A stretch of 64,000 bases of DNA, taken from Lama guanicoe. Lineage: Eukaryota. The stretch lies in NCBI GenBank assembly GCA_013239625.1, contig MU053881.1, forward strand, positions 1,116,001 through 1,180,000, written 5' to 3'. Numbering within the stretch: position 1 is the first letter of the stretch; each line of letters begins with the position of its first letter. Positions 1 to 64,000 of this stretch are shown piece after piece. Below the pieces are notes generated by a model. The model did not search any database. It had not been told where the DNA came from and saw only the letters and a program-made list of their open reading frames with translations. The translations under genes were made by a program, and so were the position numbers.

Positions 1-523
1 TCCTTCCTGACAGACCCCTGGACCCCTTGCAGAAACGTGGCTCAGAATCTCCTCAGCCAGAGTGTGGGGTTCCCTGGCTGAGGCTCCGACGGCCTCATCG
101 TCTGTGGCTGGTCAGTCCCCCAACCACTGGGCCAGTCCCCTCTGCACGACTCAGCAGGGCAGCGTGGCATGTCATCTGTCCTGGCCTGACGCTGCCCCTG
201 AGCAGCTCAGGGCCGCCCTCACTGCAGTCTTCTGTGTACTATGGAAATGGGGAGAAGCCACGGGGGAGCTGAGGAAGACCCCGAGGGAGTGGGCTCAGGG
301 TGCGCTGCCAGGCACGAGGGCCATGGAGCCTGCAGCGGAGGAGGCGGTGTGGAGACGGCGTGCTGCCCGGGGGCAGAAGGCCACTCGGCCAAGGTGGGGA
401 GGAACGTGGGCAGTGGCATGAAAGGGGACCAGCTGGCAGGAGGCTGCCTGCCGAGGCGCCAGAGAGTCCTAGGAGGTGAGATCTGGACTCGGAAAACTGA
501 CCCAGCTGCGGTGTGGACACTGA

Positions 524-805
<282 letters not shown>

Positions 806-1430
806 TAAGTGGCCTCGCCATCCTTGTGGTCTAAGGAAGATTCGGGCCTCAAGGGGCCCCACTTCTCCTCTATGCCCAGAGAGAGACAGGCCCCGTCGGA
901 AAAGCCTTTGGGCTGTGATGTCCTGAGCCAGCGCCGCCGCACAGGGCAGGCCCAAGGCCCATCCTGCTGAGGGCCAGGCAGGGCCTGGGGGCTTTCTACT
1001 CATTACACCATTCAAGTGCCTGGGCACAGGGGTCTTCTTAACCCGTTTTCCAAAGGAGCCTCACCCAGGAGCAGAGAGCTGGGGGTGGGGAAGCCATGAC
1101 CCTACCCGGTGAGCGTGCTCCAGGCACCACCTGGATCTTGCCTCGTGAGCCTTGATGGGGAACTTCGCGGGGCCGCCGGGTGTATGCGGAGAGGGCAGTG
1201 GATGCCTCCACCGCCAGTGCTTTCTCATGTAGCAGTGCTCCGCCTTGGGAACAGGGCACCTGAGGGGGCTGCTGCTGGATGCCGTCCCCCAGACTGCCCC
1301 TAGCTTTAAGAATCTAGTGGGTACAAAATGGGTACCACCCGGCTCAGGGCAGACCAGGCCAGCCCAGGGGAGTGGGGCGCCTGGGGGAGGTGCGGGGTGC
1401 CCTCCCGGCATCTCGGTGGGATGGAGCTGA

Positions 1431-1616
<186 letters not shown>

Positions 1617-1842
1617 TGAGTACCGCTCTGCGCCTCCCGAGGGCCACCCCAGAGCTCCAGGCTCGGCTCTCGGAGGGCACCTGGCCCCGTGTGCCCGAGC
1701 CCCCAGCCGGAGCCCTCGGACCTGGGTCCTCCAGCCTGCAGTGTGGGTGGTGGGGGGGCAGCTTTATGCCTAGGAAGAGATGTGGCAGGGAAATTGAGGC
1801 AGCACAGCATGGGGCTGGGGAAAGCAGGCAGGCCCCTGCTGA

Positions 1843-2193
<351 letters not shown>

Positions 2194-2504
2194 TGACAAG
2201 AGCTGTGAAGCGGGGACCAGTGGGGGATGTGGGGGCTTATGGTCTGCAGAGTTCAGAAGGGCTGTCTGGAGGAAGGGAGCTATAAAGGCTAAGTGGGAGG
2301 AGAGGGTGTTCCAGAAGGCAGGTACCACGTATGTCTAGAGTTGAGGGAGCGCAGCAAATAGAGGAGCAACAAGTTGTCCCCTAGGATCGAGCGCTGGGGC
2401 TGAGCCGTCAGCAGGAACCCCAGCCATCAGAACTGGGCGTGACTGCTGTTCGAGGCCACCCCATGCAAGACATCGCGGCGAGAGCTTTGGTGTCTGTTAA
2501 TGTT

Positions 2505-2670
2505 TGACTCAATGCTCATCTCAGCAGCATAAAGGAAGTAAGCAAAGCGTTACCATTTTACAGATGAGGAAACTGAGGCCCAGAGAGGTGGGGTAACCAG
2601 CCTAAGGCCACACAGCAAGCAAGTGGCAGGCTCGGGTACTGATGCAGGCAGTCTAGCCCCTTGCACAACT
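2505..2670 (+). mobile_element. MIR SINE fragment
   Basis: ccattttacagatgaggaaactgaggcccagagagg core. Confidence 0.75.
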
Positions 2671-3086
2671 GCCTAAGGAACGTAGTGGGCTTGATTCTCA
2701 TCTCAATGACTCACTGCAGTGGGAAGCTCTGGAAAGGTTTGCATAGGGAGTGGCATGGCCAGATCTGAGTTCCAGCCAAATGAAGTCCTGGAGGAAAGGC
2801 TATCGTGACAGGAAATATAAAGGCTAGGGAAAAAGTCCGGGGGACAGAGGCGAAGGCTGGGGTGAAGGTGGGGCTTACTGGAGCAGCGGGGAGGGCTTCA
2901 GGAGGGATTAGGTGAAGTGCTCAGCAGGGGAACAGCAGGTGCACGTGAGATCCTGCAGTGACAGCCCCTCCCAGGCACCAGCCACCCCTGCCTGGGCCAG
3001 AGGGGTGCCGCCTAGCCTTCATGCCGAGCACACTGGTGCCAGCGGTCTGTCCAGGCTCCATCAGAGGTGCAGCCACAAAGAGTTAG

Positions 3087-3524
<438 letters not shown>

Positions 3525-4277
3525 TGAGCCTCTGCCCCTTGAACTTCCCGTGCCTTCTCTTCTGAGCCTGGTGTCTCAGAGCTCCTCACTGTGCTTCAGG
3601 TCCCCCTCGGGAATCCCCTCCTCTGGGGATCCGTGTTGGGGCTCCAGCAGCCTCCTGTCGCCCCCTGCACACTGTGGGTGACTGGGTCACCTCACCTTGA
3701 GACCAACATTGGCCAACATTCTGGTGGCAGCTGGAGCCCCAGGCCCAGGGTCAGGCTTGGCCTCTCCGTGCCCAGCTCCTTCTTGTTTGCCCTCTGGTGG
3801 GCAGACTTGTCTCAGGAGGTAGCTGGATGGCCACCCACGGCATCTGCCGGCCACCCCAGGCCCACTTCTCACCTTCTGGCAAAGCAGCAGAAAGAACAAC
3901 TTCTTCCCAAACTTTCCAGCACAAGCTCTGGGCCTGATTCTCATTGGTTCAGATGAAATCACACTCCCACTCTTCAGCCAATCACTCACTAGAGGGGCTG
4001 GTTTATGCAGATGAGCCTAAGCCTGGGTCTCAGCCCAGGAGGGTTCAGCCCACCCATGTCAGGCACACCCAGCAGCACGGGGCGTGGCCCAGGAGAGGAC
4101 TCCAGCACGCTCCCCCCTGCATCAGGCCTAGAAAGGCACCCAGACCACCTGGGCCTGAGGTTCCTCCACCCCAGGTCTTAAATTCTGCCAAATTTTAGTC
4201 CCTGGTGGAGCTTCCTAAAGATACGGATTTCCAGGTCCACCCTGAAGATTTTGGTTTGGGATAAGGATGGAGAATTG

Positions 4278-4793
4278 TTTTGTTTGGGGTTTTTATTTGT
4301 CAAATTATGGTGAAATTCACATAACATAAAATTCCTCAGTTTAACCACTTTCAGTGGCTTTTAGTACATTCACAGTGTTGTGCAACCATCACCACTAATT
4401 TCCAGAACTTTCTTATCACCCCAAAAGGAGGCCTCATTAAGCAGTGACTCCTTAACTACCCTCCTCTCTCCAGCTCCTGGCAACCCCTAATCTGCTTTCT
4501 GTCTCTATTTGATTTGCCTATTCTGGAATTTCATGTAAGTGGAATGATATAATATGTACCTTTTATGTCTGGCTTCTTTCACTTAGTAGAATATCTTCAA
4601 AGTTTGTCTGTGTTGGAGCAGGTATCAGTGCTTCATTCCTCTTAATGGCCAAATAATATTCCACCGTATGGATGTACCACATTTGTTTATCCATTCATCA
4701 TTTGATAGACACTGTTTTTTTCCCCCCACCTTTTGGTATTTGTGAATAGTGCTGCTATGAACATTGCGTGTATGTTTTTATTTGAAGACCTGC
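4278..4793 (-). mobile_element. L1M 3'-end fragment inserted in a MER5A-like element (~4170-4840)
   Basis: Typical antisense L1 3' UTR (ttgtgcaaccatcacc, ctggcttctttcactt, gctgctatgaacatt); gaattg on both sides. Confidence 0.75.
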
Positions 4794-6595
4794 GAATTGG
4801 TATTTTTAAGAGGTGCCCCAAGTGATTTAGCTGTGCCCTGGACTTAATGAATTGTCATAAGTTGGAGATGAAATGTTGTCAGAGACCTAGTAATGCCAGG
4901 ACTGACCATGCAGCCCTCTTCCCACGGGAGCTCGATGGAGGGAATAGGGGCCCCCAAACATTTGCCATAACCCCAGAGGGGAGCTCAGCAAACACTGAGC
5001 TGGGGAATGAGACTAGCTCAGTACGGCTTCCTACCTTAGTCCGTTCCCCTCCGCACAGTCCAGGCCTGGGTGGAGAGAGGGTGCGTGGAGTGGGAGCAGG
5101 CCCTGCACAGGTGTGCTCACCCCGGGGTGTGTGGCTGGTTTTCACCCACAGGAATCCTGGCCACTGGGAAAACATGGGCCAAAGAGTGCCTGATCCCCAG
5201 CTGATTGTCCGCCTTCTCCTGGGGGCGGGGGTGGGGGGCTCTGGTAAGAATGGTGGGCAGATGTGGCCAAAGTGCCCCCTCCTCAAAGAAACCACTGACC
5301 CAGCCATGACCCTTCACTCTTTTTGATGGTAGGAACCTCTGTTCATTTAGCCCAGTAAAAAAAAGCATCCTTTTATATATTTAAAAAAACCAGCATTGTG
5401 ATGATTGTGTGGGTGGCGTTAGTGCTAAACTCTACCTGCCCTGGTTCTCAAGGAGCACAGATAAAAAAAAACTGGCCTAGATCGGGGATTCCAGGTATGT
5501 GGGGGTCGGGGGTGGAGGGGCAAAGGGAGAGAGGAGGGAGGGCACCCCCCGGGGGCCTGTGAGAGTCCTCTGCCTGTGTGCAGCTGTATGTTTCAGTGTC
5601 TTATCATAATGTAATTTTCTATTTGGAAAGCAACCATCCATTCCTCTCCCTTTCCTGCAGGAACAGGGGCTGAGAGAGAGGGGAGTGAGGAGGGAGCAGG
5701 GTTGGAGGAGTAACGTGTCATCTCAGGGATCTGGGCTGTGCCAAGCTCAGCTGTCCCTCTCCATCCCTCTCTGTCCCCACCCCAGTCCCCAGGCAGGGGG
5801 TCACACAGCTCTCAGACCCTGCCTCGGATCCTCATGGTCCACAGGTTCCTGTGGGTCGTCCCCAGCACGTTCTCCCCTCTTGGCTCCGTTACTGGATTAT
5901 AACCCTGGGTACTCAGTTTTCTGTCCCCACCATTTCCCAGAGATGGAACAAGGTATCTGTGTTCCATGTGCTGAGATGACCTAGAGGAAAAACAGAACTA
6001 CAGATGGGCCACCTCCACCCTCTGCCCCTTCAGTTTCATGGCTGGTTCACCGTCTGCCTGGGTTGCACACTGTGGTGTGGGGCGGGCAGGTGCACAGCCT
6101 TGTGCCTCGGAGAGATAAACTGGTGAGGACTGGGCAATGAGCGCTGAGGGCCAGTGGTGCACAGCTTTCTGTGGAATCCAGAGTTTGGGGCGGACATGTT
6201 TGGCAGAGAGGGAGAGGTGAGCTTGTTGCTCTTGGACAAAGAAGTGGGTGCTAGACCTGAGGGTTAGGCAGATTAGCCATCTCAGCTCCATAGTCATTCA
6301 TTCATCCACCCCTTCATTCGTCCATCTGTCCATGTGTCAGACCCACCCCACCTCTGTCAGAACTCGCCATCTGTGGATGTCGGCCGTGAATGAGAAGAGG
6401 CGGCTGTGACATGGTGGTTACGAGGGGGATGTGGAGGGGCCTGTCGGGAGCTCAGAGAGGCTTCCTGGTCAGTGACCTTAGCCAAAGCCCAAAGGATGGA
6501 GAGAATTGGGACCAGCACTCCAGCCAGGGGGGACCTCGTTGGGTGGAGGCCTGGTAAGGATGGCCGGGGAGGGTGGATGAGAGGCACATGGTGTT

Positions 6596-7218
6596 TTACA
6601 ATATAGTGTATTAATAGAAATTTTGAGGTGTAGTAAAGCCAACAGATCAAAAGATAGTTTGTTTCTCACAAATCCCAAAAGTGAGGGGTCACTCAGCACC
6701 AGGATCACACGGAGAGCAGAGGGGAGTGGGGACTGCGGTCTCCGCAGAAAGGAACAGGCGAGGTAAGCAGGCTTCGGGCCGGCCGGTGTGAACAGTGCCG
6801 GTGAGCTCTGGGGCGTGGGGCTGCCCCTAATTGTCTGGTACCTGGCTGGCCCCGGGATGGTTAGGATGGGGGGTCGCCAGGAATTTAAGGGCCCCGATGG
6901 AGGAGGTGGCTGGGGGTGTGGGCTCTGGATTGGTTGGTTTGCACTTGAAAATCGTGGGTGACTCATTTACTGTCTCGAGGAACTGGCTAAGCCTGGGAGG
7001 GACCGTCCCTCCAGGGTCAGTAAGACCCTAGACATCACAGTATCAGAATCCAGAAAGCAAAACAAAATGGGGGGGAGTATAGCTCAGTGGTAGAGCCTGT
7101 GCTTAGCTTGCTCAAGGTCCTGGGTTCAATTCAGCACCTCCGTTAAAAAGAAGTAAATAAATAAATAAACCTAATTACCTCCCCAACAAAAAATCAGAAA
7201 ACAGAAGAGATGGTTAAC
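6596..7218 (-). mobile_element. ERVL-type solo LTR (MER77/MER68-like, family tentative)
   Basis: Shares motifs with 19470-20215 (gtaagcaggctt, ttgtctggtacctg, gaactggct...cctgggaggg). Confidence 0.6.
7069..7193 (+). mobile_element. tRNA-derived camelid-type SINE (Vic-1-like)
   Basis: ggggagtatagctcagtggtagag...gggttcaat A/B boxes, (TAAA)n tail, cctaattacctcccc. Confidence 0.85.
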
Positions 7219-8362
7219 ACCGCATGGCTCTCCAGTAGTCTGGTGGGGCAGAGGGAAGGGCTGATTGAATTAATGAGGCCTCTTCCTGCTCCTGCTACTT
7301 GTCCTGCCTGCCCAGGGTGCTGGGGGCGTGGCTCAGATCTGCTCTCAGAGGCCTCATTAATTCTGCCCTATAACCACACAGCGTATGCCCTGGATACCCT
7401 GGAGGCAGGGTCAGGCCAAGCACAGAGGATCCCTGCAGGTGTCTCTGCCCCCCAAGCTGGGCTGGCAGGCTCCCCTTGCCCTCCTCACCTGAGCCAGGGG
7501 CAGGGCGGTGGGCGGGGTGCGGGCCATCCGGGTCAAGATGGCTCCAGCCTCAGTGTGTCTTGGCAGGAGAGAACCCCCCACACTCATGTGCAGTATCTCG
7601 GGGAAGCAACGCCCACCCCAAGTATTCACGAGCTCGGACTGTGCCAGAGACGCATGCCGCGATGCTTACCCAGCATGCAGAGGCCCCGTGCTGTGGCTCA
7701 CGTTTCCCTGCACAGCTGAGAACTGGCAGGCGGGCACAGAGACAGGGACAGCCCAGGGTCTGGGCATGGGAGTTCAAGCCCTGGTCCCTCCCTCCTCATC
7801 GTGTGCCTTTGGGCCATCCTTTCCCCCTCGGCAAGTCACCTTAGTGTCCAGCACGCTTATCCTCACATCCCAGGCTCAGGGCATGTGGTACCAGCTGGTG
7901 GGTGGAGGCTGGAAACCCAGGACCACGGTGGTTCAGAAATGCTAAACGTACACTTCCTGAGAAGAACAGCCGGCCTCTCAGGCTTTCAGACCAACCTGGC
8001 GGTGTCCGCAGCCCTGCTTAGGGGCACCGGCGCTCTCCAAGGTACTTACCCGGAGAGGCAGCCCTGGGCAGGTTTGCTCATGGATATGCGAGGGCTCTGA
8101 ACTCGCTCAGACGTGTAACTTCGTGCTTTTAAATGTTTAAGCTTCTCTATTGGATGAAGTACTTGTTGGCATTTAAACAAATGTTTATAGAACATTTTAA
8201 GAATATTAAACCTGTTTCTTTTATAGTAACACTGAGGTGTCAGAGCATGAAGCTGTTCTTTTGGGATGCTTACAGTCATCTAGGAAGAAATAAACCAAAA
8301 TACTAAAGGGACAGCTTCTTAGTGGTGAAATTCTGGGTGATTATCCTGTCTTTCTGCTTTGC

Positions 8363-8477
8363 TTTTCTTTTTTTTCTTTTTTCTTGACTTTTTTTTTTTA
8401 GGGGAGTTACTGGGGATTGAACCCAGGACCTTGTGCATGCTAAGTATGTACTCTACCACTGAGATACACCCACTCCC
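8363..8477 (-). mobile_element. tRNA-derived camelid-type SINE
   Basis: Reverse complement of the same SINE head with poly(T) tail. Confidence 0.85.
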
Positions 8478-8750
8478 TCCTTGCTTTCATATTTTCCACA
8501 ATGTGTATTACCTCTGTGCACTTGGACCTGAGTCTGTGGAGGAGGTGGGGTGTGAGCCTGTGGGGTGTCCTGAGCTCTCCCGTGCCCAGCTTCCCATTTC
8601 TAGACTGGGGACCAGTTTGTCCAGTGGGGACAGGAGGACCACTGTGTGGCTTCCTCCACGCCCCCGGCCCTTGGTCTCCATGGCCACCAGTGACTTAGAA
8701 GCTGGGCCCTGTCACAGCCTTCAGGGGTGCCAGGACCTTCCCTCACTCCC

Positions 8751-9085
8751 TGCCTTAGTCAGCTGGGGCTGCTGAAACAAAAATGCCAGAGACCAGGGTG
8801 GCTTAAACTACAGGTATCTGTTCCCTAGAATTCTGGAGGCTGGCAGCCAAGGTCGGGGTGTCGGCATGGTTGGATTCTGGACGGTTGCAGACTGCCGTCT
8901 GCTCTCTGTGTCCTCACATTTTGAAAAGAGGAATCATCTCTCCCATGTCCCCTTACAAAGGCACTCGTCCCACTCACGAGGGCTCCACCCTGCGTACCTC
9001 CCAAAGGTGCCACATTCTACTGCCGTCACATTGGGTTAGGCTTCCGCGTATGAATTTGGGGCACACAAGCGTTCAGTCGCCAGCC
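8751..9085. mobile_element. MLT1 (ERVL-MaLR) LTR
   Basis: gggtggcttaaac...ttctggaggctgg...tgaatttggggcacac...ttcagtc pattern. Confidence 0.75.
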
Positions 9086-10187
9086 TTTCCTTGCCTGGGC
9101 CCCCCTCCTTGCCTGCCCGCCCCACCCAGTACCACCAGCTGAGGCGGACACCAGCTAGCGTTCCTGCGGGCTCTCCGCTTCCCTTCCCAGGTTGAGTGAG
9201 GGGAGCTCTGAGGTGAAAGACTAGGTAACTGTGGCCCGGGAAGGATGTGACCAGCACCCCTGGTGACCTGGAGCCAGGCCTGCTGGACCCCAGGTGGCTC
9301 GTGACCGTGAGTGTCGGCCACGTGTCCGGATGCCCAGCCGGCGGTGGTGCAGCCCCTGACCACTCGCCCAGAGCCCAGGGACAATCCAGAGACTGCAGCG
9401 TCTCCCATGCGCTCAGGCTGGGGCAGAGGCAGTGCTGGGGACGCGCCAGCAGGTCGGGAGGAGTGAGTGGCCCGTGTGAGGAGGGAGAGGCCAAGTGGGT
9501 TCCCAGGTCACTGAGACATGCACGAGGGCAGGGAGACAGGTGACGAGAACCAGGAGGCCTACGTAGGAGCAGCAGGGGTGTGGAGGTGGGAACGTGGCTG
9601 TGCTGGAGGCGGGCTCAGAGCCAGCGCTCCGACGGCAGGCGCTTCTCGGGGAGCACTCTGAGAATCAGCACCTGCACAGACAGTGAGGCTCTGAACACGG
9701 ATGTGGTCACAGCGCGGGGCCCAGTCTGCCCCACCTGGAGCCCCAGGCTGGCCTTTCAGAGCTGTCCCCAACCTTGACCCCTGGCCATGGCTGTCTGCAG
9801 GAAAGGGGCATGACTCTGGGCTGGGCAGCCTTCTCTGGCGGAGGGCATTTCCTGGAGAGGGACTCAGCTGCCAGCCAAGAGCAACCAGTACCCTTCGCAG
9901 CTGGGGGAGTGAGCAGCTCTGTCCTGAAAGAGGAATCACCCCACCTTACCCCGGGGCGAGGGCGGGGAGGGCAGGGGAGCCACGGGCTTTCTGAGCAGAG
10001 GCGCTCACAAAGTTAGTGAGCAAAGTGGGTTTGGCCTGTTCAGAGAGCAGTCAGTCTGTGCTCCAGTGCCTGGCATGGTGGGGGGAGGTGGAGCGGGGGC
10101 GGGGGAGCGTGGGTAGGAGCCAGGCCACGGGGCTGGTCTGAATCCTTAGGTAGTGGGGAGCTCACAGAAGGTTTTGAGAGGGGAACA

Positions 10188-10290
10188 GAGATGGGTTTAC
10201 CGTGAAGCTTATGATGTGTGAGCTTTGGGGCCCCCTACATGCGTGTGTTTTCATAAATTTTGGAAAGGAATGTGAAAAGGAATATAGGTG

Positions 10291-10329
<39 letters not shown>

Positions 10330-10640
10330 AAGTATAGCTGAAAGCACCATGCTGTACACCAGAGACTAACACAACATTGTAAATCGACTGTGCATCAGTA
10401 AAAAATAAATTGTGAAAAAGTCAGATGTTTTGACCATAATCAAAGAGGATCTCTTCTCTTTCCAGTCCTTCCCTCCTGATACATTCCTCCTCCTGTCGGC
10501 TGACATTGGGGTGGCCGTGGGTGCTCTGTGGCTTTGGCTTAGGAGAAATTGGATTTGGGGTATATTTATTGGCTTATTTACATGGTTTTCAACACCTTCA
10601 ATAGTGTTGGGTTGTTGTATCTGTCCAGGTGTAAGAATAA
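10188..10640 (+). mobile_element. Zaphod/MER115-like hAT transposon, left part, interrupted by an L1 3' end (10260-10410)
   Basis: tttaccgtgaagcttatga...gggcccc terminus; L1 tail gctgtacaccagagactaacacaacattgtaaatc. Confidence 0.6.
10291..10329. repeat. (TA)n(TG)n microsatellite
   Basis: Direct reading. Confidence 0.95.
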
Positions 10641-10759
10641 CTGTTTTCCACAGTGGCTGCACCAAATTACATTCCCACCAGCAATGTAGGAGGGTTCCCT
10701 TTTTTCCACATCCTCTCTAGCATTTATTGCTTGTGAACTTTTAAGTGATAAAATATTCT

Positions 10760-10940
10760 TAAGATACGTTTGTTGTTTTTTTAGACATAATGCTACTTCA
10801 CACTTAATAGGCTTTAGTATAGTGTAAACATAACTTTATATGCCCTGGGAAACCAAAAAATTCATGTGACTCACCTTATTTGATACTTGCTTTATTTTGG
10901 TGGTCTGGAACTGAACCAACAATATCTCCAAGGTATGACT
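10760..10940. mobile_element. Tigger1 terminal fragment
   Basis: gtggtctggaactgaacc...atatctccaaggtatg terminal sequence. Confidence 0.75.
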
Positions 10941-10944
10941 ATAT

Positions 10945-13900
10945 TGCCATATCCATGAACATGGGATGTCTTTCCATTTACTTAGATCTTTGGTTTCTTT
11001 CAACAATGTTTTGTAGTTTTCAGTGTACTAGTCTTGCATTTCTTTCATTCTATTTATTCCTAAGATTTTTTCTTTTTTGATGCCATTGTAAACAGAATTG
11101 TTGTCTTAATTTCATTTTCAGTTCATTCATTGCTAGTTTATGGAAGTACAATAGATTTTTGTATGTTGATATTGCATACTGCAATCTCACTGAAATTTTT
11201 TATTAGCTTTAATAATTTTTCAGTAGCTTCCTTAGGATTTTCTATACGGAGTATCATTTCATCTGCAAATAAAATTTTACTTCTTCTTTTCCAATCTGGA
11301 TACTCTTTATTTCTTTTTTTGCCTAATTGTCCTGGCTAGAACTTTCAGTACAATATTGACTAGAAGTAGTGTGAGTAGACACCCTTGTCTTGTTTGATCG
11401 TAAGGGAAAACATTCATTATTTCAGTATTAAGATGATGTTAGCTGGGGTACTTCACTGATGTCCTTTATCAGGTTGAGGAACTCATCTTCTAGTCCTAGT
11501 CTCTTGAGTGTTTTTTTCAAGAAAGGGTGTTGGATTTTGCCGGTTTTATTTTTTGAGTCTTGAGGTGATCACATAGTTTTTCCTTTGTTCTAGTAACATA
11601 GTTTATTACATTGATTGATTTTCAGATGTTAAGCCCTGTACTCCCATAATAAATTTCACTTGGTCATGGTGTATAATCTTTTACTATGCTGTTGGCTTTG
11701 GTTTGATAGAATTTTGTTGAGGATTTTTAAGTATTTTCATAAGAGATATTGGTCTGTGGTTTTTATCTTGTGATACCTCTGTCTGATTTTAGTATTAGGG
11801 CACTATTAGCCTCACAGAATGAATAGAGAAAATCTTCTCTTTCATTTTTTGGAAGAGTTTGCAAAGGATTAGTATTAATTTTTCTTTAAATGTTTGGTAG
11901 AATTTAATCAGTGAAGCCCCCCAGGCTTGGGCTGTTACTTGTGAGAAGTTTTAAATCACTGATTCAATCTCTGTACTTGTTATAGATCTATTCAGATTTT
12001 CTAGATCTCATTAAATCAGTTTTGATAGTCTGTATCTTTCTAGAAATTAGTCCATTTCCAGTACTCTCTTTTTTCATGTGGATTTGAATTATTCTCCAGT
12101 ATCATTTGCTTTCAGCCTAAATAACTTCCTTTAGTGTTTCTTATACAGCAGGTCTGCTAGCAATGAATTCTCCCATTTTTTGTTCACCTGGGAATATTTT
12201 TATTTCACCTTCATTGTTGAGAGATGGTTTCATTGGATATGATTCTTTGTTGACAGCCTTGTCTCTGGTCTCCACTATTTCTGATGAAAAGTCAGCTGTT
12301 AATCTTATTGGGTGCTCAATGAGTCATTTTTCTTTTGCTGCTTTTGACATTTTAGCTTTCTCCTTCAATGTTTTGACTATAATGTGTCTGGATGTGGATC
12401 CCTTTGCATTTATCATACTTGGTTAAATTTCTTGGATGCGTAGGTTAATGTCTTTAATCAAATTTTGGAAGTTTTCAACCACTATTCCTTTGAATAGTTT
12501 CTACTCTTTTCTCTGTGTCCTCTCTTTCTGGCACTTTTACTGTGCACATTTCATTGGACTTATGGTCTTCCATGTTTCTCAGAGGTTCTGTTCATGTTTC
12601 TTTATTTTTTTTCCCCTCTGTTCTTCAGATTGCATAATTTCTATTAATCTATATTTAAATTCATGGTGTCTGTCTTTGGCCAGCTTAAATCTACTACTGA
12701 GTCTGCTAGTAAATTTTTCATTTCAGTTTTTGTACTTTTAAACTACAGTTTTTTGGTTTTTGGTTTTCTGTTTGTTTGTTTGTTTTTCAGTTTCTATCTC
12801 TTTCCCGATGCTCTCTATTTGGTAAGGCATTATTCTTATACTTCTCTTTAGTTCTTTAGACATGGTTTTCTTTTGTTCTTTGAACATATGTGTAATAGCT
12901 GTTCTGAAATTTTGTCTGCTAAGTCTAACATCTGGGCCTCCTCAAAGGTCATTTCTGTTGCCTGCTTTACTTTCCTATGTACAGATCACACTTTCCTGTT
13001 TCTTTTCATGTCTCACATTTTTGTTGAAACTGGTCATTGAAGAAACATTAGCTATTGATTCCCTTGGACCTTGTTGTACTCTTGCTTGCTCATTTATCTG
13101 TTTACTTGTTCAGTGACTTGGCTGCACTGTTTCAGTAAGTTGCATTTGCCCTGCAGTGTGCAGCTGGTGATACTGCCCCCCAGAGATCACAACCTTGGGC
13201 GTGGGCATGGTCACTCTGGCCCACACAGCTCCACACCCCCACCCCCAAACTCTCAGATCAGTTGGGTTCTCTTTGCCTCTTTCTCCGATCTTCCCATCAA
13301 GCTCCCCGCTGTTCTGCCTCTGTTGGTATCACATCCAGTGAGCTTTCACGAGCTGCTAGCTGACGGCTGCATTGTTTTTGATAATGCCTGGGGTACAATT
13401 TGTCTACAGCCTGACCCAGTCAAACTCTGGACCCCTCACAGGGGCAGGGTGTTGCCAGTATTTGAGGCTTGCTCAGACCGCAGGAGGGCGCTTAGCTGTC
13501 ATTTCACTGGTTCTGTCTGTTACACTTCTACTTGATTTAACATTTTACTTGTCCCTGGTATCGTGGAGGTACTGGTCTCCTCTTAATTGGTCACTACCAA
13601 GATTTCTATTGTTTTTGACAATGCCCTTAGGCATGAACTCCCTAAGCTCTGTTCCAAATAAAGTTAGTCCCCGTAGGGTGAGTTATGAGCTCTCTGTTCT
13701 GCCTCTTCCTCTGGGAAGATCACTGCATCACTGCATTTGAGCTAAGAGCAGGTTGGTCCACTTCCAGAGCGACATTCCTGGTCTACAAATAGGTCACTGG
13801 ATAGGGAAAGTAGCCCCTGGTCTTCTTGGCTTTTCCCCTTCAGCATGGACCCTCTGCCCTACAAGCAAGCCAGAGAAGGGGCTATCGGGGTGCAGTATTC

Positions 13901-14520
13901 CTGGCTTGCTGTGGGTGAAGACGGGGTGGGCAAAGGAGCTCCAATCCTCTTGGCTACCTCTGCCTGGAACAGATTGTCTGCAACACAGAGTTGGGAGACA
14001 TGGGAGAAGCCAGGGGCTTGCCTTTCCCAGGGTGAAACTATAGCCCTAGACTGCGAGCTGAGGGGACAGGACCTCTGTCTTTTAGGCAGTAAAGCTTCCA
14101 TCACACTGATCTGGGAAAGGAATGGGAGAGGGCTGTGGCTCAAATGCCATAGACTTTCAATATTCTTACCAAGATTTAGTAGATTTCCTTGAATAAATGT
14201 TTCACCAGTAGTTTTACTGACTTTAGGACAACTTCCAGATACTTTTTTTTTTTTTACTGAATAGTTGATTTACAATAATGTGTTAGTTTCAGGTATACAG
14301 CGACGTGATTCATATATAGGTAGACAGATTCTTTTTCAGGTTCTTTTTCTGCTATAGGTTATTACAAGATATTAAGTATAGTTCCCTGTGCTGTACAGTA
14401 GGTCTTTGTTGTTTCAGATAATTTAAATGGTTGTTTCTAGAAAGTAATTTTCACTAGTTAAATGATTGTTTTACTGAGAAAAGAGTTCACCAAACGTCTC
14501 ACAGCTCCATTCTAGAAGTT
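10945..14520 (-). mobile_element. Degraded antisense L1M segments (ORF2 remnant and 5' region) plus a younger L1 3' end at 14243-14414
   Basis: T-rich L1 ORF2 antisense motifs (tgtatgttgat, tcttgtttgat, tcacttggtcatgg); cagata duplicated around 14243-14414. Confidence 0.8.
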
Positions 14521-14535
14521 TCCATTTGCTGCCTG

Positions 14536-14710
14536 CCTTTGTCAACAAAGTTTTATTGGCACACAGCTGTATCCATTCATTTGTATGTCCTCTGTAGCCA
14601 CCTGCATGCTCCAGTGGCAGAGTTGAGTAATTGCAATAGAAATCACGTCGCCTGCAAAGTCTAAAACAGTTACATCTGGCCCTTACCGAAAGCGCGTGCT
14701 GAGGACGGAC
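14536..14710. mobile_element. MER58-like hAT-Charlie fragment
   Basis: aaagttttattggcacacagc...gcagagttgagtaattgc...atctggccct. Confidence 0.7.
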
Positions 14711-14719
14711 TGCAGAATC

Positions 14720-15010
14720 TTTCTGTTCTCCCTGTGGAAATCAGTCCCTCAAAACTGTCGTCGTATGAAGAGGCGATGAAAGAGCACATAGTTAAAATGG
14801 CAGGAAGGTTGTGTCTGTCAATCTACTTGGAAAAAAATCATCGTTCTCTGTTCTGGGTTGTTTGTGGTATTTGTCAGTTTTTAAATGTTTAATTTTTCGT
14901 GATATATTTTCTTATTCTAAATCAAGATTCCATTCTATACCTAATTTAGTAGTTTTAATTTTGCAGTCTTCTTCAAGTGGACCCTAGATCGTGTGAGCTT
15001 CCTCCCCGGG
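14720..15010 (+). mobile_element. Zaphod/MER115-like element, right part
   Basis: tatgaagaggcgatgaaagag...ttcttattctaaat...tacctaattt. Confidence 0.55.
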
Positions 15011-15537
15011 GCAGGCGGGGCAGCAGTGTGATCAGATTCACCCTGCGGACCTGAGTCTGAGCTGAGCGTGACTTTGCTCCGGGGGTCTCCCCCCTTTATT
15101 CATGAATTTCTACCATGTAGGCATATTACCTGTCCTTTGTTTCCATATTTCCTTAAAGTTGCCTTTTTTTTTTAACATAAACAAGTAGATCTTACATGCT
15201 TCTGGAATCACTGGCTTGATGGGCCACTTGCACCTTTATGACTGGCCGTGTGTGGGCACCCTGGCCTGTGGCATCATGCTGGAGACTCGATTGGGCAGAC
15301 TCTGGCTGCGGGGACAGAGTAGGCTGAACAAAAGGCCCTGAGGATGGTGCGAGGCCAGGGCAGTGGTCAAGGGAGGCTGGGTGGAGGGGCTGGGTTGCTG
15401 GGCGCCAGCGTCCTACCAGGCCTCTCGACGGGGCTCTGAGTTTCTGGGCGTGAGTCATGCCTGGTCTCCCTGTGCCTCCGGGGCCAGGCAGTTATCGCCA
15501 GAGTGGGGGACATGTGAGTGATGGGTCAAGGGAGTGA

Positions 15538-15699
<162 letters not shown>

Positions 15700-16863
15700 T
15701 GAGTCGGCCCTGATATTTCCCAGCCTTCCTGGGTGGCAGCTGCTATCCCCAAGGGTCCTTGCTAGGCCCCTGAGGATGCCAGTTCTGGAGAGGGTGCGAG
15801 GGCAGGCAGTCCTGGCCCCTCCTCGTCTCTCCTGGGAGGAAACTTAGAGGGGGCAGGGCTCATGCCCCAAGCCACGCAGCCTGCTGGGGGCAGAGCCAGC
15901 CCTGGAGGCTTGGAAACTTGGTCTCCTGACCCAGCAGTCTGCTGCACGATGCCCCTGGGCTCCCCACACCTACACACAGGCCTGCACCCTCTTCTGGTAA
16001 TGCCCTGGTTGGGGTTGTCATTGGTCTGTGTTCCCTTCAGTAGCCTTGGGATAAATCTCAAAGTCACCCTTTCTTTCCCCATCCCTATCAAACACTGAGG
16101 CCTCTTGATTCTTTCTCCACAAATTTCTCAGGTGGTCATTTCCACCGACTTCCCCTGAGAACAAGGCACCACTATGCAAGGGGCCTCGTGGAAGCCAGCT
16201 TCTTCCATCATCCACTCTGCAGTGCTGTCACCACCCCTTGTCACAGGCAGAGCGTGACTTTGCGCAAGTCTCAGGTGGGGCCTCGGGTTCTGCTTGGCAT
16301 CTCATAGATGGTGAAGCAGAAGCCCCCAGCTCCTCCCAGGGTGCTGGCCTGCCGCGCCCCATCACCCCGCCTGCCAGAGGCATCTGCTGGCCACCAGCCG
16401 GTGACTTTCCCGTGAGGTTAATGCTTTGTGGGCTGGTGCTGTTCTCAGCAGCGTGAGGACATTACAGAAACGCAGCCCAAGTTTTCTTGAGGTGGAGGAG
16501 AGCCAGAGGGTGGAGTGTCCACTGTGTGCCCAACACTTGTTAAGAGCACTTAATTCAGGTTCTACTATTTCAGAATTACCCTGCCGCCGTGTGTGTGAGG
16601 GACAGGCGCAGGCCTGGATGTAGAGGAAGCTCACCCAGCTCCTCCACCCTGGGGCTTCTGACTTGGGACACAGCAGAACCCAGACACCTGTCACAGCTCA
16701 CTGTTGGGCCCCAGCCACAGCTCAGGAGCTGGGATGGGGGTGGCGGGTGCGAGGGGCTGCACAGATGCCTCCTTCCCACAGGACCCCTGAGAGAAGACAG
16801 CAACCCCTTCCACACCTGATGCTCCAAGACCCTGACACCTGGGGGATTATCCAGGTCCTGTGA

Positions 16864-17619
<756 letters not shown>

Positions 17620-18241
17620 TGAGCTGGTTTAAGCATCAGAAGGCACTTGCAGGCTCCTGGAACTGAAAAGTCTGGTAGCTTCAGGCATGAGTGTGTGTGT
17701 ATTTCATTGGAGTCTCGTCCCGCTCATGAAGAAGGCGGCATTGGGCAGAGGAGGGCAGCGGGGCCCAGGCCTGCTCCGCTGTCTCCCTCACCCCACGTGA
17801 TCCACCAGCCGAGCGCCTGTTGCAGGCCCCACACGTGCATGCGGGGAGGGGGTGCCGGAGCAGACAGGCTCCCCGTCTCAGAGGGAGGCTGTGGTCCGGC
17901 AGAAAGTCACCTAATGATATTTTAGTGACATCTGCGACAAATGCTGAGGAGGGAGGGTACCAGGGACCCAGGACTGAATCAAGGGGCGTCCGGCCTTATT
18001 TGGGCTTTCAGAGAAGGTTGACTGAAAAGGGTCTTCAGGTAGAGACCTGGCAAACAGCCATTTGCCTTTCCCCTGAGTCTGGGGGTCTCCGAGCAGGGCC
18101 TCGGGGATCTGGGGGCCCGGCTGCACCAACAACAGCCTGGCTCAGCTGGAAAAAGCTCTTCCTGCGTTCCCTGCACAGGAACACTAAGCGGGTTGCAGGC
18201 ACCTGCCTCCGTGCTTTTTCTCTCCCGCCCCAGGGCAGGCA

Positions 18242-18265
18242 TGTGTGTGTGTGTGTGTGTGTGTG
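18242..18265. repeat. (TG)n microsatellite
   Basis: Direct reading. Confidence 0.95.
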
Positions 18266-18283
18266 GCGGGGGGTGGATCCTAA

Positions 18284-18886
<603 letters not shown>

Positions 18887-19469
18887 CCAGTCGGCATTGG
18901 ACAGCTTGCTCTTGATAGGGGTGGCCCCCCATGGCTCTCGTTGGTCTCGCTCTTTGTAAACAGGCCCTTCTGTGTTTTCTGTTACTCTCATGCCTTTGGC
19001 TTCAGCCTTAGGCTGTCACAAGAAGCAACCGAGGGGCACCCTCGGCTTATAAGAGGAACAAGGGTGCAGGCTTGCCCGCTGCCAGACTCCCTAGAAGCAG
19101 CTGGAAGCCTCTGTAGTTTGTGTGGGTGAGACTGACTGTAGGTGTCGCAGAGGCCGGCTCTCGTCTTACCTTCCTGAGAGGCGAGCACCCTCAGGACTTC
19201 TCCGCAGAGAGCCTGGCAGCATGCTGCGGGCGCCTGGAGGAGGGGGGCGAGGCGGGCAGAGCAGGGAGGTGGGCTGCGGGGCAGCTGGAGGTGTGCTCGG
19301 GGCTCCTCTCCCCTCACGGGGGTTCGGCAGGACGGCAGCCCCTGGAGAAGGAGGCTCCCGGGAGGCTCACCGCGGGAGGCCGGGAGGGGGCTCGCCCAGC
19401 CTCGGTCTGGCAGGGGGGCCCGGCCACAGTCTGCTCAGACCCCAAATACTCAACCAAATACTTACAGAC

Positions 19470-20215
19470 AAAGACAGCAGTGTCTCCCGTGTACCTGGGG
19501 ACGGTGCTTAACTTATGGAGGTTACTGACTGATGACACAGGCATCAATGCCATTGCAAGAAAAACTGATTAGAAAAAAAAATTAAAAACAGCAGCAAAAA
19601 AGACAGGAAAAAAAAAAGAAGGGCTTCTTACTTGCTCTTCCTGAGGGAAGGGCATGCCGTGCTGTGCAGAGCCCCGTGGGAAAGCACCAGGGTCAGCTGG
19701 GAGGCAGACGGGAGTAGGGGACAGCCTGGGCCGGAGCCACCACTGGGGCTTCCCTAGGAAAGGCAGGGCAGGGCAGAGTAAGCAGGCTTTGGGCAGGAGG
19801 GGTCTCTAGATTGCCGGCACCTGCCCCTGGGGTGATTTAGGGCAGAGACATACCGGCTTGGTGTGTGAGTTTGATGCAGGGGGTGATGGGAGGGGTCAGT
19901 TGGTTTGTGTAGGAAAGCTACGCCCCCTTTGCTGTCCCTAAGAACTGGCTGGCTAGCTAGCCCTGGGAGGGGCGGACTCTCCCTGGCTGACAAGATTTTC
20001 AAGATGTCAAAACATCATAAATAGTGGGGAGGATATAGCTCAGTGGTAGAGTGTGTGCCTAGCATGTGTGAGGACCTGGGTTCAATCCCCAGCACCTCCT
20101 CTAAAAATAAATAAACCTAATTACTCACTTCCCAAAAAACAACAACAACAAAAAAACACAAATTAAAAAAAAGTTTTTAAAATCATAGCTCACAGAAAAT
20201 ATTTTAAAACCGTGA
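19470..20215 (-). mobile_element. ERVL-type solo LTR (same family group as 6596-7218)
   Basis: gggaaagcaccagggtcag, ccctggggtgatttagggcag, aagatgtcaaaacatcat; left boundary approximate. Confidence 0.6.
20026..20172 (+). mobile_element. tRNA-derived camelid-type SINE
   Basis: ggggaggatatagctcagtggtagag...gggttcaatccccagcacctcc plus A-rich tail. Confidence 0.85.
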
Positions 20216-20695
20216 ATGATTGCAGTAGCCCAGGAAACATTTAGTAGTGGAAGTAGCTTTAGATGCCTGCTGTGAATATGGTCCAAACCTAACAGGGAAG
20301 TGGGAACACGAATTCACCCTCTTAGCGGGCGTGGCTAGAGCTTCGCTCCTTACACTGACAACTGGAGAACAGGGTATTTCATTAATTAAGGGTGATTTTG
20401 AACAAATAACAGTAGGATAAATTTTTGCATCATTACAAAATGTTTGCATTTAGATGTGATCACATTGCAAAAGTTAGAAAACAAAGGAGAGCGAAAGGAA
20501 AGATGGAAAACACACAAAGGAAATGTGAGTAACAAGATGAAATTAGGAGTCTTTATAACACATGTGAACGTGAAACTCTTCTTTGAAAAAAATCTGGTAT
20601 CCAAGTAGAAGTTGTCCATTAAAAAATATCAAAATACAATGACTCAGGAAGTTTAAAAGTGAAATGACAGCAAAAGACGTGTCAGGAGAATAAAG

Positions 20696-20720
20696 ACACA
20701 CACACACACACACACACACA
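20696..20720. repeat. (CA)n microsatellite
   Basis: Direct reading. Confidence 0.95.
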
Positions 20721-20767
20721 GAGGAGGGAGTGAGGAATTAAATGAGGCCGTGAAGGTGCTAATTCCA

Positions 20768-20950
20768 TGTCCAGTTTGGGGGGTTTTTCCCTATGTGTCC
20801 AATAAGCTGTTCTCTGACACCAGCTGGGCGTCCTACCGTTCGACCCAATTCTGACACTACCTGCACAGGAAATTCTGAGGGTTTTAGGAGGTCTAGCCAG
20901 AAACTGGATGAAGACCAAATATATATTTATTATAAATCACAACATCACGG
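20768..20950. mobile_element. Internally deleted MER34/MER39-like LTR
   Basis: gacaccagctgggcgtcct...aattctgacacta and gaagaccaaatatatattt...atcac. Confidence 0.5.
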
Positions 20951-21940
20951 CCACTCCGGCCTGACAGGGGGTTCTCCCCTTCGTCCCTTCCTCTCCTTCC
21001 CCCTCAGCTCCATCCTTCACTCGGGTCTTACTCTGTGCCAGGCAACGTGTGACTATTTTTAAGGACCATCTCCTCTCATGCTGGCAACAGCCCTGGAAGG
21101 CCTTGCTGCTCTGACTCCACGTCCCAAATGTGGAAACAAACTTGGAGTTTCTCTGAGACTACTTGGCCAGAAAGTGGCTCTGTGGTCCCTTTGTAGTCTA
21201 GAGACCCTGCCCTCAAAGGTCTTTGTGAAGCAAATGTCCGAAATCAAAGAGCAAAGGGAAAAGAAGCAGTCTCGCAAGAGGCAGTGATGGGAGAATCGTG
21301 GTGGGGTGGAGGTGAATTGGCTCTGGGCTTCCTGGCAGCCAGTGCAAAGAGGGAAACCTGTGACGCATTCTAGTACAGACAGAGGGAGCAGACCAGCTCG
21401 GAGGAGAGATGGTCTTCCCTGCTGAGTGTGGACGTGGGTGTGAAAGTGGCCTCAGGCCAAGTGCTCAGGGTGTGGACGTGCAGAGTCTGCTCCCCGTGGA
21501 ACTATGGGGCCCTGGGAATGTGTACTGTCAGCAGGGCTATAGGGAGGAAAAGAACGCGAACTTGTTACTGCTTCTGCCAGGTGGCCCTGGGCAAGGGAAC
21601 GTCCCTGCTCTGTGGGGAACAATTTTCGATACTGGAGGGGACAGTGTTGAGAGGCTTGGTTGAGAGAATGAAAACGAAAGTGTTCCCACCAACTCTTGTC
21701 ACCTCCTGCCCAGACAACCCAAGCAGGCTAAAGAGGACACTGTTCCGGGGGGCAGTGTGAGGGAGGGGCCTCCAGGCCTTAGCTTTGGGTGGGAGCCCGA
21801 GAGGGCTGGAGCTACGCTGCGTGGACGCCCAGGAGAGGGGCAGAGGCCAGGTGTAATTTGCGTTCACTGGGAGGCCAGCCTGTGGTGCCAGGACAGCCTC
21901 GGGACGTGGCCCTGTCTAGACTGTGCAGATGAGCGGATGA

Positions 21941-22336
<396 letters not shown>

Positions 22337-22752
22337 TGAGGTGGAGGGAGAATCCCAGGTGGGGACAGCTGTGCCAGGCCTCGGGGTGGGTGGGGACAAG
22401 GAGAATGACAGGACACAGATGCTCAGGGTGGGCCCGTAGTCTTTATTTGAGGGCACCCCTCTCCAGCCCTCCAGGGCTGGGCTGTCGCCTCCCTTGGTCC
22501 CTGCCCCTCCGCTGCTGCGCCCAGCTGGCTGTCAGCAGGACTTGGCCGGGCTGCTCAGTGCGGCCTGCAGCCTGGGGGCAGCCAGTGGTCCCCACAAGAC
22601 CACAGAATGGGGCTGGGGAACTTGGGGTCTCCAGCCAAGGCGGGCTCTGGGAAGACATCCCTCTGGGTGAACCCCCTTCCAGAGCCATGTCCCTGCCTGG
22701 CCCTTGGCGCTCTGAGTGGACCTGAGCAGCTGGCTGCTCTGCCTCTGTCTGA

Positions 22753-23532
<780 letters not shown>

Positions 23533-23723
23533 TGACACACCTCCCCACCCCCACCCCACCCCACCTGGCGGAGGGCAGGCGGCTGGGAGACCGAGGCCTC
23601 TGCTCCCCACAACGCCCCCAACCTGCGCAAACCAGCGCCCCCTGCCGGCCTCCTGGCAGTGAGCCTGGACTCCGCCCCTGGGTGATCGTGGCGGTGGGGG
23701 TTGCTGTCTTCTGCCATCCTCAG

Positions 23724-23890
23724 CCGTCAAGAACCTGGAGACAGGCAAGTTCATTTTAAATGAAGAGAATGACATAGACCCCAATTCCAAATCCTTCATC
23801 GCCATGGGTGTGGAGTGGGAGTACCGGGACGAGGACGGCCGGGAGACGCTGCAGACCATGGGCCCCCTCCATGGCACCATCACCGTGCTG
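23724..23890 (+). CDS. ADAMTS2: ADAMTS2 exon 16, spacer
   Basis: cctcag|CC, CTG|gtgagt; [56 protein letters not shown]. Confidence 0.96.
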
Positions 23891-24368
23891 GTGAGTAAGT
23901 CGGGGCAGGGCCTGAGCCTCCCTGCATCCTTCACGGCCTGCCCCTTGGACCTCGGATCTCCATCTTTGTGTCAGAGTGAGGAACAGACAGAGAGCTGCCA
24001 TTCGGGGCTCTGGGCCCTGTGTCAACCCCCAGGTGATCTTAGGACAAAATCTCCGTAAAGTTTTAGGTTTCCACTCTGGGTGACGTTCAAGGCCACCTTT
24101 CATCACGCTTGTTCACGTCTGCCATCGCATCCAAACCCCGCACATCCCTGGGAGTGACCGACAGGGCTCTGGAAATTAGACCCAGGTCACCCAGACTTTG
24201 TCCCTGAGGAGGACCGGACCCCAGGTCTCCTGAGCCCAGGACCACAGGCTGCTCCTGGCGACAGGAGTACAGAGGGGCTTGATTTTGCTAATCACTTTTT
24301 AAAGATTAATTTTAATTGCTCAAGTAATACATTTTACCAGTAAAAAAGTTTAAAATACCTCAGATAGT

Positions 24369-24515
24369 GGGAAGGGAATAGCTCAGTGGCACAGTGCGTG
24401 CTTAGCATGCACGAGGTCCTGGGTTCAATCCCCAGTACCTCCACTTAATAAATAAATAAATAAATAGATTGATTAATTAATTAATCTAATTACTTACCCC
24501 CTACCCCCCCAAGAT
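24369..24515 (+). mobile_element. tRNA-derived camelid-type SINE
   Basis: gggaatagctcagtggc...gggttcaatccccagtacctcc plus (TAAA)n tail. Confidence 0.85.
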
Positions 24516-24681
24516 TTTTAAGAAACCGCCACAGATAAGGCTCAGGTGCCTTTGCCCCCATGAGGTGAGCGCAGCGTGGCTAGGCCCGGGCCCCTGGACC
24601 CGGCGCCCACACCGGGCGTGCAGCTGCCGAGCGCGTGCTTCGTGCGCGCCGTGCCGCTCTGCTCCCCTCGCCTGCGTGCAC

Positions 24682-25380
24682 TGTTCATCCCCCCAAAAAA
24701 CCAATCCACAATCGGGAATAAGAATAGAAAAGAATTTTATTTGAGCCAAACTGAGGACTAGCCTGGAAACCAACTTCCCAGATTACTCTGAAGAAGCAGG
24801 GTTTCCAGCACAGTTTTGTGTCTTGTGAGAACAAACAAACACGAACAAGTCAGGGGTGCATTTCTTCAAGGTTTAAAAAAAAGACCAGCACAGACACAGC
24901 GAGTCAGTATGACCTTTTTTTTTTTTTAAAGAGAAACAGGTTTATTAACTACCAGATTTGTGTGCGGTCCTTTTGTTTTCAGCCTCATAGGATCTGATCA
25001 AAATACAGCTTCCCCTGGGAAATTAGGTTTCTTCTCTACCCCTTCACGGCCATCATGCTGCTCATTTGTAATACAGTGAGGTTAACCCCTGATGGTCCGC
25101 ATTCCATGTTGTGTTCCCTCTGCCACCTAACTGGTCTTATCACTGAAAGAGGACCCGCGTTGGCATCTCAGGAAGGGAGGCGTTGAATCTTTATCTTTAA
25201 CATAAATAGTCTTTATTTCTGGTCAGTGTGCCCTCTTCCTTAACAATTAAAGCAGGTGTACAATGTATGTTTGATAGGCCACAAACAGCCTTAATTTTAG
25301 CTAGCCAAAAATTCAGGTTAACTCACGGATAAGCCAGAATGGCTTCCCCACATCTCAAAATGTGAAAATTTCTTTTATCA
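24682..25380 (-). mobile_element. ERV1-type solo LTR containing a poly(A) retro-insert
   Basis: TG...CA ends, ttttatttgagccaaactgaggact (antisense AATAAA). Confidence 0.6.
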
Positions 25381-25492
25381 AACATCTTTGGTGCCCTGCC
25401 TTTGTCAGTGCGTATACAGCCGGGCCTCGGTGTCTGCCATTCCTGTATTGGTAAATCTGTCTACTGAAATGTATTTTGAATCCCAAAATCAG

Positions 25493-25940
25493 CACAGGCA
25501 CAGCTCAGGAGGTGGTGCAGAGTGGGTTCCAGACCACTGCCACACACAAATATCGCAAAATGCAAGTCACGTGGATGTTTTGGTTTCCCAATGTGTGTAA
25601 AAGCTATGTTACACTCTTCTGCGGTCCATCAGGTGTGTGATAGCCTTATGTCTGTAAAAACAATGTGCAGACCTTAATTAAAAAATGCAAAACAAAAAAC
25701 CAGTTACATTAATAACGCCAAAGTTGACTGAGCACAGGTCACCCTCACAAATAGAACAGCAATGAAAAAGTTGGAAATATCGTGGGAAGGACCAAAATGT
25801 GACACAGAGACACGGAGTGAGGAAATAAGTGCCCTTGACAAATGGCCCCGACAGACTTGCAGCGTGCTGGGCTGGCCTTTAATTGGTAAAAAACGTAATA
25901 CCCGAGATGCCGCGGGCTTGCCCTGCAGAGAGCGCGCACG
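25493..25940. mobile_element. Non-autonomous Tigger1 derivative (Tigger1a_Art-like)
   Basis: caggca...ggttccagaccac left end; accaaaatgtgacacagagacac...aaatggccccgacagacttgc right part. Confidence 0.7.
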
Positions 25941-25944
25941 GGAT

Positions 25945-26170
25945 CGATGAGCTTTGTTCAGGCACTGGCCGTGGGTTCAGTGTTTGTGGATCAACAGTAT
26001 GCATCAAGGAAGGTGTCTTCAAACAGAAATACACCTCACATAACGTTGTGCATTGACAGTTGAATATGTCATGACCGGAGTTTTGCAGGACCCTGATGAG
26101 AAGTGGTTCGGTCCTGAATTCGGCGTCTGCCGGGGCTTTCTAGAACCTGACTACCATGAGTGACGAGCAC
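25945..26170. mobile_element. Tigger4/Zombi-like fragment
   Basis: aaggtgtcttcaaacagaaatacac...agaacctgactaccatga. Confidence 0.6.
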
Positions 26171-26263
26171 GGGCCACGTGTGTCCCTGGGGCTGGCCCTC
26201 CTGGCCCGGCCGTGGAGGTAGGGTGGCAGCGGGCAGACGCATTCACGGCCCTCTCTGGCGCAG

Positions 26264-26423
26264 GTCATCCCGCAGGGAGACGCCCGGGTCTCGCTGACCT
26301 ACAAGTACATGATCCATGAGGACTCGCTCAACGTGGACGACAACAATGTCCTGGAGGACGACTCCGTGGGCTATGAGTGGGCCCTGAAGAAGTGGTCCCC
26401 CTGCTCCAAGCCCTGTGGCGGAG
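26264..26423 (+). CDS. ADAMTS2: ADAMTS2 exon 17, end of spacer and start of TSP1-2
   Basis: gcgcag|GTC, G|gtgagg; [53 protein letters not shown]. Confidence 0.96.
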
Positions 26424-27692
26424 GTGAGGGCCTTCTCAGAGTTGGGGCCCCGAGGGGGCCCGGGCCGGGCCCACAGTCCCTGCTGGCTGTCTGGCCTGAG
26501 GGACGAACCATGTATGAGGAGACTGGCCCCAGGACCAGGGAGGCTGAGCCAGTGACCTCTGCCCGGGTGACCAGGGCCTAGCCTCACCTGGGAAAGGGGC
26601 AGAGGGCGGGCAGGAAGGGTGGGTGCTCAGGGCGGCCGGCCAGAGGCAGCCAGGGGGCACGTGTGGGGCCTGGACGGCACCAGCACGCACCTGCGTCCGT
26701 GTGGGCGGCAGGGCTGGCCTGGCTGGAGGTGGCTGTGACGGTGGCTTGGGTGGATTCCTGTGACATCACACGCACGGGCAAAGGAAAGACGCAGGCCATG
26801 CTGGAGACCAGGGCCGCTCTGCAGAGGATCCTCCTAAAAGGCCTTTCCTTCCCGGGGCAGAGCTGGGTGCAGAGGGGTTTCACCTACTCCAGACCTCAGA
26901 GAGTCCACAGTCGGGTGGGACATACAGACGGACAGGAAGTTCTGATCTGCTTGGTGTGGTCACTGCTCCTTGCAGTAAGGGAAGCTGGAGGACATAGAGG
27001 CAGGAGAAGGCGGCTCAGCCTGCAGGACGGAGCTCCCTCAGATGCCATGAGGGGCCCCACGCCTTGAGGACACAGGGGACTTCGCTGAGGGGCACCCACT
27101 CCCAAGCCTGGGCAGGTGGAAGGTGCTCCCCCAGGGCCCCTGCCTGGGCGGATGGCACCCCCTCCTTCCACTGAGCCTCCCGGCCCCCCGGATTTCACGG
27201 GCACATCCTGCTGATCCTCCCTCCTGCGTCTCCCTCAGACCCATCTGCTGTTACTGCCTTCCTGGTCCTGGCACCACCCTCACTGCCCCGCTGGCCTTTG
27301 TGTGTCCACTCTTGCTCCAGAGTGACCCCTGTAGGACAGATCAGACTGTGCACCTCCCTGGTGTCATAGGTTTCAACAGCTGCCTCTACTCTTGGGCTCA
27401 AAAGCAAAATTCTCCTGGCCTCCAAGGTCTAAGCTGACTGCTTCCACTGTATTGGTGCCCCCAGCCCTGGCTCACCAGGCCCTGTCCACACTGGCCTCAG
27501 ATGCTTTTCCTGGACATGCTGTGCTCCTGCCTCAGGGCCTTTGCACAGGCCATCTCCTCCCCCCGAGAGCCCCTTCCACCACCTTCTCACTAAACCAGCA
27601 CCCCTCCATCCTCTGTTTCCTGGGACACGTCTCCAGACACCCAGGCTAAGTCAGACGGCCCAGCCATGTTCTCTCATGCCTTGCCCACAAGG

Positions 27693-27899
27693 CCGAGGTT
27701 TTGAGACCTCGGCGCTGTCGACATCTTGGGCTGTGTTATTGTCTGCTGTGGGCACTTTCTCACGCCTTGTAGGATGTGGAGCAGCATCCCCTGCCTCTAC
27801 CTGTTAGATGTCAGTGGCATCTCCCCCAGTGACAACAAAGTGTCCCAGACTTTGCTAGATGTCCCCAGGGGACAAAATCGCCCCCTGTTGAGAACTGCT
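27693..27899 (-). mobile_element. MER20 (hAT-Charlie)
   Basis: gcagcatcccctgcctctac...gtccccaggggacaaaatcgccccctgttgagaac matches MER20 reverse complement. Confidence 0.8.
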
Positions 27900-28231
27900 T
27901 CACTAGATGGTGGCGGAGGGAGCCTTGCAGGCCGTGTTCTGTGTTTAGCCAGGTCCTCAGTGCATAGTATCTCAAGGTGGAGAAGATGACTCAGCGATGG
28001 GGGAGGAAGTAGGGCCTCCCTCCTGCCCCAGGAAACCAGCCAACAGGCCAGGGGAGAAGCTGGCCAAGCTCCCTGGCCTCTCACCCTCATTTGGCCTGGG
28101 GTACCGGGTGGACACCACCCTGGACGTCTCTAGGCCTGGCTTGGGGAGGACGTCTCCATTGGCTGGGTGGGGAGGACGAGGCTGGGGGGGCCCCAGCGCC
28201 CCATGGAGCCCCCTCGAGCTCTCGTCTTCAG

Positions 28232-28364
28232 GGTCGCAGTTCACCAAGTATGGCTGCCGCCGGAGGATGGACCACAAGATGGTGCACCGAGGCTTCTGCG
28301 ACGCCCTCTCGAAGCCCAAAGCCATCCGCCGGGCTTGCAACTCGCAGGAGTGCTCCCAGCCTGT
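28232..28364 (+). CDS. ADAMTS2: ADAMTS2 exon 18, TSP1-2
   Basis: cttcag|GG, GT|gtgagt; [45 protein letters not shown]. Confidence 0.96.
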
Positions 28365-29161
28365 GTGAGTGCCCCAGGCTCCCTGGCTCCCCCGGCCCCG
28401 AGCCTGGGGCCCCCCTGGAGGAGGGGAGGGCAGAGCCCCGGACTCCTGTGGAGGGAGGTGCGGGATCTGGGCCCTCAGGGTCACTCTGGGCCTCACATCC
28501 CCTGAGACGTTTGATGGATTCTTTCTCACTCACCGTGTTTCACGGTGTCTTAAGATGCTGCGAGGCGCCCCCCTGCTTCAGACTTCTGAACGGAAACAGT
28601 AATGTGCCTCTTAGTAGTGACGACAGGTGTTAATGCTCAGATGGGGAAACTGAGGCCCCGCGGATGCAGGGCTCACTTCTGTGGAAGATGTCTCCCCAGC
28701 AGCTCATTGCAGGGGCTGCGGAGCTGACCCTCTGGCCCTGGGGTCTGGCAGGGCTGCATTTTCAGGCCCAGGTTCCTTTTGTAGGGTCTGGAGTGGGGAA
28801 GATGGTGGGTAAATAGGCAGGTGGCAGCCATACAGGGACAGATGCTAAGGTCATCCATGCTGCCGGAAGGGTTTATGATGTCAGCGGAGGCTAGGGTCAG
28901 AGGGCAGAGCCGGGAGCCTAAGGAGAAACAGGTTGGCAGGGCCCCTCAGTCCTGGGTTCTCCATGGCCCCCCACCCCCAACCAGGGCCTCCCAGCAGTGG
29001 ACATGCACGGGGTCCCTCATCTGCAGGACCTCAGACAGAGGCACAGCTGGCCTCCAGGGCGCCTTCATGACAGCAGGGAAGATGGGCCTGGGGGAGCCAG
29101 CTGCCCTCCCTCTGTCCACCTGGTTGTCCGGGGCTGACCGTGGGCTGCTCTGCCCTGGCAG

Positions 29162-29369
29162 GTGGGTCACGGGCGAGTGGGAGCCATGCAGTCAGAGCTG
29201 CGGGCGGACGGGCACGCAGGTGCGCTCCGTGCGCTGCGTTCAGCCGCTTCACAACAACACCACGCGCTCCGTGCACACCAAGCACTGCAATGACGCCCGA
29301 CCCGAGGGCCGCCGCGCCTGCAACCGTGAGCTCTGCCCTGGTCGGTGGCGGGCAGGACCCTGGTCCCAG
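29162..29369 (+). CDS. ADAMTS2: ADAMTS2 exon 19, TSP1-3
   Basis: tggcag|G, CAG|gtaagc; [69 protein letters not shown]. Confidence 0.97.
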
Positions 29370-29769
29370 GTAAGCAGCCCCCCGCCCTGTGTCCTCAGCC
29401 CCCACACCAAGCTTGGGTGGGACTGAGGTGGCCAGGGTGGTCCACCTTGGCCCGGGTGCCGAGGTCTTGCCTTGGGCCATGTCCTGTAGGTCCCAGGGCA
29501 CTGGTAGCTCCACGCAGCGAGTGCTCTGCTGAGAGACCCAGAGGAATGCGTGTCTTTACTCTGCAGGGCAGAGGCTCCCAGGTGCTATGGGGGCCTGGAC
29601 CCCCAGTAAACAGGGCAGCCTGGGCTCCGGGACACAAGGAGAGGCCTGAGCTTTCGTTTCTGGGGGTGGAGGTTAAACTTGCAGGAGGGGACACGAGCAG
29701 GGGACAGCTTACACTTGGGCCGGAGGAGCAGTTCTGGGGGCCGAACTGAGCTGATGTGAGCACTGACAT

Positions 29770-30230
29770 CCAGCCCACAGGCCTGGTGGGTCGGGGTCCC
29801 CACGACCAGATTCACTCAGAAGGTGCTGCACTCCTGATTACGCTTTATTCTAACAAAAACACAGAGCAGAATCAGCAAAGGGGAAAAGCGCTTGGGTGAA
29901 GTCTGGAGGAAGCCAGGCGCAAGTGTCCAGGCATCCAGGGTCTGCACTGGTGATCAGTCACACAAGCACAGGGTGCCTGCGCGCTGGACATCCGGTACTG
30001 CAGCCCCGGACCCCAGAGGGAACGCGGCTGCTTGCCAGAAATCACACTCGTGGTGTGAACCAACCAGACAAGCTAGTGCAGCCTGATCCCAGGCCTCGGG
30101 CATCCGAAGCACGCTCACCCGACAGATCCGTCCATGAACTTGGCTCCCAGGAGCCACCCAAGGCCCAGTCCCAGAACCAGGCCTTGCCTGGGGCTGGGCA
30201 AGTGTGAGCAGCCCAGGTCGGCTGAGTCAG
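29770..30230. mobile_element. MER21-like LTR remnant
   Basis: aatcagcaaaggggaaaag...gtgaagtctggaggaagccaggcgcaag. Confidence 0.55.
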
Positions 30231-30498
30231 CCCCGCCCCACACGCGGCGGGGACTTGAGAATCATCCTTAGGCAGGGCTGGGCTGAGCTGAGGACCCAGA
30301 AGTGCCAAGGCCTGTCCAGCCCTGGGTATTCGCTCTCTCTAACCCACTTCAGAGCCCAGGAGATTGAGGCAGCTGCCCGGGGCCAGGGCAAGGCCGGGCC
30401 GGCCTCTCGCTCGCAATCTCCCCTCTGTCCTTCGCCACCTCCCACATGCGTGGGGGGCCCTTCCAGAACCAGCCTGACTGGTCACTCTCTGCCTGCAG

Positions 30499-30628
30499 TG
30501 CTCGGTAACCTGTGGCAACGGCACCCAGGAGCGGCCCGTGCTCTGCAGGACCACGGACGACAGCTTCGGCGTCTGCCGGGAGGAGCGGCCTGAGACGGCG
30601 CGGATCTGCAGGCTCAGCCCCTGTCCCC
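30499..30628 (+). CDS. ADAMTS2: ADAMTS2 exon 20, TSP1-4
   Basis: ctgcag|TGC, C|gtaagc; [43 protein letters not shown]. Confidence 0.96.
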
Positions 30629-31592
30629 GTAAGCCCCCTGCATGCCGCGGGCCTGGGGAGCCCGGGGCAGGTGGGGGGTGTTGGTCCAGGCAAATGCAGC
30701 GCTCCCCACAACTGGCTGAACTCAGCAACTGTGAACTTAAAGGAGGAGCTGAGCCCTCCCAGGCCTGGGCCGGGACCTTCCCTGGCAGGGAACAGAAGGA
30801 ACTGGCAGCGGCCAGGCTCACCTGTGGGCCAGTCCTAGTGAAGGATGGCGCGGACCCAGCCCACCCCTGCCTTCCCGGCACTCCCTTTGGTCTGGGGGAC
30901 AGAAACCAGATTCACAATGACTATACATCGGGGCTCAGGCCATGCCTGTGCAAGTAGTGGGGGGTGTCTGTGGGAGTGGGGTGTCTGTGGGAGTAGCAGG
31001 TGTCTGTGGGAGTAGGGGTACCCAACGCAGAGAAAAACCAGACGGCCGGCTCCGTGCAGGTGCCCTGCCAAGCGCTAGACGCACATCGTCCCTTTTGGTG
31101 CCCACAGCAGCTCAAGACGTAGCCCTGGCCCCGAGTCCCTTCTGCAGAGGAGTGGGTCGGGGGGTCAGGTGTGCCTGCCCTAGCCTGGGGCAGGGGGAAG
31201 GGGTCGACCCAGGACTCACCTGTTCCTGGTACTTCCCGAGCCAGCTGTCAGGATGCTGCTCAGCCCAGGAGCAGGGCGCAGCAGGGACCCAGGGGACAGT
31301 ACAGAGACAAGTAGGCGCTGGCGGGTCCTGAGGGTGGGGGTCGTTGCTGTAGCTGCTCCGTGGAGCTGAGACCTGGGGTGCTTGGGCTGAGGCAGGCAGG
31401 TTGTGCCCGGACAGGGTGTTTGGGGCCCGTCTGTCCCAAGGGAGACAGCGATTGCCACTCCGGGGAGGTGGGGTCCTCCTGGCACCTGCACCCCGGGACG
31501 CCAGGAGCTGCGGAGCCCTCCTGCCTGGGGTGGGGGGTCGGAGTCCTCAGCCTGCGGGCCCAGGAGCCACAGCCTCCTTTCTTCCCGCCCAG

Positions 31593-31682
31593 GAAACACC
31601 TCCGATCCCTCCAAGAAGAGCTACGTGGTTCAGTGGCTGTCGCGACCGGACCCCGACTCTCCAGCCCAGAAGACGTCGTCAA
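31593..31682 (+). CDS. ADAMTS2: ADAMTS2 exon 21, linker before the PLAC domain
   Basis: gcccag|GA, A|gtaacc (weak donor); [30 protein letters not shown]; phase 1 at both ends. Confidence 0.92.
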
Positions 31683-33241
31683 GTAACCGGCCCGTTTATA
31701 ACTCTGCCTTTGCCCTCCAGTGCATGCCCTGCGCCTTGTGGAGCTTGCCGTGGGCGCCCCTCCTCTCTTTCTATGGAAAACTCCCCTGACTCTTCCTGAG
31801 CGCTCTCTTGGTTGAATCTGTTTTCTCCGGGCCTCTGTGCTCGGCTGTCTCCTTCGGAGCCGCCTGGCCGCCTGGCCGCGAGGGCCAGCCTCACAGAGGC
31901 ACGCCCGGGGCGCCGGCCTCTTGCGGGGGCGCCAGGACCCGGTGATGGCTTGTAAAGGGGCAAAGATCTGTCGTGGTGCTGGAGGGGCCCGAGGCCAAAG
32001 TGCACATGTGACCGCTTGGTGACCGCCTCGCGGGGCCGCATCCTTCCAGGCTGGAACTGCGGGTCGGAAGTCGAGGGGGAGCCCGCCGGCCCCTCTCACA
32101 CGCAGCCTGCCAGCGAGGCGAGCCCGGAGGGGCCTCGGGCATGCGCGCTGCGCTGCCGTCCGGGCGCCCGGCCCGGTGCCGGCAGTGCGTCGGGGGCTCC
32201 CCGGCCGCCTCTGCTGCTGCTGCTGCAGCTGCCCCTGTGCTCAGTGTGTCCTCCTGACTCGTGCGCCTGCGGCCTGCTTCCTGTGGCCTTTGTGTCCAAC
32301 TCACACAGCCCTTGACCCCCCGCGCCCTGTCCCCTTGGGGGTTTGGGTCAAGCGGAGGAGGCGGGGAAGGTGTCCCTGCAGGGGACCTTGGGACGCACCG
32401 CCACTTCCTTCTCTGTCGGTTCGCTCTAATGGCCTTTGTCATCGTGTGCACACGACCCCATCCACGGGGTGAGAGAGTGAGAGTGAGAGGCTGTCTGATG
32501 TGGATGCGACCCCCCACCCGTGTGAACAACTACAGAATTACCTCAATTTTTATTGCTTTTTTGCTTAGATAAAACTATGTAGAAGATGCCTTAAAGTTGA
32601 AAGGTAACAGTTGGCGGCTAGCTCCAGCTTCCGAGGGGGGACGTGAGCCAGGCAGCGGGCAGGCAGTGCGGGTCGAGGGGGAGGTGGCCGGCTCACCCAC
32701 CTTTTGGCCCAGGGTCCGGTTTCCCGGCCCAGGCGGCCCAGGTCCGTGGTCCTCGGGGCCTGGCCCGCCGGCGCTGACTGTTGCTGGAGCCTCTCGGGGG
32801 CTGCCTTACACCAAAGGGCGACTGGCCCGGCCCTCGGCGTGACCGGTGTAGCACTCCGCCGGTCACCCCCGCGCCCTGCTCGCGGCACCCCCTGGACCGC
32901 GCCAGCCCTCCCGGCACTCGTTACTGTTATGTACATACTCGGTGCCCACACCAACTCTCACGACTGTTAACTCCCAACTTTGGCCGAGGCGATGCGAGGG
33001 GCACGGTGGCTCCGGGAAGGTGCGGCACGGCCCTGGCCTTGTGCTCTGTCTGTATGCACTTTGGTTCATCAGGGACGTCTTGTTAGTGTTTTGTTTGTAT
33101 TTAATGACGCAGCCTATAAGGTCCCACCGTCGTCGCTTCTCCGGTTTTTTTATGAGACAACGTTAGTGTGTGCCAAAGTGACTGTGAAAACGACCTTTTA
33201 CTCCTACTAACGGTGGGAGACTCCTTGTCATGCATCCGACA

Positions 33242-33253
33242 AATAAAAATAAA
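33242..33253 (+). terminator. Tandem AATAAA-AATAAA intronic polyadenylation signal (candidate)
   Basis: aAATAAAAATAAAcg followed by a G/T-rich tract, inside an otherwise very GC-rich intron. Confidence 0.55.
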
Positions 33254-34250
33254 CGTTCCGTGAAACTGGGTGCCTGGGTGTGGCAGGCTGCGGCCTCCTC
33301 GTCGTCACCTCCGCGGCCGACGGTGCCGGAGACAGAGGCTGTCGGGGCCGTTCTGTTACACTTCGCTCCTCGCTTTCCGCGTCAGTGACCGTCCTGCCGG
33401 CCCTCCTCCTGCCCGACACGGGTACCTAGGGCCCACCCGCACGGAGGCCCGCGCGCCGCCCCGGACACCGCGCTGCGATTTTGTGGTGTGACGGCTAGTG
33501 CTAGGCAAGCCCCTCGCGGGGACGCCTGGGCCCCCTCCTTGGACTAAGGTCTCACTGTTGGGCAAAGGGCCCCTGGGGAGCTTCTCTCCGACTTTGGGGT
33601 CCGTGCCTGTGGAGTGGGAATATGGGGTTGGTACCCGAGACGGGGTCCAGGTCACTGTGCCCCGAGCCACCCTCAGGCCACAGCTCTCAGCCCTGGGTTA
33701 CCTGTTCAGGGAGGGAGCGGTGCCTGTCTGGCCCAGGTAGGGGCTGGCCAGCCCTAGGGGAGTCTGGGTCGGGGAAGAGCAAGCTGGCGGTGGCTCTGGG
33801 CAGCCAACCTGCAACCTCCATGTCTCCCGAGGCCTGCCTTCAGAAGCCACGGGGCCTGTGTGTCCGCTCCCTTTATGGACGTGGACCACACACAGGTCAG
33901 CATCCAACAGGGACATCCAGATCTGGGGCCTGGGCCATGTCCTGCCAGGGAACCCCTCTCCCTCCCTTTCCTGTGAAGGAGTCCAGTGCTGGGAGGAGGG
34001 AGATCGTGAGACAGGACGATCCCCAGCGCCATGGAGACAGGCGTCGGGAGACAGGGCCAGGCCCCCAGTGGCAGCCTGCAGGTGGGAGTCCCAGGCGCCA
34101 TGGCTGGGTTCAGCCTGCCCCAAGCTCTGGGCATTGAGAGATTCCCAGCTCAAGAGACAGGAGACCCAGACAACTGCGTCCACTCAGTCTCTCTGCCCAG
34201 ACAGATCAGAAGGAATCCCCGCAGAAGGCTGCCCACCTAGAGCCGCGGGA

Positions 34251-34350
34251 GGGCCACCAACTGCCGGGGGACAGCCCGGTGCGTGGAGGGCGCCGTGGGC
34301 GGGCCACCAACTGCCGGGGGACAGCCCGGTGCGTGGAGGGCGCCGCGGGC
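34251..34350. repeat. Tandem duplication, 2 x 50 bp
   Basis: gggccaccaactgccgggggacagcccggtgcgtggagggcgccg(t/c)gggc twice, one mismatch. Confidence 0.95.
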
Positions 34351-35206
34351 GGGGGTGCCACCCATTTTCTTTAACTTGCCGCATGACCTTTTGAACACTG
34401 AAATGGTGATGAGGCTTGAAGTTTTCTCCATCCCATCCTTTCCCAAAGTTTCCGGGATGGAGGTGATTTCGTTTAGGTGGTACATAAAAGTGATCTGAGT
34501 TCCACTGAGCAGCCCCTTCCTTTATGCAAGCTTGGGACAAAGTCTCATTGGGCATCAGCTTTGACGTCTGCCTCCCACTGGCTCCTTTCCCTCCAGCTCA
34601 GAGCTTCGCAGACAGGAGGCTTTCCCTAGGATCTGAGAAATTAAACTTGACTCTCAAATTAAGGGGACTGCAAACTTTTCTGTGTATTCATGATTAGGGT
34701 CCCCTTTATTTATCTCACAAGTTTTCCATGAATAGCAGTAGTATGAAGTTTCCTTCTAAAATAAATTTTAAGTTAAGAAGGAGTTCATTTAAAGGAGGAA
34801 ACCACTCAGCAACTAATAGCACCAGCAGGATTCGGATTTGGCCAAGATTGTGGGAGTGGCACCCAAGTGACTTCAACTTACAAACAATGGGTTTCGTCTC
34901 CCCAGTTTGCTGTTCACTTGAAGGCGGTAGGTCCTGCTGGTTCGCGGCTGCTGGAAATGACTGAAGACCAATTATTAGAAAACCGAGGTGATCATTTTGC
35001 GAGAGATCCTTGGTCAGGCAGTGCCTCAGAGCAGGTGTGTTGCTCAGCCTTCTGGTATAATTTGCATCTCTCTCTGCTAATTCATACTACTGAAAGATAC
35101 ACAGCCTTTTAAGAGTGATTGGTAGCAATTATTTTGAAATTTTTTGAGGCTGATACTAGCATAGCCAAGCTCTTGGCCAGTGGCTTTCTCAATTATCTAT
35201 TCATCC

Positions 35207-35643
35207 TGGCGACTGAGGGGAAGGAAAAAAAAAAAACGCACAACCTAAAAGCTGAGAATTATGTTTTATTCGGCGGACATTCTCAGGACTTCAAGCCCGA
35301 GAGGCAGCCCTCAGGTCGCTCTAGGAGACCGCTCCACAGACGTAAAGGAGGAGCTGGGAAACAGGAGTTTTCACAACAAAGACCAGGCAGTCGGAACATC
35401 AAAAGATTGCTGTTAGTTAAAAAAAACAAAACCTGATATTGCAAGTTAAGGAATTCAGTGGCTTTTCTGTGCATGGGAAGAGGCAGGAGTCTGGGCTCAT
35501 TGGAGTCTTTCCTTTGATGCACTTAGCTCTCCAGGGCCCGCACCCTGCTCGTTCCCACCCTGAGCCTCCCCAGGGTGCACCATTGCGGGTGGCTGCAGTG
35601 TCCTTTGCTTACTGATCTGGCAGGCAGTATTTTTTCATTCACA
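35207..35643 (-). mobile_element. ERV1-type solo LTR (cetartiodactyl-like)
   Basis: TG...CA ends, flanks atcc/attc (4-bp TSD with one mismatch), gcacaacctaaaagctgagaattatgttttattc. Confidence 0.75.
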
Positions 35644-35884
35644 ATTCATTGACTTATTTTACTTTTTTAAAACATAAAGCAGTGCAGCCCACTGTTCACA
35701 GGAAATCAGACACGAAGTTCACTCTGTGAGCCGGGTGGAAGGGGTCCCTGGAGCAGGGGCGCGGCCCCGGGGCTGTGCTCTGCCTGCCTCCGGTCCCATT
35801 CATCCACGTGCTCGGCCACAGTTGCTGGGCACTCGCGATCTCAAGCTCTGATCCAGGACCTGGGGACACGCCTGCGCACCCGAC

Positions 35885-36082
35885 CAGAGGTGGGCAAACT
35901 TTTCCTCTAAAGGGCTAAATGTTTCAGGTGTTGAAGGTCATATATATGGTCTCTGTTCTGCCCTTGTCGCAGGAGGGCAGCCGTAGGTAATGAATGAATG
36001 GCCTGGCTGCTCCAACAGAACCTTATTTACAGAACCAGGTGGAGGGACCGACGTGTCCCATGGACGTAGCGGGCAGGCCCCT
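35885..36082. mobile_element. MER58A-like element
   Basis: ggcaaacttttc...aaaggg, ccttatttacagaaccaggtgg. Confidence 0.65.
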
Positions 36083-36809
36083 ACCCTAGATGTGATGCCT
36101 GCTTCTCAGGACCCCAGCCTGGCGGGAGACCTGTGAGGGGGTGCTTAATGCCAGTCTTGTCATCCATGTGGAGGAAGAGGCACAGGTGACGGGAGAAGGT
36201 GTCTGTGGGGCAGGGGCGGCCCGGGTCCAGCAGCCTGGCCGGGCCTGGCTCCTTGTCGAGGGCTGTGCCTCTGGCCTTCCCGCCCCAGCTGATGGCCAAA
36301 GCCTGCGGGGAAACGCTGCACCTGGCGTTGTCTAAGCCCCCTGGGGTCTGCCTGAGGGCCGTCAGGAGTGGTCTGCGCACACTCAGTGACTGCCGGGGGA
36401 GGGGCACCAGCTTCTAACGGGACTGCTCTGATGTCATCTGCCTCGGATATCGGACGTCTGTGTAAACTTTTATCCGTGGCTTTAAAACCCTGAAAGCCAC
36501 ATCTCAAGATCTTCCAGTATGATTTCTGGAATCAGCTCTCAACACACGTCCCTCTGCTTTAGCCCCCGACACGTGGGCCTGTTTCTCTGTCTCAAAGTTA
36601 GGAAGACCGGGGCTTTTCCTGAACAGCCGATCTGTGCTTACCTCTTCATGGCGCAGATCCTGCCTCTGGGCATGTTTCCTCCGTACTCTGGCCACTTAGA
36701 AGCTCCGAGCCAAGGTCCGGTCGCCCTCTGATGGTCCGTGCCTCCGCGTATTCTTCTGGCCGGGAGCGTTGCTATTCTAAAATCCATAATTTCCTTGTTT
36801 TGGACTTGC

Positions 36810-37700
36810 TCGGTCATTCACATTTGTCTTTTTTACATTGATACATTTATGCATTCTCTTGATTCACTGTTCTAGGCTCTGAGATAGAGGGGTGTCCAAA
36901 GACAGCTCAGGGCTCTGCCCTTGGTGTCTTTCAGGATAATGAAAAAGTCAAGCATTAGTCACCTTATCTGACAGTTAAATGTGCACTTGCCAACTGGGAT
37001 GGAGTGCTGGGAAGGGGAGACCCATGGTACCATGAGACCACATACTAGTGGGATTTAACCTCCAAGGGAGGTCTGGCGATGCTTGCCTGAGGAAGATGTG
37101 TTTCAGCCAAGCCTAGGGGATGAGAGAAGAGAGGACAGCTGGAGGAAGAGGGGAGGTGGAGTATGTGCAAAGGCCCTGTGGCCAGAGGGAGCACACTGCA
37201 GAGCAGGGTGATCGAGGCCTGAGTGAGGCTGGAGAGGTCAAGGGGACAGGTCCTCACCCTGAAAACAACCAGGGGCAATGCAAGGGCTTCAATCTGGACA
37301 GTGATGTGGTCACATCACCAGCCGAAGAACATCATTCTGACTGGAGCAGGCGAGGAGGAGGAGGAATGGAGATGGGTGGGCAGAAAGGAGGTTCTTACCA
37401 CATGCAGCAGAGAAGCAAGGCAGCTTGGCCTCATGGAGGCAGCAGAGAGGGGAACGTGGACACATCTGAGAGCACTGAGGGGGAAATACTAATGGACTTG
37501 GAGGTGACTGGTCAGGGGATGCCTGGGGTCCAGCTTGTGCATGTGAAAGGCCATTCTCTGAGATGGGTATTCCCAGCAGAGGCCATGGGCTTGGGCTGGA
37601 CATGTGGAGTCCACTTTGGGGACCACGGGGGTTGAAGGATGTTCAGGAGGCAGTTGTATCCAAGAGTCTGATGTTCCAGGAGTTTGAGGCTGGTCCAATT
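36810..37700. mobile_element. Degraded L2 fragments
   Basis: tgtgcaaaggccctgtgg, aggcagttgtat...gagtctg motifs; boundaries vague. Confidence 0.5.
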
Positions 37701-39190
37701 CAGTGAGTCTCCAGCCTGTAAGGGGAAATAACAAGCTGGAGCAATGCCGAGGGCATCAGAACCATTGGCCCAGAATGGGAGGGGGTCTGCTTGTCAGCTC
37801 TTGTAGGAAGTTTCAATGAGCCTGCATCACATCACATGTAGAGGTGGGAAGTGCCATGTGTCGGTGCAGAGTAACTGTGTCAGATGTGGTTCCCGTCAGT
37901 GGCTGCCCTGCCCTTCCCTCCTTCCTTCCCACCTTCCCTCTTCCCTTCCTTCCAGTAGGAGATGAGGTCAACCAGGGAGACTGAGGGGAAGGAGGGCACA
38001 GAAGAGGGTTACATGGGAGAAGTTTGAAATGTCCATTATCAAGAACGGAGAGTGGCTGAGCAGAGAGACATGGCTGGAGGGTGGAGCCCCCTGAGGTCAG
38101 TGATCAGGAAGCTGTCATGGATCCAGCATCCCCTGTCATATTGCGATATGGCTTATTTTATGTTGAACGAATTTTTGTAAATCATCCCAATGTTTGTGTT
38201 GGGTGTGAGATGAGGGGGTAGCAGAAAGGGAAGGGGGTGGAAATTTGGGAAGAAGAGAGTGAGAACAAGAGGTGTTGGTGAGTGGGATTAACACAGCTGC
38301 AGACAGAGCTGGAGCCAGACCCGGGGAAGCCGGCCGTGGGGAAAGAGACGGCCAGCAGTGGGCTCTGCAGGGAGCCCAGGCTTCCTGTGCCAGCTAGACC
38401 GTGGGTGACCAGGAGCGAGGTGGGGAGGATGTGCTGGGCAGATGGATTAGCCTCTGTGAAGGCAGCAAGTTCTGGAGCACTTTGTTCAGGAAGTGACCAG
38501 AAGCTGCATGTGGCAGGGCCGTGTGGTAGATGGACAAGTGGCAGGACGTGAGGCTGTCCGGTAAGTTGAGGCAAGTGGAAGAAATCCCAGACACATTTGG
38601 ATAATTTTCAATTTCTCTTTAGGCACTTTTCCAAAACAAAGATCATCTGGGGAGTTTGGGTGAGGATGGGAGCAAAATGTGGGGTGCAGTGAGGCCACAG
38701 CCGAGGCTCCGGGATTCGCCCTATCGGGTGTTAGGAATTGGTTCTCTTAGGTTTTGTTTTGTTATAGTTACTGTTACAGATGATTGTAGGGTCCAGCTGT
38801 GCCACAGAGTGTCATCAGGGTGACCACTGGGGTGTCCAGTGTGAAGATCTGACAAAGCCCCATTGTTTGGGATGACTTGGAATCACTCCTAAGAACAGAC
38901 AGGCTTCATTTCTGTCTCAAACTCCGAGAGATACTGAAAACTCTGGACTCAGCGGGGGCCTGCTTGGAGGAGGGGAGCATTGCTCACAGCTTGAGCGGCA
39001 GCACTCGGTGGCGGGGTCCCCAGATGCCGCCCCGCCCCAGGGCTGCTCTGCCATCTAAACCACACCGACTTCCTGCGCGAGCTCGCTTGCCTCTCCTGTC
39101 TCTGGGCTCTTCCAGCAAACTGCTCCCTGTGGGGGAACGAGGTCCCCCTTGTCTTGTCCTTTGGTTATTTGTCCCACTTTTCTCTTTCAG

Positions 39191-39657
39191 AGGGCCGCTG
39201 CCAAGGCGACAAGTCAATGTTCTGTAGGATGGAAGTCTTGTCTCGCTATTGCTCCATCCCAGGCTACAACAAGCTGTGCTGCAAGTCCTGCAACCTCCAC
39301 AACCTCACCGACGTGGACGACGGGGCAGAGGCGCCGCCCGGGAAGCACAACGACATCGACGTGGACGTCGAGGCGCTCGCGCCCACCCTCCCAGTGCCCA
39401 CCCTCATCGTGGAGGTGGAGCCTCCACCAGGCACACCCCTCGAGGTGCCCCTCAACGCCTCCAGCTCCAACGCCACCGAGGACCACCCGGAAACCAACGC
39501 TGTGGATGTGCCCTACAAAGTCCACGGCCTGGAGGACGAAGTCCAGCCACCCAACCTGATCCCCCGACGACCGAGCCCGTACGAAAAGACCAGAAACCAA
39601 AGAATCCAAGAGCTCATTGATGAGATGAGGAAGAGAGAGATGCTCGGAAAGTTCTAA
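39191..39657 (+). CDS. ADAMTS2: ADAMTS2 last coding exon 22, PLAC domain and C-terminal tail, stop TAA
   Basis: tttcag|[36 protein letters not shown]...[18 protein letters not shown]. Confidence 0.97.
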
Positions 39658-39799
39658 TAAAGTGGAAAGATAGCATCAATAGCATTTTTTTCCTTGCTTA
39701 TAGAGATATTCCATGGGATGGCAACTCCGGTGCTGTGGAGATGAAGTCAGAATTCCCGGTTCCAAAAGGCTTTGCGAAAACAAAGAGGGAGAATGTTAA

Positions 39800-39814
39800 A
39801 TATATATATATATG

Positions 39815-39845
<31 letters not shown>

Positions 39846-39846
39846 G
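39800..39846. repeat. Compound (TA)/(CA) microsatellite in ADAMTS2 3' UTR
   Basis: Direct reading. Confidence 0.9.
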
Positions 39847-42690
39847 TGGTTGTGAGCAGGTGGCACCTAGGTTGGTACGTGTGCTCCCCAGCCCTGGAGT
39901 GTTCTGAGTCCTGTACCGGGGCTGGGTGTGGGGTGAAGGGGAACACAGAGGTGCGACAGTGCCCGTCAGTGAGAGGAGGCAGGAGGGCTAGCTCAGAGAG
40001 AGAAGGCGCTTGCCCCGAGTTTCTGAGCAGTGGTTGGGGATCTCCCTTCCTTCGTGGTGACAACCCCTGCTGGAGACGAGGGAATTTCCAACCCGTCTCC
40101 AGACCGAGGTACAAGCCCCCTTGGGGACTCTTAGGAGAAACAGTGATGTATCTACTAAGTTAACCTGCCACTAAGATGAGCGCAGTGAAGTGGAGGCTGT
40201 GAGCCCCACCCAGGGCCTTGGAGGGCCGGGGTGAGTGTGACGGCCAGCGGGGGCCACGCCCCACCGTGAGAGCTGGCCCTTGCTGCCAGGCAGTGTGCTT
40301 TCTCAGTAGAAGGCTGGAAGTGTTCTTGTGAAAAGCCTCCATCTTAAAGATCAACTCAAAATACGTGACGGGTCTGGGCGCCTGCCGGGGTCTGAGCCAC
40401 CAGGCTGCAGCCTCCGGTCCCCAGGCGTGGCCGGGGGCGGTCTCGTGCACGAAGGACTTCAGGAACGCCATCCGATCCGTCTGGTGCTCTCGCGCTGCAT
40501 TTGAGTGTCTCAACCAAACCCGAGCTGTGAAGCTGCCCATTTCCTTCTGGGAAGGTGTCAGGAATGCCCTAACTGGGACTTGAGGATAGATGGAAACACG
40601 TTTTCTACTTGAGGAGAAGACAGCGGTGGGGCCGGCCACGCCTAGGCTCTCCCAGGTCCCCTCTTCACTAACCCTGGTCCTGCTTATCACCTCTGGCCGG
40701 TCTGGCCTCAGGCCCAGGGCTCCCCAAAGAGGCTCTCCCCTCCCCCAGGTGCACCGGAAGGATGAGGGAGGCATGCGTTCTGCTGGAGAGTCCAGTGAGG
40801 GGGCAAGGCCTGCAGCCCCCACTCTGGGGCAGGAGTGCTCCCAGCAGGGTGGGGCCTGTGGGGGCTCAGGTTTGCTCCTGAAGACCAGCTGCTTCGCTTG
40901 CAGGGCCCAGGCTTGCCAGCCCTGGGGAGTCCCCTCGAGTCCTGTCCCCACCTCCATCCCTTAGAAGTGCCAGCTGTGAACTGCCTGACTGGGCCTCCGA
41001 TGGGGGGGCCGAGGGTGGAGGTGGGGAGAGGCTGCTTTATCCTTTGCTCTTTCCAAACTTTAATAACTTCTATCTTTAGCATCATAGTGCTTTATGAGCC
41101 TGATGAGAATGAGAGAGAAATAGGAAGGGACTGGGGGGAGGGGGAATGGGAAGACAGTGGCTGATTTTTCACCTCTGCCTGCATTGATATGTCCTGAACA
41201 AGCAGCTTAAACTTGCCAAAATTGCAAGACCTGGGCACATTAGCTCCTTAGCGGGGGCCTCCCTAATTCTGAAGCTTTTCATGTTCAGGAAAGTTCTAGA
41301 GCTTTTGGATTCTCACCAGTCATAGATCTTAGAGAATTCTTTCTTGTTTCATTCCCCGTCCTGTGGAGGAGACTACCAAAGCTCAGGATAACACCCTGAT
41401 AGCTACTTCTTGTTGAGTTTTGAGGTGCTAAGTGCGTCTGTCTGCACCTGTGCGTGGGTGTCAGCATGCCTCTGCGCGTGGTCTAAGGGACAGAGTAAGG
41501 GTGCAGGAAACAGTGCAGGGACATCTGGGGCGCTGCTGGGATGATCACTCACCTCCCCGTCTCCCCGGCTCAGCCTGCCTCCCTCCTCTCTGCCGCCGTG
41601 TTCCCCACTTGCTCATGTGTGCCCCAGTGTCTCAGAGGACTTTGCTGGCTTCCAAGAACCAAACTGGAGAAATTTCTGAGTATCTCTCATGGTATCACTT
41701 CCTCAGCGAGATGCGGTGGGAAGCATTCCTGCAGCCCCATCTCTCCCCATTGGGAAATGGGTCCACGGCTTTCCCTCATTGGTTGAACTCACGGCAGCTG
41801 GTGCTACTTACGGGCGGAAGGGCTGGACCGTGCTTGCTAGGGTCCGTCCTAGAATGTCAAGGAAACTCCAGACCAACGTGACTCGGTTTACCCAGCCTGG
41901 GGGCCACAGGTTGGGAAGACTCCCTCCCCGGATTCCCACAAAGCCAGGCTGTGCGTCTTGGCAGCTGGAAGCCTTTGACGGGGGGCCCTAGGTGGGGCCC
42001 TCCCAGGGCTCTTCTTGTGCTGCAGGAAGAAAGGTGTCCTCTGGGAACTGTAGGTCAGTGTGGCCATGGCCGCACATGCCATACTCAGTGCCTTGGGCCA
42101 TATATCCACAGAGATCTGTAGGACCAGATGGTCCTCAGAGGTCTATCTAAGAAGGCAGTGCTCACCACTCTGAGACACTGCAAATCTCTGCTGAGCTTGA
42201 GGTAGCTGGAGAGCTGGCTTAGCAACAGGCCTGAGCTGCCAGCGGTGGCCGAGGGGCCCCTGCAGCCTGGGGGAGGCAGAGGACGTCTTGGGCGGAGGTT
42301 CCCTAACACCAGGTTGAGGCTCAGAGGTCCTCTCTGTCCGTGGCTCTGAAAGTCAGCCGAGGGGCCTGAGAGTCACTGCGTGTCTGTAGGAGACTTGTGC
42401 TGGAGTTTTGGGACCTGGCTTTCTGATCTACTCCTTTTGGAAAACCCATGGAATTTCACATATAAGCCTTTTGTGTGTACTTTGTTTTTTGTTTGTTTGT
42501 TTGGAGTATACAAATGGTGCTCAATAGCCAAGTCTTTATCAGATGAAGCATTATGACTATGCACTCCTGTCTGCCAGGCAGCCCCACACCATGGTGCTGA
42601 ACGCACATGACATTTTATCTTACTGATAACAGCAATCAACACACTTGTTTTTCTGTATACTCAAATTTGGCTTCTTGATTTTTATAACTT

Positions 42691-42696
42691 ATTAAA
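42691..42696 (+). terminator. Probable distal ADAMTS2 polyadenylation signal (ATTAAA)
   Basis: Hexamer in AT-rich context with downstream tgtgtgtttgtt. Confidence 0.6.
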
Positions 42697-43224
42697 GTCA
42701 AAATGTCTATGTTTTTGCACATCATACCTGTGTGTTTGTTACCTTGTCTACGTCTGTTCCCCCTCGCCACCCTGAACTTGGGCAGACGGAAGGATGTGCT
42801 GCCCTCGCAAAGCCAGGAGGTGTGGGGGGACACTGGTAAGCTGTGAGTCAAGGCTGCTCAGGGCAGGATCCCGAGAAGGGCAAGAGGCACCCAGAGGCCT
42901 GATCCTCTCCCATTCCCCATGGGGTCAGTCCTCCAGCCAACATGGCGTAGCCAGTAGCTCCTAAGTCACCCTGCAGGTCAAGGAGGAGGTGAGGACTCTG
43001 CAGACACCTCCTCCTCCCTCATTACCACCCCACTTCTCTCCTCTAATTAGGGTTTCCAGGAAGAACTGCTAGATGCTGAGTTAAATTTGAAATTCAGTGA
43101 AATGCTCTTGGATCTTAGAATATTTATGTTGTAAGTACAGTTAATATGTACACTGATATACATGTATATGCATATATATATATATATATGAATACAGTGG
43201 ATCACTTGGTTTGCTACAGACATT

Positions 43225-44225
43225 GTTAAAAAAAATAAAAAGCAAAGCTGCATAACTAGGATAAGATATTTGCAAATCGCTTATTTGACAAGAGACTTGA
43301 TTACATACTATATAAAAACTCTCCAGTCTCAGCATTAAACAAACAAACAAACAAAAAACCCAAACTGGGCAAAGATTTGATAGACACTTCACTAAAGAGA
43401 AATGGATGGCAAATAAGCACATGAAAAATAATCGAAATCATTAGGCTTTAGAGAAATGTTTTTTAAAACCACAATGAGACAATATTACCAACCTATTAGT
43501 GAGGTGGGAAGCCCCATGAAAATGACGGCAGGACTCTCAGGCAGGGCCACTACTCTCCTGCCAGCACCATCTGGTTCCCTGGCCCAGCAGCATTATCTCG
43601 CTTTTTGCCTCTGAAACAGCTTCTAGGAGAGTGGAACTTAGCCGTAAAATTCTATTGGTTCCCTGAGCTAGCTCCTGATTGGTCCATTTGTAGCACCTCA
43701 TTTGCATGGAGCTCACTCCTGGTTTGTCCATTTCTATCACTATTGATTGGTCCATTTCTACAAAGCTTGTTCCTAAATAGACAACTTTGTTGCATCTTAT
43801 TTGCATATGATGTTTCAAAGTGTAGACTGGCAGCCTATAAAAGCCTGTGTAACCCTACAGACAGGGTCCAGAGTTTGGAGCGTTAGCTCCTCTGGGCCCG
43901 CTGGCGTAATAAACATGAGTTCTCCAACCCTGTGAATGCTGCTTGGTCTTTCACCCGGATCCAGGTTGCTGTCACCACTGAGCTGTAACACACTTTGCTG
44001 CAACATTAGCAGGATTAAAATGAAAAACAAACAAGCAAAACAAATACACCCTGACAATACCAAGTGCTGGTAAGGAAGTGGAGCAATGGGAACCCTCCTG
44101 CACTGATCCTGGTAATGCAAAAATGGAATGACTAGTCGACAGTTTGGTAGCCTCCTATTACGTTAAATACTCACCTTCAACATGACTGAGCAATCCTATT
44201 CCCGGGAACTTACCCAATAAAAACT
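43225..44225 (+). mobile_element. L1M ORF2-end fragment, interrupted by the LTR at 43500-44005
   Basis: gggcaaagatttgatagacacttcac, aataagcacatgaaaa, accaagtgctggtaagga...gtggagcaa. Confidence 0.8.
43500..44005 (+). mobile_element. Young ERV1-class solo LTR, 506 bp
   Basis: TG...CA ends, perfect 4-bp TSD ttag (43496-43499 and 44006-44009), TATAAAA 43836-43842, AATAAA 43908-43913. Confidence 0.9.
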
Positions 44226-44487
44226 AACTCACTCTCCCTCTCTTTCTGTCTCTCTCTCTCACACACACACACACACAAACACAAACACACACACAAATAG
44301 AAAAGGCTCTCTTTTCTGAAAGTTCCCACTTACAAGATCATGTGGCTTCTATTAATAGTTTCTGCAAAGCACTTCAGCTTTTTACTAGCACACACCCACT
44401 CTGCTCAACACCCACTGCCCAGTTCCAAAACAACATCCACATTTTATGCTTTCATTATGGCAGCGCCCAAATTCCAAGTACAAAAAT

Positions 44488-45045
44488 CTGCATTAAGTTA
44501 TCCATTGCTGCATAACAAATCACCCCAAAACTTAGCAGGGCAGAACAACAGGCATTTACTAACCCACAGTTTCTAAGGGTTAGGAATCCAGGAGTGGTTC
44601 ACCTGGGTGTTTGTGGCTCAGTGTCTCACATGAGGCTGCGGGAAAGCTGATGGCTGTGGCTCGTCTCATTTGAAGGCTGAACTGAGGGAGGACCCACTTC
44701 CGCCCTCATTCATGTGACTGTTGGAAAGCCACAGTTCCTTGCTAGCTGCTGGCCAGGGGCTTTGGTTCCTAACCACATGGAACTCGCCACAGGCTGTCTG
44801 AGAGGCCTCACGACATGGCAGCTGGCTTCCCAAAGGACAAATGATCCAAGAGAGCACATGGCCAATACAAGAGCCACAGTCTTTACATAACCAAACATTT
44901 TAAATAATGTACCATTCCTTCTACCACATTCCGGTCATTAGAAGTGAGTCACTGAATCCAATACATACTTAAGGGCAGGGTGAGTCCCGTATCTTGGAGG
45001 GCAGCTTATCAAAGCATTTTGGAATATAATTTTAAAACTATCATC
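44488..45045. mobile_element. MLT1 (MaLR) LTR
   Basis: attgctgcataacaaatcaccccaaaacttag...acatggcagctggcttcc...ttagaagtgagtcact. Confidence 0.75.
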
Positions 45046-45218
45046 CTATTTCTGGACTCTCTTTCTGTCTCATTGATCTACAGGTCTATCCCTTCACCAA
45101 TATCAGTGTCTTTATTACTATAGCTTTGTCATAAGACTTAAATGAGTATTTTGAGTCCTCAGCTTTATTCTGCTTTTTCAAAATTGTTTTGGCTACTAAT
45201 TCCTTTGCTTTTCCACCT

Positions 45219-45340
45219 GCTGTTTTAGAAGCAAAAAGTGAGATAGAGCCGCTGGGCCAGGGAACCGGATGGCGCTGGCAGGAGAGTAGTGGCCCTGCCG
45301 GGGGGTCCTGCTGGTCTTTTTCATGGGGCTTCCCACCTCA
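45219..45340 (-). mobile_element. Truncated 5' fragment of the same LTR family as 43500-44005
   Basis: Reverse complement begins tgaggtgggaagccccatgaaaa and aligns to 43500-43620. Confidence 0.9.
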
Positions 45341-45589
45341 CTATCATTACTTTTCAGGGTCCTCAGGCAGCTGCTCCATGCACTGTCTAGGATTTTTGCT
45401 CATATTTAGTGGGAGATATAAGGCAGTGTGTGCTTACTCCATCAAGTTGAACCAAAACCAACCAAAGTTGCTTCCAGTGATTATATCCATACAGAATAAA
45501 CTCACAAACAGGGAATTTATGAGTATAAAGGAAGCATATTGACTGGAAGCTTCTTATTCATCACGTCTCCAATCACACTTAGCCTAAAT

Positions 45590-46810
45590 TTTTTATTAAA
45601 ATTTTTAACATAAAGTTTAGAGGATGATCAACGAACATATCTATATCGTCCACAAAGATTTGACAACAGTTGACTAATTTTTGACATATCTGAAAATATG
45701 CTGCAAACATCATGACTTTTTAAACTTGAAAACTTTTGCATGCATCTCCTAAGAAAAAGGGCATTGTCCTTTATACCTCAGTACCATTATCACATCTAGG
45801 AAAATTAAACATACTACATTATCTAATACCCATTCCACCCTCACATTTCTCCATGTTCCTCCCAAGTGTCTTGTAGAGTTGTTTTACTGTTTCTGAATCA
45901 GAAGCCAATTAAGGATCACATCCTGCTTTTGGTTCCATCTCTTGAGTGGCTTCATCTAGAAGACTCCACTTTGTTACATTGGCTTCTTGAAAAGTCCAGA
46001 CTGGTTGTCTCGTACAATGACTCAAACTCTGGGTTTGTCTATTTCCTCACCATGTAATTCAACTTGTTTCTCTGTACCTTGTATTGCTTGTAAACAGGAC
46101 AATAAGTCTAGATAAGAGACTTTGATTTTCATTAAATATTTTTGGCAAGAATCCACCACAGACGCTCGTGTGTTCTTCATACGGCATCTCGTCAGGAGTC
46201 ACGTGGTGTCAGGTTGCCCCACTGGTAGAGAAACTCAGTTTGACAGCCAGATCCCTCCATTATAAAGGCATGTCTTTCCTCTGCACTTGGCATGTGATCT
46301 TTTGACACCAGGTCAATAATGTTCCTTAAAATTTTTTTTTCGTTTATTAGGGTTTTATCATCCATTGAATGTGCCTGATTTGATCACATTAAGGGTTGTA
46401 AAATGGTAATTCTTCTAAATTTATCACTGCATGCACAATTAAAAGATGGCTTCTTCAAGTACGTTTATAAAAAGCTGTCTTTTTTTGTGTTTTTCCATCA
46501 TGGGCTTATTTTACTTTTACTTATATGTTGTAACTAATTATGGTGATTATTCTTTTTGATGTTTCAACTGTCCTAAATTTGATCACTGGAAGTACCTTCA
46601 ATTTGGCCTCCGTGTCCTTCTGACACTGTCCCATTCATCTCTGTTCTTGTGCTATTGCATAAAAAAATGTTCCAGGCATACTTTACACTCTCCCTGCTCC
46701 AAATATGGAATCAGCCATTTCTCCAAGGAGTTCTAGATCCTTTTAGTGGGGAAATGGCATTTAGAAACCAAAATCTGGGTACTAAGCATGCTCACTGCTA
46801 TTGGGCAATC
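45590..46810 (-). mobile_element. Old L1MC/ME 3' fragment
   Basis: tggaatcagccatttctccaaggag...ttttagtggggaaatggcatttagaaaccaa. Confidence 0.65.
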
Positions 46811-48387
46811 AAAACATGTTTTTATTTATAATGCCTTGCAAATGGCTCTGTACAATGTTAAATTTTGAGGTTTGTTTAAAAGCTTCATTTTCCTTCTAAA
46901 TACACTTAAATATATGAGATACTTTCTAATGAGCTAAGTCAAAAGACATACTATGCTGAATTCTTGAGTTTAATTCTAAAACCTTTTTCAGATAGAAGGT
47001 TCTAGCTAATTTTAATAGAATAATCTTTTGAATGATACCAGCTGTGAAGGGGAAATATAAAACTGGAGGAAGCAGGCCCAAGGGGAAAATGAAATCTTTC
47101 TAAAAAAACATGGAAAATGTTTGGATAAACAATTTCAACTGATGATTGGAATGTTTAATAATAAAATATGCATATATCACTTTACAAAAAGAATTCCTAA
47201 AAGACGTGTCACAAAAACAAACAAAAAGGCAATCTTCTGTGTGAAATCTCCAGGGGCAGTTTCACCATCGGGACCTCAGCTGGGGTCTTAGGGTTTATGT
47301 TAATAATTTATGTTAGTATAAAAGCAGTTATAATTAGGGACACATAAGAAAATGGAAAAACATGACTAAGTCAATTATCAAGATTAAAGTCAGGGGGAAC
47401 CTGTCAAACATGAAAATTAAGCTGATTAAGTTAGGGTAATTGTGCCCCTAACCCGTTTGCAAAACACATAGCTTTGGGACTTGCACTCTTGGGACTTGGG
47501 GTTGAAAGTGAACCTATAATCAACACAGAAACCCAGAACGGAAGACCTAGATCCTAGTCTTGACTCTGCTCAGTGAGCTCACTTTCCTTATGAGTGAAAT
47601 GAAAGGCTCTACATAAACTTAAGATCTCTCCTGGCTCTAATGAGCTGCCAGGTGTCCAGTCAGATTCTGGAAATACATCAGTCCTGCAACAGACAGGAGA
47701 GTGTCTGTCTGACAGTCTCTCTACCTGCTTCAGTTTACTCCAACGTCTACCACACTGTAAGTCTCTGTTCAGCAACGTAGAATCATAGCAAATAAGTAAT
47801 AATGTAAGAAAGAGACACCGCCGGAAAAAAATATACATGTATTTATAAATATGACTTGTTGGTGTGGCAGCTCACGGAAAGTGAGCTTGATTATTTCCAT
47901 GTGAAAACCTAAATTTAAAGAATTCCTTTTCACCTTTAGCTTCTCTTTATGAAAGGCGGCATGTCCTACGTCTGCCTGCCATTTTAGAAAATAAGGCCCC
48001 ACATTTATTCACATTATTAATAACTCAAAACCTATTCCCAAAAGAAAATTCATGTTGGAGCTTACTCTTAGAGGGGAATAAAGTCTGATGAAAGAAACAA
48101 AACGTTTAGTCTATTATTTTCATTTTTTTTTAAACATGAAAGTTTAAAAATTTGTTTTTTAAAGTTAGGCCTTTTACATTTTTCTACGAATTTAAACATT
48201 TTACGTATTTTTCGAAACCTTAGAATTTATTGGTTCTTATAAAATGTGCCAAGTCAGTGCTCTTTATATTTTATCAATACTTAATGGTGACTGGCACATT
48301 CTCTCTAGGAGAAATAAAAAAAGACTTAATCTATCAGAAGTTGGTGCCCTGTTTATCATTCTCCTGATCATTCTCCAGTGAGAATTC

Positions 48388-49787
48388 TTAAATTATCTGA
48401 GGTGAATTAAACGTCACAGGGCTTATATCTTCTAAGAAATCTCCAACCCCATATTCCTTCCATTTATAGAGCTTCTCTTTACTGTGGACTTTTTTGTGTC
48501 TACAAAGGTTTGACCTGTAACTGTAGGCTTTCCCACATTCCATGCATTTGTAGAGTTTCTCTCCAGTGTGGATTCTCTCGTGTTCAGTTAGGAATGAATA
48601 CTGGCTGAACGCCTTTCCACACTGATTACACCGGTAGGGTTTCTCTCCTGTGTGAATTCTCTGATGTCTGTAAAGGTTGGATTTGCAACCAAAGGCTTTC
48701 CCACACTCTCTGCATGTGTACAGTTTTTCCCCAGTATGCATTTTCCGATGCTCATTAAACGATGAATACTGGTTGAAGGTTTTCCCACATTCCTTACACT
48801 GATGGGGCTTCTGTCCGGTGTGAATTCTCTGATGTTCAATGAGGGTTGAGATGCGTGTGAAGGTTCTCCCACATGCCACGCACGTACACAGTTGTTCTCC
48901 AGTGTGAAGCCTCTGATGTTCAGCCAGGGATGTAAACTGGCTGTAACTTTTCCCACATTCACTACATGTATAGGGTTTCTCGCCTGTATGGATTCTTTGA
49001 TGCCTACGAAGTTTTGCTCTACAGCTGAAGGCCTTCTCACACTCACCGCATTTATAGAGCTTCTCCCCAGTGTGGATTCTCTGATGCATCGTGAGGGTAG
49101 AACACTGGCTGAAGGCTTTCCCACACTCCTTGCACTGATAGGGTTTCTCTCCAGTGTGAACCCTCAGGTGCTTGATGAGGGTTGAACTGCTGCTAAATGC
49201 TTTCTCACATTCGTTACATTTGTAAGGTTTCTCTCCAGTATGAATTCTCTGATGGGCAAGAAGAGATGATCTGTGGCTGAAGGTTTTCCCACACTCATTA
49301 CATCTGTAGGGTTTCTCATCAGTATGAATTCTCTGGTGTTCAATAAAATGAAGAGCCTGGTTGAAGCTTTTCCCACATTCACTGTAAATATGAGGCTTTT
49401 CTCCTGGGTACATCTGGAAATATCTCATTAGATCAAAATTCTGTTTAAAATCTCTCCCCAGAGTATAATATAAATTGGGTATCCTTTCTATAGGAACACT
49501 CTGTGGTGTAACAAGAACTGTATTTATAAACAAGCCTTTCCCCAGCTCAAAACTTGTCTGGTTCCCATCTCTGCTGATGGTTCTCCTGTGTGAAGCCACC
49601 GTCTGCCCAGGAGCTTTCTTCTCTTGCTCCTGTTGTATCCTGCCCTCAAATTCCAAAGCTCCTCCCAATCTGACATCCAAGTGACCAAACTTCATGGATT
49701 TTCTCTGCGTTATTCCCTGAGATGTCTCTTCTATAGAACTGTCCTGTTTCGGAGGCAGTGCTTCTATTTCAGGCCATGTCTTAAAAT
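48388..49787 (-). CDS. ZNF354C: ZNF354C zinc-finger exon: spacer, 1 degenerate and 10 intact C2H2 fingers, stop
   Basis: ttctag|AT acceptor in frame with ORF 48388-49695; fingerprints such as HRSSLL, QCSTLT, CRAKL, QFTSLAE, CKSNLYR, YRSNLCR match ZNF354C/KID3 as recalled; adjacent to ADAMTS2 as in human 5q35. Confidence 0.93.
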
Positions 49788-52700
49788 CTAGAATGAATCA
49801 GAAGAATTAACGGCGCCTCTGTTGGAAGAGACACACGTGCATCAGTGGGACAGTAAAGCTGGCAACGCACAGAAAAGAGGTTTGATACCACGCGATCTCG
49901 CATACAGACTTGAACCTGGAGAGAAACAGGATGGAATGGAAGGAGAGGCACACAGGTTAAGGAGAGGTGCGAGAGGATAGAGTGGACTCATCAGAGTGAA
50001 AATGAAGACGCTGCCACTGGAGAGGAGTAAAGGCAGACAGAAGAGCTGGCTGAGCAGAAGGAGTGAGGATGCAGGAAAGTGTGGCTGATGAGCTCGGCCT
50101 GAATCCTACGGGACCCTGCAGTTTACCTTCATCTCCTGCTCTGAGAACACGAGGCAATGAAGCAGGTAACGTCTCTTTACTTCCTCCTCTCTACCCACAC
50201 GTTGCTTTTATTATATTTTTTTCCCCATGCTATCACTGAAACTCTATACGCAGTAACTTAAAAATATTTGCAATGTTTCCTTTAAATTTTGTTTTTGTAT
50301 GTGGATATGATTTCATAGCAGTCTGCAAAAGGGGAAACAGTCTCTTAAAAAGGAGGACATCAGGGTTTAGAACTTACAGCAGCCCTGAAGCCTGACGGGC
50401 TGATGCCACCTGATCTACGCTCACGACGCTGATTGTAAAAAAGGGGGGAGTACGGAGAACGTCCGCCACACGCAGCCATCCACCCCCCGTGGCTGACGGC
50501 GGGACGACTTCTTTCACACCACCCACCACCGCGTTCCCCTCTCTACTTGGTCATGAGGAACAGCAGGCACGTTCATGTCTTCTAATAAGCTGCAACCAGA
50601 AGACTGGATTCTCTTTGTAGGAATTTTTTGAGATTAATGAAAGTCTACAAGAGAGGTGAAGTTCTGACGCATGCCCAAGCCCCGGGCTCCAATCTGATGC
50701 TGAGTGAGAAGGTCTAGCTTGCGCTGACTCTAATGAGCTCTGGGTTACAGCCTGGCTCACTTTCATCGATCCACGATTGAAAACAGATTAAAATTAGATC
50801 ACTATAACTAGGTCATTGTATGTACTTAAATAAGCTAAACACCTTAAATAAAACATAGGTTAGTTATATTAATAAAGTCCATCCAGTTTTAGTAATAAAG
50901 TATATTTTATTGAAATTAAATTTAAAAAAGAAATATAGGCTATAATTCTGTATAAAAATCCAGATTTTTTTCTTTATGGGGCCCTGCGTTCATCCCCTGG
51001 CAGCGTCACCGACAAAACAAAACAAACAAAAAATAGATTTTCCTTAATGATATCTATGGGAAACCTAGCAGTTTGGATTTTCAAGGTCAACCAAGGTACC
51101 TTCTCTGTTTTAATCCTGTCCCACAATATGACCTTCCTGCCCAACCAGAAACGTACCCTATTACTCTAATCATATTTCTTTACAGAAACTCAATTGTTTA
51201 AGCCTAAACTGACCATCTTGCTCTTAGAATATCAAAACATTCTATCACTTAACTTACATATATAAAGCTTCTGAAAATAATTCCAGTATTTGCTCAAGGA
51301 CAACGGTGGATATGTCTTATGATGATTTGTTACTTCCTTACTGTGTATTAGACAAGTACACAGTAAGAATGTCTTAGACAAAAAAAGAAAAAAAAAGAAT
51401 TAAACAGAGAGAGCAAGCTGGAAAAATTACTATAAAGGGCAGGTGAGTTTGGAAAGGAAAAGAGATTCTGTCCTGTCTTACTGGAATCCTGAGACTGAAT
51501 CAGTCACTTACTGAACAAATACTGACTAAGAGGCAATGATAATAAGAAATAAATAAATGACCAGACAGTAACCGTTCATTCCTCCACGGTGTGGGGCTCT
51601 GGTTTGAGGCTCAGAGAATGAGGATACTGCGGCCAACAGCGTTAGTAAAGAACGGCCGTGTGAAGGGAGACGGACGGCAGAGAAGGGACGGGCTTCAACA
51701 GAAAAAGAAAGGAGGCCGTGCGAGCCAGAAAGAAGGCTGGTCAGAGTCATCCGTGGGGACAGTAACCCGTGCAGGGGAGGCGTATTGGCTAAAGAAGGAA
51801 ATCCAGGTTGGAACTAGTCAAAATTTTGGTTAAGCACAGTAAGGCCAAGTTTCTGAATAACTGAATGAAGAATTCAGAATAACATAATAACTGAAGGCGT
51901 TACCAGTTCTTAGGCAGGTAATAATAAGACAGAGTGGTCATACTCGGCAGAGGGGGCAGCGTGGCTCAGAGGAGGGACAGGATGGAATCTGAAAATGATA
52001 CGGCTGCAGTGGTCTGGCTGGACTGGGCACCTCATTTTGAACCTCACTGGCACTGAGTTAATCGTAGAGGCAATTCAATTCAATTTAAAAAAATATTGAC
52101 CAGATCCAATATATTGGATGCTGGAGGCACAGAATTCAAAGACTTGGTCTCTCCCTTAAACATGCAATCTAATTAGAAAGAAGTGAGTAACTACTAATAA
52201 ATGGAAACAAAACAACTATAATCCATTATGATAAATACTATAATGGACATGTTCCAGGCATGCAGAAGGTGCTACATGGACACAAACGACGGGCAGATGA
52301 ACGCGGACTGGGAAGCAGGAGAGACAAGGAGAACCCGCAGACGAGGGCGGCCTGCAAGGCGGGCAGAAGGGCGCTGGAGGGGAGGTGGCTTCCCAGTGGA
52401 CAGGACGGAAGAGGAGAGCCAAGCTAAGGACAAACACACAGATGCTCATGAGTACACAGCGTGGCCAGAGCATGGCGCCAGAGTGGAAGTGGCCACTGAC
52501 GAAACCACATAGGAATCTGCAGACAAGCTATGACGTAGGCTTAATGCCACATTAAGGAATCTTACTTCACTCCATGGATAACAGAGAAACAATGAAGTCA
52601 CTTAAGGTGTAGGATGAACACTTGAGTTTCAAAAAGATCACTCTGCTGACGGCGTGGAAGCTGGGTGGAGAGAACACGGCTCCGGGAGGAGAGGGTTAAC

Positions 52701-53164
52701 TTTCCCGTCGCTCATGAGACTTCTGCAAATCGCAGTGGGGTAAAGTGACAGCTGGAATGTCTAAGCTCAAACCATCGTCTCACATGCTGCACTGCACTGC
52801 CTGCTAACTCTTTATTAGGAGAAACCTGTATTTTAATAAAGTCGAAAAATATCTGTAGGGAGAACAAGTGAAAAAAAGATGTCAACGAAAGCAAGACTCG
52901 TAGATTAAAACTTAAACCACAAAGACAGGAGCACAATATTGGCGGATCTACGTCACATGGTGAACAGAAATGACACTGGTGATCTAGGTTCTTGTCACGA
53001 CACTTCAGCTTTGTAGCTCTGTGACCAAAGTATTTAAAAATCTCTGATGCTCTGTTTATTCAGATATAAAAAGAGGAATTGAAATTTGATCATCTTTAAG
53101 TGATCCCCTAGTCCTGACAACCTACAGTTTGGTGATAAAGACCAACTAGGTCAGACCGGGCTAG

Positions 53165-53385
53165 CGGAGCAGTCAGCAAACTTCAGGTCTCTGGGCCAAA
53201 TCCAGCTGCCCCCCGTTTCTGCAAAGTTCTGTGAGGACACAGCCACACCCGCTCGCCTAAGTACTGTCTCTGGCTGCCTTGGCACCGTCCCCAGCAGAGT
53301 TAAATGCTTGCAAGAGACCGTACGGCTCCCAAAGCCAAAACAGTTACTACCTGGTCCTTTATGGGAAAAGTTTGCCGGCCTCGGA
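53165..53385. mobile_element. MER58A-like element
   Basis: cagcaaact...gggccaaatccagctgcc...gaaaagtttgccgg. Confidence 0.7.
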
Positions 53386-53880
53386 CTAGAAAGGCCCCCG
53401 GGGTTATGTTAACAAAAGCCGGCTGAACGTAACAGCGGAAGATGACAACCCAGTTTCAAGAAAATAAAAGGGAAATGTTAAGAAACCAGAAATAAAAGGA
53501 CGTTGATAATACTCTGAAATGTGTGGATGGTTACAGAAATGAAAAAATTATAAAGATTTCAAAATGTGGCAGAAGGTGTGAAGTCTTTAATCTGTCAGAC
53601 ACGAACAGGTGTAAACACAGATGAGAAGAAACCATGAAGACCAAGGGGCCACAGACGGCAGGAGGAAGTGAGTGAGCGGTGGAAGCAAGGGACAGAGAGC
53701 GCAGGGAGTGCACAGGAGGAAGAGGTCAAGACAGGGATCTTCCTGATGCAAAGAAACCGTTGCAACCAAGGGGCTGTCTACCAGGTGGCCCTGAGCGTCT
53801 CCACGGGGCTTTGAATCCCCAGGAGCTCTCCGAGCCCTCCTCAGGACCCGCTCGTGCCCGTCGCCCAGTCACTCACTCAC

Positions 53881-53976
53881 CGAGATGGGGGTCTTCAGGG
53901 ATTTCTCTTTCCACCATACAGGGGTCTTCTCCTAGCTGCAACCGGCAGATCACCTTCGGCGTTGAAAATGGAATCC
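53881..53976 (-). CDS. ZNF354C: ZNF354C KRAB-B exon (96 nt)
   Basis: aacag|GG, G|gtgagt; GIPFSTPKVICRLQLGEDPCMVEREIPEDPHL. Confidence 0.93.
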
Positions 53977-54300
53977 CTGTTCGCGAGGAAGGAAATGGAG
54001 TTGGAACAGAAGGCAGGAGAGCAACCCCCGGACTCACAAGCCAGACCCTGCAGGGCAGAGGGGCAACACCAGCACTTTGGGGGATGGGGCAGGAGGCGGG
54101 TTTGCTTCAGGAACAATACGGGGCCCTAAGTATGAAAGCCTCTGAGATGGGAGGCCTTCCTGTACGGTTTTCAGACACTAAACTGGGATCTGGTCATTGG
54201 ATCAGGAGGCGGGGCGGGGGGCAGGGCAGGAGGCAGGCAGAGGAAGAACAGCGTCACTACATGAAGGGCATCACGACAAACAGGCACGCTTTCAACTCTA

Positions 54301-54699
<399 letters not shown>

Positions 54700-55089
54700 T
54701 CAATTACTAAACAGATATTTACTGAGTGCCCACTTAGAGCAAAGACCCATGCTGCCTGCTCTGAGGGTAAGAAAAAAGGGGCAAATTTCCTGCCAAGAGG
54801 GAATTTACATACCAACCTGGGGTTTGTCAGAGTAACCGAGTGCATCCATTTATCTCCTCCTTGCCACTCAAAATCCAAATTAAATAAAAGGGGAAAAAAA
54901 TCAGAGTACATTTAGAGCAATGCTGGAAAACAGGGGACGGTATCAGTAGAGAATAGATCACTAAGAACATCAGTGATGACAACTGGGGTACAACTTGCTG
55001 CGTGTTCACTGGGCACCAGACGTTGTGCCAGGTGGCTTACGTACCCACGCTCTCACGCCATCTTTTTGGATTAATGGGAGCTTCTGATG

Positions 55090-57410
55090 ACACCATCAAG
55101 AAAAAACATCACAAAAGGGTTTAAAAAAGGAGGGCGTGGTGGATTGAGAAATAAACTTTCTTAGACAAGCAAAAAATTCATTACCAGCAGAGCTGCCCTG
55201 CAAGAAATGACAGAAGTTCTTCAGGGAGAAGGAAAATAATACAGGTCAGAAACTTGAATCTACATTAAGGAAAAGCAGCAAAGAAGGAATCAAGTGAAAA
55301 TAAAATCGTTTATTTGCCTTATTCTTAACTGATCTAAAAGGTAACAGCTTAAAGTAATAATAACAACGAACTGAGTGATGACAGCATATGAGGGGTAAAA
55401 CGAGTGACAGCAAGGTCACGAGGGATGGGTGGGAGGGACGGGGACTGCTCTGTATCTGTAACACCCAGGAAGCAGCATGGTGTTACTTAAAGGTGGACTT
55501 AGATTAGTTGTAAATTTAGACTGCAAACTGCAGGGCAACCGTTAAATTTTCTTTTTAAAAAAAGAAGCACTACTGACATGCAGAGACAGTAGAAAGACTT
55601 GTGGTTGGCAGCGGTTTGGAGTAGGGCAGGGGAAGAGGGCTAAACGGGTGAAGCAAAGGGATCATTTTAGGGCAGTGAAACCATTCTGTATGCTACTGTA
55701 ACGGTGGATACGTGACACTCTGCATTTGTCAAAACCCAGAGAAATTTACAACACAGAGAGTGAAACTTAATGGATGCCAATTTAGAAAGCTCATTTCCAA
55801 TGCTAGAGGGTCCCGGAATGGAACACAGAGTGTGACAGACAGTCTACATACAGTACAAACGTACGGCCCAACCTAGTGAAGGAGGTGGTAGGAGAGGTGC
55901 TGACCTTCCTAACTGTGGAAATGAGTGGGGTCTGTGAGACCAGCGGGACCGCGCAGAAGCACTGCACCCTGGCTGACAACGTAGACTCCCAGCGGGGTAT
56001 GAGCTAACAGTTCAGATACTGCTACCCATGTAGCCTGGAACTGAAGGGTTAACGTCATCGGCTGGCAGACGGGGGGTGGGGGTGGTGGTGGGGGGCTAGG
56101 TTTCTCACTGCTGTTGGAGCGGGAAGTTACAGATAAGGAAAGAAAGGAGGTTAGAACAACCCATGTGGCACGAAATCAGAGTTGGAGACATCAGTATGAA
56201 TACTTAGCTTAACATACATACAGGTGGTTACCTACAGAAATACACATACAGACGGTTTTATCCACATACATATATAAAACCGTACACCTAGATGGTTACT
56301 TACAGAAATGTTTAGACACACACACACATACACATGAGTTTCCTCTATCAGCTGAGAGGGTCTAAAAGCAAAGACACCCCAGCAGCAATGAGTAAACATA
56401 AGGCCCGGATCTTGCTTCTAACACCCTTCTCCAAGGAAAAATACCAGGGCTACTGGAGAAAGAGCTGATTTTGGTACTGGGCCAGGGAATACACAAAATC
56501 AGCCGAAGGCATCGCGCAGTGCCAAAAGTAAGGAAGTGCTCCAAAAACAAAACCAAACCCACACGCTGACAGGGGTCTGTCAAAGGGACAGAGGAACAAA
56601 CTGAAAGAGCTCCCAATGGCCAAAGCTGGAACAATTTGAGCAACAAAATAAAGCAGTATTAGATTATAACCCGAAATAGAAAATACGGATCTATGAGCCC
56701 ACACTAATAAAAACAATGAGGGAGAAGCAACAACCTTCTGTACAGAATTTCAAATAACTTATGTCGATTCTCTGCCCCCAAGGAGGTGGAGCATCATCCC
56801 TGCTCCTTGTGGGTGGGCCGCACACAGTGACTCCTCCCCACAGAGGATAGGGGGGCAGATGGAAAAGGAGAGGACGTTTGCAGTGGAGAATCCTGCCAGG
56901 TGCCATAAGGTCATCACCAACAGTGATAGGTCATTTATCAGTATGTCATTTTGATGACTACCTCTGTAGCTTTCCTCCCCAAATCCATAATGCCATTAAG
57001 AAAGATATCAGGCAAATCACATTAGATGAATATTCTATAAAATATTTAACCAATACCCCTCAAAACTGTCATGATCATCAGAAACAAGGAAAGTCTGAGA
57101 ACCAGAGAACCAGAAGGAGCCTAAGAAAACATGACAACTACATGTAACATGGTGACCTGGATGGGACCCAGGAACAGAGAAAGACTTAAGCTAAAAACTA
57201 AAGAAATATGAATAAAGTATGGACTTTAGTTAATAATAAGGTATCAACATTGGCTCATTTAATTGTAACAAATGTTTCATAATAATGCAAGATGTTCATA
57301 ATAGCGAAAACTAGGTGAGGGGTACGTGGTAACTATGTACTTACATGGTAAGTACGGTACTACCTTTGAACTCTTTCTCTAAATCTAAAACTGTCTCCAA
57401 AAACTAATTT
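55090..57410 (+). mobile_element. L1MC/L1MD fragments
   Basis: ccattctgtatgctactgta...gcatttgtcaaaaccc; ggactttagttaataat...aattgtaacaaatgt...taaatctaaaactgt. Confidence 0.75.
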
Positions 57411-58119
57411 AAAAAAAATAGTGACAATACCAAAAACAGGTACTGATTTACTGCAAAAAAAAGTTAACTGACAAACTATAGCTATAAAGCAATCAGCACC
57501 AAGCCCTACGTATCTTTCCCCCACAAGATAAATTACATGTTATATGCAAATAGAATAGAATAAGGACTATTTGTAAAATCTGCGAGTATCCTGCTTCTTC
57601 CAAAAATTATGTTTGTTTTATTTTTCTAACAGACAGCAGAGAGAAATTCCCCTCTCAGGACCTTCAGTGAGGAAAGAAGGTGAGATTGAACACTGCCACT
57701 GATGGGACTCAAATGGGGTAATGAGACCTGTGATGGGGTCCCCTGGGGTCTCTAAGAGACTTAATGATCGAAGGGTTAGATACTGAATTAGTGGTCCACA
57801 AAATCTGGCTCTGAGGTGCAAGCATACTTCTCTCCCTCTTCCTTGAGCTAAACTCAAGTCAGCCTCTCCAGCCTGGGGGTGTGAGAAAGCTCACGACAGG
57901 GACGAGCCCTACTCTAGGCAGAGGGTGGCCCAGGTCACAGCTGCGTTTTGCTTTGCACTGCATTTTGCTGGTTTTATATTTTGGTTACCTGAAACACCCT
58001 GAACGCTGCTTGTAATTAAAGAATCGAAGGAAAACCTAGCCTAGTGAGGAGAGATGTACCAAATTCAGCAGGTCCTAAAATAATGCTGTTTCTGCTGTTA
58101 CTAAAGTCGTGACAGCTGG

Positions 58120-58400
58120 CATTTACTGAGATTTGATATGTACCATGCACTGCTCTCAGCACTTCACATAGTCTGCCTCAGAGCATGTGAACTGTACAGA
58201 CTGTCTCGTCTGGGTTTCAAAACCCAGCTGTATGACCTTGATTAAGTTACTTGCTGCTCTGTGACTCAGCCTCCTCGTCTGTAAAATGCAGATATTAACT
58301 CTCCTCTTGTAAGGATTAAATGAGGTATGTATACTACTAACCACACTTTCAAATGAGGAAAAGAGGCAGAGAGAGAAAATAATGTGCCTGGTCCCATGTC
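58120..58400 (-). mobile_element. MIR fragment(s)
   Basis: tgtatgaccttgattaagttactt...ctcagcctcctcgtctgtaaaatg...aggattaaatgag. Confidence 0.7.
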
Positions 58401-59472
58401 TAGCTTGCATGCAAACTCGTGAAACCAACTTTCAGAGTCCACATTTTCACCCTCCGGGCTAACGCTGCTTTGTAGACAAGCAGGAAGTGTCAACAGAATG
58501 GAAGGAAGCTGGTGTTGGGGGAAAGACAGGACTTTCGTGGGGAATATTTCACAAGGTTTGGGGAGTGACAGACTGGATCTCTAGGGAAAAGTTCAGGCTT
58601 GAGGACAGAGATTTGAGAAAGAGCCTCAGAAAGGAGAGGGTTAAATAATGAAAACAGATCTCAAGGAGAAAGAGCAAGAAACAAGAGCCCAGGAGGGGAG
58701 TGTGAAATAGCAGGGAAAAAACAATCAGAGGAGACAGAGGCACCAGTCAGGCAGATGAAAGGGGCTTTTGGACAGTTTAACATCACAGCTGCATGAAGCA
58801 GACAATCTCCCAAGAGAGGGGGAGCCCTCTGCCCTCCCCACTGCCGGCTTCAGGGCCCGGGCCAAGCTACACTCCTTCTGGGTTGCCCACCAGTATCAGG
58901 CCTGCCCTTCAGTATCAGCTCAAAGTAACTCCACTGCTTGGATCTTTCCCCTGAATCTTTCTGGACGATTGATCATCTCCTAAGATCAGTACCATGAACT
59001 CCTTGAAGACAGAAATAACACCTTTCCTCTCTGTACCTCCAGTGCCCTGCACAGTATCCTGTACACTGTCAGTGCTCAATAAATGTTTGTTGAGGGTGTC
59101 TTCTGACCTTCCCTGGCTTAGCCCCAAATGACACTGTATCATCTGTGAAGACAAAGCCTGCCTAATACCCCATACTCCACACCAAACACTTACTCCATCT
59201 GGAAGCCTATGTTCACAATTGACTTAATCTTTGGTCAAAATGAGTTTAGGGTGAATTAAGAGTGACCTGTGTCTGAGGTCTGAGGACAGAGGACACACAT
59301 TCCTCAGTGACCCCTTGATAAATCCAGGATCATGGGGAAAAATCTAAGAGGGTCTGAATTCTCCATAGTTACCACTGTAAGGTAAAGTATCTGGACAAAG
59401 GATGGAAATACATCCACCATCTCTGAACCCAGGAGGCAATTCATGAAAAAGACAAAATTCACTTACTGTCAC

Positions 59473-59499
59473 CTGAGAAGGCAGGAAATCCAGTGCCAT
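59473..59499 (-). CDS. ZNF354C: ZNF354C first coding segment MALDFLPSQ (whole exon ~59473-59554 including 5' UTR)
   Basis: Acceptor ttttttcctctgcag| at 59555, agaATGG Kozak context, CAG|gt phase-0 donor; similar to recalled human MAVDLLSAQ. Confidence 0.85.
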
Positions 59500-59569
59500 T
59501 CTTTCCTTCTCAGTTTTCCCGTCAAGGGAGAGCAGAATGCTTGACAAGGTAGATCTGCAGAGGAAAAAA

Positions 59570-60177
59570 AAAGGTGTCATGAAGAACTCTGGTGTCAAGG
59601 GATGGCTTGGAAAAAGGACGTTACAGCCACCCATAATGTCTATCATGTCCTGACAAAGCCACCCACGTCAATGACGCAAACCAAGTAAAAAAGCCAATGA
59701 AGCTCTAAGACAGTTTGCCCATCTCCACCTCCTCCTTGTATTAACCATACTGCTAATTTCTATAAATGATGCTTTCACATCCGCCTGGGGTCTATTAGCT
59801 GCGTCTAAGCAGACTGACTCACCATAGGTATCTGGAGTCCTTAAGGGAATTTTAAACTACACGCTCAAACAGTCACAGCAAACATGAGATTCCTGGGCTG
59901 CCACTTTCAAACACAGCCAACTGGTCCTAAGCCCGTTTGCCCTGCCTCACCCTCTCCTTCCTGAAGAAACGACAATAAAGGTGCTTCCCCACATTCGCCC
60001 TCTCTTTCTCTGCCTAATGTCAGGCCCAGCTGCTCCCTCTGAGGGGCCCTGCCTGGAGTGCTGTGTTCTCTCTAGGGAACTGTGAGTAACCTCTAACCTG
60101 TGAACTTTCTCACCCTCTTTCTTTCTCCCTTTTTCTCTCTCTGCATCTAGCCTTACCATAGCTGTCCGAGGTAACAC
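59570..60177 (+). mobile_element. ERVL-type solo LTR in ZNF354C intron 1
   Basis: gaaacgacaataaaggtgcttccccac, agggaactgtgagtaac, ends gtaaca; left boundary approximate. Confidence 0.55.
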
Positions 60178-60799
60178 GGTTAAAATACTCTCTCACACAC
60201 ACGCACACACATGCACGACGTACGCCAGATAGGTTGCCACTCCTAATCACAAATTCCAAGAGCGCCACCTATTATAGCATCCACAGCTCCAAACACAAGC
60301 CCCAATTGGGAGAGAAGGTGGGAGGAGCAGCCAGACCAATGGCAGAGAAGAGCCTTGGCCACGGCTGCCTGCGCTGGCTGCCTGGGTTTGCAGCGGGCTC
60401 TGCGGGGACGGCGGCCGGCAGGAGGCTCAGCGCGCCGAGGGCGCTGCGTGGTCCCGGGCCGGGAGAGGGAAGCTGCCGCAGCAGTACCGTAGATGCGACG
60501 CACACCTTCTCCCTGCTAGGCGTCTTGCGTGCTTTACATATAATACTTAATCCTCACAGCGACTCTAAAGTTACTGCTTCCCCATTTCACAGATGTGAGG
60601 GAGTCTGAGAACCGGGGAGTCTACTGACTTGCCCAGAGAAACAAAATCGGTTAGTAGTAGATTCAAAAGGGGACTCATGGTCCGAGTCCAGGGCCCCAGT
60701 TAAATGTGGCAACTTACCTGTCCAGTCTGTGTCTCACTTTCTTTCCCTGTAATAGGAGGACGTGCACAGCCGACCCCCGTTATCAGGGTGAAACGAGTT

Positions 60800-61530
60800 A
60801 GCTCGTCCGAGGCGCCCGGCAAGAGCCTGGCGCACCGAGGCTCTCTATGGGCGCCAGCTGTTGTGTTTATTATCTGTTTCACTTACAAGTTTCAGGGAAG
60901 ACGGCCCCTTGAGACTCCCCCGCAACACACACACAGCAGTCCCAGGCACGCCCCACCTCACCTGGCAGGTGCGCTGCGACCCCGCGCGTGTCCCGGGGAC
61001 CAGCGATGTCCAGCCGCGCGCACCGGACCGCCTCCTGACGCACCGGCCCGGCCCCGCACACCCCCCCGGCCAGACGGACACCCGCGGGGCCTCCGACCGC
61101 CACCACGAAGAGGCAGCAGGGAGCTTCTCGGTCCTAGGCAGGCCGCCCTAGCAGAGCTGGGATCACCCGTACCCAGAACCCCAAGAAGGCCGCTGGAGCC
61201 TTCCCCGCCGCCCCGCGAACCCCAAGAACTACGACTCCCGGCTTGCCTCGGGCCGCGCGCCGCCTACACTTCCCAGGGGGCGCCGGGGCGCGGCCACTTC
61301 CGGGAGGGAGGCGAGCGCTTTCCCGTCCGGGGAGCCCTCCGTCCCGCTGTCCCGGTCGGGCAGCGAGGCCAGGGCGCGCGCACGGGGAGAGCCAGGTGGG
61401 TGCTTTCCTCCGGGTGCTCGCTGCCCAACTCAGCCGCCTGGCTTGTTTCGTTAGGCAGGCAAAACTATTTGAAAAAAACAATCCTGAATTTTGACGTCTT
61501 TAGGAGGGTCCATGCGCCGTAGAGCCCACC
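60800..61530. promoter_or_regulatory. CpG island promoter of ZNF354C with ZNF143/THAP11-type (ACTACA/SBS) and ETS motifs
   Basis: Dense CpG; aactacgactcccggcttgcctcg 61227-61250, cctacacttcccagggggcgcc 61263-61284, cacttccgg 61295-61303. Confidence 0.85.
60962..61290 (-). other. ZNF354C: Probable non-coding exon 1 of ZNF354C (TSS approximate)
   Basis: CAG|gtgagg donor at 60961 on the minus strand within the CpG island. Confidence 0.5.
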
Positions 61531-62751
61531 GGCTAGTTTTATTTTTTAAAAATTATTTTAATGTGTACCCAGAAGATAATGTATGCATAGGTGCCGTTTA
61601 ATAATAAAACGAATACCCACATACCCTACACTCTGCTTACAAAAGAACCTGACCAGGATTTTGGAAGACTTGTCCAAACGCTTCCCTAAATTGTGGAATT
61701 TATATACTCTAGACTGTGTTAATTCCCTTGCTGAACCTGATGAGTACCTTATATGTATGTGTCCCTAAAACAGCAAGTGTTTACTTTTGCAAGGTTTTTG
61801 ATCTTTGTGTAAACAGAATCTGGTATATGTTCTTCTGATTTAAATGCTCGACATGAACAAGTTCACCACCTTTTTTTTTTTTTTTTGGAATGGGAATGCT
61901 CACTCACTTTTATTTCCATACCGCTTACATTTAAAGCCGTTTTTGGTTGACGTTGGGCAAAATTAACCTCACACTTCCCCTGTACCTCCGGCTACCCCAT
62001 CGCCCCCTTCCTGGGATGAGGAGAGCTTCCCCCAGCCTCACTCACATCCTGCACCACAGGGGTATGTTTCTTTCCCTGGGTGAACATACGTTATGTTCAC
62101 CTGTCTTGATACACGTGAAGTTCATTCATTTTCACTGTTGTAAAAGATTCCATTATTCATTCATTTAACAAACATGTATGTGGCTTTCTGATAGATTTTT
62201 TAAAAGCAGGTGTCCTGAGGTGGGAGCATGCCTGGTCTGTTCAAGGAACAATTAAGAATACAGTTGCTGAAACAGAAATAAGGAGGGAAAGAGAAGCAGG
62301 GGATCAGAGGCAAGAGGGCTAGAATTTTAGGCTCTTATTGGTCGTTATGTCACTGGATGTTGCTCTGGAAGCGAATGCTTTGTACATGGAAGAGACACTC
62401 ATGTCATTTTTTTCAGTGATCACTCTGCTGTGCTGAGAATAAACTAAAGGGTCAAAGGAAGAAGTACAGAGATGAGGACTAGTTAGAAGACCATTACAGT
62501 AAGTGTGAGTGAAGACAGCAGTTTGGAATGAATAGAAGTTATGACAAGTGGTTGGAAAAACTCAAAATTCAAAATATGGAAAAGATGAAGATATTATGAA
62601 CATTGCAATATCCTGTTTTTCAACTATGAAGTGTATCTATACTTTTAAAACAGTCCTGGTAATTATATTACATTTTAAAAAAAAGATATTCTTTATGACC
62701 TATTTTTCTGGTTATAAAAATTAAGAATTACCTTCTCTCTTGACTTTCTTT

Positions 62752-63087
62752 TGTTAACCTAAAACAAACAGGCTGCCAGTTATTTCTCCAGCAAAAATGG
62801 GTTTATTCAGGATAAACAAAGAATCGCAATCTGGGGTCTGCAAATGCGGTTGTGCAAGTCCCCAGCAAAAATGGAGAGAACTCTTTTAAAGAGGGGGCAA
62901 AGGAAGATGAGAAGGCTATAAACAGAAAGTTCTTTTTCATTGGCTGAGTCCAGACAGTCTCTCATTGGCCGCGCTGGTGCCGGAGGACGAATGCCCTTTT
63001 CCTGCAGGGCTCTTCCTGTTGTGGGGTGAGCGCGCCCCCTGCTGTCTCCCGTCCCTATTTGAGGTTTCTGTTTATTAAAGTTTTATA
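62752..63087 (-). mobile_element. ERV1-type solo LTR upstream of ZNF354C
   Basis: Starts tgttaacc, 4-bp TSD cttt (62748-62751 and 63088-63091), antisense AATAAA (gggtttattc). Confidence 0.65.
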
Positions 63088-64000
63088 CTTTATACATTAA
63101 ACCAAGTGCAATTTTATTTTACTCACTGTCCCAGGTAAAATTTTAAAAATCTGAGCTAATAGGCCATGACTACTAGTATCTAACTGTAGTACTTCCATAT
63201 TCCCTTTTCTTTCTCAGATATGAATTTTGGCCATTCCCTTGAGTTTTATCATTTTTGTTTTTAAATTTATATTTAACTGGTTTCTTTATTGATCATGTCT
63301 ATACCAACTTTATTTTCTCTTTTGAGAGACTTGGCATTTCTGTTTCTTTTTCACACTGTCCCTGCCTAGTTGTCATCTGTGCCCTCTCAGTTACTCTGTG
63401 GGCCTCTTGTACTTAGTTTTCTGGAGAAATCTGAGGCCAATATGCTTTTTCTCCTCTTGTTGGTAAGCTTGTTTATTTCTCCACATTGACTTTATAAATC
63501 TCCACCCTGCCCTCCTTGTTTCCTGTATCTTTAAGTATTTCTATTTTTTTGCCCCTGTATCTAGCAATTTGGTCTTTTCCATTATTTTGTCTGAGATACA
63601 AAGAAAGGCTAAGGCACTGTCTGTCCTATTTTTTTTTCTCCTTTATTAAACTCTTATTCTTGGCGTGTGGCTTTCATGACAATGTGAAGATCTTACATTT
63701 TAATTCTTTGTCCTTTCCTCCATTTCTGGGAGAAGCCTTCAAATTTATCTTCCAAGCTTACAGAATCCAATTTATAAAGTGATTATTCTTTCACTTTCTC
63801 TTTCTAATGTAGTTTATTCTTTAAAAAGAAATGACCATCTGCTTTATTTGAAAAAATGTCTACACTGCATACAGCATCCATGACATAGTAAGAAACCCAC
63901 TGTCCTGACCCAGCAGGCCCCTTGGGTCCATGGTGGTGTAACTGAAGGCAAACTGTTTCTTCCCTTCCTTGCTTCCTCCCTCCTCTCCATCCTCTTTCCT

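Follow-up and report, generated by a model that had tools for sequence, protein, structure and literature searches.

Whether acetylcholinesterase (AChE; R, H and T ends) and NCAM-120 are made soluble or GPI-anchored depends on a choice of 3' end between intron read-through and alternative last exons. ADAMTS2, a secreted protein, takes off procollagen N-propeptides; its gene carries mutations in dermatosparaxis Ehlers-Danlos syndrome. Colige is said to have reported in 2005 that ADAMTS2 truncated C-terminally by proteolysis is more active. A splice variant of ADAMTS4 likewise has a unique C-terminus and higher activity (PMC8275829). Shorter transcripts of ADAMTS2 have also been described. The short form (ENST00000274609.5) arises from a poly(A) signal within an intron and is described as being without the spacer and most TSP1 repeats (PMC3712723), and ENST00000518335.3 is reported as an intronic-polyadenylation transcript that keeps all Pfam domains (PMC11541570). 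ADAMTS2-203 and the short form are reported to be enriched in normal vs tumour tissue, with ADAMTS2-203 raised in Alzheimer brain (PMC11541570, PMC12996523).

The locus considered here lies in 64,000 nt of Lama guanicoe DNA (the whole stretch analysed, hereafter the window). The exon series mapped by tblastn runs from a metalloprotease through TSP1 repeats to a PLAC tail and its best matches are named ADAMTS2, which identifies the gene as the ADAMTS2 orthologue, as the preliminary description had called it; the gene start lies outside the window. That description placed at 32541-33275 a candidate alternative last exon giving a PLAC-less isoform that ends in NKTM* and escapes miR-29. Its reading of the interval as a conserved intronic 3' end holds, and PLAC and the C-terminal tail are lost from any transcript that ends at this point. 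The interval probably forms the distal 3' UTR, with the poly(A) site, of a PLAC-less read-through isoform. With good though not full confidence, we propose that this ADAMTS2 transcript leaves the exon-21 donor unspliced, continues through a conserved 35-codon frame and carries a predicted membrane-tethering tail instead of PLAC. The features involved are as follows.

31593-31682, plus strand: ADAMTS2 exon 21, 90 nt, from the tblastn exon map and translation (numbered as in the preliminary description)
31682-31789, plus strand: read-through coding extension, 35 codons and TGA (31787-31789), ending YGKLP* and replacing PLAC and the C-terminal tail
31700-31708, plus strand: Asn-Ser-Ala, candidate GPI omega, omega+1 and omega+2 residues, whose predicted use would leave a 28-residue signal
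31790-33270, plus strand: inferred 3' UTR of the read-through form, about 1.5 kb, its end estimated from hexamers, with TGGTGCT at 31974-31980
32520-32607, plus strand: bird-conserved AT-rich block with CTCAA (32542-32546, branch-point-like), a U-rich tract, AG (32567-32568), a variable 11 nt, TAG (32580-32582) and GTAA (32604-32607)
32922-32937, plus strand: conserved TACTGTTATGT run, overlapping the window's Pumilio-type TGTACATA (32930-32937)
33035-33189, plus strand: bird-conserved UTR block, 73% identity, with GCACTTT (33056-33062) kept
33226-33253, plus strand: inferred intronic poly(A) signal, a conserved TGTCATGCAT followed by tandem AATAAA (33242, 33248)
39191-39657, plus strand: coding part of canonical last exon 22, with the PLAC domain and tail, stop TAA at 39655-39657
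42654-42719, plus strand: likely end of the long canonical 3' UTR, a bird-conserved block with ATTAAA (42691-42696)

The exon 21 donor (CAA/GTAACC, phase 1, ending at 31682) matches the U1 consensus at 6/9 positions, and the exon's frame crosses it without a stop to the in-frame intronic TGA, both in the window and in a bird. DNA conservation is measured against one bird locus, L001, the sole locus from 204 candidate stretches in a metagenome scan, assigned to a bird because its tail is identical to that of Melozone P0048. At the protein level the tail keeps a length of 35 aa, with its stop at one position, across mammals, birds, a snake and a caecilian. The spliced protein models that end in it come from orangutan (PNJ18667.1) and chimpanzee (PNI26166.1), both titled 'ADAMTS2 isoform 4, partial', from a tamarin (KAK2118393.1), the cat Prionailurus (GAB5566592.1) and the bat Phyllostomus (KAF6092076.1), from five birds (Molothrus XP_066416030.1, Zonotrichia XP_026647205.1, Melozone, Melospiza and Aquila), from the snake Micrurus (A0A2D4K5U3) and from the caecilian Geotrypetes (XP_033783176.1, isoform X4); the end of the tail is missing in homologue P0145 and whale model P0004. 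Most named tail matches are gene predictions, which are able to run through donors, and many Logan matches are ORFs on unspliced DNA. Exon 21 is followed by exon 22 in 165 of the 229 homologues that bear it and by read-through in 64; a four-residue end occurs in none, although clustering at 90% with at most 15 members listed per cluster could mask some; part of the set was retrieved using the tail as query, so 64/229 is not a usage estimate. The evidenced protein end is therefore the 35-aa read-through tail, which lies outside 32541-33275, and not NKTM*. Where exon 20 is joined to exon 21 (147 proteins), 132 proceed to exon 22; the tail closes 13 others, and the remaining two begin it and then run on. 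Two further spliced tail proteins, P0217 and P0276, had been overlooked by the pattern, bringing the spliced cases to 15, all from other vertebrates. P0147 is a single ORF on a Logan contig of 1,923 nt in which exon 20, exon 21 and the tail follow one another without a break, pointing to spliced RNA. Judging from the spliced models and this one contig, the read-through form would be transcribed in Lama guanicoe as well. An HMM search adds related tails in proteins best matching teleost ADAMTS2 (P0308 and P0311 are spliced), and in P0301, which ends in GKLP; these fish-like tails are divergent in sequence and retain the hydrophobic end. Among the other HMM matches, P0304, P0305 and P0307 were dropped as unrelated, and P0024, P0299, P0302 and P0312 matched in exon 21 only. 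Exon 21 plus tail matched no Pfam family, and a search of the ESM Atlas with the tail gave no usable match. The AlphaFold model of P0143, built on a 13-sequence alignment, has a mean pLDDT of 41.9, low even across the TSP1 part.

Window and bird tails align with zero indels and with their stops in register, and the coding frame scores highest of the six (BLOSUM 118 vs 57-95). Random placement of the 31 substitutions reaches the observed score with P=0.001 and the observed identity with P=0.026. These conservative replacements, together with a 35-codon length and a stop that stay fixed across mammals, birds, snakes and a caecilian, the hydrophobic end kept by the fish-like tails and the spliced contig P0147, make it very improbable that the frame encodes no functional protein end, being conserved through overlapping intronic splicing elements and translated by annotation default. 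That explanation would account for a 22-nt run just past the donor that is identical in window and bird, synonymous sites included, for a weak third-position bias (mismatches by codon position 10/6/15 in the tail vs 5/5/17 in exon 21), for a +1 frame that is likewise open across the tail in both, and for conservation that extends about 60 nt beyond the tail stop. Because of the 22-nt identity and the weak third-position bias, splicing elements share the constraint on the tail.

The read-through form is probably human ENST00000518335/ADAMTS2-203, and a PLAC-less read-through isoform is already annotated in gene catalogues. Like the window form, ADAMTS2-203 arises by intronic polyadenylation; the accessible parts of its two reports describe no C-terminal sequence, conservation, function or NKTM form (PMC11541570, PMC12996523). 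The retention of all Pfam domains in ENST00000518335.3 fits the loss of exon 22 alone, since the PLAC domain (about 39208-39291 within exon 22) scores under the Pfam cut-off (PF08686, 20.6 vs 26.4 bits). The identifier ENST00000518335 had no match in the 8 supplementary files searched. The two ape models end in the window's tail, with 91% identity over exon 21 and tail. In contrast to the short form, which ends far upstream, the window form keeps the spacer and TSP1 repeats and alters the last exon only. It shares a C-terminal loss with the ADAMTS4 variant and with truncated ADAMTS2, in which such loss changes activity or location; what goes missing there is matrix- or cell-binding sequence, or the truncation is proteolytic, whereas the window form is gene-encoded and acquires a hydrophobic, conserved tail. 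For AChE, read-through yields the soluble form and a spliced exon carries the GPI signal, whereas here the read-through itself would supply the predicted anchor signal. The literature searched outside subscription journals holds no description of the tail, of an anchored ADAMTS2 or of the NKTM exon.

In the proposed mechanism the exon 21 frame continues to the TGA at 31787-31789, as seen in the sequence, and cleavage near 33270, suggested by the conserved hexamers, would turn exon 21 into a composite last exon of 1.7 kb, in competition with splicing to exon 22, which lies 5.9 kb downstream. The protein, about 120 aa shorter, would lose neither the catalytic domain nor any of the four TSP1 repeats. 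Exon 22 is absent from both this form and the putative NKTM form, and antibodies, constructs and knock-ins directed at exon 22 would miss the read-through form. The last and weakest step is the predicted action of the tail as a C-terminal anchor signal. Published rules for GPI-anchored proteins (PMC7125958, PMC2571997) ask for an N-terminal signal peptide, small omega and omega+2 residues with a signal of 20-30 residues, some 10 hydrophilic residues as a spacer behind omega, and a strongly hydrophobic final stretch of ~20 residues that leaves no cytosolic tail. Against these rules the layout of the tail is GPI-signal-like, with only modest hydrophobicity. An omega-type triplet stands 26-29 residues from the end in 16/18 tails and not in the fish-like P0300 and P0301, by a permissive pattern and with 8/18 tails cut at a Trp on the assumption that the gene caller had read TGA as Trp. 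By Kyte-Doolittle mean, the last 20 residues score 0.62 in the window; tetrapod tails range over 0.37-0.71 and fish-like tails rise to 1.41, and the canonical C-terminal ends give -1.1 and -1.4. Junk ORF ends in the window (n=381) reach 0.62 in 13% of cases, and 36/381 also have an omega triplet. After omega, the bird, snake, caecilian and fish-like tails have polar or charged residues (K..HR, KR..HQ, RS); in mammals this stretch is uncharged and in part hydrophobic, and the polar spacer is absent. W-x-L-P and the terminal GK[LF]P are near-invariant, which would suit a specific motif better than a disposable signal. That the tail is a GPI transfer signal, used at the N/S 26-29 residues from the end, is put forward as a tentative prediction, held at below even odds. 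It is doubtful that the tail serves for binding in a soluble protein or that its effect is the mere loss of PLAC, and unlikely that it keeps the protein uncleaved in the membrane or retained in the secretory pathway. The literature search returned no paper pairing ADAMTS2 with PI-PLC and GPI-anchored proteins. If the tail is inert, the finding reduces to an annotated intronic-polyadenylation isoform with a well conserved UTR; if it tethers the protein, this would be the first membrane-tethered member of a family described as secreted, and the shifts of ADAMTS2-203 in tumours and Alzheimer brain would gain a meaning at the protein level.

Between the tail and the poly(A) signal, the 32520-32607 block likely tunes the choice of end, either by folding as an RNA hairpin or by serving as a second acceptor that yields NKTM* from the shared poly(A) site. 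The block may be a candidate acceptor with a 35-nt exon (32569-32603), a hairpin (32538-32607), or both. What had been observed here from the letters is borne out: the AT-rich island is real (GC 0.31 at 32520-32610 vs 0.69 and 0.71 in the flanks), the acceptor ending at 32568 (...ttgcttag) is strong, with 16/19 pyrimidines and a 31-nt AG-free zone, joining 31682 to 32569 in phase 1 gives NKTM* with its TAG at 32580-32582, and the donor AAG/gtaaca stands at 32603/4, 21 nt past the TAG. Lack of conservation of acceptor, stop and hexamer had been named as counting against the exon; all three are kept in a bird, as is a GTAA donor. A 90-nt block aligns to L001 at 85.6% identity (E 8e-21); by column, 48/50 match up to the AG, 4/11 after it and 25/29 from TAG to GTAA.

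This alternation of conserved, variable and conserved columns fits a stem-loop-stem, so that the block may be a 3' UTR RNA element, a U-rich protein-binding site in a hairpin with a variable 11-16 nt in the loop and AG and TAG incidental, a reading to which we give somewhat below an even chance. The window's hairpin folds at -19.1 kcal/mol with z -4.1 (0/200 shuffles as good), the z being inflated since the bounds were set after seeing the fold; its pair probabilities are 0.56-1.0 in a 360-nt context, and the outer arms are the same in the tight-bound fold of the bird. However, the bird fold gives z -0.2 under tight bounds, rising to +1.2 when they are widened, its pair probability is 0 in the bird context, and the stem has one-sided changes only, none of them compensatory, between the two sequences compared. 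No Rfam family matches, the lone match (21.5 bits vs 50) being taken as chance. A conserved structured RNA is stable in all orthologues and shows compensatory changes, whereas this hairpin is stable in the window only. Use of 32569 as an acceptor, with a 31682-32569 splice and cleavage near 33270 yielding a secreted PLAC-less ADAMTS2 that ends in NKTM*, is a credible minority reading. Only 3/249 YAG sites in the intron pass both acceptor cut-offs (pyrimidines, AG-free zone) and this is one of them, identity falls right after the conserved run up to the AG, and an in-frame TAG follows exactly 11 nt past the AG in window and bird. Yet no such end occurs among the 229 homologues, the short peptide is not conserved (NKTM* in the window vs KEEF* in the bird), three conserved bases say little for a stop where the surrounding run is conserved too, and the 25 nt conserved past it are unneeded by a terminal exon. 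Conservation from acceptor through donor speaks for a regulatory splice unit joined to exon 22, as do a GTAA kept in the bird at the matching site and two donors that each agree with U1 at 6/9 positions. Such a unit would be a 35-nt stop-containing cassette, whose stop, 21 nt from the last junction, likely lies outside the 50-55 nt rule, or an exon 21 extended to the donor at 32603, whose read-through stop 814 nt upstream of the junction would lead to message decay. The cassette length is 35 vs 36 nt in the bird, the bird donor (AAT/GTAAAT) is without the -1 G, and neither proteins nor transcripts of this kind were seen; the unit is improbable.

The NKTM and read-through forms can coexist, since they share one poly(A) site and differ in whether an 886-nt segment is spliced or retained. 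The poly(A) site would then act in a three-way switch: splicing to exon 22 would give the PLAC form, retaining the 886 nt the anchored form, and splicing to 32569 a soluble PLAC-less NKTM form. In tendon, N-proteinase activity is reported early in the secretory pathway, together with a longer-lived intracellular pool, the enzymes not being directly detected there (PMC3430002). A conserved isoform with a putative membrane-holding tail offers a candidate source of this activity. The fullest version of the proposal, a GPI-anchored ADAMTS2 isoform present since early bony vertebrates, with the three-way switch and with the anchored form supplying the tendon activity, is predicted and rather unlikely as a whole.

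In the UTR of the read-through form, the motifs listed by the preliminary description all stand at the positions given (TGTACATA 32930, GCACTTT 33056, GTGCCAAA 33170, AATAAA 33242 and 33248). GCACTTT and AATAAA are conserved in the bird, and the exact Pumilio element and a position-matched miR-96 8mer are not; the GT-rich tract described past the hexamers is present but modest. The bird keeps TGTCATGCAT and one AATAAA (L001:9931), and UTR blocks and AATAAA are colinear in the two species. The absence of TGGTGCT, correct across 32583-33270, is uninformative, with only 0.064 sites expected in 688 nt. Escape from miR-29 is unsupported, as the read-through UTR carries TGGTGCT at 31974 and the bird UTR one at L001:8129; it could apply solely to the putative NKTM form. 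The long canonical 3' UTR has five miR-29-type matches (40482, 41424, 41799, 42515 and 42592). miR-29a is reported to reduce ADAMTS2 mRNA and protein, its sites being unmapped in that report (PMC7359459). The 'miR-17' and 'miR-96' sites overlap the two arms of an exact 8-bp complement, CACTTTGG (33057-33064) and CCAAAGTG (33173-33180), present in window and bird, which is another possible reason why they are conserved. This helix has P=0.015 by shuffling conserved runs and fold z of -0.2 and -0.65; its pair probability is 0 in the wider context of the window and it is dominant in the bird context only, which leaves it as a lead. Among the four conserved blocks, long-range pairing was significant in both species for 0/6 block pairs, and the conserved 28-mer had no match in viral contigs. 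A sequencing-run search with 32400-33400, which does not enter the evidence above, listed 24 runs, of which 14 RNA or guessed-RNA runs (related organism or metagenome) share 0.29-0.32 of words and 5 runs of unknown kind share 0.85-0.96.

The window contains the 3′ part of ADAMTS2 on the plus strand, from a placental mammal, and 16 exons of the gene were mapped in it by tblastn. With the exon near 29.2 kb as query, 99 homologues were found, the named ones nearly all ADAMTS2. Seven of these run unspliced across the exon-21 donor (exon 21, 31593..31682) to their end, and the window encodes the same read-through frame, a 35-codon tail closed by TGA at 31787-31789 in place of the PLAC domain of exon 22 (39191..39657). 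Two tail-seeded searches and three cluster look-ups brought the protein set to 293, each cluster of up to 631 contributing no more than 15 listed members. Among the matches listed in this partly tail-seeded set, exon 21 is present in 229 of 293 proteins, 165 continuing into exon 22 and 64 reading through; many of the read-through matches are ORFs on unspliced DNA. Exon 20 is joined to exon 21 in 147 of 314 proteins, again among the matches listed: 132 are canonical, 13 end in the tail and 2 start the tail and run on. Two further full-length tailed forms, from bat and caecilian, lie outside that pattern, and at least 12 named cases are clean (apes, tamarin, cat, bat, five birds, coral snake and caecilian). 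P0147 is a single ORF on a Logan contig of 1,923 nt; it passes from exon 20 through exon 21 into the tail without interruption, which implies spliced RNA. An HMM search across 1.84 billion representatives gave 27 matches. Among them, P0308 and P0311 are spliced proteins with a 43-residue variant, closest among named proteins to teleost ADAMTS2, and P0301 is an unnamed fish-like ORF whose 35-residue tail ends in GKLP. ESM Atlas gave no usable match for the tail, and Pfam none. An unnamed mammal-like ORF (P0145) and a whale gene model (P0004) diverge within the tail and lose its end as if frameshifted or deleted, because of either genuine loss in the lineage or a mistake in assembly or gene prediction.

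Conservation at the DNA level was assessed against one orthologous locus, L001, called bird because its tail equals the Melozone tail. Over 36 codons the two align without indel and with the stop in register (15 codons identical, 7 silent, 14 residue-changing). The tail coding frame scores best of the six, and its BLOSUM score was reached in 0.1% of 20,000 random placements of the 31 substitutions. Against coding stand a weak third-position bias, 22 nt identical in a row, an open frame +1 and the lost tail ends of P0145 and P0004. We read the conservation as probable protein constraint overlapping splicing elements. The 22-nt identical run lies just past the donor (31695-31716), and patchy bird conservation extends about 60 nt beyond the read-through stop (31790-31850); either is a possible element controlling donor use.

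Between exons 21 and 22, three blocks align strongly, the first being exon 21 with the tail and the others as follows.

Conserved intronic blocks of the window downstream of the tail (blastn, L001 against the window)
32520-32607: 85.6% identity to L001, E 8e-21
33035-33189: 73% identity to L001, E 5e-17

TGTCATGCAT and AATAAA are also kept in the alignment. The stretch 32541..33275 looks like a conserved 3′ UTR with its end near 33270, and, judged from sequence, ADAMTS2 has a conserved 3′ end within this intron. On recheck in the window, every motif of the preliminary description was present at its stated coordinates; compared with bird, GCACTTT in block 33035-33189 is kept, but neither the miR-96 8mer at its position nor the exact Pumilio element is. 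Two conserved UTR runs, CACTTTGG (33057-33064) and CCAAAGTG (33173-33180), overlap the proposed miR-17 and miR-96 sites. In both window and bird they pair as perfect reverse complements (P=0.015), and the match can be extended to 12/13 pairs; overall folds around them are no better than shuffles. A 50-nt tandem duplication (34242-34353, 2.2 copies, 95%) lies some 1 kb beyond the intronic poly(A) signal.

The AT-rich island has 31% GC vs. about 70% in its flanks. The AG at 32567-32568 follows 16 pyrimidines in 19 positions, an AG-free zone of 31 nt and an upstream CTCAA, which we take to be a branch-point-like word; only 3 of the 249 YAG sites of the intron pass the same cut-offs, bearing out the strong acceptor claimed earlier. 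Joined to 32569, exon 21 reads NKTM*; the bird equivalent would read KEEF*, with the stop at the identical offset. Matching columns in block 32520-32607 number 48/50 up to the AG, 4/11 after it and 25/29 from TAG to GTAA. This high-low-high pattern is what a genuine acceptor followed by an unconstrained four-residue end would give, in support of the first proposal. The block would also fit a hairpin that carries the variable part in its loop. The window folds strongly (z -4.1, with pair probabilities of 0.56-1.0) and bird weakly (z -0.2, pair probabilities 0 in context), and the stem has no compensatory change between them. The comparison rests on two sequences, too few to tell these readings apart. 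The NKTM ending occurs in none of the first 99 homologues and the four-residue end in 0/229 of the listed exon-21-bearing proteins. The acceptor and TAG offset are conserved, and the NKTM exon is a credible though unproven second product sharing the intronic 3′ end. The original interpretation is partly supported: the conserved 3′ end stands, but its best-supported product is the read-through isoform, already annotated.

Under the proposed mechanism, the exon-21 donor (6/9 U1 matches) would compete with cleavage near 33270. A spliced donor would give the PLAC form; an unused donor with early cleavage would give a protein about 120 residues shorter, ending in the new tail. The read-through UTR (31790..33270) has one miR-29 match in each species (31974; L001:8129), and the long UTR after exon 22 has five in each. 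The segment 32541..33275 has none, with 0.064 expected; given both results, miR-29 escape is unsupported for the documented isoform. At the canonical end, TAATAAA places an AATAAA over the stop (39656-39661), followed by a U-rich tract (window 39655-39700); this might act as a proximal poly(A) site yielding full-length protein with nearly no UTR and no miR-29 site. Bird has an AATAAA within its last codons (L001:12739), at a different position. A conserved block with TGTATA and ATTAAA (42654-42719 vs. L001:17466-17531, 79%) is likely the distal poly(A) site of the long UTR.

GPI signals, 20-30 residues long overall, begin with small omega and omega+2 residues and lead through roughly 10 polar spacer residues to a hydrophobic end (sections of PMC7125958, PMC2571997). 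A fitting omega triplet lies 26-29 residues from the end in 16/18 tails (N-S-A at 28 in the window). The polar spacer is found in non-mammalian tails, and fish-like tails have diverged in sequence and retained hydrophobicity. Against a GPI signal, hydrophobicity is modest (0.62 in the window, equaled by 13% of junk ORF ends), the spacer is missing from mammals, and the conserved W-x-L-P and GK[LF]P point to a dedicated motif. A GPI signal is a possible, somewhat doubtful prediction; that the tail gives membrane or pathway retention of some kind, all routes together, is rather probable. N-proteinase activity is reported from early secretory compartments, with a longer-lived intracellular pool (PMC3430002, in part).

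Portions of PMC11541570 list ENST00000518335.3 as an ADAMTS2 intronic-APA transcript keeping all Pfam domains; since ADAMTS2 PLAC scores below the Pfam cut-off, a form lacking only exon 22 would match this description. The transcript, named ADAMTS2-203, is raised in Alzheimer brain (excerpts of PMC12996523). Available sections of three reviews (PMC3712723, PMC8275829, PMC13005478) treat long and short forms only, or isoforms in general, and those of PMC11239934 hold nothing on ADAMTS2 isoforms. The tail, an anchored ADAMTS2 and the NKTM exon were not found in the passages retrieved from the literature searched, subscription journals being outside its coverage. The deep conservation and anchor-like tail of the read-through isoform appear unstudied. 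AChE and NCAM-120 are comparison systems, and Colige 2005 offers another comparison.

In the neighboring sequence, an LTR-like insert in L1-like sequence was seen by eye at about 43500-44000, with TG...CA ends, repeated CCAAT-type boxes, TATA and an AATAAA at 43908. A minus-strand tandem array at 48521-49381 has the 84-nt period expected for C2H2 zinc fingers and reads as a neighboring ZNF gene facing ADAMTS2.
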